A stretch of DNA of 64,000 nt. It comes from Bugula neritina (taxonomy: Eukaryota > Animalia > Bryozoa). Positions 1 to 64,000 of the stretch are shown here, in pieces (positions within the stretch are counted from its first letter, which is position 1; each line of letters opens with the position of its first letter). A model generated the notes under the pieces. The model did no database searches. It saw only the letters and a list, made by a program, of their open reading frames with translations, and had not been told where the DNA came from. The translations under genes were made by a program, and so were the position numbers. Location: the NCBI GenBank assembly GCA_964035545.1, contig OZ037765.1:13588698-13652697 (forward strand), in the 5' to 3' direction.

Positions 1-553
1 TTACCATTTGCCAAACCTCTAATAGGTGACTCAAGCCCCTTGATGGATATGCATATGTTATGAGTATCACTGCTATGATTTGGATATTGTGACACCTGGT
101 GATCTTGGCAGAACTGACTATAAAAATAACTGTTCAGGATTTCAGCGCACCTCAGTGAGTTGTCAGTTAGTTGATTAGTATCAGGGTCAGTAAGAGACAT
201 GGAAATATTATCTTGACCAGTTTTTTGCCTCAGGTGTTTGAAAAAAGGCTTGGAATTTCCCCTCTCTAATGGTTTACATACCTTCTCAACTACATAGTTC
301 CTCTTTTTGTGACGAAGCAATTTTTGCAAGATTTTCGCTCTGTTTTATACTTCTCCAAGAAAAACACATCCCTTGTTTTTTTATACTTAAACCAAGTTTT
401 TCTTTGCTTTTGAGCAAGCTTCTTTGCCTCCTTATCAAACCAAACAGGCCAGCAAGAGTTTTTTGATTTTAAAACTTTTGTAGGAATGTGATCTTTGCAA
501 GCCTGCGCAAGACCTTCTCTAAAAAGGAGCCACATGTTGTCCGGGTCTGACAT
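1..553 (-). mobile_element. Degenerate LINE (CR1/L2-like) ORF2 fragment, region between endonuclease and RT, running off the window start
   Basis: ORF 290..553 reads 'W..FREGLAQACKDHIPTK..K...PVWFDKEAKKL..KQRK.W.KYKKT', and downstream 'AEILNSYFYSQF' is typical of this LINE linker; the frame is interrupted. Confidence 0.7.
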
Positions 554-3500
554 GTTCTTAAGTTTGTTACAGACAGTTAATAGTTAAACTTAATTGATGA
601 TAATCATAATGCACTAACAAATAATATCATATTCATAATCATAATGATATTAATAATATTATTATTAATCATAATCATAATGAAATTAAATAATGAACCC
701 ATAATCATAATGATAATGATAATCATAATAATGATAAAGTTAAATATTCAATATTCATACTCATAGTCATAGTAATTCAAATTGCCAGACCAAAAAATTC
801 AGAATTTTAAATTTGAAGGATTTTTAACGCCATGGCTATTAGTATTACTATTAGTATATTACCTTTCTAACTTCAAAAACAGATCAACTGCAAGGTTTGC
901 AACGAGTGGTGTAAGATGAAATGTTTTGGTAACAAATCTATTGTTTGTTTTGAGACTAAAATGCATTGAACGAGTAACTACCGCAACTTGAACTCGGCCA
1001 ACTCGAAAAAGTCCTCGAATAAATCGTAAAAAGACAATGATGTGGTAATTTCAGCGGTTATGTAAACCCTAGCGCATTTATATCGCTAAGGTTGAGACTG
1101 AAAACTCCCGTGGCATTTCACGATCTTCCTATATAATAATATCCCTTTATTATTATTTTATGTTGTCCTTGAAAAATAACCAATGAGCGGACAGTAGATA
1201 TTATCTGCGACACAACTATGCATCATCAACATGGTGATTAGCAGCAATGACTATGACTGTATGAGCACTGCTCAGAAACAATAATTATTTAACGCTTATT
1301 TTGCTATCAACTTCTAACACATATATTCTGAGCAGACAATTATTTGATTAATTTATTTTTAAAAGTCTAGCAATGAGTGACTGCAGCACTTTTGGTGATT
1401 AATTAAACGCCATAAGAAGATTTACTGACGCCATTCTCATCCTGATTCTGATTCTCACGCACATTGATTTTGAAAATTATCGTATTTCCTCTTGCAGGAC
1501 TTAGAAAACCAAAAGAAAGATAAAACTAATGTAAGAGTTCTAAACTTTAAAACCATTTTTTTTAATAAATTACTCTTTTTAAACTTATTTTTACTGAGCA
1601 AGTGAGAGCAACTAATAGTAATACATACTCATAGTGATACACTGATAGAGTTACTGTTAGTAACTGCAAGTGTAATGGAACAAAATTGTATTTACATTCC
1701 TATGTTTGCCAGTATATATAATATTACTATTGATATACATAGACAAACTAGATTTATAACTATGAATCTACTTAGTGCGAATTTAAACTATCAAGAATGT
1801 GTGATACTAAGACTAAGAGTAAATGTAATGATTTAAGTTAATTATGCATTATATATAGTTAGATCATTCTATTTGCACTACTAGAAAGCAGAATTAGTTT
1901 AGGAAGTATAACAATAGACTAGTAGGCACTAGGACATGGGTTCGAATCCTGGCAGGGTCATAACTGATGTCAGTTGATTTATCAAATCCATAACTGTCAG
2001 GACTCACTCTGTGTCTATGATAGTCATAATAACCAGGACTAGTTTTACTAGATGGCTTTTTATTTACTACTCTAGCTGATTTAAGTGTAACTTCAACTAC
2101 ATTGTCAGAATTATTGCTTAAATTTAAACTGCTTGATCTAGTTTCACAAACCACCAAAGGAGATTCTTAAGCAATAATCTTATTTTTCAAAATATTGGAC
2201 AACATTTTCCATGTAAGTTTTTCATTTAGTATAGGTTGTTTTTCAATCAATTCATTTCTTAGACCTACTACTGCTATACGAATAGCAAATAAAGCTTTCT
2301 CACCAAATCCTATTCTCCTACTATTTTTGACACTATGTACTATGTAGCAAAAATTCTCATTCTCAGCACATGTTTGAGATAAAGTTAGCACCGTATTGGC
2401 ATTCTTACTCTTTTTATAATCATCTTTCAAAGAATTTTGAGTAGGTATCATTAAGAGCATCGGTATCGAATTCTAAAGAGTAAAGCTGGAACCTCAGTTT
2501 CTTGTCCAAACCTGTTAACAGTATTTTCTGACACTATTTTGGTACTTGTTTCTAGGGTTGCCAAATGAACTGCTAGGTTACACTTAGCTAACTATTTTTT
2601 TAAAACCATCAGTCTGATGATTTGTGCACAAAACTAACTTAGGAAACCGACCAAGGTTGGTGATCCTTGTATTATTTCCCATAATGACCTGATAAATTTA
2701 GAATTATTATATATATCAGTGAGCTTTAACTAATATTAAATTTTTTGAATAAAATATTTTACCAACTTACAAGTAATATGACTGATAGTATGAGTATCAT
2801 TCCACTAACCGGAATACTCAACAGCAATTTAAGCTAAAATTTTATTTCTTTTTCAATACCACACCTGTTCCAAATTAATAAACAATTTCTCTAATATCAA
2901 CTTTTTTTCTCCACAGACCTTTTAGTATCTCGCTGATAGCGCCATGTTTAGTATGTAAGTTCAACTTGTTAGACATTCTAACTCTTAGTCAGCAGCAGCT
3001 CTTCCTTATTTGGATTTTCTCTATAATAATCTGATAGTCAAAAGAGCCAATCATAATACTTGTAAGGCAGCATGACATCAAGTTAGTTGCTAATCTATCA
3101 ATATTTTAAACCCCTTTCAGTTTAGAATTATAATTTCAAAAAAGAGATTAAGTTGTTCAATCAATAAAATGTAATAACTATTACATAATATATACTAAAC
3201 AATATCTTTTAAGCTACGATAGTATAACTGTCTATAACATTAGAAAGGCTTTAAACTGCAAACTAATAGCATGTTTTGTATACTCATACTGATACTTTTC
3301 ATACTAATACTGTTCAGGGTGTGCAGTCCATTGATAAGATCCTGTCTCGTAAAGTATAATTTTGAGTGCAAAATTACTTGCGTTGAATACCATTGCTAAA
3401 AAAATACATTGTTTGTGGTTGCAAAACTCTAGTGACAATTGTAGATATACCATAGCTTTACTACCCCATCTTATTATAGGAAATTGATTGTGAAATGAAA

Positions 3501-3737
3501 ATGTAAAGCTGAAGTAATACCCAGCCAATTAGATCACTAGCAGGAAAACTTTTTGCAATCTTTTCTCAGCATGTTGGCCACATGAATCCCCACAAAACAA
3601 CCCTATTTTCTGATCAAAGTTGTAGCTTTATATGGCAATAACTTTATTAAGCGTTTAAAGTAATTGCCTTTTTGCAGTTTTCCTGCACTACAACTGTGCC
3701 TACAACTGTACCTGCACTGTACCTGCACTGTTATAGG

Positions 3738-6700
3738 ATGAGTAAAGAAGTTATGGATATAGACGACACTGAAATCATTCTTCTAAATGATCATCCAGTT
3801 ACTGGAAAGCTGCCCTCGTCCAACAGGCCTTCTCCGAGCAACTCTGCTGCGTCAAGTGGAAGGAGAAGGATCTCTACCCCGGTGCTTGTCACTTCCCCAA
3901 TAGCGCAAAAAGCTTTATTGAGTGGAATATTTAGTGTAGATAGTGAAAGCTATGACATCACTTTATATTCAACACACATTTCTATGACTTCCATGAGCGG
4001 TAAACTCAAAGGTTAGAAAATCTACATCATTGCTCCATCATTACCTCAACATTACATAAAATATATCACAGACAATAGACAATATTGTACACATAAAATA
4101 CCCTAGTAAATAACTATTGGTTTGGTATGAAACCTTATAAAGGCTACTTTCTATGACAGTGTTAGAATAGATTACAACCGTAGATTATGCAATAATACTT
4201 TTTAAATGCTTGGTTGTTCACACCAGCACTACTATACTAAGTTCATGCAATTATCAAATTTATGCTATTTTTATGTTAGATTGTTTTAAATATTTGAGAA
4301 AAAAAATTTATTTTGAAACCTAGGACATGTTTTGGAGTAGATAAAAAGCCAAATGAATAAAATTTCAAAGGTACCTCACTTAATTATTAGAAATAACTTT
4401 GAACAAAGTTCAAGATGAGTAACAGAAAATCAATTTATTATCCATGCCATTGAGTTTTTAAATGAGAGCTGCTATTAATAGACTATTTGTTATTTTTTAT
4501 GGGACATCTTTCATCCATATAAACCTTTGCTATTTTTACAGGGCATGTAGGTAAAAGGTTGGGTGCAAAGAGAATTAATGGCAATTGTATAGAAATACAT
4601 CTCCAAGATCTATTTGGAGTCATGCTACAACGAAATAAATCTAAAACAAAAAAGCCAGGTTCATGTCAAGGTGTGGAACTGCATACGTTTGTTGAAGGAG
4701 AGACGAATAAACTGAAGCATGACATAATTTCTCTGATACACCCTAGCGAAGAGACTTGCAAGAAATGGGTTGAAGAAATCGGTGCAATCTTGCAAAGTAT
4801 GTGCATAGCATTTCCTGCAATTATTATATTTCATAATACAAATATAATCTGCATGTATGATGCTGTGTAATTAAAATATGACCATGTGCTCATGATTAAA
4901 CAACCGGAGTAAACATAAAAATTCATATTTTTTTGTTATATATAATTGCAGCTGTTATAACAGCGTTGTGACGTTCTCAGTGTGCATATATTTTAAATTA
5001 TATTATATTTTACTCAAATGATAGGTTTTTAGATAATTGAATTTTTAAGAGATTTTATGTTTATTTCAAAAGTTAAATATTCATGTTTTCTACCGGCAAA
5101 TGCTATTATTTGTAGCTATAACAGGCAGACCAAAAAACGCAAAGTTGTATATTGATGCCACTGCAAGCACTAGAAATCTATTCAACAATCAAATTTATCC
5201 GATATTCTTTTCAGCTGGTTTAACTGCAGCTGTTGAAGGTGAGTCACAGCGGCTATTTTTATTCTGGAGTACAGATCTAAATATATTACTGCTTCTAGCT
5301 AGGGTCAAGGTATATTGAGAAACTTACATAAGGTTATTTTATTTCATTAGCATTGAACAGTTTTTTAAAATTCCATTGGGTGAGATACTATTTTTGATAT
5401 AATATACTAAACAAGCTATTGGTTTGAGTCAGAACTCAAAATTTAATCTGTCCAGTTTTTTATTTTTATATTTTTTCATAATTTATTGCCATTTTTTGTT
5501 GCAGAACATAAAGATGTCGCTAAAGTAGTGAAAGACATAGAAACCATGGATTTATCACAGTTTGACTGGTAATAAGTTTATTTTTAGTTTTTGATATGAT
5601 ATTTAAAACATGTAAAATTTGCATATTATTTGATATGGGCAAAATCTTTTAAATAAAATCTCATTTAGACGATCTGCTATACTAATAAGTATGGCATTAA
5701 AATAGGCTGTTTAATTAGATAGATCTCTTTTCTGTGGCTTGTGGAAGTGATAGTTTTGTAAGCAATTTTTTTCATGAATTAGGGTTTCTGCAACATTTAG
5801 TAAACAAACATAAATTTACATGTATAAGCAAAACATCTCAACAGTTTATATATTTATACAATTAATAAATTTCTGCATTGATTGGAAATTTAAAGCCTTT
5901 TACTAATTTCGAAGTTTGTGTAGAGATTTACTAGCTATGTAGTACCAATATTGAATCACGTATAATTTATTAGTTAAACTGATGATATTTCAGCCTGCTA
6001 GTGGCTGGGGGAGACAATTTAGTTAGCACTGTTGTGGATGCTGTAATGAAGAAGATGCAATTTGATGGTGGAATTGCACTTGCAGGGAAGGAGAGCTTCA
6101 TGTCTTCATCCATACCTGTTGGTGTGATACCTTTGGGCGTGTCCAATGTTATTGCTCACACTGTGCATGGTGTGAATGATATGGTCACTGCTGCCTTAAA
6201 TATTGTCTATGGTAAGCTGCCGCTCTAAATGTCACATATAAAATATTTAGTACATATAAAGCAGTATATTGCAGCAATGAGTTTATAAGAAACTAGCATA
6301 ACTACTGATGATGACAATTAAAATTAGTCGTGTCAATTTCCAAGTTACTGTTTATAGTTCAAGGATCTTCATTTTTAGATACATTATATACTCATAAAAT
6401 GTTTTTGTACTAACTTGGACTGTGGTTTTGGTGTGACTGAGTTAATTGCCATGAAAGATTTTTGTTGTTATTTTTATTGTTTGAAATGATTTTTTGTAGG
6501 AAAAACTCTGTTATCTGACATACTTTTTGTGACTCATTCTCAAAGCAATTTTTACAAGTTTGCGTTTTCTGCGCAATATGGTTTTGGCAGCACTATAATG
6601 AAGTCTGTGAACAAATCAAAGTCAACTCAGGCCAACAGATATCAATATGCAATTGCCAAAGGACTTACCAAGTCAAAATTTAGGTAAAATTATTTCTATG

Positions 6701-9700
6701 TATTTCAAATTAAAATATTCATCGATAATTTACATGGTAGCACTGGCAAGACCTTAAAGTTGTTACTTACTTGACCAAAGTATTAATGTTGATACATGAA
6801 TCCTTATAGAAGAAATATATTGCTGATAAACATTCAATGTATACTGTGTGGTCAGCTTGGTACTGAGTTGTATCAGCTGATACCTTGTAAGAAGCTTGGC
6901 AGTCTTTGTCAGTGAAAGAATATTGATATATATATATATATATTTTTTTTGGTCGAGATAACATTGTGTTTTAGGACTTGAAATATATAATTTTGGAACC
7001 ATCTTTAAACAATTATTTCTAAAATGAAAAAAACTAAAATTTAGAGATATTTTTAATAATACACAATTAACTAATATACTGAAAGTTCTAGTTTCGTAAA
7101 AAGGTTATTCATTAATTATTAATATATTATGCCGCACATGCATATGCACAGATATGCAACCTTATATGCAGGGTACAAGTGAGCACCTGAATGTACAATG
7201 TTATATGGCAGATGTTTACATTGATGCTGTGTAGAAGTTGTAATTCGTTTATATTTGCAAGTTGTGTTAAATTACTGCAAGACGGTATTATTATGACTGG
7301 TTATGTTTTAGACCCTATGGATGTGAAGTTAAATATAAGTCAGTGAATGCCTGTTTTGGTGAGCCTCTAGATGGTGCAACTTGTAGATCTGGGTGTGTAC
7401 TAACATACGATGTAAACTAATATATACTAATTGCATATATAATACTTTGCAATGGTGTCATATATCCTAAGCTGTCTGGTATAACGTGTGACCAGTGCAT
7501 ATTTAAAAAAATCCAGTACATTCCACTATAGTATAATAAATTGTACTAGCCTAGAATCTATGGACGTGCGTAATACTGTATTGTGTTCCCCTGCATCATT
7601 CATGTGACAGTGCAGACGATATGCTGCTCTACTCACAGTACTTACAAACTGTTGTTATAAATGTGATAAAAGTTGTCCTACCTTTTCAGTTCATTTTGTG
7701 TTTTGAGTAATCAGAGAGTTGTCTTATCTCCCTGGTTTATTGTGAAATAACTAATTGACTATTGTAGTAGTTTTGTGGGTTATAGAATGAAATCAGGCAG
7801 AGAACATAACTCCTTGTTATAGAAGAGACAAGAGAGAGAGGTTGCCGTGTGCTTGCAGTACTTTATTGTAGTAGAGAGAAGTATCCAGTGTGAGCTCCAG
7901 TCCGCAAGTGACTGAAGCTCTAAAATGCGTGTCCTTTTATACTAGTAGAACAAAGGACTTCTAGAACCTTCCACCGACAGCGGGCCGATGTTCGGCAGGG
8001 GATGCCGATTTCGTCATGTCGGTAACCGACACTGGAAATATCGGTAACCGACATTCGGTCTGCCTGCATCCACCTGCCGAAATCGGTCCAACTGTCGGTT
8101 TACATGAATCAACAAAAATGAACCCAACCAAGTGTATGCGTATTGTAACTTGTAATTGGGGGAAAGGGGATTAACTATTTACTATGCTGAAAGCTCAACA
8201 GTAGCCATAGTGTTTAAGGTATTAGAAAGTTACGCTACATAATTAGCTGTGATTACAGTATTTAGAAAAATAGCCATAAGTAATGTGCCAAGGGGGATAA
8301 CTCTTAATATTTACCACACTATTGCAGATGCACTGTTTGTGGGAATGACAATCAGAGCCCCTGCCTTGACGGCACTAGATTCTCCGATCCCCTCCAAGAC
8401 TTTAATCCTCTAGAGTTGTCTAACAACAGCAGTCAGCTATCAGGTAGGCAGTAAGACTAGTGTGCTGCTGTTACTGCTCAGTAAACTAGTATCTGATTTT
8501 ATAGGTATCTATTAACCCATTGATTCTTTTGTAAGCAGATACAAAAGGCAGCTCTAACCGACACCTACTTTGAATAATCATGCAATGTACTTTGTTTCAA
8601 GTATTTGTGTATCCACACTATTTTACTTTTAGCATAATAACAAGTGGTAGTTATACTAAGAAACAAATTGTTTTAGAAATGGGTGTTGGGGATATTAGCA
8701 CTACTAAAGGAGACTATTTAAGTATATCAGTATACGCAACTCCATCACCTTGTGACATGGCTCCTCTCGGACTCAGCAAATACACGCACATAGCAGACGG
8801 CTGCATGGACGTTGTATTGGTTCACGGTACTGAAAGAAAAGAGTTTATGAGATTTCTCAAGCGTAATGGAAATGCTAAGAACCAGGTATATTCATATCTT
8901 GTTTATATTTTATACTAATCTTTATTATAGTCCTACATAATTTTGATCATGAATTGATTTGATTTCAAAAATGGAGAAGAGTTATACTCATATTTGATCA
9001 ATTTACTGAATTCATAATCTCTATAGGTACCCTAACTGATTGATGCCAATTGAAATTTTCAATTATTTCAGCTTAATTTGAGCTATCAGGTAAAACAGAA
9101 ATTATCATCTTGATTTTAATTTTTAATCAACATGCATACATGTCAAGCTTGATGTTGCTTCACAACTATGATGCGTACTATGCAGCAGGTTTTTTTATAA
9201 AAGAAATAAACATTTTTAATATAATTACGTGGCAAAACTGATGTCGGACACCAAACCTTTTGCTATTTTGTTTTGTTGGTAATGGGCAGCAAAATTTTTC
9301 TGAGTTTTGCCTTTTGATTTTAGCTGGATTTCCCATTTGTTGAGAGCTACAGGGTTAGTGATGTATCCTTCCACGTACGCTTGCCTGTTGGGTGGAATTA
9401 TCGAGACCGAGATTATAGTGAAATTGTGGACCAAGTTAGGCAGCAGAAAAGTAGAATTCAGGTACATGTACATTGTATAAGGATTTTTTTGATAATATTT
9501 CATTATCGTAGATTGTAATGTTTATATTGTAGAATGAATACACACAACTTATATTCCCTACTCCTTCTTGAAAGCAAGTACTGTTCTAATTATTATCAGC
9601 TTATGTTACTATCAGGTAGTTCTATATAAAGATTAAATGAATTAGTCATTCCACTACGGGACTTTGTGTTTGTAGTCAGCAGCTACTGATGAGTCAATCA

Positions 9701-12700
9701 AGGTGGTTGCAGATGGTGACTCAACTGTCATGGCTGCTTTAGAAGGAAATGGTTCAGAGTTGAGTGATTCTGACGACAGTGAAAGTATCTCCAGCAGACC
9801 TACTCAGTCAGCCAAATCTAATGACAAATCACAAGAAGTAATGCATAAAGTTATACTTCAACACACCCTTTAAATGTGACTCCAACATTTTAACATCGTC
9901 AGTAAACCCGATGCCCCCCAAGCCCAAAATTAATAGTCAGATTCCAAGCTAAGAACATCTTTGTACCTGAACCAATGCATCATAACTGACATTGCTTTGT
10001 TTCTTTATTTGATGTATGTGCAATTCTCCTTCGTAAAATTCTTTTATCTAGGTATTATATCCGTAGTATATGTTTATTTAGTCATTTTTCGCACATTATT
10101 TTTCGTTAGCAAGTGTGCATTTGTTAAGAATAAAATTTAATTTTAGAATAGCAAGCCTGGACCTACTAAAATGTCTGAAGGTTACGTTCACGCGATACAC
10201 AAATACACAGAACATGATCGTAGATTAAAAAAAAGGAAGCAAAAAGATATGGACCGAGAAATGAAAGCTAAAGTCAAAGAGGAGAAGTTAATTAAATCTG
10301 TTTGGTACTTGGACACATGCCCTTGTACTGAAACGGATCTCACTATAAGGTAACCAGTAATTCTTGTAATGGCTTGTTCACACTACAGTTATAAGTAAGC
10401 ATTCATCCCTGCGAGTCACATGTTCAATATGTCATATCCTTTTTCTTGGTGTTCACACTATATGGCATTTAACACGTGTCAAATCTATTCTCCTAACCAA
10501 TCAATATATTATTACAGTGTATTACCATATCTTACAGTTTATTAAATCGTATTACGAAGTATTAAAGTATATTACAGTGTCTGACAATGTCTCGAAGTGT
10601 ATTACAGTATATCACAGCATATGACAATGTTTTACACTATATTACATTATGTTACGACTATTACATAGTATTACTGTATATTACAGTGGAAAACAATGTA
10701 TTACAGTTCAATACAGTATATTACAGTAGATTACATTGTATTGCAGTATATTACGGTATATTACAGTGTATAGCAAAATGTTATAGTGTATTACAGTTTC
10801 TCACAGTATATTAAAAAGTCTGGCAATGTATTACAGTGTTTTCGGTATAATTCAGTATATTACATTGTGTTGCAGTATCTTACAGCGCAATGCAATGTAC
10901 TAGGTATAGTTTATTTTAGTATATTACAGTGTATTACAGTGTATTAGTGTACCTTACAGTTTATTACATTGTACTACTGTGTCTTACAGTTTCTTACAGT
11001 ACATTACAGTGTATGACAATGTATTACAGTATATTATAGTGTATTACAATACCGTACCATTTAATAGACTCCGTTACCGGGTATTACTGTTTATTAGAAT
11101 ATATTACAGTATATCACAATGTCTGACAATGTATTACAGTGTTTTACAGTATAATTCATTGTATTACAGTGTATTACAGTATATTACGGTGTCAAACAAT
11201 ATCTTACAGCTTACTACATTGTATTACTGTTTATAACAGCATATCCCAGTATATTACAGTGTAGTGTAGTAGACTACAGTTTTTTATAGCATATTACAGC
11301 ATGCTACAGTGTATTACATTGTATTGCAGTGTATTATAGTATATTATAGTTTTTTACAGTATCTTACAATTTGTTACATTGCATTGCCATACATTACAGG
11401 TTCTCACAGTATATCACAGTATATCACAGTATATCACAGCGTGTGACAATATATTACAGTGTAGGCCTACTACAGTATATTACAGCGTGTTACGGTATAT
11501 TACATTGTCTTGCCGTATATTAAAGTATATTACAGTGTCTGACATTCTCTTACATTGTATTACTGTGTATTACAGTATATTATAGTGTCTGACAATATAT
11601 TACAGAGTATTATGGTATATTACAGTATAATACAGTGTATTAGAGTATATTACAGTGTATTACTATATGTTACAGTTTATTACATTGTATTTACTCTGTA
11701 TTAAGTATATTGCCGTGTCTGACAATGTCTTACAGTGTAATTTACAAAATATCACAGTGTATTACAGTATATTACATTATTTTACAGTTTATTATAGTAT
11801 CTTACAATTTATTACATTGTATTACCATGCATTGCAGGTTCCCGCAGTATATTGCAGTATATTACAGCGTGCGACAATGCATTACAGTTTATTACAGCGT
11901 ATTTCAGCATATTACAGTGTATTACAGTATATTACAGTGTATTACAGTGTATTACCGTATCTTACAGTTTATTACATTATCTTACCATGTATTAAAGTAT
12001 ATTACAGTGTCTGACATTCTCTTACTATATTACAGTATAATACAGTGTATTACAGCATATTACAGTATGTTACAGAGCATTGCATTGTATTACTGTATAT
12101 TATAGTATATTACAATGTATTATAGTGTATTACAGTATATTATTGTTTAGAATTTTTTCTTCACTTGTAATAACCAATAGTCAAATTTACTAGCATAATC
12201 TAGGCGTATTTCTTTGCACAAGTAAGATAAATCTATTGATAAAGTTTTTAAAATACTATTTGGGAATAATATGTAATCTCCAACGTCATAAATAATAATA
12301 CGGGATAGTTGGACAAGAAAAAATTAGCCAATAAAAACTCAAACATTAACTGATAAAATCAATGCAAAATCTAAAACCAAATAACTGTGATGTCATTAGC
12401 GATTAAAACATAGCCCAGTAGTGGCTATGAATAATCACTTTTGCTATGGTGTGAACTTTACATTATACTATACTGTTTATATGAGTGTTAGTCAAACTGG
12501 AGCATAATTGATTTGTAAGTCTTTACTCAGGTTGTTTTTAAAGATATTTCAAGTACGCAGTGATGGTATTTACTTTATTTCTTGATTTTAGAAATTTAGT
12601 TTAAAAGTAAACTTAGGTGAAATATTAAAAGATATAAACGTCACTAATACAGAATTGTATGCCAGGCTAATGAGACAAAGATCAAACAGCTTTTGTTTTG

Positions 12701-12854
12701 AAGCTCTTATCCTTCCTGGATATTTTCACGGCATACTTATTTAGATCCACTTTTTATTTTGTACAGAGTTCTGCAGAAGATGGTTATTTTCTATGGGACA
12801 GGCATGAGTTCGAATAACAAAGAGCCAGATGTGTTCTGCTTTCCTGCTGTTTGA
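3738..12854 (+). CDS. CERKL: Ceramide kinase-like protein (PH-like + DAGK catalytic-type domain), about 13 exons
   Basis: Approximate exons: 3738-4011, 4541-4797, ~5115-5238, 5504-5567, 5994-6211, 6500-6683, 7312-7392, 8328-8443, 8631-8885, 9323-9460, 9676-9837, 10147-10349, 12767-12854. Motifs: RPK, 'FDCLLVAGGDN', 'PVGVIPLGVSN.IAHTVHG', the CERK-type CxxxCxxC (CRSGCTVC), 'PCDMAPLGLSKYTHIADGCMDVVLV', 'LDFPFVESYRV'. Confidence 0.85.
7763..8318 (-). mobile_element. Solo LTR (556 bp, Gypsy-like) in a CERKL intron
   Basis: Starts TGTAGTA and ends TACCACA (TG...CA, imperfect inverted termini); 4-bp TSD CTAT at 7759-7762 and 8319-8322; TATAAAA and AATAAA present on the minus strand. Confidence 0.8.
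10506..12143. repeat. Degenerate satellite of about 10-bp units (TATTACAGTG/TATTACAGTA), about 1.6 kb, in the last CERKL intron
   Basis: Continuous periodic variants of tattacagt(g/a); accounts for the Y/I/T/V-rich spurious ORFs. Confidence 0.95.
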
Positions 12855-14509
12855 TCATTATTGCTGACTGGCAGCTTACTTCCTTATTTTGATTATTTGT
12901 ACACTTGTGCTATTTTTAGGTATACTTGTTAGTTATCTCTAAAGTTTTAGTAATTTATCAACATTTTTAGTTTGTGCTCTATATTGTCTGTCATTGCTCA
13001 TCTCATAGTTGTTGTCATAAAACAATGAAAATCTTGCAGTAGTCTGTAGCATATTTGTAGCATCATTTGGTTAGAAATTATTTATAATCTATCAGTGAAT
13101 TTATACAATTACTATATTAATACCAAGTTTTCTCCAGTTACTACAACTATGGATTTAAATTTATTGATTTTACTTTTTATTGTTTGTGAAGAGGCGAATA
13201 TGATTTATCCAGCTAAAAGTAGACTTTTTGCATTGACTATCTTATTATATTGCATCTATCCCATAGGATGGTGACAACCGTAAGTGAATTGTATTTTTAT
13301 TTTGCATTATTTGCAGATGTTTTGATTTTTACACTTGTAGCATCCAATTGTTTTACTGATTTTCAAAAGTTGAATGCAAAATTTTTTATATCTTCTTATT
13401 GTAAAAATTTCAAAGCGATTTCTCTCTCCAAAAGTAATGAATGATATTCCATATAATATTATCATAATATAAATATTCAACTTTAGATTTTGATATTAAA
13501 AAACAAAGGTTTCTAACATTGAATATATATTTATCAGTGATACTATGAGTCAGCCAATCAGAGACTAAACTTGGGAGTCAGCTGATTTGTTGCAGTAAGA
13601 ATGATGCATGACTCAGACCTGTTCTTAACTATGTATACCACATTGTGTTTACTTTAGTGTTGGTATTACCCAGTAGTTCCCCATCGCTGTTTTAGATGCG
13701 CTCTTAATTAACCACCAACATGACAGTGTGAAAAACTGATATGTGTTGTGTATTCATTTAGCACTTTTATTCTTCACTTTGTCTGCTATAAGTATTTTGT
13801 TTATGCACAGTTGCCATGTTTTTCTGCTGGTGTAGGTGTTATGTATACTTTTTCTCAAATTTATCTTCTTTTACAAAGTTTTGGCTAACTATATAGTGCT
13901 ATTTTTTAATAATTATTTCAAGTTTTGATAAGTTAATACCCTGTTAATTACTCTTGCATGGAAGGCTAAGAAATGGTTTATTTTGAGTTCATAATTTTAT
14001 TATATGCAACACTCTAAGAAGTTTATTATGTGGGCTAAACTTTATATATGTAACATGACTTACATGAAGATCATGACATATATGTTATGATATACAATTG
14101 TAAGTACTAAAAACTAGATATTATATAACAAATTTTATAATTGAAATAATAGAATGAAGCTGCACATACATTTTAACGCCAAACATAATCTAATATATAA
14201 AAATATCTTTTGAAAATGGTGATGTGCACCGTAAAACTGATTTGAAAGTAACCTAACATTAAAATAATAAAATATATTTTAATATATTTACCAAGGCAGT
14301 ACACACATAGCATGCATTAATAAGTATAGGAGGTGAATGAAATGCATTATGTGAATTAAAGATGTGCCATTATATTTATTCAAATAATTATAACTATAAG
14401 GAGCACTTTTTACATAATCTAACAGAATATGCATTATATTCTGATGAACACAGTTAATACATTTAGCAGCAAATTAATGAGAGTACTTTGCTCTCAGTTT
14501 TATTCTTTC

Positions 14510-16010
14510 TCAGTTTTCTGCTGGTCTGAAACAGATTGTGAATAAGCTTCTAATATTTGTAACTTTCTCAATAATAGCATTTCTCATTCTTTTCCTCAAA
14601 CCATGTGTAGCCATATCTTCTACTTGTGGATAATCAACTGTTATTATCTTCTCTTTTACTGGACTGTATGTTTTAGTAGCCAATGCTTTACTCTCATTAT
14701 CTAAAAAAAAGTTTTAGCAAGTCATGTATGCAACTGCGATATAATCTACCAGTCAAATATTCGATGACATTTTTTTTATGTCATAAAGTAATACCTATAC
14801 AAAGTTACGCAGTGCAACGGAATTTTTGCATTTGGTGTAGTTATATAAACAGCTCTAGAATGGACAAGATACTTTTGATACACCCACACACTCACAGCAC
14901 GCACAGTAGCATGTTGCTTCTAGTTGATGAGATAACTCTCAATACAGGAAATTGGGAACTAAATTAGTCTTTTATATTTATATTATAACCAAAATACATT
15001 TGATTTGAGAACGTTAGAATACAAGATTCAATAAAGGGTTTACAGAATATCACTTACCAACTTTTGATTCCAACTCTGATGCAACCTTTGAGTTGATGAC
15101 ATTGTTGCTGATATTCCCTCGGGTATGGTGATTGGTTGATGGGACAGACAGACCTTCGAAGTCAGCTATGTTGGCAATGTCAGAGTTATTATTGTTGACA
15201 CCTACACAAATATACACATACATTTATATCATGAAGGTTAAAAATATTTCATAGTAACAAATTTACCCTGAAGCAATATGTGGATATAATAAACACTTGA
15301 ACATTTTTACTGTTATAATAAGAAACCAGCAAAGCAAATGTTATTTTTATATTTTTGTATTCACCAATGTTGTTATAAGTTGTCTCCCCTGCTACAATTG
15401 TTATGTCTGATTCTGAACCAAAGTCTCTCAAATCTCCCACATCTACAGCAACATAGTTGATACCATCTACTATTATGGTCATGTCATCATCATCATGTTG
15501 TGTGTCAAAGCTCAGATTTTCATATTGACTTTCTCTGTAAGAAAAATCGTTGTGAATTTATTTTATATATGATATAAATTTTATTATTTAACATAGTGAT
15601 ATTAATTTCTTGAATATAATATATGATAAGTATGTAGATATTGGTAATAGTATCATATGTAATGTATACATTTACGATGACAGAGTGTATCATTGAGACT
15701 GACATTATGTTATGCAGAAAGCTTTCTCTAATATACTGATAATTTTAAATATTTTCAATAAAGCGAATGTTAAAGATAGTTTTGCTGTTGGTTCTTTGAA
15801 ACACTTATATTCAACATAAATTTGTTGTTCAATTTACAAGTTGATCACATATTATACTCTCTACTCTGGATTATCACTATTACTAGATGGAGATGTATTG
15901 ATATACTGGAAATGTATAACTTACAGAAATATTGACAGAATCTCACTGTCTGCTGATGTTGAAGTTAATGCACAGCTAGAAACATGACAAACACAATGAG
16001 AATCCATCAT
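14510..16010 (-). CDS. Orphan acidic protein, copy 1 (196 aa, 4 exons)
   Basis: Exons 16010-15925, 15534-15365, 15201-15058, 14700-14510, all GT-AG and phase-consistent; MMDSHCVCHVSSC...HDDDDMTII...LRKRMRNAIIEKVTNIRSLFTICFRPAEN*. Confidence 0.7.
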
Positions 16011-17006
16011 CTCAAGTAGATATTAGATTTAGTGAATATATTTTACAGTTTCTGATATGAAGTTTGCAGTAACAGCTTTCTCAATCACAAGTTGAAACAA
16101 CAATGGCAGAGGACAATGCGTCAAAAGTTGATTGTTGGATGTTATGTAGAAATTCAAATAATTTAGCGAATTCTATATTTTGTACAAGAGTTATTCTACC
16201 TGATAAATAACCCGGTGCTGCCAGAGTCAAATGCCTTGAGTTCATTTAAATATCTATGTGAAATTGTCTCTCAGTTTCATAAAGTGCACTCTATATTATA
16301 ATCAATATATATGTTGTAACACGCTTTTTAAAGATTCGAATTTTGTAGAATGTGAGATAATTGTAGAATGATAACATGAATTATTTTGTACATTTCAAGA
16401 GACAACACTGAACTCACAAGGTGTACCCCTAGTCAAAAACCAGCTTGAGTCATGCATCATTCTTACTGCAACAAAGGCCAGCTGACTAGCAGGTCAAGTC
16501 TCTTACCCACCAAACTAAACATAATGTACTGATGGCAACTCTACAAGGGAACGTTACCGTGCACCATTATAACATTTTTGTCTACACTGACTCACCCTAG
16601 AGTAGAAATGGGCATATCCAACACTTTAATAACTATGACTGAACCTAATCTACAACTCCTGTGTGACACCATGCATTGTATAGACTACATAATATTTTAG
16701 ACTGTCAGTAAATCACTATAATTATTACTCATATCAGTAACAGATCTGTTATTTATACTTGTTATTACTCAACATGTTTTATATGAAATCAAACATGAAA
16801 ATATAATTTCAGCATTAACATTAGCATTAACATGTTGCAGCATTTTGCACAACTGAAGTTATGAAATTTACATTTATGCCAGATAGTTTACAAAAGATAG
16901 TCAAAAAGAGCACATAAATTCTCTAAATCCATAGGTTGACTCCAAAAATTTGCTTCTCTTCTTTAGACAAAAAGTAAAGTTACATGCCTCTACTAACTGC
17001 ATATAC

Positions 17007-17114
17007 ATGCGTGCGTGCATGTATGCGCGTGTGCATGCGTGCGTGCGTGCGTGTGTGTGTGTGGGTGCATGCTTCTGTGCATGCCTGCTCGTGGCTTGTG
17101 TGCATGTGCGTGGT

Positions 17115-17166
<52 letters not shown>

Positions 17167-17215
17167 TGTGTGTGTGTGTGTGTGTGGGTGTATGCTTGTG
17201 TGCATGCCTGCCTGC
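17007..17215. repeat. Compound (GT)n/(GCGT)n microsatellite
   Basis: Seen directly; paralogous tracts at 25645-25735, 35293-35500 and, inverted, 40083-40212. Confidence 0.95.
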
Positions 17216-17554
17216 ATTGTTGATTTTGCAAGCATAAAATCTTGTTTTTATATCAAAGAAATCTATAAGGAATGCTGATAATAATTTTGTGTAAAGTAAA
17301 ACTTTAATGAATTATTAACAAATTTTTTGTTGGCTTTGCCAGCAGATAAGATTTTTTATGTTTATAAAGAAATTTATAAGAAATGCTAGGAGTCATAATG
17401 ACCAAAAACTGTTAAATATAATATACTGCTGTCTTTTAATTATTTCATGCTTAACATTTTATTACCTTCATTATAGACATCACTAAAGACAGAATTTGTA
17501 AAAAATGTGAATAGAAAACAATGTGGAAATCATATGGAACAGAAATGTGCTTAC

Positions 17555-17606
17555 CAAATGAAATAATGACGGTGATGGCAGTTATCAACAGTGCGAGAAA
17601 CTTCAT
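17555..17606 (-). pseudogene. Orphan signal-peptide exon of a defensin-like gene (copy a)
   Basis: ATG-MKFLALLITAITVIISF followed by a G|gtaag phase-1 donor; its downstream intron sequence matches the sequence upstream of the Cys-rich exon at 29097-29215. Confidence 0.6.
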
Positions 17607-17717
17607 ATTGAGTCTGTGGTCTACAAGTATTAGGCACACTATAGATTTTTTTCTAAAAACCTGCAGAAGTGTTTCAAAAATAAACAGAAGTAAGTTTATG
17701 TAACTCGTATTATAAAA

Positions 17718-18483
17718 AGGAGAGAATGGGGCTAGTTGAACATGAACAAAAAATTGCACTTTTGATCATAGATATTGAAGAAATTTATTGCAAATCTAAA
17801 GACCAGTAACATGAAAATTAGTCTGATGTTTCTGTATTTGTCCAATAAGACTAAATACATAAACATTTTATTTACTATGATAAAGCCAATTTTTGCCCAT
17901 AAGTCTTTTTTGCACAATGGGTCACAATAGGGGGCAAGTCGAGCCGACCTGTGGGAAAGTTAAACCAGTGCCATTTATGTTATAATATAAATGTGCTGAA
18001 AAATGATTTACTGTAAAAATGAAGAGTAAAAAACATAAAATAACAAAAAAGCATTGGCGGGAACAAATAACCGAAGCACTTGATGTGATTTGTCATTGAA
18101 GCCATTTAACATCTCAAATAAAGGATATGCAGAAGACACTTTAAAACCCAAGCAGCAGTAACAGAATATAATAGAGATAATTTCGACAATACATGCCTAA
18201 ATTTCTTTGAATGGGCTAATAAAATTCAAGAAACGAGACGCATTTTTATGTGCAAAAATAAATTTTCAACTTAATTTTCAATTTTCACACTTTTTTGTGC
18301 AAACAATGTGAAAAATATCAGCTCACCTAAAATATTCTGATTTGATTTCCTATATTACAAGGCGTCTGGTAGTTCACGTAAATAGCTCTTAAGTAAAGGA
18401 GGTAAAATATTGTAATGATTAAAAAAAGTTAGAGCATAAGTTTCAACTTATCCAGTGGCTCAACCAGCCTTTCTCTGCACCTA
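17718..18483. mobile_element. Possible older degenerate MITE-like element (paralog at ~36003-36766)
   Basis: Degenerate inverted ends (ggagagaatggggctagttga ... tcaaccagcctttctctg) and internal related motifs (gggggcaagtcgagcc). Confidence 0.35.
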
Positions 18484-18537
18484 CATCATAACCACAAATT
18501 TAAGTTAGATTTATTTAAATATATAAATAAATATATA

Positions 18538-19859
18538 GGGGTAACGGGGGCACAACGGTCATAGGGGTAGAAAAAGCCAGCCAAATTGTGAGAGAACTTA
18601 TTGACTTAGAGTTGTAATTTTTTTTTTAATAGAAAAGTTATGACATAATTATTCAGCCATTGTAGTTTCAACACTTGCGGAACATACGTGTTTTAGAGGC
18701 AAGTAAAAAACTGTTTCTACCTACTTTTTGTAATTTTTTTAAGATGTCATTAAAGCTTTATAACTTTTTACACTCAAAGGTAACAAGCCTAGATTTTACT
18801 GATATTGTTGCCATTGCTTGTCTCTACATTGCTTAACTAGTATAACAGCAAACTCTAAAATAAATTTTCCTTGGGCCACATTTATTTTCAATTTGGCCAC
18901 ACGGGGCAGAATGGGCCACACTGACCGGGGCCCAATTGGCCACCTGATTATTGCACCCTGATGACTGTTATTAGCTTGTTTGCCCAAAAAGCTGGTTGAA
19001 ATGTTACTAAAATCTATAGATATAGTCATTTCTGACGTTTTTGTAAAATATCAAAGACATCATGCGGTAAGACTATCAAACTACAAGGTGAAGCTCCCCT
19101 AATATATACATCTGGTGAAGTTATAGCTTTGGCATTTTATACATAATACAAAACACTCTGCTGCTGCTACTGGTGGATAGTCATGATATTCATTATATAT
19201 TATATCATTGAGAAAATATACATGTATTTGACTAAAATAAACTGCGATTTGCTCATTTCCTCCCCCTCTCCCTTCCATACTCCAGCCACAAACCGCAGCC
19301 ATATACACCAATTAGCTACAGTTCATAGAAAAAAGTCCACGCGTAATTTTGTATTGCATGTTGCTAAAGTTTTCTTCTGATAAAAGTTCCTGTGAAGTGA
19401 AAATAGAAAAACATTTTTTAGTTCTAAACAGTAATGATAATGGCACCGTAGAAATGAGTGATGTGCGTTTGGTTTTGCCTTCCCCTGCTACCTGTGGTGG
19501 CACAAACTGTACAGCTAAAACATTAATTTTGCGGTAGATCTGAAAAAATATTTTTATTTATTTGTAATATTGAATAAATAAAGATCAGATGCAACAAAAT
19601 CAGCAAAGTTTCAATATAGTTGTTGTGTCTCACCCAGTGGCCCATTGTACCCCGGTACCGGGCACAATGGGCCGATTTTTTCGTCATGAAAATTTCATTA
19701 TTCTGAAATTTGTGAGAGAGATAGAAACAACAAACTGATACCTGTAATAGACAACAGATGCAGCATTAAGACTAGAGATTATTGAACTAGTAACTTGAAA
19801 AAACAAACGAATGAGAGCAAAAAATTCAAAATTCGGCCCCATTGTACCTCGGTTACCCC
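18538..19859. mobile_element. Non-autonomous DNA transposon (Tc1/mariner/pogo-type, TA TSD), about 1.32 kb
   Basis: TIRs GGGGTAACGGGGGCACAAC / ATTGTACCTCGGTTACCCC flanked by TA on both sides; internal repeats of GGGCACAATGGGCC; no transposase ORF. Confidence 0.85.
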
Positions 19860-22800
19860 TATTGTGATAAATAGTTTTATTGTAACTTTAAGTCTACTTG
19901 GCTTCACAATTCTATATAAATTAAAGTCTTAAATAACTTAATGCATGAAAACTTTATTGCGCTGTAAAACAATCTGATAATAAGGTGTTAGAGAAGCTCT
20001 GAATATCTGTGTGATTTAAAAAATGTATCATTGATTTCAATTAAAACCTAATTTATGTAAAGCAAATATTATATAACGTTTAGTTTTTCCACTGATGCAA
20101 TCAGGATGAAAATTAATTCACTCAAATGAGTGGCTTTTCTGGTGAAGCTCTCAAACTATTCAAGGTAAACATTGTTTTAAAACAGTTTAAATTGCCTAAA
20201 ATTTTAACAAGACTTTGAACTATTACAATGCTTGTCTGCTGTTATTAGTTTGCCTATAATTTGCCCGTTGAATTTTGCATATCTGTGATTGTCCACAGAT
20301 TGAAATAAATTGGTTAGCTTTCATTTATATCGAAAGCATGCATGGTTCACATTTAATTATAAAACGTTTGTGAATACAAAGACTGAAATTTTATTTTCTA
20401 GAAACCGATTGGTTTTTGTTATAACGTGCAAATTTTATGAACATACTTGTATAACTTTTTATTTTTATTCACCAACTTTATACATTTGATGCCTTTTTTT
20501 CAATACACATAAATAACTAACTCTACCATATCTGCACTGCTTTATTATTGCATGGCAGGATATTGTCAGTCATCTAGAATACAAAGGAACTAGAGAGCAG
20601 AAATATGCCCTTTTCTAGCAATAAAATCATATCAGCATTATATTCATCTCAATCTCATTAGTTGTGATGAAATTACTATAGTTTGGACAAGGTTTAATAT
20701 TAATATCATTTTAGTACCAGTTGTCTCATTACAGTTACTCTATAGATCCTAGCAAAGTGAGAATTAATTTAGATCACTGGAGGGACTGACCATCAACAAG
20801 TGCCAGGGTACTGAGGTGGCTCAATATATAGACTGAAGAGAATAATATTCCTAGTAAACATGATATCAGTGACAATAGTTTACTACACGAACAGTTAACA
20901 TATTCTACTACAAATTAAAGAGTCTGAGTAAAGGTACAGTGACTGTAGCATCTAGCCTTCAACATCAAAGCAATAGCTGCTACAGTAGGAGTTGCTCCTT
21001 TAACAATAAAACTGCAAAAAATGACAGACATTGTCCATGAGTTATCACAACAGTATATACAGTATCCTTGTACACTTGGGTGTTTGGAAGAGTCTTTTGA
21101 TATGGATAAGCTGGATGCTGATTGAACTGTTGGTTCCGACGCTAAGGGTTGTGAAGAGCTATGGTGGCACCCCCCCCTCGTGGCTGGCCGCAAAGCCTGG
21201 GGCATTGTACAGGCTGGCCGAGTGCAGCACGAAGAAATGCCATAACATAATTTGGCTATAATACAGCTAATTGACACTGACGCATGGGAGGGGGTAGCAC
21301 AGCATGTCCCAATGGCCATCGCACAACGTAATAAAAAATATTTTGAAAATATTTTTAAATCTGACTTTCAGACGTAGCTGAACAGTAAATCGCTGCCAAT
21401 TAAACTTGTATTATTGTTTAAAAAACACAACAACCCATTCGCAATGAAAACACTAAGCTAGGAAAAAGTTTTAACTATTATTGAAAAGTGGCAAAATATG
21501 AAAAGTTTTTGTGTGACTCAGGAAAATAATTTCCTGTACACACGACTAACATGTTTTGACTAGCAGTGAGTTATAACTAGAATACCTAAAACTTAATTAA
21601 TGGCTTGGCATTTTTAAAAATAATCGCAAGCAGCCCTTGTATTGGCAAAATATCTTATACTAAATGCCCAAATGTTTCTGTAAGAAATAGTTACAAATAA
21701 CTTAAATTTTATTTAAGAAGGTAGTCTTTGCAAATGTTTATTTAAGTTACTGTCAATGTAAGCTTCTATTACTTTGTAGAATGATTAGCCTTATAGTACC
21801 ACAAATGCTTTATATAGCATTTGTTAACAGCCATAGACACAACTGCATGCAATTGCCTTGCACTTTTCTTAGATTATCAAAGTTATCATGATAAGACTAT
21901 CAAGATACACGATAAGCTGTCCGCACAATGTATCTGGTGATGCTATGTTTTTGTCATTATATTTATCCTGTAAATCACCTTGCTGCTAATCTTCAACAGT
22001 CATTATATTCATATATCAATTGAGGGTATATAGTTGGCTAAAAAAATTGTTCATTTTACTCATCTCCAGCTACAGACTTCAGCTACTGAGCGTTGCTGTT
22101 TACTGTAGGCTAAAAATACATTCCCGTGATGCATGCATGCAGCTATGGCATCTACAAAACCTAGATAATGCCATTTGTAAAATTAGTTTTCTTTTTGATG
22201 GCCTTCTCTAGAGCAATGGTGCCATCAAACATTGCTTTTGGTTTTTGAGAAACAGGACTTTATCTGATTTTGATTAGCACAAATTTTCAGATGATAGGTT
22301 TCTCAAGTTTTCAAAAAAGGTTTTCGGCCTTATTGAGTGTGGAATGAGTAGCTTTGTTGAGCTCTCAACTGTATGTTTTATATTTTATAACGTTTTCCTT
22401 ATTATTGAAAGTCTTTAAATGGCTATTTTTTTCTATATTTTTAAGTGAGCATTATTTTTTCAAGCAATTACATGTACTGCATTATTGAGTAGGATATATT
22501 TTATTTTTTTAAATGAAATTATAATAGTGTTTACAATGTCTACCTTTATACATATTATGCCCATTATATTCTATGTTATAAGAATATATTTTATGAACCA
22601 TAGAGAGGCTGCAAGAATGACTTCTTTATTTATATTATTTGAGTAAAAGCTGTTTATGTATAGGCCCTACAGGAATAAAGTGTGTAGAATAATAAATAGC
22701 ATTTATGGCAAATATATTATGAAAATATGTAAATTATAATTGTAAAAAGAATGTTTATCTATTTGCAAGCAAGAGATGTTAATAAGTATAGGAAATGAAT

Positions 22801-23117
22801 GAAAAGCAGTAATTGAATTGAAGGTGTGCCATTATATTTAATAAAATAATATAACTATAAGAAGCACTTTTTACATAATCTAACAGAATGTGCATTATAT
22901 CTTGATAAACACAGTTTATACATCAACTATTATTCCAACCATTAACTGTTCCTTAAATAGTAAATAAATTCAATACAATACATACAATAACTATAATAGT
23001 GTATAACATTGTTCTCTAGCATTTTTAAATAATATTCCTGATATATTACATAAACTAAACAGGCAATATTTAACAGCTGATAAAAAATAGAAATCTGATC
23101 TCAGTTTTATTGTTTTT

Positions 23118-24620
23118 TTAGTTTTCTGCTGGTCTGAAACAGACTGTGAATAAGCTTCTAATATTTGTAACTTTCTCAATGATAGCATTTCTTATTCTTT
23201 TCCTTAAACAATGTGTAGTCATATCTTCTACTTGTGGATAATCAACTGTTATGACCTTCTCCTTTACTGGACTGAGTGTTTGAGTAATCAATGCCTTGCT
23301 CTCATTATCTAAAGAAAAATTTTAGCAAGTCATGTATGCAACTGCGATATAATATACCAGTCAAATATGATGACATTGTTTTTATGTCATAAGGTAATAC
23401 CTATACAAAGTTAAGCAGTACAACATAATTTTTAAATTTGGTACAGTTATATAAAACAGCTCTAGAATGGACAAGATATTTTTGATACACCCACACACCC
23501 ACAGCACGCACAGTAGCATGTTGCTTCTAGTTGATGAGATAACTCTCAACACAGGAAGCTGGGAACTAAATCAGTCTTTTATATTTATATTATAACCAAA
23601 ATACAATTGATTTGAGAACGTTCTAATACAAGATTTAATAAAGGGTTTACAGAATATCACTTACCAACTTTAGAGTCAAACTCTGATGCAAACTTTGAGT
23701 TGATGACATTGTTGTTGTTATTCCCTCGGGTATGGTGATTGGTTGATGGGACAGACAGACCTTCGAAGTCAGCTATGTTGGCAATGTCAGAGTTATTATT
23801 GTTGACACCTACACAAATATACACATACATTTATATCATGAAGGTTAAGAATATTTCATGGTAACAAATCTACTCTGAAACAATATTTTGATATAATAAA
23901 CACTTGAACATTTTTACTGTTATAATAAGAAACCAACAAAGCAAATATTATTTTTATATTTTTGTATTCACCAATGCTGCTATAAGTTGTCTCCTCTGCT
24001 ACAATTGTTATGTCTGACTCTGAATCAAAGTCTCTCAAATCTCCCACATCTACAGCAACATAGTTGATACCATCTGCTATTATGGTCATGTCATCATCAT
24101 CATGTTGTGTGTCAAAGCTCAGATTTTCATATTGACTTTCTCTGTAAGAAAAATCGTTGTGAAATTATTTTATACATGATATAAATTTTATTATTTAACA
24201 TAGTGATATTAATTTCTTGAATATAATATATGATAAGTATGCAGATATTGGTAATGGTATCATATGTAATGTATACATTTACGATGACAGAGTGTATCAA
24301 CAAGTGATATCATTGAGACTGACATTATGTAATGCAGAAAGCTTTCTCTAACATACTCAGTATTTTAAATATTTCTAATAAAGCCAATGTTTTGCTGTTG
24401 GTTCTTTGAAACACTTATATTCAACATAAATTTGTTGTTCAATTTACAAATTGATCACATATTATACTCTCTACTCTGGATTATCACTATTACTAGATGG
24501 AGAGGTATTGATATACTGGAAATGTGTAACTTACAGAAAAATTGACAGAATCCCGCTATCTGCTGATGTTGAAGTTAACGCACAGCTAGAAACATGACAA
24601 CCACAATTAGAATCCATCAT
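23118..24620 (-). CDS. Orphan acidic protein, copy 2 (196 aa, 4 exons)
   Basis: Same exon structure as copy 1, open frame, ends CFRPAEN-TAA. Confidence 0.7.
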
Positions 24621-25653
24621 CTCAAGTAGATATTAGATTTAGTGAATATATTTTGCAGTTTCTGATATGAAGTTTGCAGTAACAGCTTTCTCAATCGCAA
24701 GTTGTAACAACAATGGCCGAAGACATTGCGTCAAAAGTTGATTGTTGGATGTTATGTAGAAATTCAAATAGTTTAGCAAATTCTATAGTGTGTACTGGAG
24801 TTATCCTACTTGATTAATAACCCGGTGCTGCCAGAGTCAAATGCCTTGAGTTCATTTAAATATCTATGTGAAATTGTCTCTCAGTTTCATAAAATGCACT
24901 CTATATTATAATCAATATATATGTTGTAACACGATTTTTAACTTTTTGAATTTTGTAGAATGTGAGATAATTGTAGAATGATAATATGAATTATTACGTA
25001 CACTTTAGGAGAGAACCCTCTATTCAGAAGGGTATTCCTAGTCAACAACCAGCTTGAGTCATGCATCATTCTTACTGTAACAAAGGCCAGCTGACTAGCA
25101 GGTCAAGTCTCTTACCCACCAAACTAAACATAATGTACTGATGGCAACTCTACAAGGGAACGTTGCTGTGCACCATTAATACATTTTTGTCTACACTGAC
25201 TCACCCTAGAGTAGAAATGAGCAAATCCAACACTGTAATAACTATGACTGAACATAATTTACAACTCCTGTGTGACACCATGCATTGTATAGACTACATA
25301 ATATTTTAGACTGTCAGTAAATCACTATAATTATTACTCATATCAGTAACAGATCTGTTATTTATACAAGTTTGTTATTACTCAACATGTTTTATATGAA
25401 ATATAACATGAAAATATAATTTCAGCCTTGAAATTTGTGTTGCAGCATTTTGCAGAACTGATCGAGGTTATGAAATTTACTTTTATGCCAAGTAGTTTAC
25501 AAAAGATAGTCAAACAGAGCACATGAATTCTCAAAATTCATAGGTTGACTCCAAAAATTCACTTCTCTTCTTTAAACAAAAAGTAAAGTTTTATGCCTCT
25601 ACTAACTGCATATAAAGAACTCGCGTGTTGAACTATATTCATACATGTGTGCA

Positions 25654-25738
<85 letters not shown>

Positions 25739-26303
25739 TTGACTGGGCAGTGCAGGATTATTTACAATTGGGGAATTTATTCATCTTTAATGAGTTGATA
25801 GCCAGTCTTTAACAGCTGTTCTTAGTCACATTATGAAATAAATCTTAGATAAAATTTAGTATTTGATAGATTAGCAAGATTGTTCAAGCAGTTATAAAAT
25901 ACCAGCATTACAAATGAAAATTGAGTTATATAGCCCACATGATTTCTACGGTTCTCCAATTATAACTGTTCATCACTTTTATAATTATTTCTTAGTTGAC
26001 AATAATTTCATTTGGTATTCTGAAAACAGCTGTTACTGTTGCCTGGGTTATTTCTGCTTGTCACAATTACAACCAGTTCATAAATTGTAGCCAACTCTAT
26101 AATAATCTGATTGTTAATTGCAGTCAGATGTGGGAACTTGAGAATTGTCTTCTCTTGATGTCTTCAATGTTTGCAAAATCTGGACAGGTCATCCTTGTTA
26201 ATTGATCAGTAAGTAAAGACAACCACAGAAAGTTGTATAGAGGCAACTTTATCACTGGCATATAGTAAAGTCTTCTATATACAATGAAAGACACACTTAG
26301 AGA

Positions 26304-28777
26304 TCATCTCATCTCATCTCATCTCATCTAATAAATCTCACTCGGAGCGCTTTGGCTCCTTTATCGAGATGCAGTGGTGTATGAACAATTGTTTAGATTA
26401 TAAGTAGTAAGGAAGAAAACCATTTTGTCTACAAGATAAGAATATAGTTAATTATGCTTTGATTCAAAGCTCCAATAGCTAGCTACTGCCAGAAAAGAAG
26501 AAAAAAAAAGAAAAAAAAAAGTAAATAAATAAATAAATATACACCGCACAGTTTCAGATGATATAAAGCAGAGTCGGTGTTAAGTGCTTATAATCAGTTA
26601 GGCAAGCAGCTAGAATCATTAGAAAAGTTTATGGATGCGATGTTTATATGAATGTTTGACAGTTTTGGTATTGATATTGCCCTTAATAGCACCATGTCTG
26701 GTATTGTGAGACTCTGCAAAATGAAGGGAGAACCAGTCTTGGTCTATAGCGGCACTACCAGAAAGCATACGAAAGTACATTTTTTGGTCTGCATTGTCAC
26801 GTCTTTGTGCAAGGCTATCCCAATTAGAATTTGTCATGAGCTCAGTTATATGATCTCGTTTTCTCTTACAGAATGTCCACCTGAAGGCTTTTCTATTTAT
26901 ACCTTCTATGATGTTGATGTTTTTCAATTTAAATGGAGACCAGGTGTGGGTCGCAAATTCTAGTATAGGGCGACAGACTGTTTTATAAGCTATGGCTCTG
27001 GTTTTACTTTTAGCCTTTTTTAGACAGCGCATCAGCATGTGTAATAATTTATTAGCTTTTGAGCAAATGTTTATTATATGTTGATCGAATGACAGTTTAT
27101 TATCAATCGTGACACCAAGGTATAATACTTTGTCAACACATTGTAAGGGGTCATTATTCATGCTGTATTGAGACACTAGAGGATTTACAGTGGAGCGTTG
27201 AATTGTCATATGCTCACATTTATTTATATTGAACTTCATCTGAGAACTGTCTGCCGAAGTTATAAGATGGTCTAAGTCATTCTGAAATAAACTAGAATCA
27301 GCAGGTGTTGTGATTGGTTTGTACAACAAGGAATCATCTGCATATAGTTTAAGCTTGCTGTTAGCTACCGCAGAGTGCATGTCATTTATGTACACATTAA
27401 ATAACAATGGTCCTAATACACTGCCTTGGGGCACTCCTGAGGTCACATGTCTAGTGGCCAATTTGACGTTGTTGACACAGACTGAAAGAAGACGGTTCTG
27501 AAGCCATGAAAAAATCCATTTGACAGTTTTATCAGCTATTCCGATATTTAGCAGTTTAACCTGTAGTTTATGGTGCGACACAACGTCAAAGGCCTTTGAA
27601 AAATCCAAGACAGCGAGATCAACCGGTATCATTTTGTCGAAAAAATCTATAAATTCACTCACGGTATTCAACAACTGAGTATCGCAGCCATGATTTGTCC
27701 TGAAACCATGTTGGTGTGGGTAAAACAGGTCATTTGATTCGAGGAAACAGTTGATATTATGTGATACGATATGCTCGAAGATTTTGGATATGATAGAAGT
27801 GAGTGATATTGGCCTGTAATTCAGCGGGTCTGTACGACTTCCTTTCTTGAAGATCGGTACAATGTTTGCTGTTTTCCACTCTTGTGGTGTCTGAGATGTA
27901 TCGTAAAAGTACTGAAAAACCTTTGTCAGGGGCTCATATATATAATGTGCAAGATATTTTAGAAGTGCAGGAGAAAGCTCATCTGGGCCAGCACCTTTTC
28001 GTGGATCGAGTTTGGTGAGCTGTGTTAGGACTCCCCGAGGATCAAATTGTATAGGAGATGATATAGTTTGAGGTGGAATGCAGGGAGGGATATTACCATC
28101 ATCAATAGAAAACGCAGAAGCAAAGGAGTCCGCAAAAGATTCAGCTATAGCAGTATTGTTGTTAGGGAGATGTTGTCTAGTTGGCGTACAGTATTTGAGC
28201 TGCCCTTTTTACTTGCTATGAACGATAAAGAGGTTTTGAATCACCCTGCTCTAATGTATTGCATATGTGTTTGTTTATATAATTATTATAGTCCCTATTA
28301 CACAATTTCTTGCAGTACCGGGACTGGGTGGCATGTTTTAAAATGTTGTGCGGGGTGCGATCGTTAAGGCAAGCTAGGTGGAGGTGTTTTCTTTTTCTGA
28401 TCTCCCTTTTAGTTTCTTGGGATATCCAGAGTTCTGATTTTTTTTTTCTAAATTTGTATGGGATATTGGAATGTGCTACCTGAAGTATTCCAGATTTGAG
28501 ATTATGCCATAACTGTTCAGCGCTACATTTCTTAGAGATATCTGAGGTGATTTTACAATGTAGGGAGTAACAGTCCACGGTGATGTTCGTTATGTCTGCC
28601 TTTTCAAACTGCCAATATGGTTTTGGTTTGGTTAAGGATGCTGTCCTTCTAATAACATTATCCGCCAACACATTGAAATTGATAATAAAATGGTCAGAGC
28701 AGGATGACTCAACTCGGGGGTTAGTGGTAGTTACATTTGTAACAACTAGATCAAGCGTATTACCTTTGTCGTGAGTG
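26304..28777 (-). mobile_element. 5'-truncated LINE (CR1/L2 supergroup): end of endonuclease, RT, 3' UTR and microsatellite tail
   Basis: 'PTHDKGNTLDLVVTN...SDHFII' (end of APE domain), 'GPDELSP', 'NYRPISLTS', 'DFSKAFDVV', 'GVPQGSVLGPLLF', 'YADD'. The frame is open from ~28200 to 26619, with frameshift(s) near 28150-28225; 3' tail (GATGA)n at 26304-26328. Confidence 0.92.
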
Positions 28778-29096
28778 GGACAATCTCTGAAGTTTTTAGA
28801 AAATTAAAGTTAGTAAAAAGGTGGTATATTTATGTGTATACTGATTCTAAAAAATAGTATTTGTCATGAATAGTTTCATTGTAACTTTAAGTCTACTTGG
28901 CTTCACAATTCTATATAAATTGATTTCAAATACATTAGTTAGTTTATTGTTTATACTAGATAATATATTAAGTTATACAGTGACCACAAATTCTGAAATC
29001 TTCAGTAAAACAAGGTTAATCAGTTGATAATATTTTATTAGCCCAACAATTAGGTAAGGAGTGATGTGAGTTTTATGATCAGTAGTTATCTTAACT

Positions 29097-29215
29097 TTAG
29101 TTATAGCAGCTGCAACTTGTAGCAAAGAAATAATAGTGTTTGTACCCTCTTCTATTACAATAACTGCTGCACTTGCTCGGTCTTTAGGTTAATCGCCATC
29201 TCTCTGTCATCACAG
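29097..29215 (-). pseudogene. Defensin-like (CS-alpha/beta) mature-peptide exon with an in-frame stop
   Basis: cttag| phase-1 acceptor; reads (A)VMTERWRLT*RPSKCSSYCNRRGYKHYYFFATSCSCYN*, i.e. CxxxC...GY...CxCY; AATAAA downstream at 28943-28948 (-). Confidence 0.6.
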
Positions 29216-32200
29216 CTAAGCAACAATTTGATGAATGATTAACAATTTCATTGTTTATTTTGCAAGCATAAAATCTTGCTTTTATACCAAAGAAATCTAA
29301 AAGGAATGCTGATAATAATTTTGTGTAAACATGCAAACACACAAACAGAATTGATTTTTGGTAAGTATTAGAACGTACAATTTGTTCACACCAAAATTAG
29401 TCTGTTTTCATTTTGACTATATTTAAGAAATAAGATGTCACCACTACAATATATAATTTCACTCTTCGTTTCTGAAACTTTAGTTTATACATAAATAAAT
29501 CAAATTTTCTTCACCTTCTTCACCATATATTAAGATATAAGCGGATATACAAAACTGTACCTGAATAAAGGTAAAAAGAATTATACATTTTGCTGCTGCT
29601 AATACAACACAATGCATTGGTCTGCAGATAAACCAAAGTATCTTGTGTAAATGAAATTTATGAAAAATTTTCTCAGTGGTCTAAAAATATTGCAATGGCT
29701 CATGAGGCAGGCTTATTAGACAAGCAGAGAATTGATAATCAGTTTTTAATTACATACATACTGGACAATCTCTGAAGTTTTTAGAAAATTAAAGTTAGTA
29801 AAAAGGTGGTATATTTATGTGTATACTGATTCTAAAAAATAGTATTGCGATGAATAGTTTTATTGTAACTTTAAGTCTACTTGGCTTCACAATTCTATAT
29901 AAATTGAAGTCTTAAATAACTTAATGCCTGAAAACTTTATTGCGCTGTAAAACAATCTGATAATAAGGTGTTAGAGAAGCTCTGAATATCTGTGTGATTT
30001 TAAAATGTATCATTGATTTTAATTAAAACCTAATTTATGTAAAACAGATATTATATAATATTTAGTTTTTCCACTGATGCAATCAGGATGAAAATTCATT
30101 CACTCAAATGAGTGGCTTTTCTGGTGAAGCTCTCAAACTATTCAAGGTAAACATTGTTTTAAAACAGTTTAAATTGCCTAAAATTTTAACAAGACTTTGA
30201 ACTATTAGAATGCTTGTCTGCTGTTATTAGTTTGCCTATAATTTGCCCGTTGAATTTTGCATATCTGTGATTGTCAACAGATTGAAATAAATTGGTTAGC
30301 TTTCATTTATATTGAAAGCATGCATGGTTCACATTTAGTTACAAAACGTTTGTGAATACAAAGACTGAAATTTTATTTCTAGAAACCGTTAGGTTTTTGT
30401 TATAATTTGCAAATTTTATGAACATACTTGTATATCTTTTTATTTTTATTCACCAACTTTATACATTTGATGCCTTTTTCAATACACATAAATAACTAAG
30501 TCTACCATATCTGCACTGCTTTATTATTACATGGCAGGATGTTGTCAGTCATCTAAAATACAAAGGAACTAGAGAGCAGAAATGCGCCCTTTTCTAGCAA
30601 TAGAATCATATCAGCATTATATTCATCTCAATCTCATTAGTTGTGATGAAATTACTATAGTTTGGAAAAGGTTTAGTATTAATATCATTTTAGTACCAGT
30701 TGTCTCATTACAGTTACTCTATAGATCCTAGCAAAGTGAGAATTAATGGATAAGCTAGATGTTGATTTAACCGTTGGTTCTGGTGCTATAGGGGTTGTGA
30801 GGAGCTATCGTGGCACCCCCCTCGTGGCTGGCCGCAAAGCCTGGAGCATTGTACAGACTGGCTGAGTGCAGCACTAAGAAATGCCATAACATAATTTGGC
30901 TATAATACAGCTAATTGACACTGACGCATGGGAGGGGGTAGCACAGCATGTCCCAACGGCCATCACACAATGTAATAAAAAATATTTTAAAAGAATTTTA
31001 AAATCTGACTTTCAGATGTAGCTGAACAGTAAATCACTGCCAATTAAGCTTGTTTTACTGTTTAAAAAACACAACAACCCATTCACAATGAAAACACTAA
31101 GCTAGGAAAAAGTTTTAACTATTATCGAAAAGTAGCAAAATATGAAAAGTTTTTGTGTGACTCAGGAAAATAATTTTCTGTACACACGACTAACATGTTT
31201 TGACTAGCAGTGAGTTATAACTAGCATATCTAAAACTTAATTGTTGTTCTCAATAAATATCACCCTGTCCTCGTTGATGACATTTTTTAAAATAATCGCA
31301 AGCAGCCCTTGTATTGGCAAAATATCGTAGACTGAAAGCCCAAATATTTCTGTAAGAAATAGTTACAAAAACTTAAATTTCATTTAAGAAGGTAGTCTTT
31401 GCAAATGTTTATTTAAGTTGAAGTCAGTGTAAGTTACTATTACTTTGTAGAATGATTAGCCTTATAGTACCATAAATGCTTTATATACCTAGCATAAAGT
31501 TAACAGCCATAGACCCAACTGCATGCAATTGGCTTGCACTTTTCTTAGATTATCAAAGTTATCATGATAAGACTATCAAAATATACGATAAGCTATCCGC
31601 ACAATGCATCTGGTGATGCTATGTTTTTGCCATTATATTTATCCTGTGAATCACCTTGCTGCTAATCTTCAACAGTCATTATATTCATATATCAATTGAG
31701 GGTATATAGTTGGCTAAAAAAATTGTTCATTTTACTCATCTCCAGTTACAGACTTCAGCCACTGAGCGTTGCTGTTTATTGTAGGCTAAAAATACATTCC
31801 CATGATGCATGCAGCTATGGCATCTACAAAACCTAGGTAATGCCATTTGTAAAATTAGTATTCTTTTTGGTGGCCTTCTCTAGAGCAATGGTGCCATCAA
31901 ACATTGCTTCTGGTTTCTGAGAAACAGGACTTTATCTGATTTTGATTAGCACAAATCTTCAGATGTTAGGTTTCTCAAGTTTTCAAAAAAGGTTTTCGGC
32001 CTTACTGAGTGTGAAATGAGTAGCTTTGTTGAGTTCTCAACTGTATGTTTTATATTTTATTACATTTTCCTTATTATTGAAAGTCTTTTAAATGGCTAAT
32101 TTTTTTAAATATTTTTAAGTGAGCATTATTTTTTCCAGCAAACACATGTACTGCATTACTGAGTGAGATATATTTTATTGTTTAAATGAAATTATAATTG

Positions 32201-32791
32201 TCTTCACAATGTCTACCTTTATACATATTATGCCCATTATATTCTATGTTATAAGAATATATTTTATGAACCATAGAGAGGCTGCAAGAATGACTTCTTT
32301 ATTTATATTATTTGAGTAAAAGCTGTTTATGTATAGGCCCTACAGGAATAAAGTGTGTAGAATAATAAATAGCATTTATGGCAAATATATTATGAAAATA
32401 TGTAAATTATAATTGTAAAAAGAATGTTTATCTATTTGCAAGCAAGAGATGTTAATAAGTATAGGAGATGAATGAGAAGCAGTAATTGAATTGAAGATGT
32501 GTCATTATATTGATTAAAATAATATAACTATAAAGAGCACTTTTTACATAATCTAACAGAATATGGATTATATCTTGATAAACACAGTTTATACATCAAC
32601 TATTATTCCAACCATCAACTGTTCTTTAAATAGTAAATAAATTCAATACAATACATACAATAACTATAATAGTATATAACATTGTTCTCTATAGCATTTT
32701 TAAATAATGCATGATCCTGATATATAACATAAACTAAACAGATAACATTTAGCAAATGATAATAGAAATCTGATCTTAGTTTTATTGTTTT

Positions 32792-34293
32792 TTAGCTTTC
32801 TGCTGGTCTGAAACAGACTGTGAATAAGCTTCTAATATTTGTAACTTTCTCAATGATAACATTTCTCATCCTTTTCCTCAAACAATGTGTAGTCATATCT
32901 TCTACTTGTGGATAATCAACTGTTATGATCTTCTCTTTTACTGGACTGAATGTTTGAGTTATCAATGCTTTACTCTTATTATCTAAAGAAAAGTTTTAGC
33001 AAGTCATGTATGCAACTGTAATATAATTTACCAGTCAAATATGATGACATTGTTTTTTATGTCATAAGGTGATACCTATACAAAGTTACGCAGTGCACCG
33101 TAATTTTTACATTTGGTATAGTTATATAAACAGCTCTAGAATGGACAAGATATTTTTGATACACCCACACACTCACGCACGCACAGTAGCATGTTGCTTC
33201 AAGTTCAATGAGATAACTCTCAACACAGGAAGCTGGGAACTAAATCAGTCTTATATATTCATATTATAACCAAAATACAATTGATTTGAGAACGCTCTAA
33301 TACAAGATTCAATAAAGGGTTTACAGAATATCACTTACCAACTTTGGAGTCAAACTCCGAAGCAACTTTTGAGTTGATGACATTATTGCTGTTATTCCCT
33401 CGGGTATGGTGATTGGTTGATGAGACAGACAGACCTTCGAAGTCAGCTATGTTGGCGATGTCAGAGTTATTATTGTTGACACCTACACAAATATACACAT
33501 ACATTTATATTATGAAGGTTAAGCATATTTCATGGTAACAAATTTACTCTGAAACAATATGTTGATATAATAAACACTTGAACACTTTTACTGTTATAAT
33601 AAGAAACCAGCAAAGCAAATATTATTTTTATATTTTTGTATTCACCAATGCTGTTATAAGTTGTCTCCTCTGCTACAATTGTTATGTCTGACTCTGAATC
33701 AAAGTCTCTCAAATCTCCCACATGAACAGCAACATAGTTGATACCATCTGCTATTATGGTCATGTCATCATCATCATGTTGTGTGCCAAAACTCAGATCT
33801 TCATATTGACTTTCTCTGTAAGAAAAATCGTTGTGAAATTATTTTATATATGATATAAATTTTATTATTTAACATAGTGATATTAATTTCTTGAATATAA
33901 TATATGATAAGTATGCAGATATTGGTAATGGTATCATATGTAATGTATACACTTTTTATGACAGAGTGTATCAACAAGTGATATCATTGAGACTGACATT
34001 ATGTAATGCAGAAAGCTTTCTCTAACATACTGATAATTTTAAATATTTCTAATAAAGCCAATGTTTTGCTGTTGGTTCTTTGAAACACTTATATTCAACA
34101 TAGATTTGTTGTTCCTTTTACAAATTGATCACATATTATATACTCTCTACTCTGGACTATCACTATTACTAGATGGAGATGTATTGATATACTGGAAATG
34201 TATAACTTACAGAAATATTGACAGAAAATCGCTATCTGTTGATGTTGAAGTTAACGAACAGCTAGAAACATGGCAACCACAATGAGAATCCAT
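32792..34293 (-). CDS. Orphan acidic protein, copy 3 (195 aa, 4 exons)
   Basis: Same exon structure, open frame; first ATG changed to ATA, second ATG retained; ends CFRPAES-TAA. Confidence 0.7.
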
Positions 34294-35321
34294 TATCTCA
34301 AGTAGATATTAGATTTAGTGAATATATTTTACAGTTTCTGGTATGAAGTTTGCAGTAACAGCTTTCTCAATCGCAAGTTGAAACAACAATGGCAGAGAAC
34401 ATTGCGTCAAAAGTTGATTGTTGGATGTTATGTAGAAATTCAAATAATTTAGCGAATTCTATATTTTGTACAAGAGTTATCCTACCTGATAAATAACCCG
34501 GTGCTGCCAGAGTCAAATGCCTTGAGTTCATTTAAATATCTATGTGAAATTGTCTCTCAGTTTCATAAAGTGCACTCTATATTATAATCAATATATATGT
34601 TGTAACACGCTTTTTAAAGATTCGAATTTTGTAGAATGTGAGATAATTGTAGAATGATAACATGAACTATTTTGTACATTTCAAGAGACAACACTGAACT
34701 CACAAGGTGTACCTCTAGTCAAGAACCAGCTTGAGTCATGCATCATTCTTACTGCAACAAAGGCCAACTGACTAGCAGGTCAAGTCTCTTACCCACCAAA
34801 CTAAACATAATGTACTGATGGCAACTCTACAAGGGAACGTTACCGTGCACCATTATAAATTTTTTGTCTACACTGACTCACCCTAGAGTAGAAATGGGCA
34901 TATCCAACACTTTAATAACTATGACTGAACCTAATCTACAACTCCTGTGTGACACCATGCATTGTATAGACTACATAATATTTTAGACTGTCAGTAAATC
35001 ACTATAGTTATTACTCATATCAGTAACAGATCTGTTATTTATACTTGTTATTACTCAACATGTTTTATATGAAATCAAACATGAAAATATAATTTCAGCA
35101 TTAACATTAGCATTAACATGTTGCAGCATTTTGCACAACTGAAGTTATGAAATTTACATTTATGCCAGATAGTTTACAAAAGATAGTCAAACAGAGGACA
35201 TAAATTCTCTAAATCCATAGGTTGACTCCAAAAATTTGCTTCTCTTCTTTAGACAAAAAGTAAAGTTACATGCCTCTACTAACTGCATATACATGTGTGC
35301 GTGCATGTATGCGCGTGTGCA

Positions 35322-35357
<36 letters not shown>

Positions 35358-35416
35358 TGTGTGTGGGTGCATGCTTCTGTGCATGCCTGCTCGTGGCTTG
35401 TGTGCATGTGCGTGGT

Positions 35417-35448
<32 letters not shown>

Positions 35449-35842
35449 TGCGTGTGCGTGTGTGTGTGTGTGTGGGTGTATGCTTGTGTGCATGCCTGCC
35501 TACATTGTTGATTTTGCAAGCATAAAATCTTGTTTTTATATCAAAGAAATCTATAAGGAATGCTGATAATAATTTTGTGTAAAGTAAAACTTTAATGAAT
35601 TATTAACAAATTTTTTGTTGGCTTTGCCAGCAGATAAGATTTTTTACGTTTATAAAGAAATTTATAAGAAATGCTAGGAGTCATAATGACCAATAACTGT
35701 TAAATATAATATACTGCTGTCTTTTAATTGTTTCATGCTTAACATTTTATTACCTTCATTATAGACATCACTAAAGACAGAATTTGTAAAAAATGTGAAT
35801 AGAAAACAATGTGGAAATCATATGGAACAGAAATGTGCTTAC

Positions 35843-35891
35843 CAAATGAAATGACGATGATGGCAGTTATCAACAGTGCGAGAAACTTCAT
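35843..35891 (-). pseudogene. Signal-peptide exon of a defensin-like gene (copy b)
   Basis: MKFLALLITAIIVISF followed by a G|gtaag phase-1 donor. Confidence 0.6.
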
Positions 35892-36820
35892 ATTGAGTCT
35901 GTGGTCTACAAGTATTAGGCACACTATAGATTTTTTTCTAAAAACCTGCAGAAATGTTTCAAAAATAAACAAAAGTAAGTTTATGTAACTCGTATTATAA
36001 AAAGGAGAGGATGGGGCTAGTTGAACATGAACAAAAAATTGCACTTTCGATCATAGATATTGAAGAAATTTATTGCAAATCTAAAGACCAGTAACATGAA
36101 AATTAGTCTGATGGTTATGTATTTGTCCAATACGACTAGATACATAAACATTTTATTTACTATGATAAAGCCAATTTTTGCCCATAAGTCTTTTTTGCAC
36201 AATGGGTCACAATAGGGGGCAAGTCGAGCCGACCTGTGGGAAAGTTAAACCAGTGCCATTTATGTTATAATATAAATGTGCTGAAAAATGATTTACTGTA
36301 AAAATGAAGAGTAAAAAACATAAAATAACAAAAAAGCATTGGCAGAAACAAATAACCGAAGCACTTGATGTGATTTGTCATTGAAGCCATTTAACATCTC
36401 AAATATAGGATATGCAGAAGACACTTTAAAACCCAAGCAGCAGTAACAGAATATAATAGAGATAATTTCGACAATACATGCCTAAATTTCTTTGAATGGG
36501 CTAATAAAATTCAAAAAACGAGACGCATTTTTATTTGCAAAAATAAATTTTCAACTTAATTTTCAATTTTCACACTTTTTGTGCAAAAAATGTGAAAAAT
36601 ATCAGCTCACCTAAAATATTCTGATTTGATTTCATATATTACAAGGCGTCTGGTAGTTCACGTAAATAGCTCTTAAGTAAAGGAGGTAAAATATTGTAAT
36701 GATTAAAAAAGTTAGAGCATGAGTTTCAACTTGTCCAGTGGCTCAACCAGCCTTTCTCTGCCCCTACACCATAACCACAAATTTAAGTTAGATTTATTTA
36801 AATATACAAATAAATATATA

Positions 36821-38132
36821 GGGGTAACGGGGGCACAATGGTCATAGGGGTACAAAAAGCCGGTCAAATTGTGAGAAAACTTATTGACTTAGAGTGGTGA
36901 TTTTTTTTAATAAAAGGTATTGGCATAATTTTTCAGTCATTGTAGTTTCAACACTTGGGAAGCATACATGTTGAAGAGGCGAGTAAAAAACTGTTTTTAC
37001 CTACTTTAGGAAATTTTTAAGATTTAGTTAAAGCTTTATAACTTTTTAAACTCAAAGGTGAGAAGCCTAGATTTTACTGATATTGTTGCCATTGCTTGTC
37101 TCTACATTGCTTAACTAGTATAACAACAAACTCTAAAATAAATTTTCCTTGAGCCACATTTTTTTTCAACTTGGCCACACTGGGCACAATGGGCCACGAT
37201 GACCGGGGCACAATGGGCCACCTGATTTTTGCACCCTGATCACTGTTATAAATTTGTTTGCCCAAAGAGTTAGATGAAATGTTAATAAAATCTATAGATA
37301 TAGCTATTTCTGACCTTTTTGTAAAATATCAAAGATATCATGGTAAGACTACCAAACTACAAGGTGAAGCTCCCCTTATAGGTCTATATAAATTTGGTGA
37401 GGCTATGGCTTTGCCATTTTATACATTATACAAAATACTCTGCTGTTGCTACTAATGGATAGTCATGATATTTATTATACATTATATCATTGAGGGATTA
37501 TGCATGTATTTGACTAAAATAAATTCTGATTTGCACATTTTCTCCCCCCCTCCCCTTCCGCATTCCAGTCACAAACCTCAGCCATGCACCTTAGCTACAG
37601 TTCATAGGAAAAAGTCCACTTGGAATTTTGTAGTGCATGTTAATAAAGCTTTTTCCGATGAAAGCTCCTGTGAAGTGGAAATAGAAAAAACAATTTTAGT
37701 CCTTAACAGTAATGAAAATGATACCGTAGAAATGAGTGATGTGCGTTTGATTTTGCCTCCCCTTGTTATCTGTGGTGGTACAAACTGTACAGCTAAAACA
37801 TGATTTTTGCTGTAGATCTGAAAGAGTATTTTGATTTATTTGTGTATATTAATTAAATTAAGATTAGATGCAACTAAATCAACAAATTTTCAATATATTT
37901 GTTGTGTCCCACTCAGCGGCCCATTGTACTCCGGTATTGGGGCACAACGAGCCGATTTTTTAGTCATGAAAATTTCATTATTCTGAAAGTTGTGAGAAAG
38001 ATAGAAACAACAAACTGATGTAATAGACAACAGATGCAGCATTTAGACTAGATATTATTGAACTAGTAGCCTGAAAAACAGACGAATGATAGTAAAAACT
38101 CAAAAATCGGCCCGTTGTGCCCCCGTTACCCC
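36821..38132. mobile_element. Non-autonomous DNA transposon, same family as 18538-19859
   Basis: TIRs GGGGTAACGGGGGCACAA / TTGTGCCCCCGTTACCCC (perfect 18 bp); TA on both sides. Confidence 0.88.
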
Positions 38133-40723
38133 TACTAATGAAACAGTTTTAGTAAATTAGAAATTAGAAATGTCAGCAAAAAATACAATCAGTTTCTTTC
38201 CTGGTTTAAGTTAAATAGTGCATATATGCTATTATAAAGAGGATACCTATATAATGTATATATGTAATAAGATGTATAAATAAGGATGCATGTAACTGCT
38301 GTTTATATAATATTTTCTTGCTCCCAGCATTTATCTTATTGGTTGAAAACCTAACCAACTTCAAGGAATATTCAAACAAAAAAGCAAGACATAAGTTTGG
38401 GTCTTAATTATTAGACATACAATATATATAGCTAAATAGAGGTGAAGTTATGAACTGGAACTTGAAAATATGTAAACAAACATGCAAACACACAAACAGA
38501 ATTGATTTATGGAAAGTACTAGGACACATTTTGTTTACACCAAATTCAAAGGGTTTTAACTTTGACTATATTTAAAGAATAACATGCCACTACTATAATA
38601 TATAATTTCACTCATTGTTTCTGAAACTTTAGTTTATACATAAAAATTAAATTTACACATTCTTCACCATATATCGTACATTAAGATATAAGCGGATATA
38701 CAAAGCTATACCTGAATAGAGGTAAAAATAATTATACATTTTGCTGCTGCTAATACAATACAATACATTGGTCTGCAAATAAACCAAAATATCTTGTGTA
38801 AATGAAATTTATGAGAAATTTTCTCAGTGATCTAAAAATATTGCAATGGCTCATAAGGTAAGCTTATTAGACAAGCAAAGAATTAATAATCAGTTTTTAA
38901 TTGCATACATACTGAATAATCTCTGAAGTTTTTAGAAAATTAAAGTTAGTAAAAAGGTGGTATATTTATGTATATACTGATTCTAAAAATAGTAGGTATT
39001 GTGATGAATAGTTTTATTGTAACTTCAAGTCTACTTGGCTTAACAACTCTGTATGAATTAAAGTCTTAAATAACTTAGTGCATGAAAACTTTATTGTGCT
39101 GTAAAACAATCTGATAATAAGGTGTTAGAGAAGCTCTGAATATCTGTGTGATTTTAAAATGTATCATTGATTTTGAGTAAAACCTAATTTATGTAAAGCA
39201 GATATTATATAATATTTAGTTTGTCCACTGATGCAATCAGGATGAAAATTCATTCACTCAAATGAGTGGCTTTTCTAGTGAAGCTCTCAAACTATTCAAG
39301 GTAAACATTGTTTTAAAACAGTTTAAATTGCCTAAAATTTTAACAAGACTTCGAACTATTAGAATGCTTGTCTGCTGTTATTAGTTTGCCTATCATTTGC
39401 CTGTTGAATTTTGCATATCCGTGACTGTCAACAGATTGAAATAAATTGGTTAGCTTTCATTTATATTGAAAGCATGCATGGTTCACATTTAATTATAAAA
39501 CGTTTCTGAATACAAAGACTGAAATTTTATTTTCTAGAAACCGATTGGTTTTTGTTATAACGTGCAATTTTTATGAACATACTTGTATAACTTTTTATTT
39601 TTATTCACCAACTTTATACATTTGATGCCTTTTTTCAATACACATATATAACTAACTCTACCATATCTGCACTGCTTTATTATTGCATGGCAGGATATTG
39701 TCAGTCATCTAGAATACAAAGAAACTAGAGAGCAGAAATGTGCCCTTTTCTAGCAATAGAATCATATCAGCATTATATTCTTAACAAAGTGTCCAAATTC
39801 TGATTATAATGTAGGAGAGAGAATGATGCCTATAGTTAAACCACATGCTTTACTTTTTTTGTTTTAATCCTACATTACTTTACCTCTTTTAAATACAATT
39901 TTCTAAGTAAACTAACGGATGTTTAGATTTTGAGCTGTATAGGTTATTAAGTAAGCAGAATTTTCTTGCTTAGAAATGAGCTGACTAAAGATCCATTCTT
40001 TCATTGAAAATTTGCAATACTTCCAAAAACATGTATTGTCAACATCAGTTTACAGTTGACCTAAGGATGCAGAGACTCAGGAAACACACACACACGCGCA
40101 CACACGCACACACGCACACACGCACACACACACGGACGCATGCATGCACACACACACACACGCACGCACGCACGCACGCACGCTTGCATGCACACGCGCA
40201 CGCGCATGCACATGTTTTATTTTACACAAAACATTTTGAGTAGTAACAAATATAAATAATAGATCTATTACTGATATGAGTAATTACTATATAAATTTAC
40301 TGACAGTCTAAAATATTATGTAGTTTATACAATGCATAGTGCGTCATACAGGAGTTGTAGATTATGTTCAGTCATAGCTATTACAGTGTTGGATATGCCC
40401 ATTTCTACTCTAGGGTGAGTCATATATACCGGTTATAATGTAGAGGGCATTTTATGAAACTGACAGACAATTTCACATAGATATTTAAGTGAACTCCAGT
40501 CATTTGACTCTGGCAGCACCGGGTTATTAATCAAGTAGGATAACTTCAGTACAAAATATAGAATTTGCTAAATTATTTAAAATTCTACATAACATCCAAC
40601 AATCAACTTTTGACGCAATGTCTTCGGTCATTGTTGTTTCAACTTGCGATTGAGAAAGCTGTTACTGCAAACTTCATATCAGAAACTGTAAAATATATTC
40701 AATAAATCTAATATCTACTTGAG

Positions 40724-42454
40724 ATGATGGATTCTAATTGTGTTTGTCATGTTTCTAGCTCTGCACTCACTTCAACCTCAACAGAGAGTGAGATACTGTC
40801 AATCTTTCTGTAAGTTATACATTTCCAGTATATTATTACATCTTTATTTAGTAATAGTGATAATCCACAGAGTAGAGAGTATAATATGTGATCAATCTGT
40901 AAGTTGAACAACTAATTTAAATTGAGTATAAATGTTTCAAAGAACCAACAGCAATATTATCTTTAATATTCATCATTGTAAAAATATTTAAAATACTGAG
41001 TATGTTAGAGAAAGCTTTCTGCATGACACAATGTCAGCCTCAATGATATCATTTATGTATACATTATGTTATCAAATATGTATGCATAATACCCTTACCA
41101 ATGTCTACATAGTTATTATATCATATTCAAGAAATAATTATATTACTATATTGTATAATAATATAAATTCTAAAACAATAACTTTGCAAACTTAAATTTT
41201 TTCAGGGAAAGTCAATATGGAAATCTGAGCTTTGACACACAACATGATGATGATGACATGACCATAATAGCAGATGGTATCAACTACGTTGCTGTTGATG
41301 GTAAATTACAAATATATTAGTTACAATCTGTTTCAAGCATACATTACACCAGAAATAACTTGTTACTTTAGTTTTCCTGGCAGTTCCTATTGAGAATACA
41401 ACTTCAATTATAACATGCAGTGATTCAAATAACAGTTTGAAGGTTACCTTTGCTTTGACAGTTGCTACAAAAATTATTAATAGTATTCATAATGCATATA
41501 ATTTGAGACTATAAAATATGTTGTAGATGTGGGAGATTTGAGAGACTTTGATTCAGAGTCAGACATAACAATTGTAGCAGAGGAGACAACTTATAGCAGC
41601 ATTGGTGAATACAAAAATATAAAAATAATATTTGCTTTGCTGGTTTCTTATTATAACAGTAAAAATGTTCAAGTGTTTATTATATCAACATATTGTTTCA
41701 GAGTAGATTTGTTACCATGAAATATTCTTAACTTTCATGATATAAATGTATGTGTATATTTGTGTAGGTGTCAACAATAATAACTCTGACATTGCCAACA
41801 TAGCTGACTTTGAAGGTCTGTCTGTCCCATCAACCAATCACCATACCCGAGGGAATAACAGCAACAATGTCATCAACTCAAAAGTTGCTTCGGAGTTTGA
41901 CTCTAAATTTGGTAAGTGATATTCTGTAAACCCTTAATTGAATCTTGTATTATAACATTCTCAAATAAAATATATTTTGGTTATAATATAAATATAAAAG
42001 ACTGATTTGGTTCCCAACTTCCTGTATTGAGAATTATCTCATCAACTTGAAGCAACATGCTACTGTGCGTGCGTGCGTGTGTGAGTGTATCAAAAATATC
42101 TTGTCCATTCTAGAGCTGTTTTATATAACTATACCGAATGTAAAAATTACGTTGCACTGGTTAACTTTGTATAGGTATTACCTTATGACATAAAAAACAA
42201 TGTCATCATATTTGACTGGTAAATTATATTACAGTTGCATACATGACTTGCTAATATATTTAGATAATGAGAGCAAAGCATTGATTACTCAAACATTCAG
42301 CCCAGTAAAAGAGAAGATCATAACAGTTGATTATCCACAAGTAGAAGATATGACTACACATTGTTTGAGGAAAAGAATGAGAAATGCTATCATTGAGAAA
42401 GTTACAAATATTAGAAGCTTATTCACAGTCTGTTTCAGACCAGCAGAAAGCTGA
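40724..42454 (+). CDS. Orphan acidic protein, copy 4 (inverted; 197 aa, 5 exons)
   Basis: Exons 40724-40809, 41206-41300, 41527-41604, 41768-41911, 42264-42454 sum to 594 nt in one open frame; carries an extra intron (41301-41526). Confidence 0.75.
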
Positions 42455-43389
42455 GAAAGAATAGAACTGAGAACAGATGTCTATTTATCAACTGCTAAAT
42501 ATTCTCTGTTTAGTTTATATTACATATCAGGATCATCATTTAAAAATGCTATAGAGAACAATGTTATACACTATTATAGTTATTGTATGTATTGTATTGA
42601 ATTTATATTTACTATTTAAAAAGCAGTTAATAGTTGGAATAATAGTTGATGTATAAACTGTGTTTATCAAGATATAATCCATATTCTGTTAGATTATGTA
42701 AAAGTGCTTCTTATAGTTATATTATTTTAATAAATATAATGGCACATCTTCAATTCACATAATGCATTTCATTCACCTCCTATATACTTATTAACATCTC
42801 TTGCTTGCAGATAGAATGAACATTATTTTTATAAATATAACTTACATATTTTCATAGTATATTTGCCATAAATGCTATATAATATTCTACACACTTTATT
42901 CTTGTACATAAACAACTTCTTCATCACAGCTTTCACTCACGCAAACAATTGATAATTGTTTCTGTTTTCACTAAGATAATTTAATATATTATTACAAACA
43001 ATTCATAATACATGTAACATTTATAATAAGTGTAAATACAATTTTTATTTTAAGTGTTTCATTTCTGTAACCTTTTGTTTGTATAAATAGATTTTAGATA
43101 TAAATAATTCAGAGTTACCTGAATTCATTTACTGAATATAATCTGCAAAGCGAAACACACATTCTCAATTTGTATAATCATATATAACATTTTAGTCTAT
43201 TAGGTAAAGTTACATGCAGGTATACATAAGTTTTACATGGGTATGCTATATTGCTATGTTTTATACAATTATCATATATTATTTATATAAGGCATACGTG
43301 TCTAGTCAAAGCTATTTTATTGGTTACATATTTATGTTTCAGTAACAGCGCAGCTATGATACTTTGGTTATATTTATCTGTAACATCAG

Positions 43390-43530
43390 GAATATGGTCC
43401 CAACATTTTTCAATGTTGTTAGAATTTCTCCGAAGTTTTGACATGATGTTTATAATATAGACAACCCATGTTTCATACCCATATTATAGTAAGGTAGTCA
43501 ATAATATGCAGCTCTGTGAAGGTCTCACTT
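43390..43530 (-). mobile_element. Highly degenerate RTE-clade LINE RT C-terminal fragment
   Basis: Minus strand reads 'ILLTTLL*YGYETWVVY' and then, frameshifted, 'YKHHVKTSEKF*Q', resembling the RTE consensus TLLYGxETWxxYxxHxKxLExF. Confidence 0.5.
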
Positions 43531-44844
43531 ACTCTCTAACATACAATTGTCAAACACTACTTACAAGCTTACATGTATAGAGCCCCAGGTCATATTATTA
43601 TATATCATTATTAATTAACAAATTCTTGCAATATCAGGTAGTCACAGGTAATAGGGCTTTGAGTATTTCAAAATCGTTTGTATACTTTTTACTAAACTAA
43701 ACCATTTGCATGCAACCCATTACTTCACATTGTTATACTATTATTATAATTTACTACTCAGCAGTACGTTATAATAGCACACAGAGAAGTATTGTACTTA
43801 GAGCTTATGACTTCAAATTTTAGACCCTACTAAGTATATTAGATGATGGTTAAATGATACTGCTTCTTTATATGATACATTTGTTACCTGATAGGAGTTG
43901 TCTACCTAGATGAACATTATAGTGCTTCATGACCTGATTTACAATTAAATTGAGGTACAATCTCCATTATTGTTCAACTTATGTGTGTGTGTGTGTGTGT
44001 GCGCGCGTGTGCGTGCGTGTGCATGCGTGTGCATGCGTGTGCGTGTGTGTGTGTAGAATATTATCATGGAAAATGTTTATGTGCTAAAACTATATGTTCA
44101 TGGAACACTAAAGCTATATCCTGGTATGCACTACGTCTATAAGTTAATGTGATATAAAGAGGGGTTCTGCTTTAACAGCTGTTTTTCACCTCCAGAGTTT
44201 TTCTACAAAAAGACCTGTATAAAGAATTGCCACTATTGTAGTGATCTAACATTGTTTACTTGCTGCGATTAGGACAATAGCTAACATGGCTGATGAAATT
44301 CCTTTAGACTTTTAGTAACTATAATATGGCGAAGTGTAGTCTACAACATGTTTAGTGCAGGGTATGAACGGCAAACTATAATTGTATTGTATGTCAGCTA
44401 CAATGAAAATGAATAGCCTCATTTACTTAGTTGAATATTGAAAAACGTCGAAAGCTGTGGATTTATTTGCATTCTACAAAAATATAAATTTAATACAAAA
44501 TAATTACAACTCTAATAAAATAATTACTCATTTATATTATATTTATATTATTCTTGATACCTTTAAAGTAGTTCGAATTAATAAAAATATTTCAACACCA
44601 AAAACCTGGCTAAGTAAGCCCCAAGTCATCGAATCAAGATGGTTAATTTTTTCAATAACCAAAATAGGTTAATCTGTGTAAAAACATTCATGATACCATA
44701 GGGCTAGTTAATATGCACAATAATAGTAACCTACATTGACAGGAGCTTACTTAACCACTTGCAAACACCATCTTTTTTGCAAATATAATTTTATAATACT
44801 ACAAAAACATAGCAAGGACTTTGAATCAGTCTATGTTTCAGTTG

Positions 44845-47800
44845 TTATGCTGAATCTCGGTCAACAAGTAATAAGTCATTAAAATGACCTTCTGCAATAA
44901 GCTGAGAATACTGTTCTTGCGAGAAAAGCTCAATGTTGGCCACTTGATGAGGATAATCACATTCTATGTCTTTGAATGCTTGGCTGAGCACTACTGCCTG
45001 GTAGATAGGACCATCAAATCCTGGAATCTCTTCGCTGTCTACTACTTTGCCAACAAACATTCCAGCTGGCTTAAACTGAGCTCCAACCTTCACATAGACT
45101 AAACTTCCACAATCTCCTCCAACTAGACTCCTAATACACAGCAAATCATGAGAATAAGACATTTGGCAATTTTTATTAATTAATAAAAAAAGTGAAAAAG
45201 AAATCATGATTATTTAAATTAAAACAACTTTATTCTTTTTGGTTATTTTCTCTCTCTGGAAAAAACCGTTTAAGGACTTTTTAAAATTTAAAGTATAGGT
45301 ATACTACGTCTTACTCATGCGGTCTCAACTTACAAATTAGCTCCAGTCATGACTGGTGACACCAACACAAAGGTCATGTGGTGACCTAATTTTTGACCAT
45401 TTCTTTGATAGCGTCTGGAAACAACCCTTCCTAGTATACCCTTGACTATCAAATCCTTTCCAGCCAGCTCTTGCAGATCTCCTTCGGTAGGGATTTGTAA
45501 AAGTTCCGTTGAAAATGGGTTTTTCTGTTTCTGAATGCCATTTATCTTATTTGTAGGTATTTCTCGAAAAAAGGTTTGAAGCCTCTTATCTAAGATATTT
45601 TGCAAATACGAAACCTGCTTGTGGTTAATTTGAAGAAGTGCCAAATCATTCATGAACTTGTGAGGACAGTGTGATTCATATTGAGAACCACACTTTAGTT
45701 CTGGACATTCTGGTTGTTGTTGTGATTCACTTCTAGTAAAGACAGATGTTAGTCGAGTGTACCAGTGGCGATAACTAAGCAACACTGGATGCTGCAAATC
45801 GGCAATTTTGAGGCTCTTTTGACTTTCCGTTTTTATGTAATATTGCCTTCTTGTAGATCTACTTTCAACTTGAGCTCTTACCCTTGAAATTGATGGCAGG
45901 TTTTCATCATCACTGTCATCATCAGACACATGGTTTAGATCACTTTGCTCTTCCTCAGTTTGACTATTAGATGGCTCTGTGCTGGAGGTCGTCTTTGATG
46001 GACCAGCCAATTGACAACTGTAAGCTAAAGCATTTTCAATGTTAAGCTCAGTTCCACATTCCTGCATAGTGGCCTTCTTCATATAAAAGCTATCAGCTGC
46101 AGCTGCTTCTTTATTTTGCTTGTCAGCAAGAACCAAGTGTGCTGGAGCAATGGCATAGACTATCCTACATGGCATATTGTTGTCAGCACTTATCTTCTCT
46201 GCAATAACAAATGCTTCACAGACAGTTTGTTTTACTGAGTCAGTCCACAGCTTTTCATTCTTTAATGTTTTCTTTTTGTTGATAGTCAGAACTTTCTCCC
46301 AGCTTAGTGTTTTCATTGTGAATGGATTGTTGCTACTCTTTAAAGTTACTTCAAACCTTGTAAGCGATTCACTGTGCAGGTACTTCTGAAGGTCTGGTTG
46401 AATTTTTAAAACATTTCTTCCAAGCACTAAAATTTTTCTCCAATCAATAGCTGACTGCCCAAAGGTAGCATCACTTATGTTGTGGCTGTCAAGAAGGCTA
46501 CAACACATGAAGCAAATTGTCAAAAATTAGATAATACCTATAAACTAATAACAATGAATTGAAAATTTATTAGAGCACTAATAGGTTGAAATCAATCAAT
46601 TTGTTTTATTTTATTATGCGATGATAAAAAACCCACTTTTCAATAGTGTCCATTAGTGATTTTGGTGCAGGTTCATAAAGTGCATCTGGTGACAAGTTTT
46701 CTGTGACATGGTTTAGTATTACAGGTCCTGCAACAAGTTGTGTGAAAAACACAAAAGTAATTGTTGATATTGAAATAAATTGTGCTTTTCAATTTTAACA
46801 ATAAGTAACAAATTTAGACTACCTTAGTTGCTTGTCAGTTATTGTTAGCGTTTACTTTATTGCTCAAAGTGCTATATATTTGAAATGCCTTATGCTCTGC
46901 TAAGCTTTGATGGTCTGTCATGCTCTGAAAACTTATTTTTAATTAATTTTAATAAGCTCTCTATCTTATTATATTTTGAGCTAAAATATATTAGTTTGTT
47001 TACAGATTTTAAGTAGACTTAAATTATGCTTCCCAATAGTAGACTTGAATCTAAATTATTTTCCTTGCAAATCCGACAGTTCAAAAGATCTGAGTCTTTT
47101 TGGAAAACTTGTTTTTAAATAAATAATCTCAAGATTTAATGCTATGATAAAAGGTATAAGTAAAAACCAACCTAAACCGTATTTATGTACAGGAAAATCA
47201 CTATTATATCCTGGTAAAATACCAGCTATATATAATTGTTACAATTTTAATTGAACTTTCCAACACAGACTAATTTCAAAAGTGTGAAATCTTCAAAGTT
47301 TGCTACTGGTTTAGGTACACGTTTGTTTGTTTTTACTATTATTTTCTATATAAAAAAAGATAATATTGCCACTTTTGACTGTAAATTATATAAAGGTTTA
47401 TCGGAGGTTAAGTGATAAATATGCAGAAAAAAAGTATTGAGAAGTGATTGATGATACTGCCACTTTAGTTTTAAATTTGAAATATACTTGTCAGACAACA
47501 TATAACAATTAGTGTGCAACAAGAATATGATAGGTAAAAATGCCAATACAAAAAAAATAAGAAACTGTTAATTGGAATATTATTGATATAACTGAATAAT
47601 TAGTATATTTTACCATTATTCTCAATTAGACTTATAGGCTCTTCCTCCTTTTGAACATTTGCAGCAGTATTTCGGTTTACAGAGTCAGCTGCTCCACATG
47701 CTAAAAAAGTTTAATCCTCTAAAATTTCAGTCATCTATTCACTTTAGAAAGACTCTGCTCACCAAAATTATACAATACAAAGTGCAGCGTAGAGCATCAA

Positions 47801-47862
47801 GTGGCAAAAATCAAGCTCTGCACCTATATAACACTAGAATTAAAAAAGCTTTCAAAATTTTC

Positions 47863-47916
<54 letters not shown>

Positions 47917-48327
47917 CTTGATTAATATATATTATGCTTAACCCACACACCCATTAACAAATGCAACTTACGAAGTGGAAAATACTCATATCCTGGTGAA
48001 TCTCTCCTTGTTTTTTTTGATAATGTTGATAAATTGCTGTTTTCAGAAAGCAAATGTTTCTTTACAGCTTTTTGTGTCTGTTGGTGTTGAGTATCTCCTG
48101 CAATGATGATAAGCATCATATAATAGTGTATATTAATATGTACATACTCTGATCTGTGCTGATGAGGGGACAAATCCCGAAACAGCTGCTGTCCACAGAG
48201 TTTACACACCTTTTAAATATGCTTTAGTAGAAACATAAGTTTCTACTATTGCGAAGGTGTGGGCCATGGTACTCTGTTCTGTGCTGATGAGGGGACAAAC
48301 CCCGAAACAGCTGCTGTCCACAGATTG

Positions 48328-48407
<80 letters not shown>

Positions 48408-49902
48408 CACACACAGGCGCGTAGGGACTGGCCATGTAACATAATTAAATGTCATATGCTGAAATAAAAAAAGATAACAAAGCACATGAAGATCAAAGAA
48501 AAAAATAACCTAAAAGAAGTTTATCATTACTAAGATCTGATCCAAAATATAATGTGACTGGAGGAAAGCAATTCAATTGACGAAGTGAAAATATTTGAAA
48601 ATCAAGAAGAAATCATCAGTTACAAAGTGGGTCTATTAGACCATTTTCCAATTTCCCTGATACATGCTGAAATGGCAGCTATGATATAAGTCCCAATAAT
48701 CATTTGTTGTGCTGACTGTCATCACTCTGTTTATAGTTGTCAACCCTTCAACTCTTTAGATAATAAAATGGTCAAGTTACACTGTATACAGTAGGCAGCA
48801 TGCAATTATGATATATAGATGGAAGGATAGATGAATGGATAGATAGATCGAAAGATAGAAAATTTGATAAATATTGTTTACGTTGCTATATGCATGTCCT
48901 TAAAGTAGTAGTGTACTACTTACCTAACTTTTTTGTGCTGCTTGTTTCAAGTTCAAACGCTTGCCTCTCTATGCTGAAAAGTCTGCCAATATCATCTGTT
49001 GACATCATTTCAGCTATGCTTTTGATTATTTCTGAATGACCATTGAATGTGATGAAATGTATTGCTGTTTGACCATTTTTATTCCGAAGAGTGAGCAAAT
49101 TGATTAAGTTAGCTGTCGGTAAAGACTTGATGATAAATTGAAGAGGTTTTTGATGAACCGCCTGTGCTGCATTGTGTACAGATGTATTGCCATCTTTATT
49201 TTGTAAACTGAGTAGTTTGTACAAGTCAGCTGCTGGTACAGAGTCTAAAATGCATTTTGCTGTCTCTGTATGACTTCTTTCCGCTGAATTGTGTGCAGCT
49301 GTGTTACCATCTCTATTCTGTATACTGAGTAATTTGTACAACTCAGCCGCTGGTACACAGTCCAGAATACATTTCACTGTTTCTGCATGGCCCCACTCTG
49401 CTGCTCTGTGCAGTGCTGTATTACCATACCTATTTTGTATACTGAGTAATTTGTACAATTTAGTCTCTGGCACATGTGCTAGAATGCATTTTACTGTTTC
49501 TGTATGGCCCCATTCTGCTGCCCGGTGTACAGTAGTATTTCCATATCTATTCTGTATACCGAGCAGTTTGTACAAATCAGCCTCTGGTAATTGTTCTACA
49601 ATACATTTCACTGTCTCTGTATGAACATTTTCTGCTGCATTATGTACAACAGTATTCCCATACTTATTCTGTATACTGAATAGTCTGTACAAATCAGCGG
49701 CTGGTACAGAGCTTAGAACACACTTTACTGTTTCGATATGACCTTTATCTGTCACGTTGTGTACAACTGTATCTCCATTGTCATCTTGTAGACTTAGCAC
49801 TTCTAATTTATTTTCATTAGAGAGAGAGGTCAGTGTCTCCTTGAACTTAACCAAGTTATCCTCAGCGGCATAGTCTTTCAGCTGATGGTAAACTTCTTCC
49901 AT
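44845..49902 (-). CDS. Ankyrin-repeat / trypsin(chymotrypsin)-fold peptidase fusion, about 910-930 aa, Cys at the nucleophile position
   Basis: Exons 49902-48924 (7 x 39-aa ANK), 48097-47972, 47700-47614, possibly 47225-47172, 46727-46637, 46497-45334, 45130-44845; phases are compatible. Triad-like motifs YAIAPAHLV, NDLALLQI, GGDCGSLV, followed by PAGMFVG. Linker exons are less certain. Confidence 0.7.
47868..47910. repeat. (TA)n microsatellite
   Basis: Seen directly. Confidence 0.95.
48153..48199 (+). ncRNA. Type I hammerhead ribozyme, copy 1
   Basis: Stem I TCTGTG/CACAGA; core CTGATGA; stem II GGGG-ACAAA-TCCC; GAAA; stem III ACAG-CTG-CTGT; GUC triplet, predicted cleavage after 48193. Confidence 0.88.
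48278..48324 (+). ncRNA. Type I hammerhead ribozyme, copy 2
   Basis: Stem I TCTGTG/CACAGA; CTGATGA; stem II GGGG-ACAAA-CCCC; GAAA; stem III ACAG-CTG-CTGT; GUC triplet, predicted cleavage after 48318. Confidence 0.9.
48331..48404. repeat. (TA)n microsatellite abutting the ribozyme pair
   Basis: Seen directly. Confidence 0.95.
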
Positions 49903-51859
49903 TAACAGTTTGCTGATGTAATAAAGTCCTGACTATTCATAATTCAGAAACTATTTTAGTATTATTAGCATATCATTAACCTAGGCAGTAGAGTAGAGTT
50001 CGATCTGTGTAGGATATGAGTAGCTAAGACATTATTGGCTTCCATTATTGATTACTATTAATGAAAACTAAATACAGCAAATAATACTAGTAGTAGTTAT
50101 GCAGCAGTGCTATTGTCCTATTCATACTATTGTCCATACTATGGAATTTACAATAGTGGTGAATAAGTTGTCAGCGGCGCTAATACTACAAGTTGAAAAG
50201 CCCATTTAACAATGCTAAATGAATAACTCAAACATGCAGACTTTTTATATTTCACATTCAAAGAGTGGCAACGTTGTGTTCATGTTCAATGAACAATCAG
50301 AAAGTTCCAGTAATTGCTTTTCAAAATTTCTTTTCAATTAAGTATATCTTTATTTTTCATGTTTATGATGCAAAACAATCAAATAGAAAAAAGTTATTCC
50401 GTACCGATTTGTTGCTACAGGTTAATGAAGGGGGCAGTTTCATTTTTCACATTTTTGTCTAATAATAACTTATTTCTCTGCACATCTACAGTACACAGCC
50501 ACCTGGGTTAATAGCCATTTTAGCTATTTAACAATTGCTTTTTATCTGCAGTAAGTATTTTATACAAGTATTTAAATAGAGCTTTAGTTATACTCTCATT
50601 ATAAATATTATATTATTGACTTTTAAAGTGCTTAGGTAAACAATTAAGTGGGTCATTTCTTGCTATTAGTGAGTGGTATATTAGACTTTAGAGTGTATGA
50701 GCTTGCATCAGTGTGATTTTAGTCAAGCTATAAATGGGTGTCCCTGAAATACGCCTTTAATAAATAACCCCTGACATGTTGCATTTATGTATAAGTATTA
50801 CATTATTTACAACTTCAGGGTTGTATATGCCCATGACAAGCATGTTGGTTTTAAATAATAATTCATTAGGTATATATAATAATTGATATTTTTTAATAAT
50901 TTATAATACATTATTTTAAAATGGCCCACTAATTGTTGATGCCATTGTTGTTCAGCTCAGTATCCATGGTATTATAGAACTGATAGCAATTATTACTGAT
51001 TTTTATTGCTTGCTATTCTTTGCTGCTGCAGCACTAAGAGTAATTACTAAGCTGAAAGTTAAATGTTTAAAACACAACCTATACGTGCTGCTAAATAAGA
51101 AAATAAGTGACACTATTCTGCTATAAATATTAAGAGTTAAACTTGGCAATAAATACTATCAATTCTATAGTGCAGCAGTCATTAAGCTGAACATTATTGT
51201 CATCCACAAGTGAGCCATGTATGCACAAAAATTATTAAAAAAACCAATATGCTTGAGCATACCACTCTTAACTTGTAGTTGGTTGATAGCCAACATTTGT
51301 GTAAAAAATTTAAAACAACACAAATGTAAAGTAACATGAATTTTTTAAACTGTTTTTCAACTCACATAAAATATGAATAAATTTGTATAAATGTAGTTGA
51401 ACAATAGTGAAACTTGTATGATATAAAGGTGCCCTGTACATATATTAACAAATTATTATTTTGGAACTATAGATCACTATTGATCAAAGGGCTGCATGTA
51501 AGTTGATCAAACATTGTACTCAAGTAGCTGCTTTCCAAGGTTAAATAGTGGTGGATACTTTATTCTAAATGAGAAGAAACTTAACTTTGTTGTTTCTGTG
51601 ATGTCACACTAAACCTTTGTACTAGATTTATTTTAAAATAAAAAAATGCATAATATAAAAATATTTTTGAAAAAAAAATTGAACAGCTGCAGCATTGAAT
51701 ATAATATAATTTTATTTTTTCATTTTTTTATGTATTTACTATTCATTTATTTAATTTTTAACTGACACTTTCATCTGTGCACTTTGGGACCTTTTTCCAT
51801 TTTGTAGCTTTTCACAAAAATGTTGCTTTATTAAACATTTGTTCATTCTGACCAGATAC

Positions 51860-51975
<116 letters not shown>

Positions 51976-52154
51976 GTGTGTGAGAGTGTGTGTGTGTGCG
52001 TGCGTGCGTGTATGCGTATAATATATGTATGCTGATTGTCAATTTAGTTAGAGCTGTAGCAACGTAGAGTGCTCAATATCACAGGTGACAAAGCTAATAA
52101 TTATAATGTAGTGCTTTCAGATTGATAAAGATATATATTTTATTTAAAATCTCC

Positions 52155-52197
52155 CACGACTTAATAGTTTCATACAGTGAACTGCACTCATCAGGTG
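52155..52197 (-). ncRNA. Minimal or degenerate type I hammerhead ribozyme motif
   Basis: Minus strand: CAC CTGATGA GTGCAG-TTCA-CTGTAT GAAA CT-ATTA-AG TC GTG. Complete core and GUC triplet, but stem I is only 3 bp and stem II closes with G-U. Confidence 0.55.
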
Positions 52198-52553
52198 TAT
52201 ATGTATATGCTGATCAAGAAAGCTCTAAAATGTGTATAGTGACCATACATAAAAGTACCAAATTTAATGACTATCAAATTGTAGGTATTTCAGAATAATT
52301 GTTAATTATGCAATTTTCAAGATGTCATCAATTCTAAAATTTCAATATTTATACTCTGTGATCTAATTCATCTAACTTGTAGCATAACTAATTGGTGTCA
52401 TTGGCTTCCTGAAGGCGGTCAACTTTTATCTGCAACCATCCATTCCATATATATATGGTAATTTGTAGGCCACGATGCAGCTGTATGCTATGCAATGGGC
52501 TACGGTTGGTCTGTGAGCTGGGTCATTTTACCAGCAGATTCCAAAGTAGGAGG

Positions 52554-55500
52554 ATGGCACCAAGAAGCATGGTATTCACAGTGGCTATACTGCTAGTTGT
52601 CAGCAGCATTCACAGTGTAACAGCAACTACAGATGGAGCTCTATCTTCTGCTTGCACAAATGCTAACATGTTTCCATCTGGACATGGAGCTAGTGCGCAA
52701 ACATCACCATCACCTTACGCTATTGAGCTCAGCAACAACACATATTCACCTGGTGGAGAAATAACAGGTAACTTAACATATAATTTTTCCTAACTTTGAA
52801 AAAAGCTGCAGTTTATGTAATTTAAAAATGTTTAACAAATAGAAAGGTTTAAAAAATGAAGAGGTTTTTTTATGAAAACTACAATGCTGTAGTGTTCCAA
52901 CTATTTTTGAATGAACAATGGTTTAATCATGCATTATGTACAGATGTTTTGCTAATACATAACTTATTCATTAGATACTGAGTATAAATATTAATATTTT
53001 ATGAAATTCTAAATATTCTTATTGTCTTTTCATGAGCATGAGCCATCTATTAACAAATTCATCAGCATTATCCTGTAGCTACAACTAAATATATACATGT
53101 ATATGCATGCATATGATTATTATATTTTAGTGACTTTAAAGGGATCCCAATCTTTTAAGGGTTTCATGATTCTTGCATTACCAGAGAATGATGCAAGTGG
53201 ATCCCCAGTTGGAAGCTTTGTAGTGGATGGATCTCATATTAAACCTCTTTGTACTAAGGTGAGTTTTTATTGAGATATCTCCCAGACTGCACTGTTGGAA
53301 TGTAAAGCGATACAGGCAATTCTGTGTACAGTCAAGGTTGCTTGAAGTATATATATGTATATATCAAATAACTTTAATGTGATGATTGTAGGGGTTGACT
53401 CATACCAGAGATTTCTCCTCCGCGCCTACAGACAATTTGGTGCTCAAATGGACAGCTCCAGATACCTATGAAGGAAACATAGTGTTTTAGTAAGTCTACT
53501 GTTAGTGTGATTGCCGATTTGTTATTTATAAAATGATATGATATTTGTATGTCATATTTTCTTGTACTTTTACAAAGAATGGTGTTATATTCATTGAAAC
53601 TGTCTCAAATGAGAATTTATTTCTGTTAAATTTCCAAGGCTGATGAAATATGAATAGGCTTTCATTGGCTATAGATTTCTACAACTACTATAATTTGCTA
53701 CTTGCATGGATAAAAGCAATTCAGCGAACAACTTTGCACGTTTGCCTTTGCTGTTTGGGAAGTGTTGGAGATTTCAGTTTGGGAGTTTGGAACCTGCCAG
53801 TACTTATAAACAAATTATAATATCAACTTCAGCTCTCAAGTATTTATGGGTGCATCAGAATGGTTTATATATTTTGTTAGTGCAACATTTGTACAGACAA
53901 TGCCTACATTCTGGGTTAAAGTTCCATCTGCTGTACTACAGCCATATACAGCAACAGCTACTACCACAACACAAACTACAACGAGAACTACAACCCAAAC
54001 CAGTAGTAAAACCACAATGAGATTAAGAAGTACTACAGAAACAGGCACAGCCACATATAATACAACACCCAACTCTGGGACAAGACATGCCGGTATATTG
54101 CTAGCCGTTAGAGGTAAGAGCTGCTCATGTGGTTGAAGACAACTATAATGATAGCAAAACTATAATGATAGTATGACTAGTTATGATTAGTTCCATGCTT
54201 CACATTCTCTTCTCTATGCTCGAAGTGGAAATGGTTTAATTGTCATCAATTTCGACTGCCTGTAATTAACATGATTGCCACTAACTTTTTGGTGTGAAAG
54301 AACTTGTAATCACCGATCTACTAATAACTAGCTTCAGTGGACATCTTATTATAACTTACTTACATATACATATATGTATATGTATACATAATATAAGCTC
54401 ATCTGTACATGGGCTTATGACTTTAGGTGCCCTGGCAGTTTATTGTGGGTTACTATAAAATGAAGGGTTAGGTACATATATTTTATCAATCATCCATGCT
54501 CTGGTTATGACCTTGTGGTCATGAGCACCTTGGGTAATGAATGCACTTTAGGTCACTATAAGTAATTGTTGATCAAGTATCTACATTATATGTTAACCAC
54601 ATGATGACTAAATTCCTTGTTATGTCAAGAATAATAATTTTCTCAGTTGAATTCTGCAGAAGTTGTATTACTTGAATTGGGTTGTTAGTACAAATAGTTA
54701 TGACCTCTTAAAGCCAACATTTCCTAATTCTGCTGTATAAAGTTCAACTAAAGCTCACCTCAACAAGTTTAGTGCTAGGTATCAACAGCTATAGTGCTAG
54801 GTATCAACAGCTATAGTGTTAGGTATCAACAGCTATAGTGTTGGGTATCAACAGATATAGTGCTAGGTATCAACAGCTATAGTGCTAGGTATCAACAGCT
54901 ATAGTGCTAGGTATCAGCAGCTATAGTGTTAGGTATCAACAGCTATAGTACTAGGTATCAGCAGCTATAGTGCTAGGTATCAACAGCTATAGTACTAGGT
55001 ATCAGCAGCTATAGTGCTAGGTATCAGCAGCTATAGTGCTAGGTATTAACAGCTATAGTGCTAGGTATCAATAGCTATAGTGCTAGGTATCAACAGTTAT
55101 AGTGTTAGGTATCAACAGCTATAGTGCTAGGTATCAACAGCTATAGTGCTAGGTATCAACAGTTATAGTGTTAGGTATCAACAGCTATAGTACTAGGTAT
55201 CAACAGCTATAGTGCTAGGTATCAACAGCTATAGTGCTAGATATCAACAGCTATAGTGTTAGGTATCAACATCTATAGTGCTAGGTATAAGAAGCTATAG
55301 TATTAGGTATCATGTACTATAATAAAAGCAACTCAACTGCTGGCAGTGAATGACTCATGGTAGCTAATGACTAAGTAAATGAAATTTCCGATCAACTATT
55401 TTTAATATCTTTCGGCACCCCCAAGTTTATCATTAATTAACTTAATATATAAACTCAATGCTTGATTTCCATTTTGATGCAAATCATTCAAGTACCTTAT

Positions 55501-55877
55501 GCGGCATTGCTTGGAGGTTTTTAGGAGTTGGGGAAACAGAATTAGAATTAAGAGGAAGTAACGCATAAGATTTGCCGATTAACACTTCATCGGAAGCAAC
55601 CGCTATTTGAGTCATACTGTTGAACTATTGGTTCCCCAAATAAGCTTTATAATGCTGTTTGGTCAAGTGACTTGACAGAAGCTGGCTTCTTATTGATGGG
55701 GGAATTTTTGCATTTAAAAATAAAAACATAATAATAAACATTAGAGCAAGTGATAAGATTTATATCTATATTAGAAAAAAGGTTTTAATGGACTCTAAGA
55801 ATAAATGGTTTGTTATTTTTATTTTAGATATGGCTGTTGACTGGTTGTTATATGTTTGGAACATGTCTACAATGTAA
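52554..55877 (+). CDS. Secreted reeler-domain protein (putative defense protein-like) with a Thr-rich mucin-like stalk
   Basis: Signal peptide; exons 52554-52767, 53131-53258, 53392-53489, 53881-54113 give 'GALSSAC..MFPSGHG..AQ..PSPY.I......YSPGGEITVTLKG..SFKGFMILA...PVGSF', 'THT', 'LKWTAP...GNIVFYATFVQ...TFW'. The last exon (55828-55877) is tentative. Confidence 0.85.
54771..55311. repeat. 22-bp minisatellite (AGTGCTAGGTATCAACAGCTAT), about 24 copies
   Basis: Head-to-tail near-identical units, no spacers. Confidence 0.95.
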
Positions 55878-56286
55878 GCAATTGTAAGCTCAAAGCTGAA
55901 TGATATAAGAACAATTATGTGAGGCCTAGCCCATCTATTCTAGAAGAAAGAAAGTAAAACCAAATTACACAAGGACACTTACTTTTATACTAAATTATAT
56001 TGATAATTAGTTTTTATTTTATAACGATTTATTATTATGATAAACAAAGATGGTGCAATAACATAACAATTTTATATACTGATATGTTGTTAAAGTTTAA
56101 CATAACACAGCTACAAAATGTTATCTAATTATATGCTAGTTTTTGTCTAGAAATGCTGTTAAAGAGTTCATATCAAACTTTTATAGTTTTTTCATTAAAT
56201 ACAAGCAATGCTTTCTAAAAGCATCACATGAAGTGTAATTATCGTATAAAATCCTGGCTAGTAAGTGGAGACCTGCAGATTGTGTG

Positions 56287-58955
56287 TCAGTTATCAAGGT
56301 CTTCGGCATTGAGATTCTTGGTCCAAGTAACCAGATTGTCATGCTCACCTTCGCTGTCGGAGTGCCTAGTTGGTGACCGAGGTGTGGGCAATGCTAAACA
56401 AAAAAACTTGAATGTTATTAACTGAATGTACAACACACCAGTATAACAATTGCTATTAATGGATGAAGGCTAGCAATGAGCATGGCAAAAAGTTACTGTA
56501 ATACTGCATAAGCTAGAGACGCTAGCTGGAGTTGATAACTAGATAGGACAACCTATGACTTATATAGCAATTAAAAGATTAAAGGAATTGGATGTCTTGC
56601 ATGGAGTTGAAGGAATCAGGGTTTTAAACAGTGTTGAATGAAAATTTGTAAAAAATAAATGATTATATGATATTTAGCTGCTAAGCTACAATCAACAATA
56701 AAATCAAGGTCACAAGAATAATAATATACTAAAAATACAATACTTTATTATAATTCATACCATCAACTACATAAGTTATGAAAAGAATGCTACAAAATAA
56801 TGAGAGATGTTAGTAAATCACAGGGCACCAGTGTAATAGCCACTGCATACACAAAACTCCTTCAACATTCAGATTATGAATGCTGGAACTAAGCAAATGA
56901 CCCTAATTATGCAAAAAGACTACAACATACAAATACCAAGTGATTTTCTAAGATGTAATTAAATAATACTTGGAAGTGCTACGTCTATAGCCTATTATTA
57001 GACAAATTGATCTATTACACTAGTTGCAATTTATTATCACCTGCAAGCAGGCAAAAATTTATAACCATCTAATTTAAAATGCCTCAGATTAGGAAATGGT
57101 TAGCATAAATGCTACCACGAATAGGGACGTCATATTATCATCATATGCCGTAAATATATATACAAAACATTTTCAACCTTTCCCGGTATTTACTAATTAT
57201 GCTGAGGTAATTAAAAGTGGTGTAGTCTTTGGTAAAACCTGGTATTCCTGTCATTGGACATATTAAAACAACAGATATATTAACATAACAGACATATTAA
57301 AACAACAGATATATTAACACAACAGACATATTAACACAACAGATATATTAAGGCAAAAAGGAGTTTATGTAAAATGTCTCATTTTCCCACTCTCGTTTGA
57401 TAAATTTATCATAGCTGAGAAACTGAGCTTCAGACTAAATGCTTAAAGATATCACATATTTGCAGCTTAACTGTTCATCATAATAAAACTTGTTTGAAAT
57501 TCTATGAGCATGTGATAGCAGAGCTTAAACATAGCCTTACGCTTTTTTGGTAAATAAATTTTCCTCATCTGATTAATTCTGGCCAATTTAGAATCTCTCC
57601 CTGTACTCTTTTCAGCAGCAGACGGTTTCTTCTGGTAAATAGAGCCGTAGTACACAGCATCATACCTAAAAATAGCTATTTATACGAATACCGGCCATCA
57701 CATTGAGTTTTGTAGAACTTAAGGAAGAAAATGTAGAATTATGTAAACAGCAACATATCAGCATAATATAAATAAAGCTACATGATGAAATTTAATGTAA
57801 TTAAAATAATATAGAGTCAGATGTGTGGTGGTTAACTGATCTACATGTATATGACAATTTCTTCTGTAACATATTGGATTTCAGCATTAAAGTGGTAGCA
57901 ACAAGTGGTGATAATTGACATGCAGTGCCAAAGAACATTTGGTAGTTATTGCAATTTCCACAGTCAACTGGGAACACTCACACTACTTAATCTGCTGCAA
58001 GCTTTCTTGTAAAGTTACTGCCCTGTAGCACATTGCAGAGTATTGAATGTTTAAAACACATTGCAGAAGAACTTTAACATCACATGGTACTGCTTGAAAG
58101 GAAACCTTTCCTCCATACTACTATTACATTTCACATATTCACCAAGTATATTTTGTTTATATCTATATAATTCAGCATCAACACTAAAAGTAGCAGCATA
58201 TTATACTAATAGCAGCAAAATGAGAGAAAGTTTCTAATCCAAAGCACTTACTCCATCTGCTTGTCATATTCTTCATCTAACATCTCTTCTTCAGTCATGT
58301 CAAAGTGAATCTTCTTGAGAAGGCTATCATCTTTAATGGCGTCCAAATCTGTGAATAAATTAAGAATATTAATATATGCATCTCATAAAATTTCATTTAG
58401 GTACTAATTTAAAGACTAAAAATAAAAATATCCTAAACTACACGAATAGCATAATGTAACAACATGCGCTACATAGATAAAAAAACCTAGCCTATGTAAC
58501 TCAACCCATCAAACTTACCAGATAGAACACTTGTAATTATACACTATAAACTGCAAATTTTTTTTTGAAATAATATGTTTGGCTACAACTTGAACCCACA
58601 CAGAACCAGCTTTATTTGCGGTATCATCACATCACACCCAGAGAGAAAGAAGACTCAGTGATGAACTGTATATCAAGAACCCTTACATTTGTCTAAAGTT
58701 TTCATTCATACGAGAATCTCAGATGAAAGGATTTTAAAACAGATTAAGAACATGCCTCTCCTCATGTTTTGAGAGCTTTTACTTTAGCACAGGATCAATT
58801 ACGACTGAATGCTCTTCTTCACACCACCCATAGCCAGGAGTCACATACTAGGCCAGTGCAAAGGAACAGTACTGCTCTCATATACAAAATACTGACTAAT
58901 ACCGGAGTGGTATATAATATATATTAGGAGTGTCGACTTTAGAGCGTGAAAAGTC

Positions 58956-59052
<97 letters not shown>

Positions 59053-62000
59053 TTTTTTTTAGCATTGTTATATGGTAGCTTAGACGAGTATTAAACTTCT
59101 TTTAGGACATAAACCTAACACTCAGCTATGTAATCAAAATTAACTCACATGTGTTTATAGAATGAAGATTTGGTTTTGTTGTGGCCATTCCATTCCACTG
59201 GGTGAGGTAATCATCAAATGACAACTTAGTTATTCGTTTTTGTTTGCTGACTTTACTAATCTGCTCAGTGGCATCACCCGCTGGTCTAGTGGAAGCAGGT
59301 ACTACACTCTGCTTTTCACCAACTGCCTTGAACTCACCACCTCAATAATAAAATAGTCACTCAACACAGGCTAAACTGAAGAAGCTTTAAAAAAACATCA
59401 GCCGTGTTCACATAGATCATACCAGTACATGCTTGCTTATGACAACTTAGTTACTTTGGTGACACCCAACACTGATTGAGTGACCACTTGTATCTTAAAA
59501 CATGATTCATAAAAATGTCTCTCATCTTAAGTCAACAAATTAGAAGCCATATGATGCTATGCCTACAAGCAAGTGCAAAACAGAATGTGAAGCTAGTTAT
59601 ACATACACACATAACTCATGATGTACAGCAGCTATTTTAGTTTGTCTCTTTATCGGTACAGAATTCAACATAGTATACATTCTTACTATTTATCAGTCGA
59701 CTATACTCCACACATTCCCTGACTATTTTGTTGTAAGTGAAAGGGGAGGTGGCTAACATCTCTGCTGCCTCAATGTTAACTGCATTGTCTGTAACTGGAT
59801 TGTCCAGCATGTTCTGCAAGATGAAATATTTCAAAAAATTAACGATAAATAATAAATAATATATTCAACAACTGCAAATGTTTATAAGTGTATATTGTTG
59901 CCAGCTTGATTTTAAAGTTTGTATTTGTAAAGCAGTAATGGGACTCTTAAACCATCACAGAAAATATTTTGTAAGATTGATAAAATAAATGTACAAAAGC
60001 AAAGTATAAAGACCTACATATATAGAAGTGCTGTGATGAAGCTAATTATTACCAACAAAACCTATGCATATTGAAATCAAACATGAAACGTTGAGTAAAC
60101 AGTTTTCCTGAATAGGTGTAACAATTTGATACACAGTTTTATTTCAAAGTGAAGCATTAACTTCATTGCAAGACGCAAGTTGGGTCACCTCTTCCAACGA
60201 CAACAGCCTTTACTGAAGTAATGAACCATAAAGAGACAACTCCATAGTAAATGTAATTGTCACAAAATACTAGTAAAAACCTAAAATAACAAATACGTTT
60301 GTCCTGACGAAAATTTAAATGTAGATTACAGGTATCAGATTTTCAAACTGCAGTCAGTTTGATTGCAATTAAAATGCTTCTATTACTAATATTCTATAAT
60401 TCCGCTCCATTTATATCAGTTTAATAATTGCCTATAAGCAGCTTATTTAGAGAAGATAACTCTAATATAACTATGACAACATTGTGCAAAGCAACAATGA
60501 TATGGTATGCCTGTGAAATAATGCAGCTAGTAGCTTACTGAACAAAATATTTAACATATCGATACTACCTGGATTTGTAATAAAACTGTAGACATTTTAA
60601 TATTTGGTTCCCACAGACTATAATCGTCAAGGTAATCAATGCATGGTTTGCCAGTAATCATGTCTATGTTAGGATGGTAAGGGATGGTGTGAAAGCAGAC
60701 CCGGGGTGGTCGATTGTTGTAGTACTCATCAAACTTCAAGTAAACTCTAAAGACTCCTCCTGTAAAACACACAACAGCTTCTATAACCTAAACTGGAGAT
60801 AGAAACAATTAAAACAATAGCAAAAAGAAAGATAACTCCAACTTTGATTCAAAAACATAACTTTTTGGTGTATTTGGCGATTGAACAGTAAACATTTAAG
60901 AAGCTGTTTTTCTTTAGTTAAAAGTACACTAATGAAAATAAATGCATGTTATTTTAGTGTTGTTGGAAAAAATTGATGGCTATAATAAATAAACTTAAGT
61001 TTTAGTTTAGTAATTCGCTGTTTTCAAAATTAGTAGAGTTCTAGTAAAGATTTTGTATGTGTAGACAATTTCACCATTTAGCTGTCAGCTGATGCCTATG
61101 TAAAATATTGTATTTCATCCAGAAATAATGCAATACCTACTTACTTTTCAAGTTTACTTTTTATTTAGTAAAAACCATTATTCTAAAATTGTTGGAACTA
61201 AATTAATCAGTGTTTTTTTGTTCAAATTACTAAATGCTTCTCAGTGCCAACGATTTTTAAACAGATATATGTAAAACAAAATAATGATGTCTAGTACATG
61301 ACTTGACTTGGTTAGCCATTAACAATTGATTTGCCAGTTTGGCGAGACTTCAACCCAGCTCTGGTATAGCTATTGCAACATTTAAAGGGCGCTTACAGTT
61401 ACTTTGTAATGGATACGATGGTATATTATAGTAGACTACAACTTATATATTTATGTTTATGTTTATCCTGCATGTCTATTTTAGATAAACTTTATCGAGT
61501 AACTTAGTTACAAAATATATAAAAATATTGATTGAAATGGGAAAGGAAAGCTTTATAGTGGCCAATTTGAAGGCATCTGCAGTTTGTAATATAAATAAAT
61601 TCTACAATGCTTGCATTGGTATGCCACCAATCTTTGTAGCTTTCTTGCTTTATTACTACATTACATCCAAAGCTATTCTTAGCTTATAGCAGTGCTGTTA
61701 TAATAATTCAATGTCCCTAGCACAGCACAGGTCAGTGTGTTCAGATCAAGCAGCCTCAGAGGAACTTTTTGAATTTCCCTCTTTTAACTGAAGGCTCACT
61801 ACATCTGCTACTATACTATACAAACACACAATTTTATACTCCAATATTTTATACTCTGGATCTAGACCACTGGTTTGTCATTTTGGATGACAAAGGATAT
61901 CTTATCTGTGCATCAATTTTGTAAGTCTTATTTGGATTAATATGATGTCAATTTACCTACAGTTTATGTATACATTTTACAATAGCTAATGTCATCTTGT

Positions 62001-63472
62001 TTAAATCTATAATATTCTCATAATGTTTCTCTAACTTTTTAATCTACATTGTTACTTACAACAGCTTGAGTCACTATGACTATGTATATTTATGCATTAC
62101 CTATAATGATGATGCCCAACTATTTTGATTTTGATGTAACTTATATTATCTAAAACCTTCCTGTGGTCTAATGCAGTTTATATAATTTCTATTTTTCCCA
62201 TTATATTTCCAGGGTACGATTTGATAGTTAATAAACTTAATGAACCTGTTGCCAAGTTGGCTGATAGATAAAGTCAATCACAATCTAAGTCATCCAGACA
62301 CTGTCACAAACCTGATACAATGCTATACATTTACAATTATTCATTTCCAAGATTATTTGGTGATTTAATTTTAATTCATTCAACTTTTCTATTACATTTT
62401 ATTAAAAGAATATTAATAAACAACACTAAACATTATAAAAATACACACAATAAAAACATACAGGTGCTGCTTTTTATTTACAAGTATTCATACAATCATA
62501 AATCAAATTAGTTTCTACTAGTGTTTACCTTCCCATGGTGTTCCAACAGGTCCACATATCTGAGCAGACCACTCATATATATTGTCATTGATTAAAGAAA
62601 CATCTATTCCCTACAAGCGTTTACAAAAGTAAAAATATTGATATATATTGTAAATATTATATTTGTTGCACATAGTCCAATTTTCACTTCAGGCAAATGT
62701 TTCAAGATTAAGTCAACAAATCTACATTAGCCTAGAAGGCCTTGAGGGCATATCAAAAATAGAAATGATAATACAACAAATAAAATATCCGCTATCCCAA
62801 CCTGACTACAAAGCTTCAAAAAAATAAAATTTAAAAAATCAAAATATTCAAGAACTAGAGTGTTCTTGTAGGCAAATTCAGAGAAAATTAAATACCAGTT
62901 TCAGAGTTAGAGAATTGGATGACTAATTTTAGGCAATGTGTAGGTATTCGTATTCTTAAAAACCATAATATTTATAATGCAGCCATAGCTTTGCAATCAT
63001 TGTTATTTTAGTTTTATTAAAAACTTGCCAATTACACCTGACAAAAGCAAGGGTAACATGTATACAAAAAATTTCGCAGTAACTTTGTAATTAAATCTCA
63101 AAGTCCTAAACTTTACTTAGTTGCAAATATGTGGTAAAATTACAACAAGCTAAGTAAAAAAAATAGCAAAATCAAGTCTGTTAATGAATCAAACAAAAGC
63201 TACAACTTGAGTTTACTACGGTCAATGTTATTTTACTTAAAGCTTGTCGTTCTCATTCTGATTTTCATAGTCAAAGTGGTAATGCTATTTAAAAAAATTA
63301 ATTGTTTAAACACAGTAGGTATTTCAATAACTTGATTCATTGTGAAATAGACAAATAGTTTAGAATTTAGATAAATAAAATGTCTTACCCACAGTGATGG
63401 GTTTCCCGTAGAACTAGAAGTAGATAGGGATTTTAGTTCTTTCTGAATTAACAGATGCGAACGAGATAGCAT
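56287..63472 (-). CDS. UBE2U: Ubiquitin-conjugating enzyme E2 U-like, 8 exons
   Basis: '[13 protein letters not shown]', '[21 protein letters not shown]', '[28 protein letters not shown]' (active-site Cys), '[16 protein letters not shown]', the UBE2U-like '[16 protein letters not shown]' and C-terminal '[10 protein letters not shown]'; all junctions GT-AG and in phase. Confidence 0.88.
57259..57351. repeat. 17-bp minisatellite (ATATTAA(A/C)A(C/T)AACAGA(T/C)), about 5 copies
   Basis: Seen directly. Confidence 0.85.
58958..59050. repeat. (TA)n microsatellite
   Basis: Seen directly. Confidence 0.95.
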
Positions 63473-63684
63473 AATTAGTAATTACTTTTAATTAATCGTT
63501 TAAACAACTATTTTTATTCTGAAACACGCTATAAAATTATAATAACTATATTGCATTGGTTTTGCTTTAAATATGTTTAATTTACTCTGTAATACTATCA
63601 ATTACAATCATAAAAAAGCACTACGGTTATCATTATGATTATATTCGTGTAACGTGCTATATGCAGTAAGCTTCGTTGCGGATA

Positions 63685-63830
63685 TTATTGGCCGAAAAGT
63701 CATAGCTTGCTATTATTGGTCAAAGCATTATTATTTGGCGGAAAGTGAGAAAGCAGCCATTTCGATTTGTAACCAAATAGCTTGCGCACAGTCAAACACT
63801 ATTTGTAGGTATCCAATAGCGCCGGAAGTT
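63685..63830. promoter_or_regulatory. Probable promoter of the UBE2U-like gene (possibly bidirectional)
   Basis: CpG-richer patch upstream of the ATG with CCAAT/ATTGG boxes, an E2F-like TTTGGCGGAAA (63734-63744) and an ETS-type CCGGAAGT (63822-63829). Confidence 0.45.
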
Positions 63831-64000
63831 GCGTTTTCTCTGCGCCTTTCTGATGATAATGCTTGGCTAGCTAGCCAGAGTGATTTCGCTTATTAGGTTT
63901 ACCCTTATTAGTTATTACATATAAGATTTGAGAGTCATCCCATGCATCTATAACTTTTGAAGTATAGAACACCAGATGGTCTCCTATACCTACTGATGAC

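Follow-up and report, generated by a model that had tools for sequence, protein, structure and literature searches.

A spliced bryozoan gene joining ankyrin repeats to a predicted trypsin-fold protease domain with cysteine at the nucleophile position

A gene of the bryozoan Bugula neritina, located in a window of 64,000 nucleotides (the entire stretch of DNA that was analyzed), encodes the motifs of a chymotrypsin-like protease with cysteine at the position of the nucleophile, which is normally occupied by serine in cellular proteases with this fold. This raises the question of whether the product is an active cysteine protease of the animal, a non-catalytic pseudoprotease, a captured viral enzyme, or a chance arrangement of motifs. 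To our knowledge, cysteine-nucleophile enzymes with a trypsin fold have been catalogued only from RNA viruses, and all families of MEROPS clan PA(C) that we know of (C3, C4, C24, C30, and others) are viral. When the literature was searched for chymotrypsin-like cysteine proteases of non-viral origin, only viral enzymes were returned, although absence there is no proof. The gene is intact, comprises four exons, and joins ankyrin repeats to a PA-clan protease domain; based on the structural model of a close paralog, it most likely encodes an active intracellular cysteine endopeptidase with a putative triad of His477, Asp641, and Cys752 and with structural kin resembling NAL1.

The gene lies on the minus strand, and its four exons, which are joined by GT-AG introns and compatible in phase, comprise 2517 bases (839 codons) with no in-frame stops. 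Exon 1 (positions 48924–49902; 326 codons plus one base) opens with an ATG at the 5′ end of the gene (49902), a start that aligns with Met1 of a paralog from Bugula neritina (P0005; EB796_007494). It encodes an ankyrin-repeat array (Pfam Ank_2, E 9e-29; Ank_4, E 1.5e-25) and is followed by a GTAAGT donor after 48924. Exon 2 (46637–46727) is a linker exon of 91 bases (PVILNHVTENLSPDALYEPAPKSL...) with an AG acceptor and a GTGGGT donor; its phases fit those of exons 1 and 3, and its translation shares 73% identity with residues 455–484 of P0005. The same order of ankyrin repeats, linker, and protease domain recurs in the Bugula neritina gene models P0005 and P0069.

All protease motifs are carried by the last two exons of the 839-codon gene. 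Exon 3 (45334–46497) is bounded by the acceptor TGTTGTAG, with 46497 as the first base after the AG, and by a GTAAGT donor. According to the secondary structure transferred from the AlphaFold2 model of paralog P0003, it would encode a beta-beta-alpha-beta subdomain, barrel 1 with the His residue, an insert, a CCCH loop, the Asp residue, and the first half of barrel 2. Exon 4 (44845–45130) follows the acceptor TGTATTAG; its coding part (45130–44848) comprises the GDCGS elbow, the last strands of barrel 2, a C-terminal helix, and a conserved tail, and ends with a TAA stop codon (44847–44845). The intron between exons 3 and 4 has a length of 203 bases, extends from the GTAAGT donor at 45333 to the acceptor AG at 45132–45131, and splits a Leu codon in phase 2 (TT/G) at the same position as in the NCBI model of P0003. 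The preliminary description, which had placed an intron-containing protease at 44845–46497, was correct in its limits and in the presence of the intron. It had also proposed a cellular and cytosolic protein without signal peptide, which fits the introns, the fusion to ankyrin repeats, and the hydrophilic N-terminus encoded by exon 1.

A chance occurrence of the motifs in a non-coding or decayed stretch could be considered because the Pfam searches of exons 3 and 4 gave no match, because decayed fragments of the same family exist in the window and elsewhere in the genome, and because the stretch is contained in only one public sequencing run, which is not registered as an RNA run and is possibly the source of the assembly itself. 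However, the 839 open codons in four exons with canonical splice sites, together with the identity to annotated paralogs (60–73%), refute this reading, which we regard as extremely improbable. Exon 3 shares 60–73% identity with P0001–P0003, and exon 4 shares 65–77% identity with its counterparts in the four closest paralogs. The dN/dS ratios of the gene and its three closest paralogs are equally incompatible with decay (exon 3, 0.20–0.35; exon 4, 0.27–0.36) and indicate that the gene is under purifying selection. Moreover, the positions of the motifs are the most conserved columns in an alignment of 65 family members, which argues against their being fortuitous.

The four motifs that had been recognized in the initial reading of the sequence are all present at the expected places on the minus strand and follow each other in the order typical of the PA clan. 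The candidate catalytic His (residue 477 of 839; codon CAC, 46137–46139) is part of the motif YAIAPAHLV and is present in 40 of 40 aligned family members. The candidate catalytic Asp (residue 641; codon GAT, 45645–45647) is located in the motif NDLALLQI and is shared by 42 of 44 members. The candidate nucleophile (residue 752; codon TGT, 45109–45111) is the Cys residue of the motif GGDCGSLV, whose GDCGS elbow occupies positions 45117–45103; the motif PAGMFVG follows downstream. In the family alignment of 65 rows, from which all counts of the catalytic columns were taken, both Gly residues of the elbow are invariant (25/25 each) and the Asp residue is almost so (23/25), whereas the nucleophile column contains 16 Cys and 9 Ser residues.

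The fold of the domain was predicted with AlphaFold2 for the paralog P0003 of Bugula neritina (EB796_006759), a protein of 462 amino acids that is 60% identical to the protein encoded in the window and also carries the GDCGS motif. The model, which was built without templates and from the family alignment only, has a mean pLDDT of 82.2 and a pTM of 0.77. Its residues 53–435 span positions 17–244 of chymotrypsin, which represents the whole two-barrel domain. His112 is located in a short helix that follows a strand, Asp266 is at the beginning of a strand, and Cys378 lies in a turn that leads into a strand, contexts that are consistent with the canonical arrangement of the trypsin fold. A Foldseek search of the PDB placed rice NARROW LEAF 1 (NAL1) first (E 6e-7), followed by complement factor B, factor IXa, the 3C protease of Seneca Valley virus, and thrombin. 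In an exhaustive search with VIA-align, the best 50 matches listed all belong to the PA clan. Again, NAL1 ranked first (Z 14.2 over 237 aligned residues), ahead of DegS (Z 11.8), HtrA3 (Z 11.7), the protease domain of FAM111A (Z 11.2), and the 3C protease of hepatitis A virus (Z 10.0); among the matches listed, no family other than NAL1 exceeded a Z of 11.8 or an alignment of 208 residues. In the ESM Atlas, a Nal1_C cluster came first in a search by shape, and clusters bearing Nal1_C were at or near the top in a comparison of language-model features. The fold proposed in the preliminary description is borne out by this close paralog, and the model supports the assignment of the protease domain in the window to the trypsin fold of the PA clan. 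Both in the predicted fold and in its motifs, which combine the order His-Asp-nucleophile with a G-x-[S/C]-G elbow, the domain conforms to the PA clan, whose members have two six-stranded beta-barrels flanking the active site.

The similarity to NAL1 extends beyond the generic core of the fold. NAL1 is the best match by both Foldseek and VIA-align, and the residues aligned with the P0003 model include a region beyond the core barrels. Like the product of the gene in the window, NAL1 is intracellular and lacks a signal peptide. It forms a hexameric cage. The bryozoan family differs from NAL1 by its Cys nucleophile, an insert of about 85 residues after the His, the CCCH loop before the Asp, and the fusion to ankyrin repeats. 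The triad of NAL1 (H234/D291/S385; PMC12012508) has the same order as the putative triad of the family, and its residues lie at corresponding distances from the limits of the aligned ranges. NAL1 has been described as a protease that is regulated, acts inside the cell, and degrades particular nuclear proteins (PMC12012508). A second group of structural relatives, FAM111A/B and HtrA/DegP (S1C), also consists of intracellular trypsin-fold domains joined to regulatory modules, but their nucleophile is Ser instead of the Cys encoded in the window. FAM111A is an antiviral restriction factor (PMC9798293), a role that parallels the immune-like fusions of the bryozoan family.

None of these similarities is reflected in sequence profiles. 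Pfam scans of exons 3 and 4, of P0003, and of all 65 family members did not match any protease family, and single-sequence and profile searches of the PDB gave no meaningful match for the family. The Nal1_C profile (PF25819) matched neither the exons in the window nor P0003, and its best score among the 65 family members was an E of 0.25; a search of the whole genome with this profile was also negative, which is weak evidence because the controls remained silent as well. None of the 65 members matched Trypsin_2 (PF13365), even when E values as high as 10 were allowed, and no PDZ domain appeared in any Pfam scan of the family. Searches of Pfam and the PDB and with Nal1_C therefore provide no profile that ties the family to any curated protease family, and sequence profiles do not assign it to Nal1_C, Trypsin_2, HtrA, or FAM111.

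The GDCG motif is typical of viral 3C enzymes, and the gene might thus descend from the 3C-like cysteine protease of a picorna-like virus that was endogenized and later fused to host domains. The P0003 model indeed matches the 3C proteases of Seneca Valley virus and hepatitis A virus, with a Z of about 10 and Foldseek E values of 1e-5 to 1e-3, and among the viral structures of BFVD, it matches picorna-like polyproteins (E 2e-5 or weaker). The domain shares with 3C and 3C-like proteases the predicted trypsin fold, a putative triad of His, an acidic residue, and Cys, and the G-x-C-G elbow, which reads GDCGS in the window. However, the viral matches are weaker than that to NAL1 and no better than those to ordinary cellular trypsins and HtrA, and in its structure the P0003 model resembles NAL1 and HtrA more than it does any viral enzyme. 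The S1 His residue of 3C enzymes (G-x-H), through which they recognize Gln or Glu at P1, is absent: the corresponding motif is AGMFVG in the window and GM[L/F/Y]VG in the paralogs (M in 24/30, G in 27/30, no His). Unlike viral 3C proteases, which are embedded in polyproteins next to a helicase or polymerase, the domain is part of a host gene that is spliced and includes an ankyrin exon. It has about 20 loci in the genome and is interrupted by a spliceosomal intron whose position is common to the paralogs. The ORF lists of window positions 36000–64000 contained no viral gene beside it, and paralogs with Ser in place of Cys occupy deep branches of the family tree. The alternation of Ser and Cys among sister genes implies that the exchange arose within an animal gene family and not by viral capture. 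Given the structural ranking of NAL1 above the viral enzymes, the weak BFVD matches, and the deep position of the Ser-bearing sisters, viral capture was rejected as very improbable. The hydrophobic residue (Phe, Leu, or Tyr) at the position of the S1 His suggests, by itself, that the P1 residue of the substrate is not Gln.

The gene belongs to a family of narrow distribution that is expanded in bryozoans and stands isolated in sequence. A word-indexed search recovered five relatives, namely P0003 and P0005 of Bugula neritina and three JGI contigs. An exhaustive phmmer search with P0003 among 1.84 billion representatives yielded 61 proteins; every match with a named source belongs to one of two species, Bugula neritina and Watersipora subatra; the others are contigs from metagenomes or sequencing runs. 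A profile-based word search with the family alignment returned nothing beyond Bugula records and JGI, ENA, and Logan contigs. By sequence similarity, recognizable members of the family are confined to bryozoans (Bugula, Watersipora) and a small number of metagenome contigs. Within the genome that contains the window (216 Mb), it is represented by approximately 20 loci, including tandem clusters on one contig (C8) and a copy of P0003 with 91% identity on a contig other than that of the window. The fusion partners vary among the members: ankyrin repeats in Bugula, C-terminal leucine-rich repeats in Watersipora (P0030, P0035, and P0049), and an N-terminal GTPase domain resembling guanylate-binding proteins in P0021 of Watersipora. 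Lineage-specific expansion, tandem clusters, decayed copies, and shuffled repeat or GTPase modules are four traits typical of intracellular sensor-effector repertoires.

Among the approximately 20 loci of the genome, 15 encode Cys (TGT or TGC) and 5 encode Ser at the nucleophile position. The Ser codons at these loci are always AGC or AGT, each only one base removed from TGY. Both forms also occur in Watersipora, where P0030 (GDCG) and P0049 (GDSG) share 62% identity overall but are nearly identical over about 60 residues around the nucleophile. In a maximum-likelihood tree that was inferred from the exon-3-equivalent sequence only, leaving out the exon that carries the nucleophile, the gene in the window groups with six other Bugula loci in a well-supported clade; six of these seven have Cys, and the elbow of the seventh, located in the last exon, is cut off. 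On this tree, which has no outgroup, at least two changes between Ser and Cys map to well-supported branches, and five are present in the maximum-likelihood topology. As reconstructed from these sequences, the family has undergone two or more exchanges of the nucleophile, in which a change of one base converted an AGY (Ser) into a TGY (Cys) codon or the reverse. The Cys residue is therefore neither private to this gene nor a sign of decay; a private, inactive substitution had been named as a possible objection to the initial assignment. It is found in most of the loci and alternates with Ser both there and in a second genus, whereas His, Asp, and the flanking Gly residues are kept.

It is conceivable that the Cys residue is tolerated because catalysis is irrelevant, in which case the domain would be a pseudoprotease that employs the trypsin fold as a module for binding or as a scaffold, like haptoglobin or hepatocyte growth factor (HGF). 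Inactive homologs such as HGF, haptoglobin, and the SMIPPs of scabies mites are indeed among the structural matches, and there is some drift beside the nucleophile (GHCGS in one paralog, GESG in two members from Watersipora). However, pseudoproteases typically lose residues of the triad, whereas the family has kept its His and Asp residues and both Gly residues of the elbow almost without exception. The nucleophile column is occupied solely by Cys or Ser, the two residues capable of acting as nucleophiles, and the gene is under purifying selection, which makes a non-catalytic role unlikely, although less so than viral capture. The activity of the Cys form cannot simply be assumed, because trypsins engineered from Ser to Cys are very poor enzymes; in cellular trypsins, the exchange nearly abolishes activity.

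For the gene in the window, catalysis, the geometry of the triad, the recruitment of substrates by the fused repeats, and any immune function are inferred. If the protein is an active endopeptidase, Asp641 would orient His477, which in turn would activate the thiol of Cys752 for an attack on the scissile bond, with main-chain NH groups from the invariant G-x-C-G elbow providing the oxyanion hole. A substrate or a ligand would be recruited through the ankyrin array; the protein would then be a regulated intracellular cysteine endopeptidase in which the fused repeats select the substrate or sense a ligand. The fusions to ankyrin repeats, leucine-rich repeats, and a GTPase domain resembling guanylate-binding proteins suggest that the family contributes the proteolytic component of an intracellular sensor-effector (immune) repertoire specific to this lineage, but an immune role is a guess from the architecture alone.

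What appears to be new, judging from the sequences, is a cellular trypsin-fold family with Cys at the nucleophile position and repeated switching between Ser and Cys. A tentative reading, which we regard as possible rather than probable, is that the Ser and Cys forms of this undescribed bryozoan PA-clan family are both active and that the nucleophile flipped repeatedly by single-base changes between AGY and TGY in a site that tolerates either residue. If this is true, the family would provide a natural, living example of the interchange of Ser and Cys and the first cysteine branch of the trypsin fold outside viruses. The "two serines" argument of Brenner (1988) reportedly supposed such an interchange for proteases, with Cys as the bridge between the two classes of Ser codons. 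Because the family keeps its catalytic apparatus although close paralogs carry either Ser or Cys, it contains naturally matched pairs in which the tolerance of either nucleophile can be studied, such as XP_067941040 (Cys) and XP_067951734 (Ser) of Watersipora, and it makes the question of the codon path (AGY-TGY-TCY) accessible to experiments at the bench. At the same time, the very poorly described toolkit of bryozoans for intracellular proteolysis and immunity gains an unannotated, expanded family with ankyrin, leucine-rich-repeat, and GTPase-like modules.

Apart from the catalytic residues, the domain has several elaborations of its own. An acidic, Ser-rich insert of about 170 residues had been postulated between His and Asp. 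The two residues are in fact separated by 163 positions, and a stretch of 40 residues rich in Ser, Asp, and Glu (45885–46004) is present within the insert after the His helix; based on its composition, it is probably disordered, and the equivalent stretch of P0003 (approximately residues 143–185) has a pLDDT below 55. In the P0003 model, however, the true insert comprises only about 85 residues (117–200), which form a long helix, the disordered loop, and a second helix. The remainder of the spacing consists of ordinary strands of barrel 1 and a conserved C-x4-C-x7-C-x-H loop (45660–45707), which is located directly before the candidate catalytic Asp. Its residues are highly conserved in the family alignment (Cys in 36/36, 38/41, and 37/42 and His in 39/42 members), and the loop is missing from the subfamily of Watersipora that is fused to leucine-rich repeats. 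The pattern makes it a candidate for a structural metal site. Neither this loop nor the upstream exons with the ankyrin array nor the affinity to NAL1 had been part of the preliminary description. N-terminal to barrel 1 lies a beta-beta-alpha-beta subdomain with a length of about 50 residues, and a tail with the conserved residues Y413, A415, L418, A421, E426, D428, Y429, and H431 (numbering of P0003) extends beyond the C-terminal helix.

Several members of the bryozoan trypsin-fold protease family form clusters on one contig (C8) of the genome searched, at ~8.80-8.86 Mb and at ~12.34-12.80 Mb, and the presence of internal stops in some of the clustered loci (L005 and L014) suggests a tandem birth-and-death turnover.

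Exon 4, which encodes the nucleophile elbow, occurs in additional copies elsewhere in the genome. One copy (L016; G000:C1:14042009-14042206), located ~390 kb from the window, shares 95% identity with the exon 4 of the window across 65 residues and has retained the GDCGS motif; because no matching exon 3 was reported adjoining it, this locus is probably a partial duplication. Another copy (L024; G000:C3:6707495-6707712) is broken by in-frame stops and frame shifts, which identify it as a pseudogene of the family.

Exon 3 has left decayed fragments on the plus strand of the window itself (21354-21488 and 30998-31132), whose translation (NNPFTMKTLS*EKVLTI...) is interrupted by in-frame TAG stops. 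Each fragment lies within a copy of a ~1 kb repeat, and the two copies, ~9.6 kb apart, are 93% identical; the fragments are thus family pseudogene pieces borne by a duplicated segment or repeat.

Tandem hammerhead ribozymes, considered for intron 1 of the studied gene (window 48145-48324), are unsupported at curated Rfam thresholds, because a scan of window 44000-50500 at the gathering threshold found no family. Elsewhere in the window, an open exon on the minus strand (60551-60772) looks like the core of a candidate ubiquitin-conjugating (E2) enzyme; in a by-eye reading, its translation resembles that core and retains the catalytic Cys.

Follow-up and report, generated by a model that had tools for sequence, protein, structure and literature searches.

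Two hammerhead motifs lie 125 nt apart in the 64-kb stretch of Bugula neritina DNA that we analyzed (the window; C1:13588698-13652697). An earlier note on this sequence took them to delimit a retrozyme-like RNA unit and suggested that the unit might belong to a new minimal family. We asked whether the 125-nt unit is an element in its own right or a derivative of a larger one.

Reading and alignment both recover the 55-nt direct repeat on which the note was based (48145-48199 and 48270-48324; two mismatches, 96% identity, period 125 nt), and each repeat copy does carry the conserved core and three helices of a complete type I hammerhead. Both copies, as read off the sequence itself, have the form UCUGUG-CUGAUGA-GGGG-ACAAA-(U/C)CCC-GAA-ACAG-CUG-CUGU-C|CACAGA. 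The core comprises C3-A9 (CUGAUGA), G12-A14 (GAA), an A15.1-U16.1 pair and C17 at the cleavage site. Helix II is a 4-bp GGGG/CCCC stem (GGGG/UCCC in copy 1) closed by the loop ACAAA, helix III a 4-bp ACAG/CUGU stem closed by the loop CUG, and helix I an open 6-bp UCUGUG/CACAGA stem. Closed helices II and III with an open helix I make this a type I topology. The predicted cleavage sites, after C48193 and after C48318, bound 125 nt.

A descriptor of the core and three stems, applied to both strands of the 64-kb window, matched at exactly these two places and gave 0 matches in 200 dinucleotide-preserving shuffles. The Rfam hammerhead models, which the note had proposed as a check, fail to score the motif even in a canonical copy of the family described below: nothing in the window reached a gathering threshold, and the hammerhead-clan models gave no match at E<=10 to the window copy or to the canonical one. 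RAGATH-1-hammerhead aligned the core weakly (19 bits, E 0.63, against a 56.3-bit cut-off). The RNA between the predicted cleavage sites (48194-48318) folds to -47.1 kcal/mol as a linear molecule (z -4.8) and to -42.4 kcal/mol as a circle (z -5.1). The three spacer stems that the note had listed – a 10-bp hairpin at 48225-48234/48239-48248, a stem at 48205-48212/48254-48261 and a third at 48196-48201/48271-48276 – are all present in the minimum-energy fold and dominate the predicted fold in both forms. We also observed that the helix III stretch ACAGCUGCUGU (48181-48191 and 48306-48316) is nearly self-complementary between molecules, over 11 bp that include one U.U mismatch, so that two hammerheads could pair as a dimer with a long helix III in common, as proposed for newt and Penelope-like element (PLE) hammerheads.

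We looked for related sequences genome-wide, in 216 Mb comprising 321 contigs. A 35-nt hammerhead query gave 540 matches at three or fewer mismatches and its reversed control gave 0; the note's suggested copy-number check thus turns up other genomic copies, ~540 hammerheads in all. With a 180-nt query we obtained dozens of matches of 98-100% identity, to query positions 54-180 only and 272 nt apart. The normal unit junction, GTC|CACAGATTGAGGTATTATGC (26-mer), has 107 genomic matches, and exact tandem hammerheads with the normal gap of ~237 nt number 64. Arrays hold one to five units and border directly on (TA)n and unique DNA; that at C9:3146067-3147281, for example, has 5.1 copies with a period of 272 nt and 99% identity, with (TA)n on both sides. 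Most insertions carry a single hammerhead. A genome-wide search for other CUGAUGAG-type hammerheads (patterns CTGATGAGH and CTGATGAGGH) gave matches in about the number expected by chance. We considered hammerheads 1.9 kb apart (C6:3941858/3943765) as the ends of a longer element and rejected them: they represent a local duplication of an insertion with its flank, and there is no ORF.

The ends of these insertions follow one pattern. At least 377 terminate identically, at GTC|CACAGATTGAGRTA, within (TA)n (control, 0), and all ~21 independent loci that we sampled end in ...GCTGCTGTC CACAGATTGAG(G/A)TA followed by (TA)n. This 3' end lies 15 nt beyond the hammerhead cleavage site. The 5' ends at the ~21 loci vary, with truncation anywhere from unit position 7 to 253. 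An invariant 3' end, 5' truncation at varying points and a microsatellite target together bear the signature of target-primed reverse transcription. Because every insertion crosses the cleavage site – including the hammerhead, its GUC and 15 nt more – we infer that the template of family copies was an uncleaved multimer or a re-ligated circle, an argument already made for retrozymes (PMC7229834).

Several sampled copies depart from the common arrangement. One aberrant unit (L015 1776-2003) lacks positions 229-272 and hence has no hammerhead, and in another copy (L030 1342-1621) 8 nt, CTGCTGTC, are duplicated right at the cleavage site. At three loci (L025 1230-1766, L064 4056-4183 and L065 4082-4697), 5'-truncated copies form head-to-head inverted pairs that recall the inverted structures typical of Penelope-type insertions.

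Animal non-LTR retrozymes are non-coding tandem units of 150-450 bp with a type I hammerhead (Cervera & de la Pena 2020, PMC7229834), and the family resembles them closely. Its short units of 271/272 nt are tandem and non-coding (in the 272-nt unit, the longest stop-free stretch is 49 codons), have a GC content below 50% (46%) and carry one type I hammerhead each. They have no LTR, PBS or PPT, and they co-occur with autonomous PLEs, as described below. The unit RNA is highly structured – a circular fold of the 272-nt unit reaches -103.5 kcal/mol (z -7.3) with 71% of its bases paired. The family is dispersed in many copies and bears signs of retrotransposition, neither of which holds for the single-copy 125-nt form. 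By these sequence-level features it is a young, abundant animal non-LTR retrozyme. The note's reading of a stand-alone, non-coding, retrozyme-like element with type I hammerheads is therefore supported, with the 271/272-nt unit as the element.

We aligned the window copy by BLAST to a natural 272-nt unit (L006 1507-1778, minus strand) rather than to a consensus. On the + strand, 48145-48199 (block 1) corresponds to a 5'-truncated first unit, positions 224-272 followed by 1-6, and includes the hammerhead 1 core (48159-48193, a descriptor match). The adjoining spacer (48200-48269), which contains the 10-bp hairpin and the stem around it, matches positions 154-223 with 100% identity. Unit position 6 is thus joined to position 154 at a GA microhomology (48198-48199), where the two BLAST blocks overlap by 2 nt, and positions 7-153 are missing – a loss of 147 nt that turns 272 into 125. 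Hammerhead 2 (48270-48318, core 48284-48318), found by pattern search, BLAST and descriptor alike, is identical to the commonest family form. It is followed by the terminus CACAGATTGAGGTAT (48319-48333, unit positions 1-15), the same as that found genome-wide, which merges into a (TA)n microsatellite (48331-48405). From its sequence and the ends of insertions genome-wide, this tract is the insertion target of the family; the note had correctly described the unit as abutting it. At the other end the element joins its 5' flank at a TA; this flank (47912-48144) is host DNA whose only match in the genome is itself, and an upstream (TA)n tract (47869-47911) precedes it.

Mutations are unevenly placed along the copy. 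The second block, counted from the junction (48198-48333; unit positions 152-272 and 1-15), is 100% identical to the reference over 136 nt. Block 1 has two differences from it: A48152, a private change within the helix I internal loop, and T48175, the common helix II G.U variant. The G-U/G-C change that the note had seen in stem II is real, but it is a family-wide polymorphism, the T form of which is present in ~199 copies.

This polymorphism is one of ~12 diagnostic sites at which two subfamilies differ, A (272 nt) and B (271 nt), as judged from a comparison of one A unit with two B units. Two clean double compensatory changes distinguish A from B, C-G to U-A at positions 26/50 and G.U to U-A at 103/142. 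Both arms of the 10-bp hairpin change together with complementarity kept, one G-C pair being removed from the two arms in a re-registered hairpin, and helix II changes from G-C to G.U. Given the compensatory changes between subfamilies, the RNA structure of the family appears to be under selection. The compensated helices fall within the 147 nt that the window copy has lost. Its block 2 is A-type; the T in its block 1 is typical of subfamily B.

Taken in copying order, the window copy starts at unit position 15, runs back to 154, skips 147 nt at the GA and continues from position 6 to 224, where its far end stops against unique host DNA. We consider it very probable that 48145-48333 is one defective, 5'-truncated insertion of the abundant 271/272-nt retrozyme family. 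Under this model, a unit RNA would have been copied by target-primed reverse transcription at (TA)n, the 147-nt skip would be either a template jump of the reverse transcriptase or a later genomic deletion, and the two hammerheads would bracket 125 nt by accident. Were the + strand transcribed, self-cleavage at both sites could free an RNA of 125 nt ending in a 5'-OH and a 2',3'-cyclic phosphate, and a tRNA ligase might then circularize it.

The effect of the missing sequence on the ribozymes differs between the two motifs. Hammerhead 2 and canonical copies have a distal part of helix I with an internal loop; hammerhead 1 retains only the proximal 6 bp of this helix because the deletion removed the 3' partner. 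With the distal half of helix I lost and a private change in the loop, hammerhead 1 is probably weak in vivo. By secondary-structure thermodynamics alone, the catalytic fold is improbable even in canonical copies: its probability, computed from constrained ensembles that ignore tertiary contacts and give relative values only, is 1e-4 to 5e-3 in canonical copies, 3e-7 in hammerhead 2 of the window and 1e-10 to 1e-6 in hammerhead 1.

We next consider which enzyme could move the family. Cervera & de la Pena reportedly found hammerheads in the pseudo-LTRs of Penelope-like elements in 2014. With the relaxed pattern CUGAVGAG we identified a second hammerhead class in this genome, with 153 matches against 49 for the control. 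These hammerheads have a minimal helix III (1-2 bp) with the palindromic loop UAUAUA, and they occur in inverted pairs 2.5-3.9 kb apart, inside (TA)n, around a 708-aa ORF. The ORF had no match in the Pfam copy searched or among PDB sequences, and shows YRDD, a Cys-rich linker (CNC...CPLDGKC) and an IYQ...YVG region. Animal data contain 2712 homologues of ~700 aa; the best-scoring one, from Solemya velum, carries Pfam GIY-YIG, the bryozoan Watersipora subatra is also among those named, and Atlas look-alike clusters carry both GIY-YIG and RVT_1. On the evidence of these domains in its relatives, the element around the 708-aa ORF is a PLE. Genome searches for PLEs with the Pfam profiles themselves were not useful – GIY-YIG found only a host SLX1-like gene, and RVT_1 was swamped by LINE- and LTR-type reverse transcriptases.

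PLE sequences of two families were read at the sampled loci. At L069 4339-8562 (G000:C3:12878338-12882561), and also at L067, L068 and L070, a PLE lies in (TA)n, and the inverted terminal copies around its 708-aa ORF carry the minimal hammerhead CUGAGGAG-UGCAG-UUUA-CUGCA-CGAAAC-UAUAUA-GUC. Its ends have a short form and a 'tail' form ~95 nt longer, both of which finish in ACATTATA(TA)n. The second family (L002 1800-2200, minus strand) has an ORF 47% identical to that of the first and a hammerhead with a GUA cleavage triplet, CUGACGAG-UGCACAUCG...-CGAAAC-UACUA-GUA; ~55 nt of (TA)n separate its 3' end from a retrozyme copy that follows.

The linkage to Penelope elements that the note had proposed to look for is present in the genome, as co-occurrence, though not in the window: 4 of the ~21 independent retrozyme loci have PLE coding sequence no more than 1.5 kb away. 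At the junctions that we read (L002, L015 and L016/L067), (TA)n separates the PLE from the retrozyme. The two kinds of element also have a hairpin in common. Just past the insertion end, the retrozyme has the hairpin GCUCUCAC...GUGAUUGAGC (unit positions 14-60, e.g., L006 1719-1765, minus strand), and the tail of PLE-A has GCUCUGUCAC-CC-GUGAUAUCGAGC just past the short-form end (L069 5827-5855); judged by eye, the arms are alike. This common hairpin may serve the reverse transcriptase as a recognition signal. Since the two kinds of element are co-located, use the same target and have this one hairpin in common, the enzyme of the PLEs in the same (TA)n tracts most likely moves the family. The retrozyme hairpin lies within the 147 nt that the window copy lacks and, if it is such a signal, the 125-nt RNA could not be mobilized. 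As modelled, without the structured 147-nt domain and the hairpin common to PLE ends, the 125-nt RNA is a dead end rather than a propagating family.

Contigs from RNA libraries give some view of transcription, although the ends of molecules and any circular form are beyond what contigs can reveal. The family is represented in contigs of X14, the one run on record as RNA, and of X1 and X2, which we guess to be RNA. One X14 contig extends beyond 48329, where the matched stretch ends on its 3' side, and reads into the beginning of the next unit; this suggests that transcripts cross the unit junction in uncleaved or re-ligated form. Where contigs join the window copy at 48198, the sequence upstream is that of the full-length unit (...CTCTGGCTT). 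The window junction CACAGA|GUUUACAC was not seen in RNA-library contigs, which break at the repeat, as do DNA-like contigs (X15).

How the 147 nt came to be missing is the main point on which readings of the locus divide. Rather than through a template jump, a normal insertion of 1.2 units could have lost 147 bp later by microhomology-mediated deletion, through slippage or end joining at the GA; this history is quite possible, though short of probable. The 2-nt microhomology at the junction fits it, and both block 1 differences may be ordinary post-insertion mutations (P ~0.08 that both fall in block 1 by chance). Arrays that mix T and C helix II variants also exist (e.g., L063). Against a later deletion, however, block 2 has 0 mutations in 136 nt and block 1 has 2 in 55 nt, one of them diagnostic of the other subfamily, and internal skips occur in other copies (e.g., L015), as error-prone reverse transcription predicts. 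A template jump is slightly favored, since the block 1 variant is typical of the other subfamily, and the window copy may be an A/B chimera produced by such a jump, a suggestion resting on a single polymorphic site.

The other readings concern what the 125-nt unit is. That it is a functional minimal retrozyme, founder or member of a new small family and processed to a rod-like 125-nt circle, is unlikely: neither hammerhead core is damaged, the predicted fold of the 125-nt RNA is good in linear and circular form and block 2 matches active-looking family copies with 100% identity, but the form is unique in the 216 Mb. Its junction, CACAGA|GTTTACAC (23-mer), has no second occurrence in the genome at two or fewer mismatches. 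Gaps of 31-123 nt between hammerheads occur only at the window locus and at C3:18730973, the latter a chance juxtaposition of two separate insertions in one (TA)n; this case aside, the window locus stands alone genome-wide in having a tandem spacing below ~160 nt. A unique junction and a unique short period mean that there is no 125-nt family. The copy is moreover 5'-truncated, hammerhead 1 has a reduced helix I and a private loop change, and the predicted probability of the catalytic fold, on the same relative scale, is put at least 1000-fold under that of canonical copies. The deleted 147 nt hold structure supported by compensatory changes as well as the PLE-like hairpin, the junction appears in no RNA contig – contigs entering at 48198 having full-length upstream sequence instead – and the + strand has no known promoter. 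The new minimal family that the note had proposed is thus not borne out, the 125-nt unit being a shortened 272-nt unit. Nor is its length below the described range, as the note had allowed, since catalogued retrozyme consensus lengths of 51-972 bp include 125 (bioRxiv 10.64898/2026.07.22.740005). We regard it as highly unlikely that the period is an assembly artefact, a collapsed or mis-joined repeat. Contigs do break at the repeat, none in four runs bridging 48151-48200, but two sites distinguish the blocks, the 5' flank is unique and runs on without a break, and a 5'-truncated block with a microhomology at its join is a less likely product of a collapse than a clean unit would be. Least probable is that the unit is the pseudo-LTR of an autonomous PLE, a reading that the note itself had set against a stand-alone element. 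PLEs with hammerheads are present in the genome, in the same (TA)n tracts, yet tblastn across the whole 64-kb window gave no PLE coding similarity, and the unit flanks no ORF with reverse transcriptase and GIY-YIG domains. PLE hammerheads are also of another, minimal class (CUGAVGAG-UGCAG...-CGAAAC-UAUAUA-GUC), and a (TA)n tract lies between neighboring PLEs and retrozymes; the stand-alone reading stands.

Taken as a defective insertion, the window copy matters little alone: it is a dead-on-arrival mobile-element fragment. A more speculative idea, which we think unlikely, treats it as a deletion experiment made by nature. Transcription of the locus, if it occurs, would give a 125-nt circle processed by the hammerheads; the 3' 125 nt would suffice for processing, and the lost 147 nt with the PLE-like hairpin would be needed for mobilization. 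In this view the A/B chimera would testify to a Penelope-type reverse transcriptase having switched templates between two retrozyme RNAs.

The family is of broader interest as a clean animal retrozyme example, with hundreds of young copies and one fixed 3' end in (TA)n. It is new as a member of a kind already known, by its sequence features, and within it the window copy is a singleton and defective. Compared with described animal non-LTR retrozymes, the family is unusually clean in combining the fixed 3' end in (TA)n with variable 5' truncation, and most of its insertions in Bugula neritina have a single hammerhead; the window copy differs from them in being a singleton whose 125-nt period results from an internal loss of 147 nt. 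That all copies span the cleavage site argues for a circle or an uncleaved multimer as the reverse-transcribed template, and the hairpin common to retrozyme and PLEs points to the enzyme that moves the family. These features support published hypotheses rather than open a new one. An insertion bias of PLEs for (TA)n has been published (Craig et al. 2021, PMC8557442), animal retrozymes are viewed as PLE-dependent (PMC7229834; bioRxiv 10.64898/2026.07.22.740005), and retrozymes have been presented as PLE derivatives (bioRxiv 10.64898/2026.07.22.740005).

Comparison with other hammerhead-bearing elements places the family further. Like PLE pseudo-LTR hammerheads (PMC8557442), it has a type I motif, a (TA)n bias, complex tandem or inverted insertions and a similar hairpin past the insertion end. 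Unlike the minimal PLE hammerheads of this genome, which flank a 708-aa ORF resembling reverse transcriptase and GIY-YIG proteins, the retrozyme has 4-bp helices II and III and no ORF. Newt satellite 2 and Schistosoma Sm-alpha are likewise arranged in the genome as tandem or SINE-like repeats and have type I hammerheads whose helix III is short. Their helix III region, like that of the family (CAGCUG), is palindromic, so that ribozymes could dimerize, but the family has no sequence relationship to them, its copy number is much lower and its insertion is specific to (TA)n. Plant LTR retrozymes and Avsunviroidae are alike in their hammerhead-bounded RNA, predicted cleavage and circularization and compact fold. 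Both of these groups carry type III hammerheads; plant retrozymes are 600-1000 nt long with LTR, PBS and PPT, and viroids replicate from RNA to RNA with no genomic DNA copies.

Within the window, the element lies on the + strand and is bracketed by two minus-strand ORFs (45330-46523 and 48916-49902). The latter encodes an ankyrin array (Pfam Ank_2, 8.8e-29), and the orientation of the element is antisense to it, as the note had stated; the former, of 397 aa, has no Pfam match even at E<=10. It is plausible that both ORFs belong to one gene and that the element sits in its intron. About 20 kb from the element, a 351-aa minus-strand ORF (26619-27674) with a match to Pfam RVT_1 (5.2e-22) represents an unrelated retroelement.
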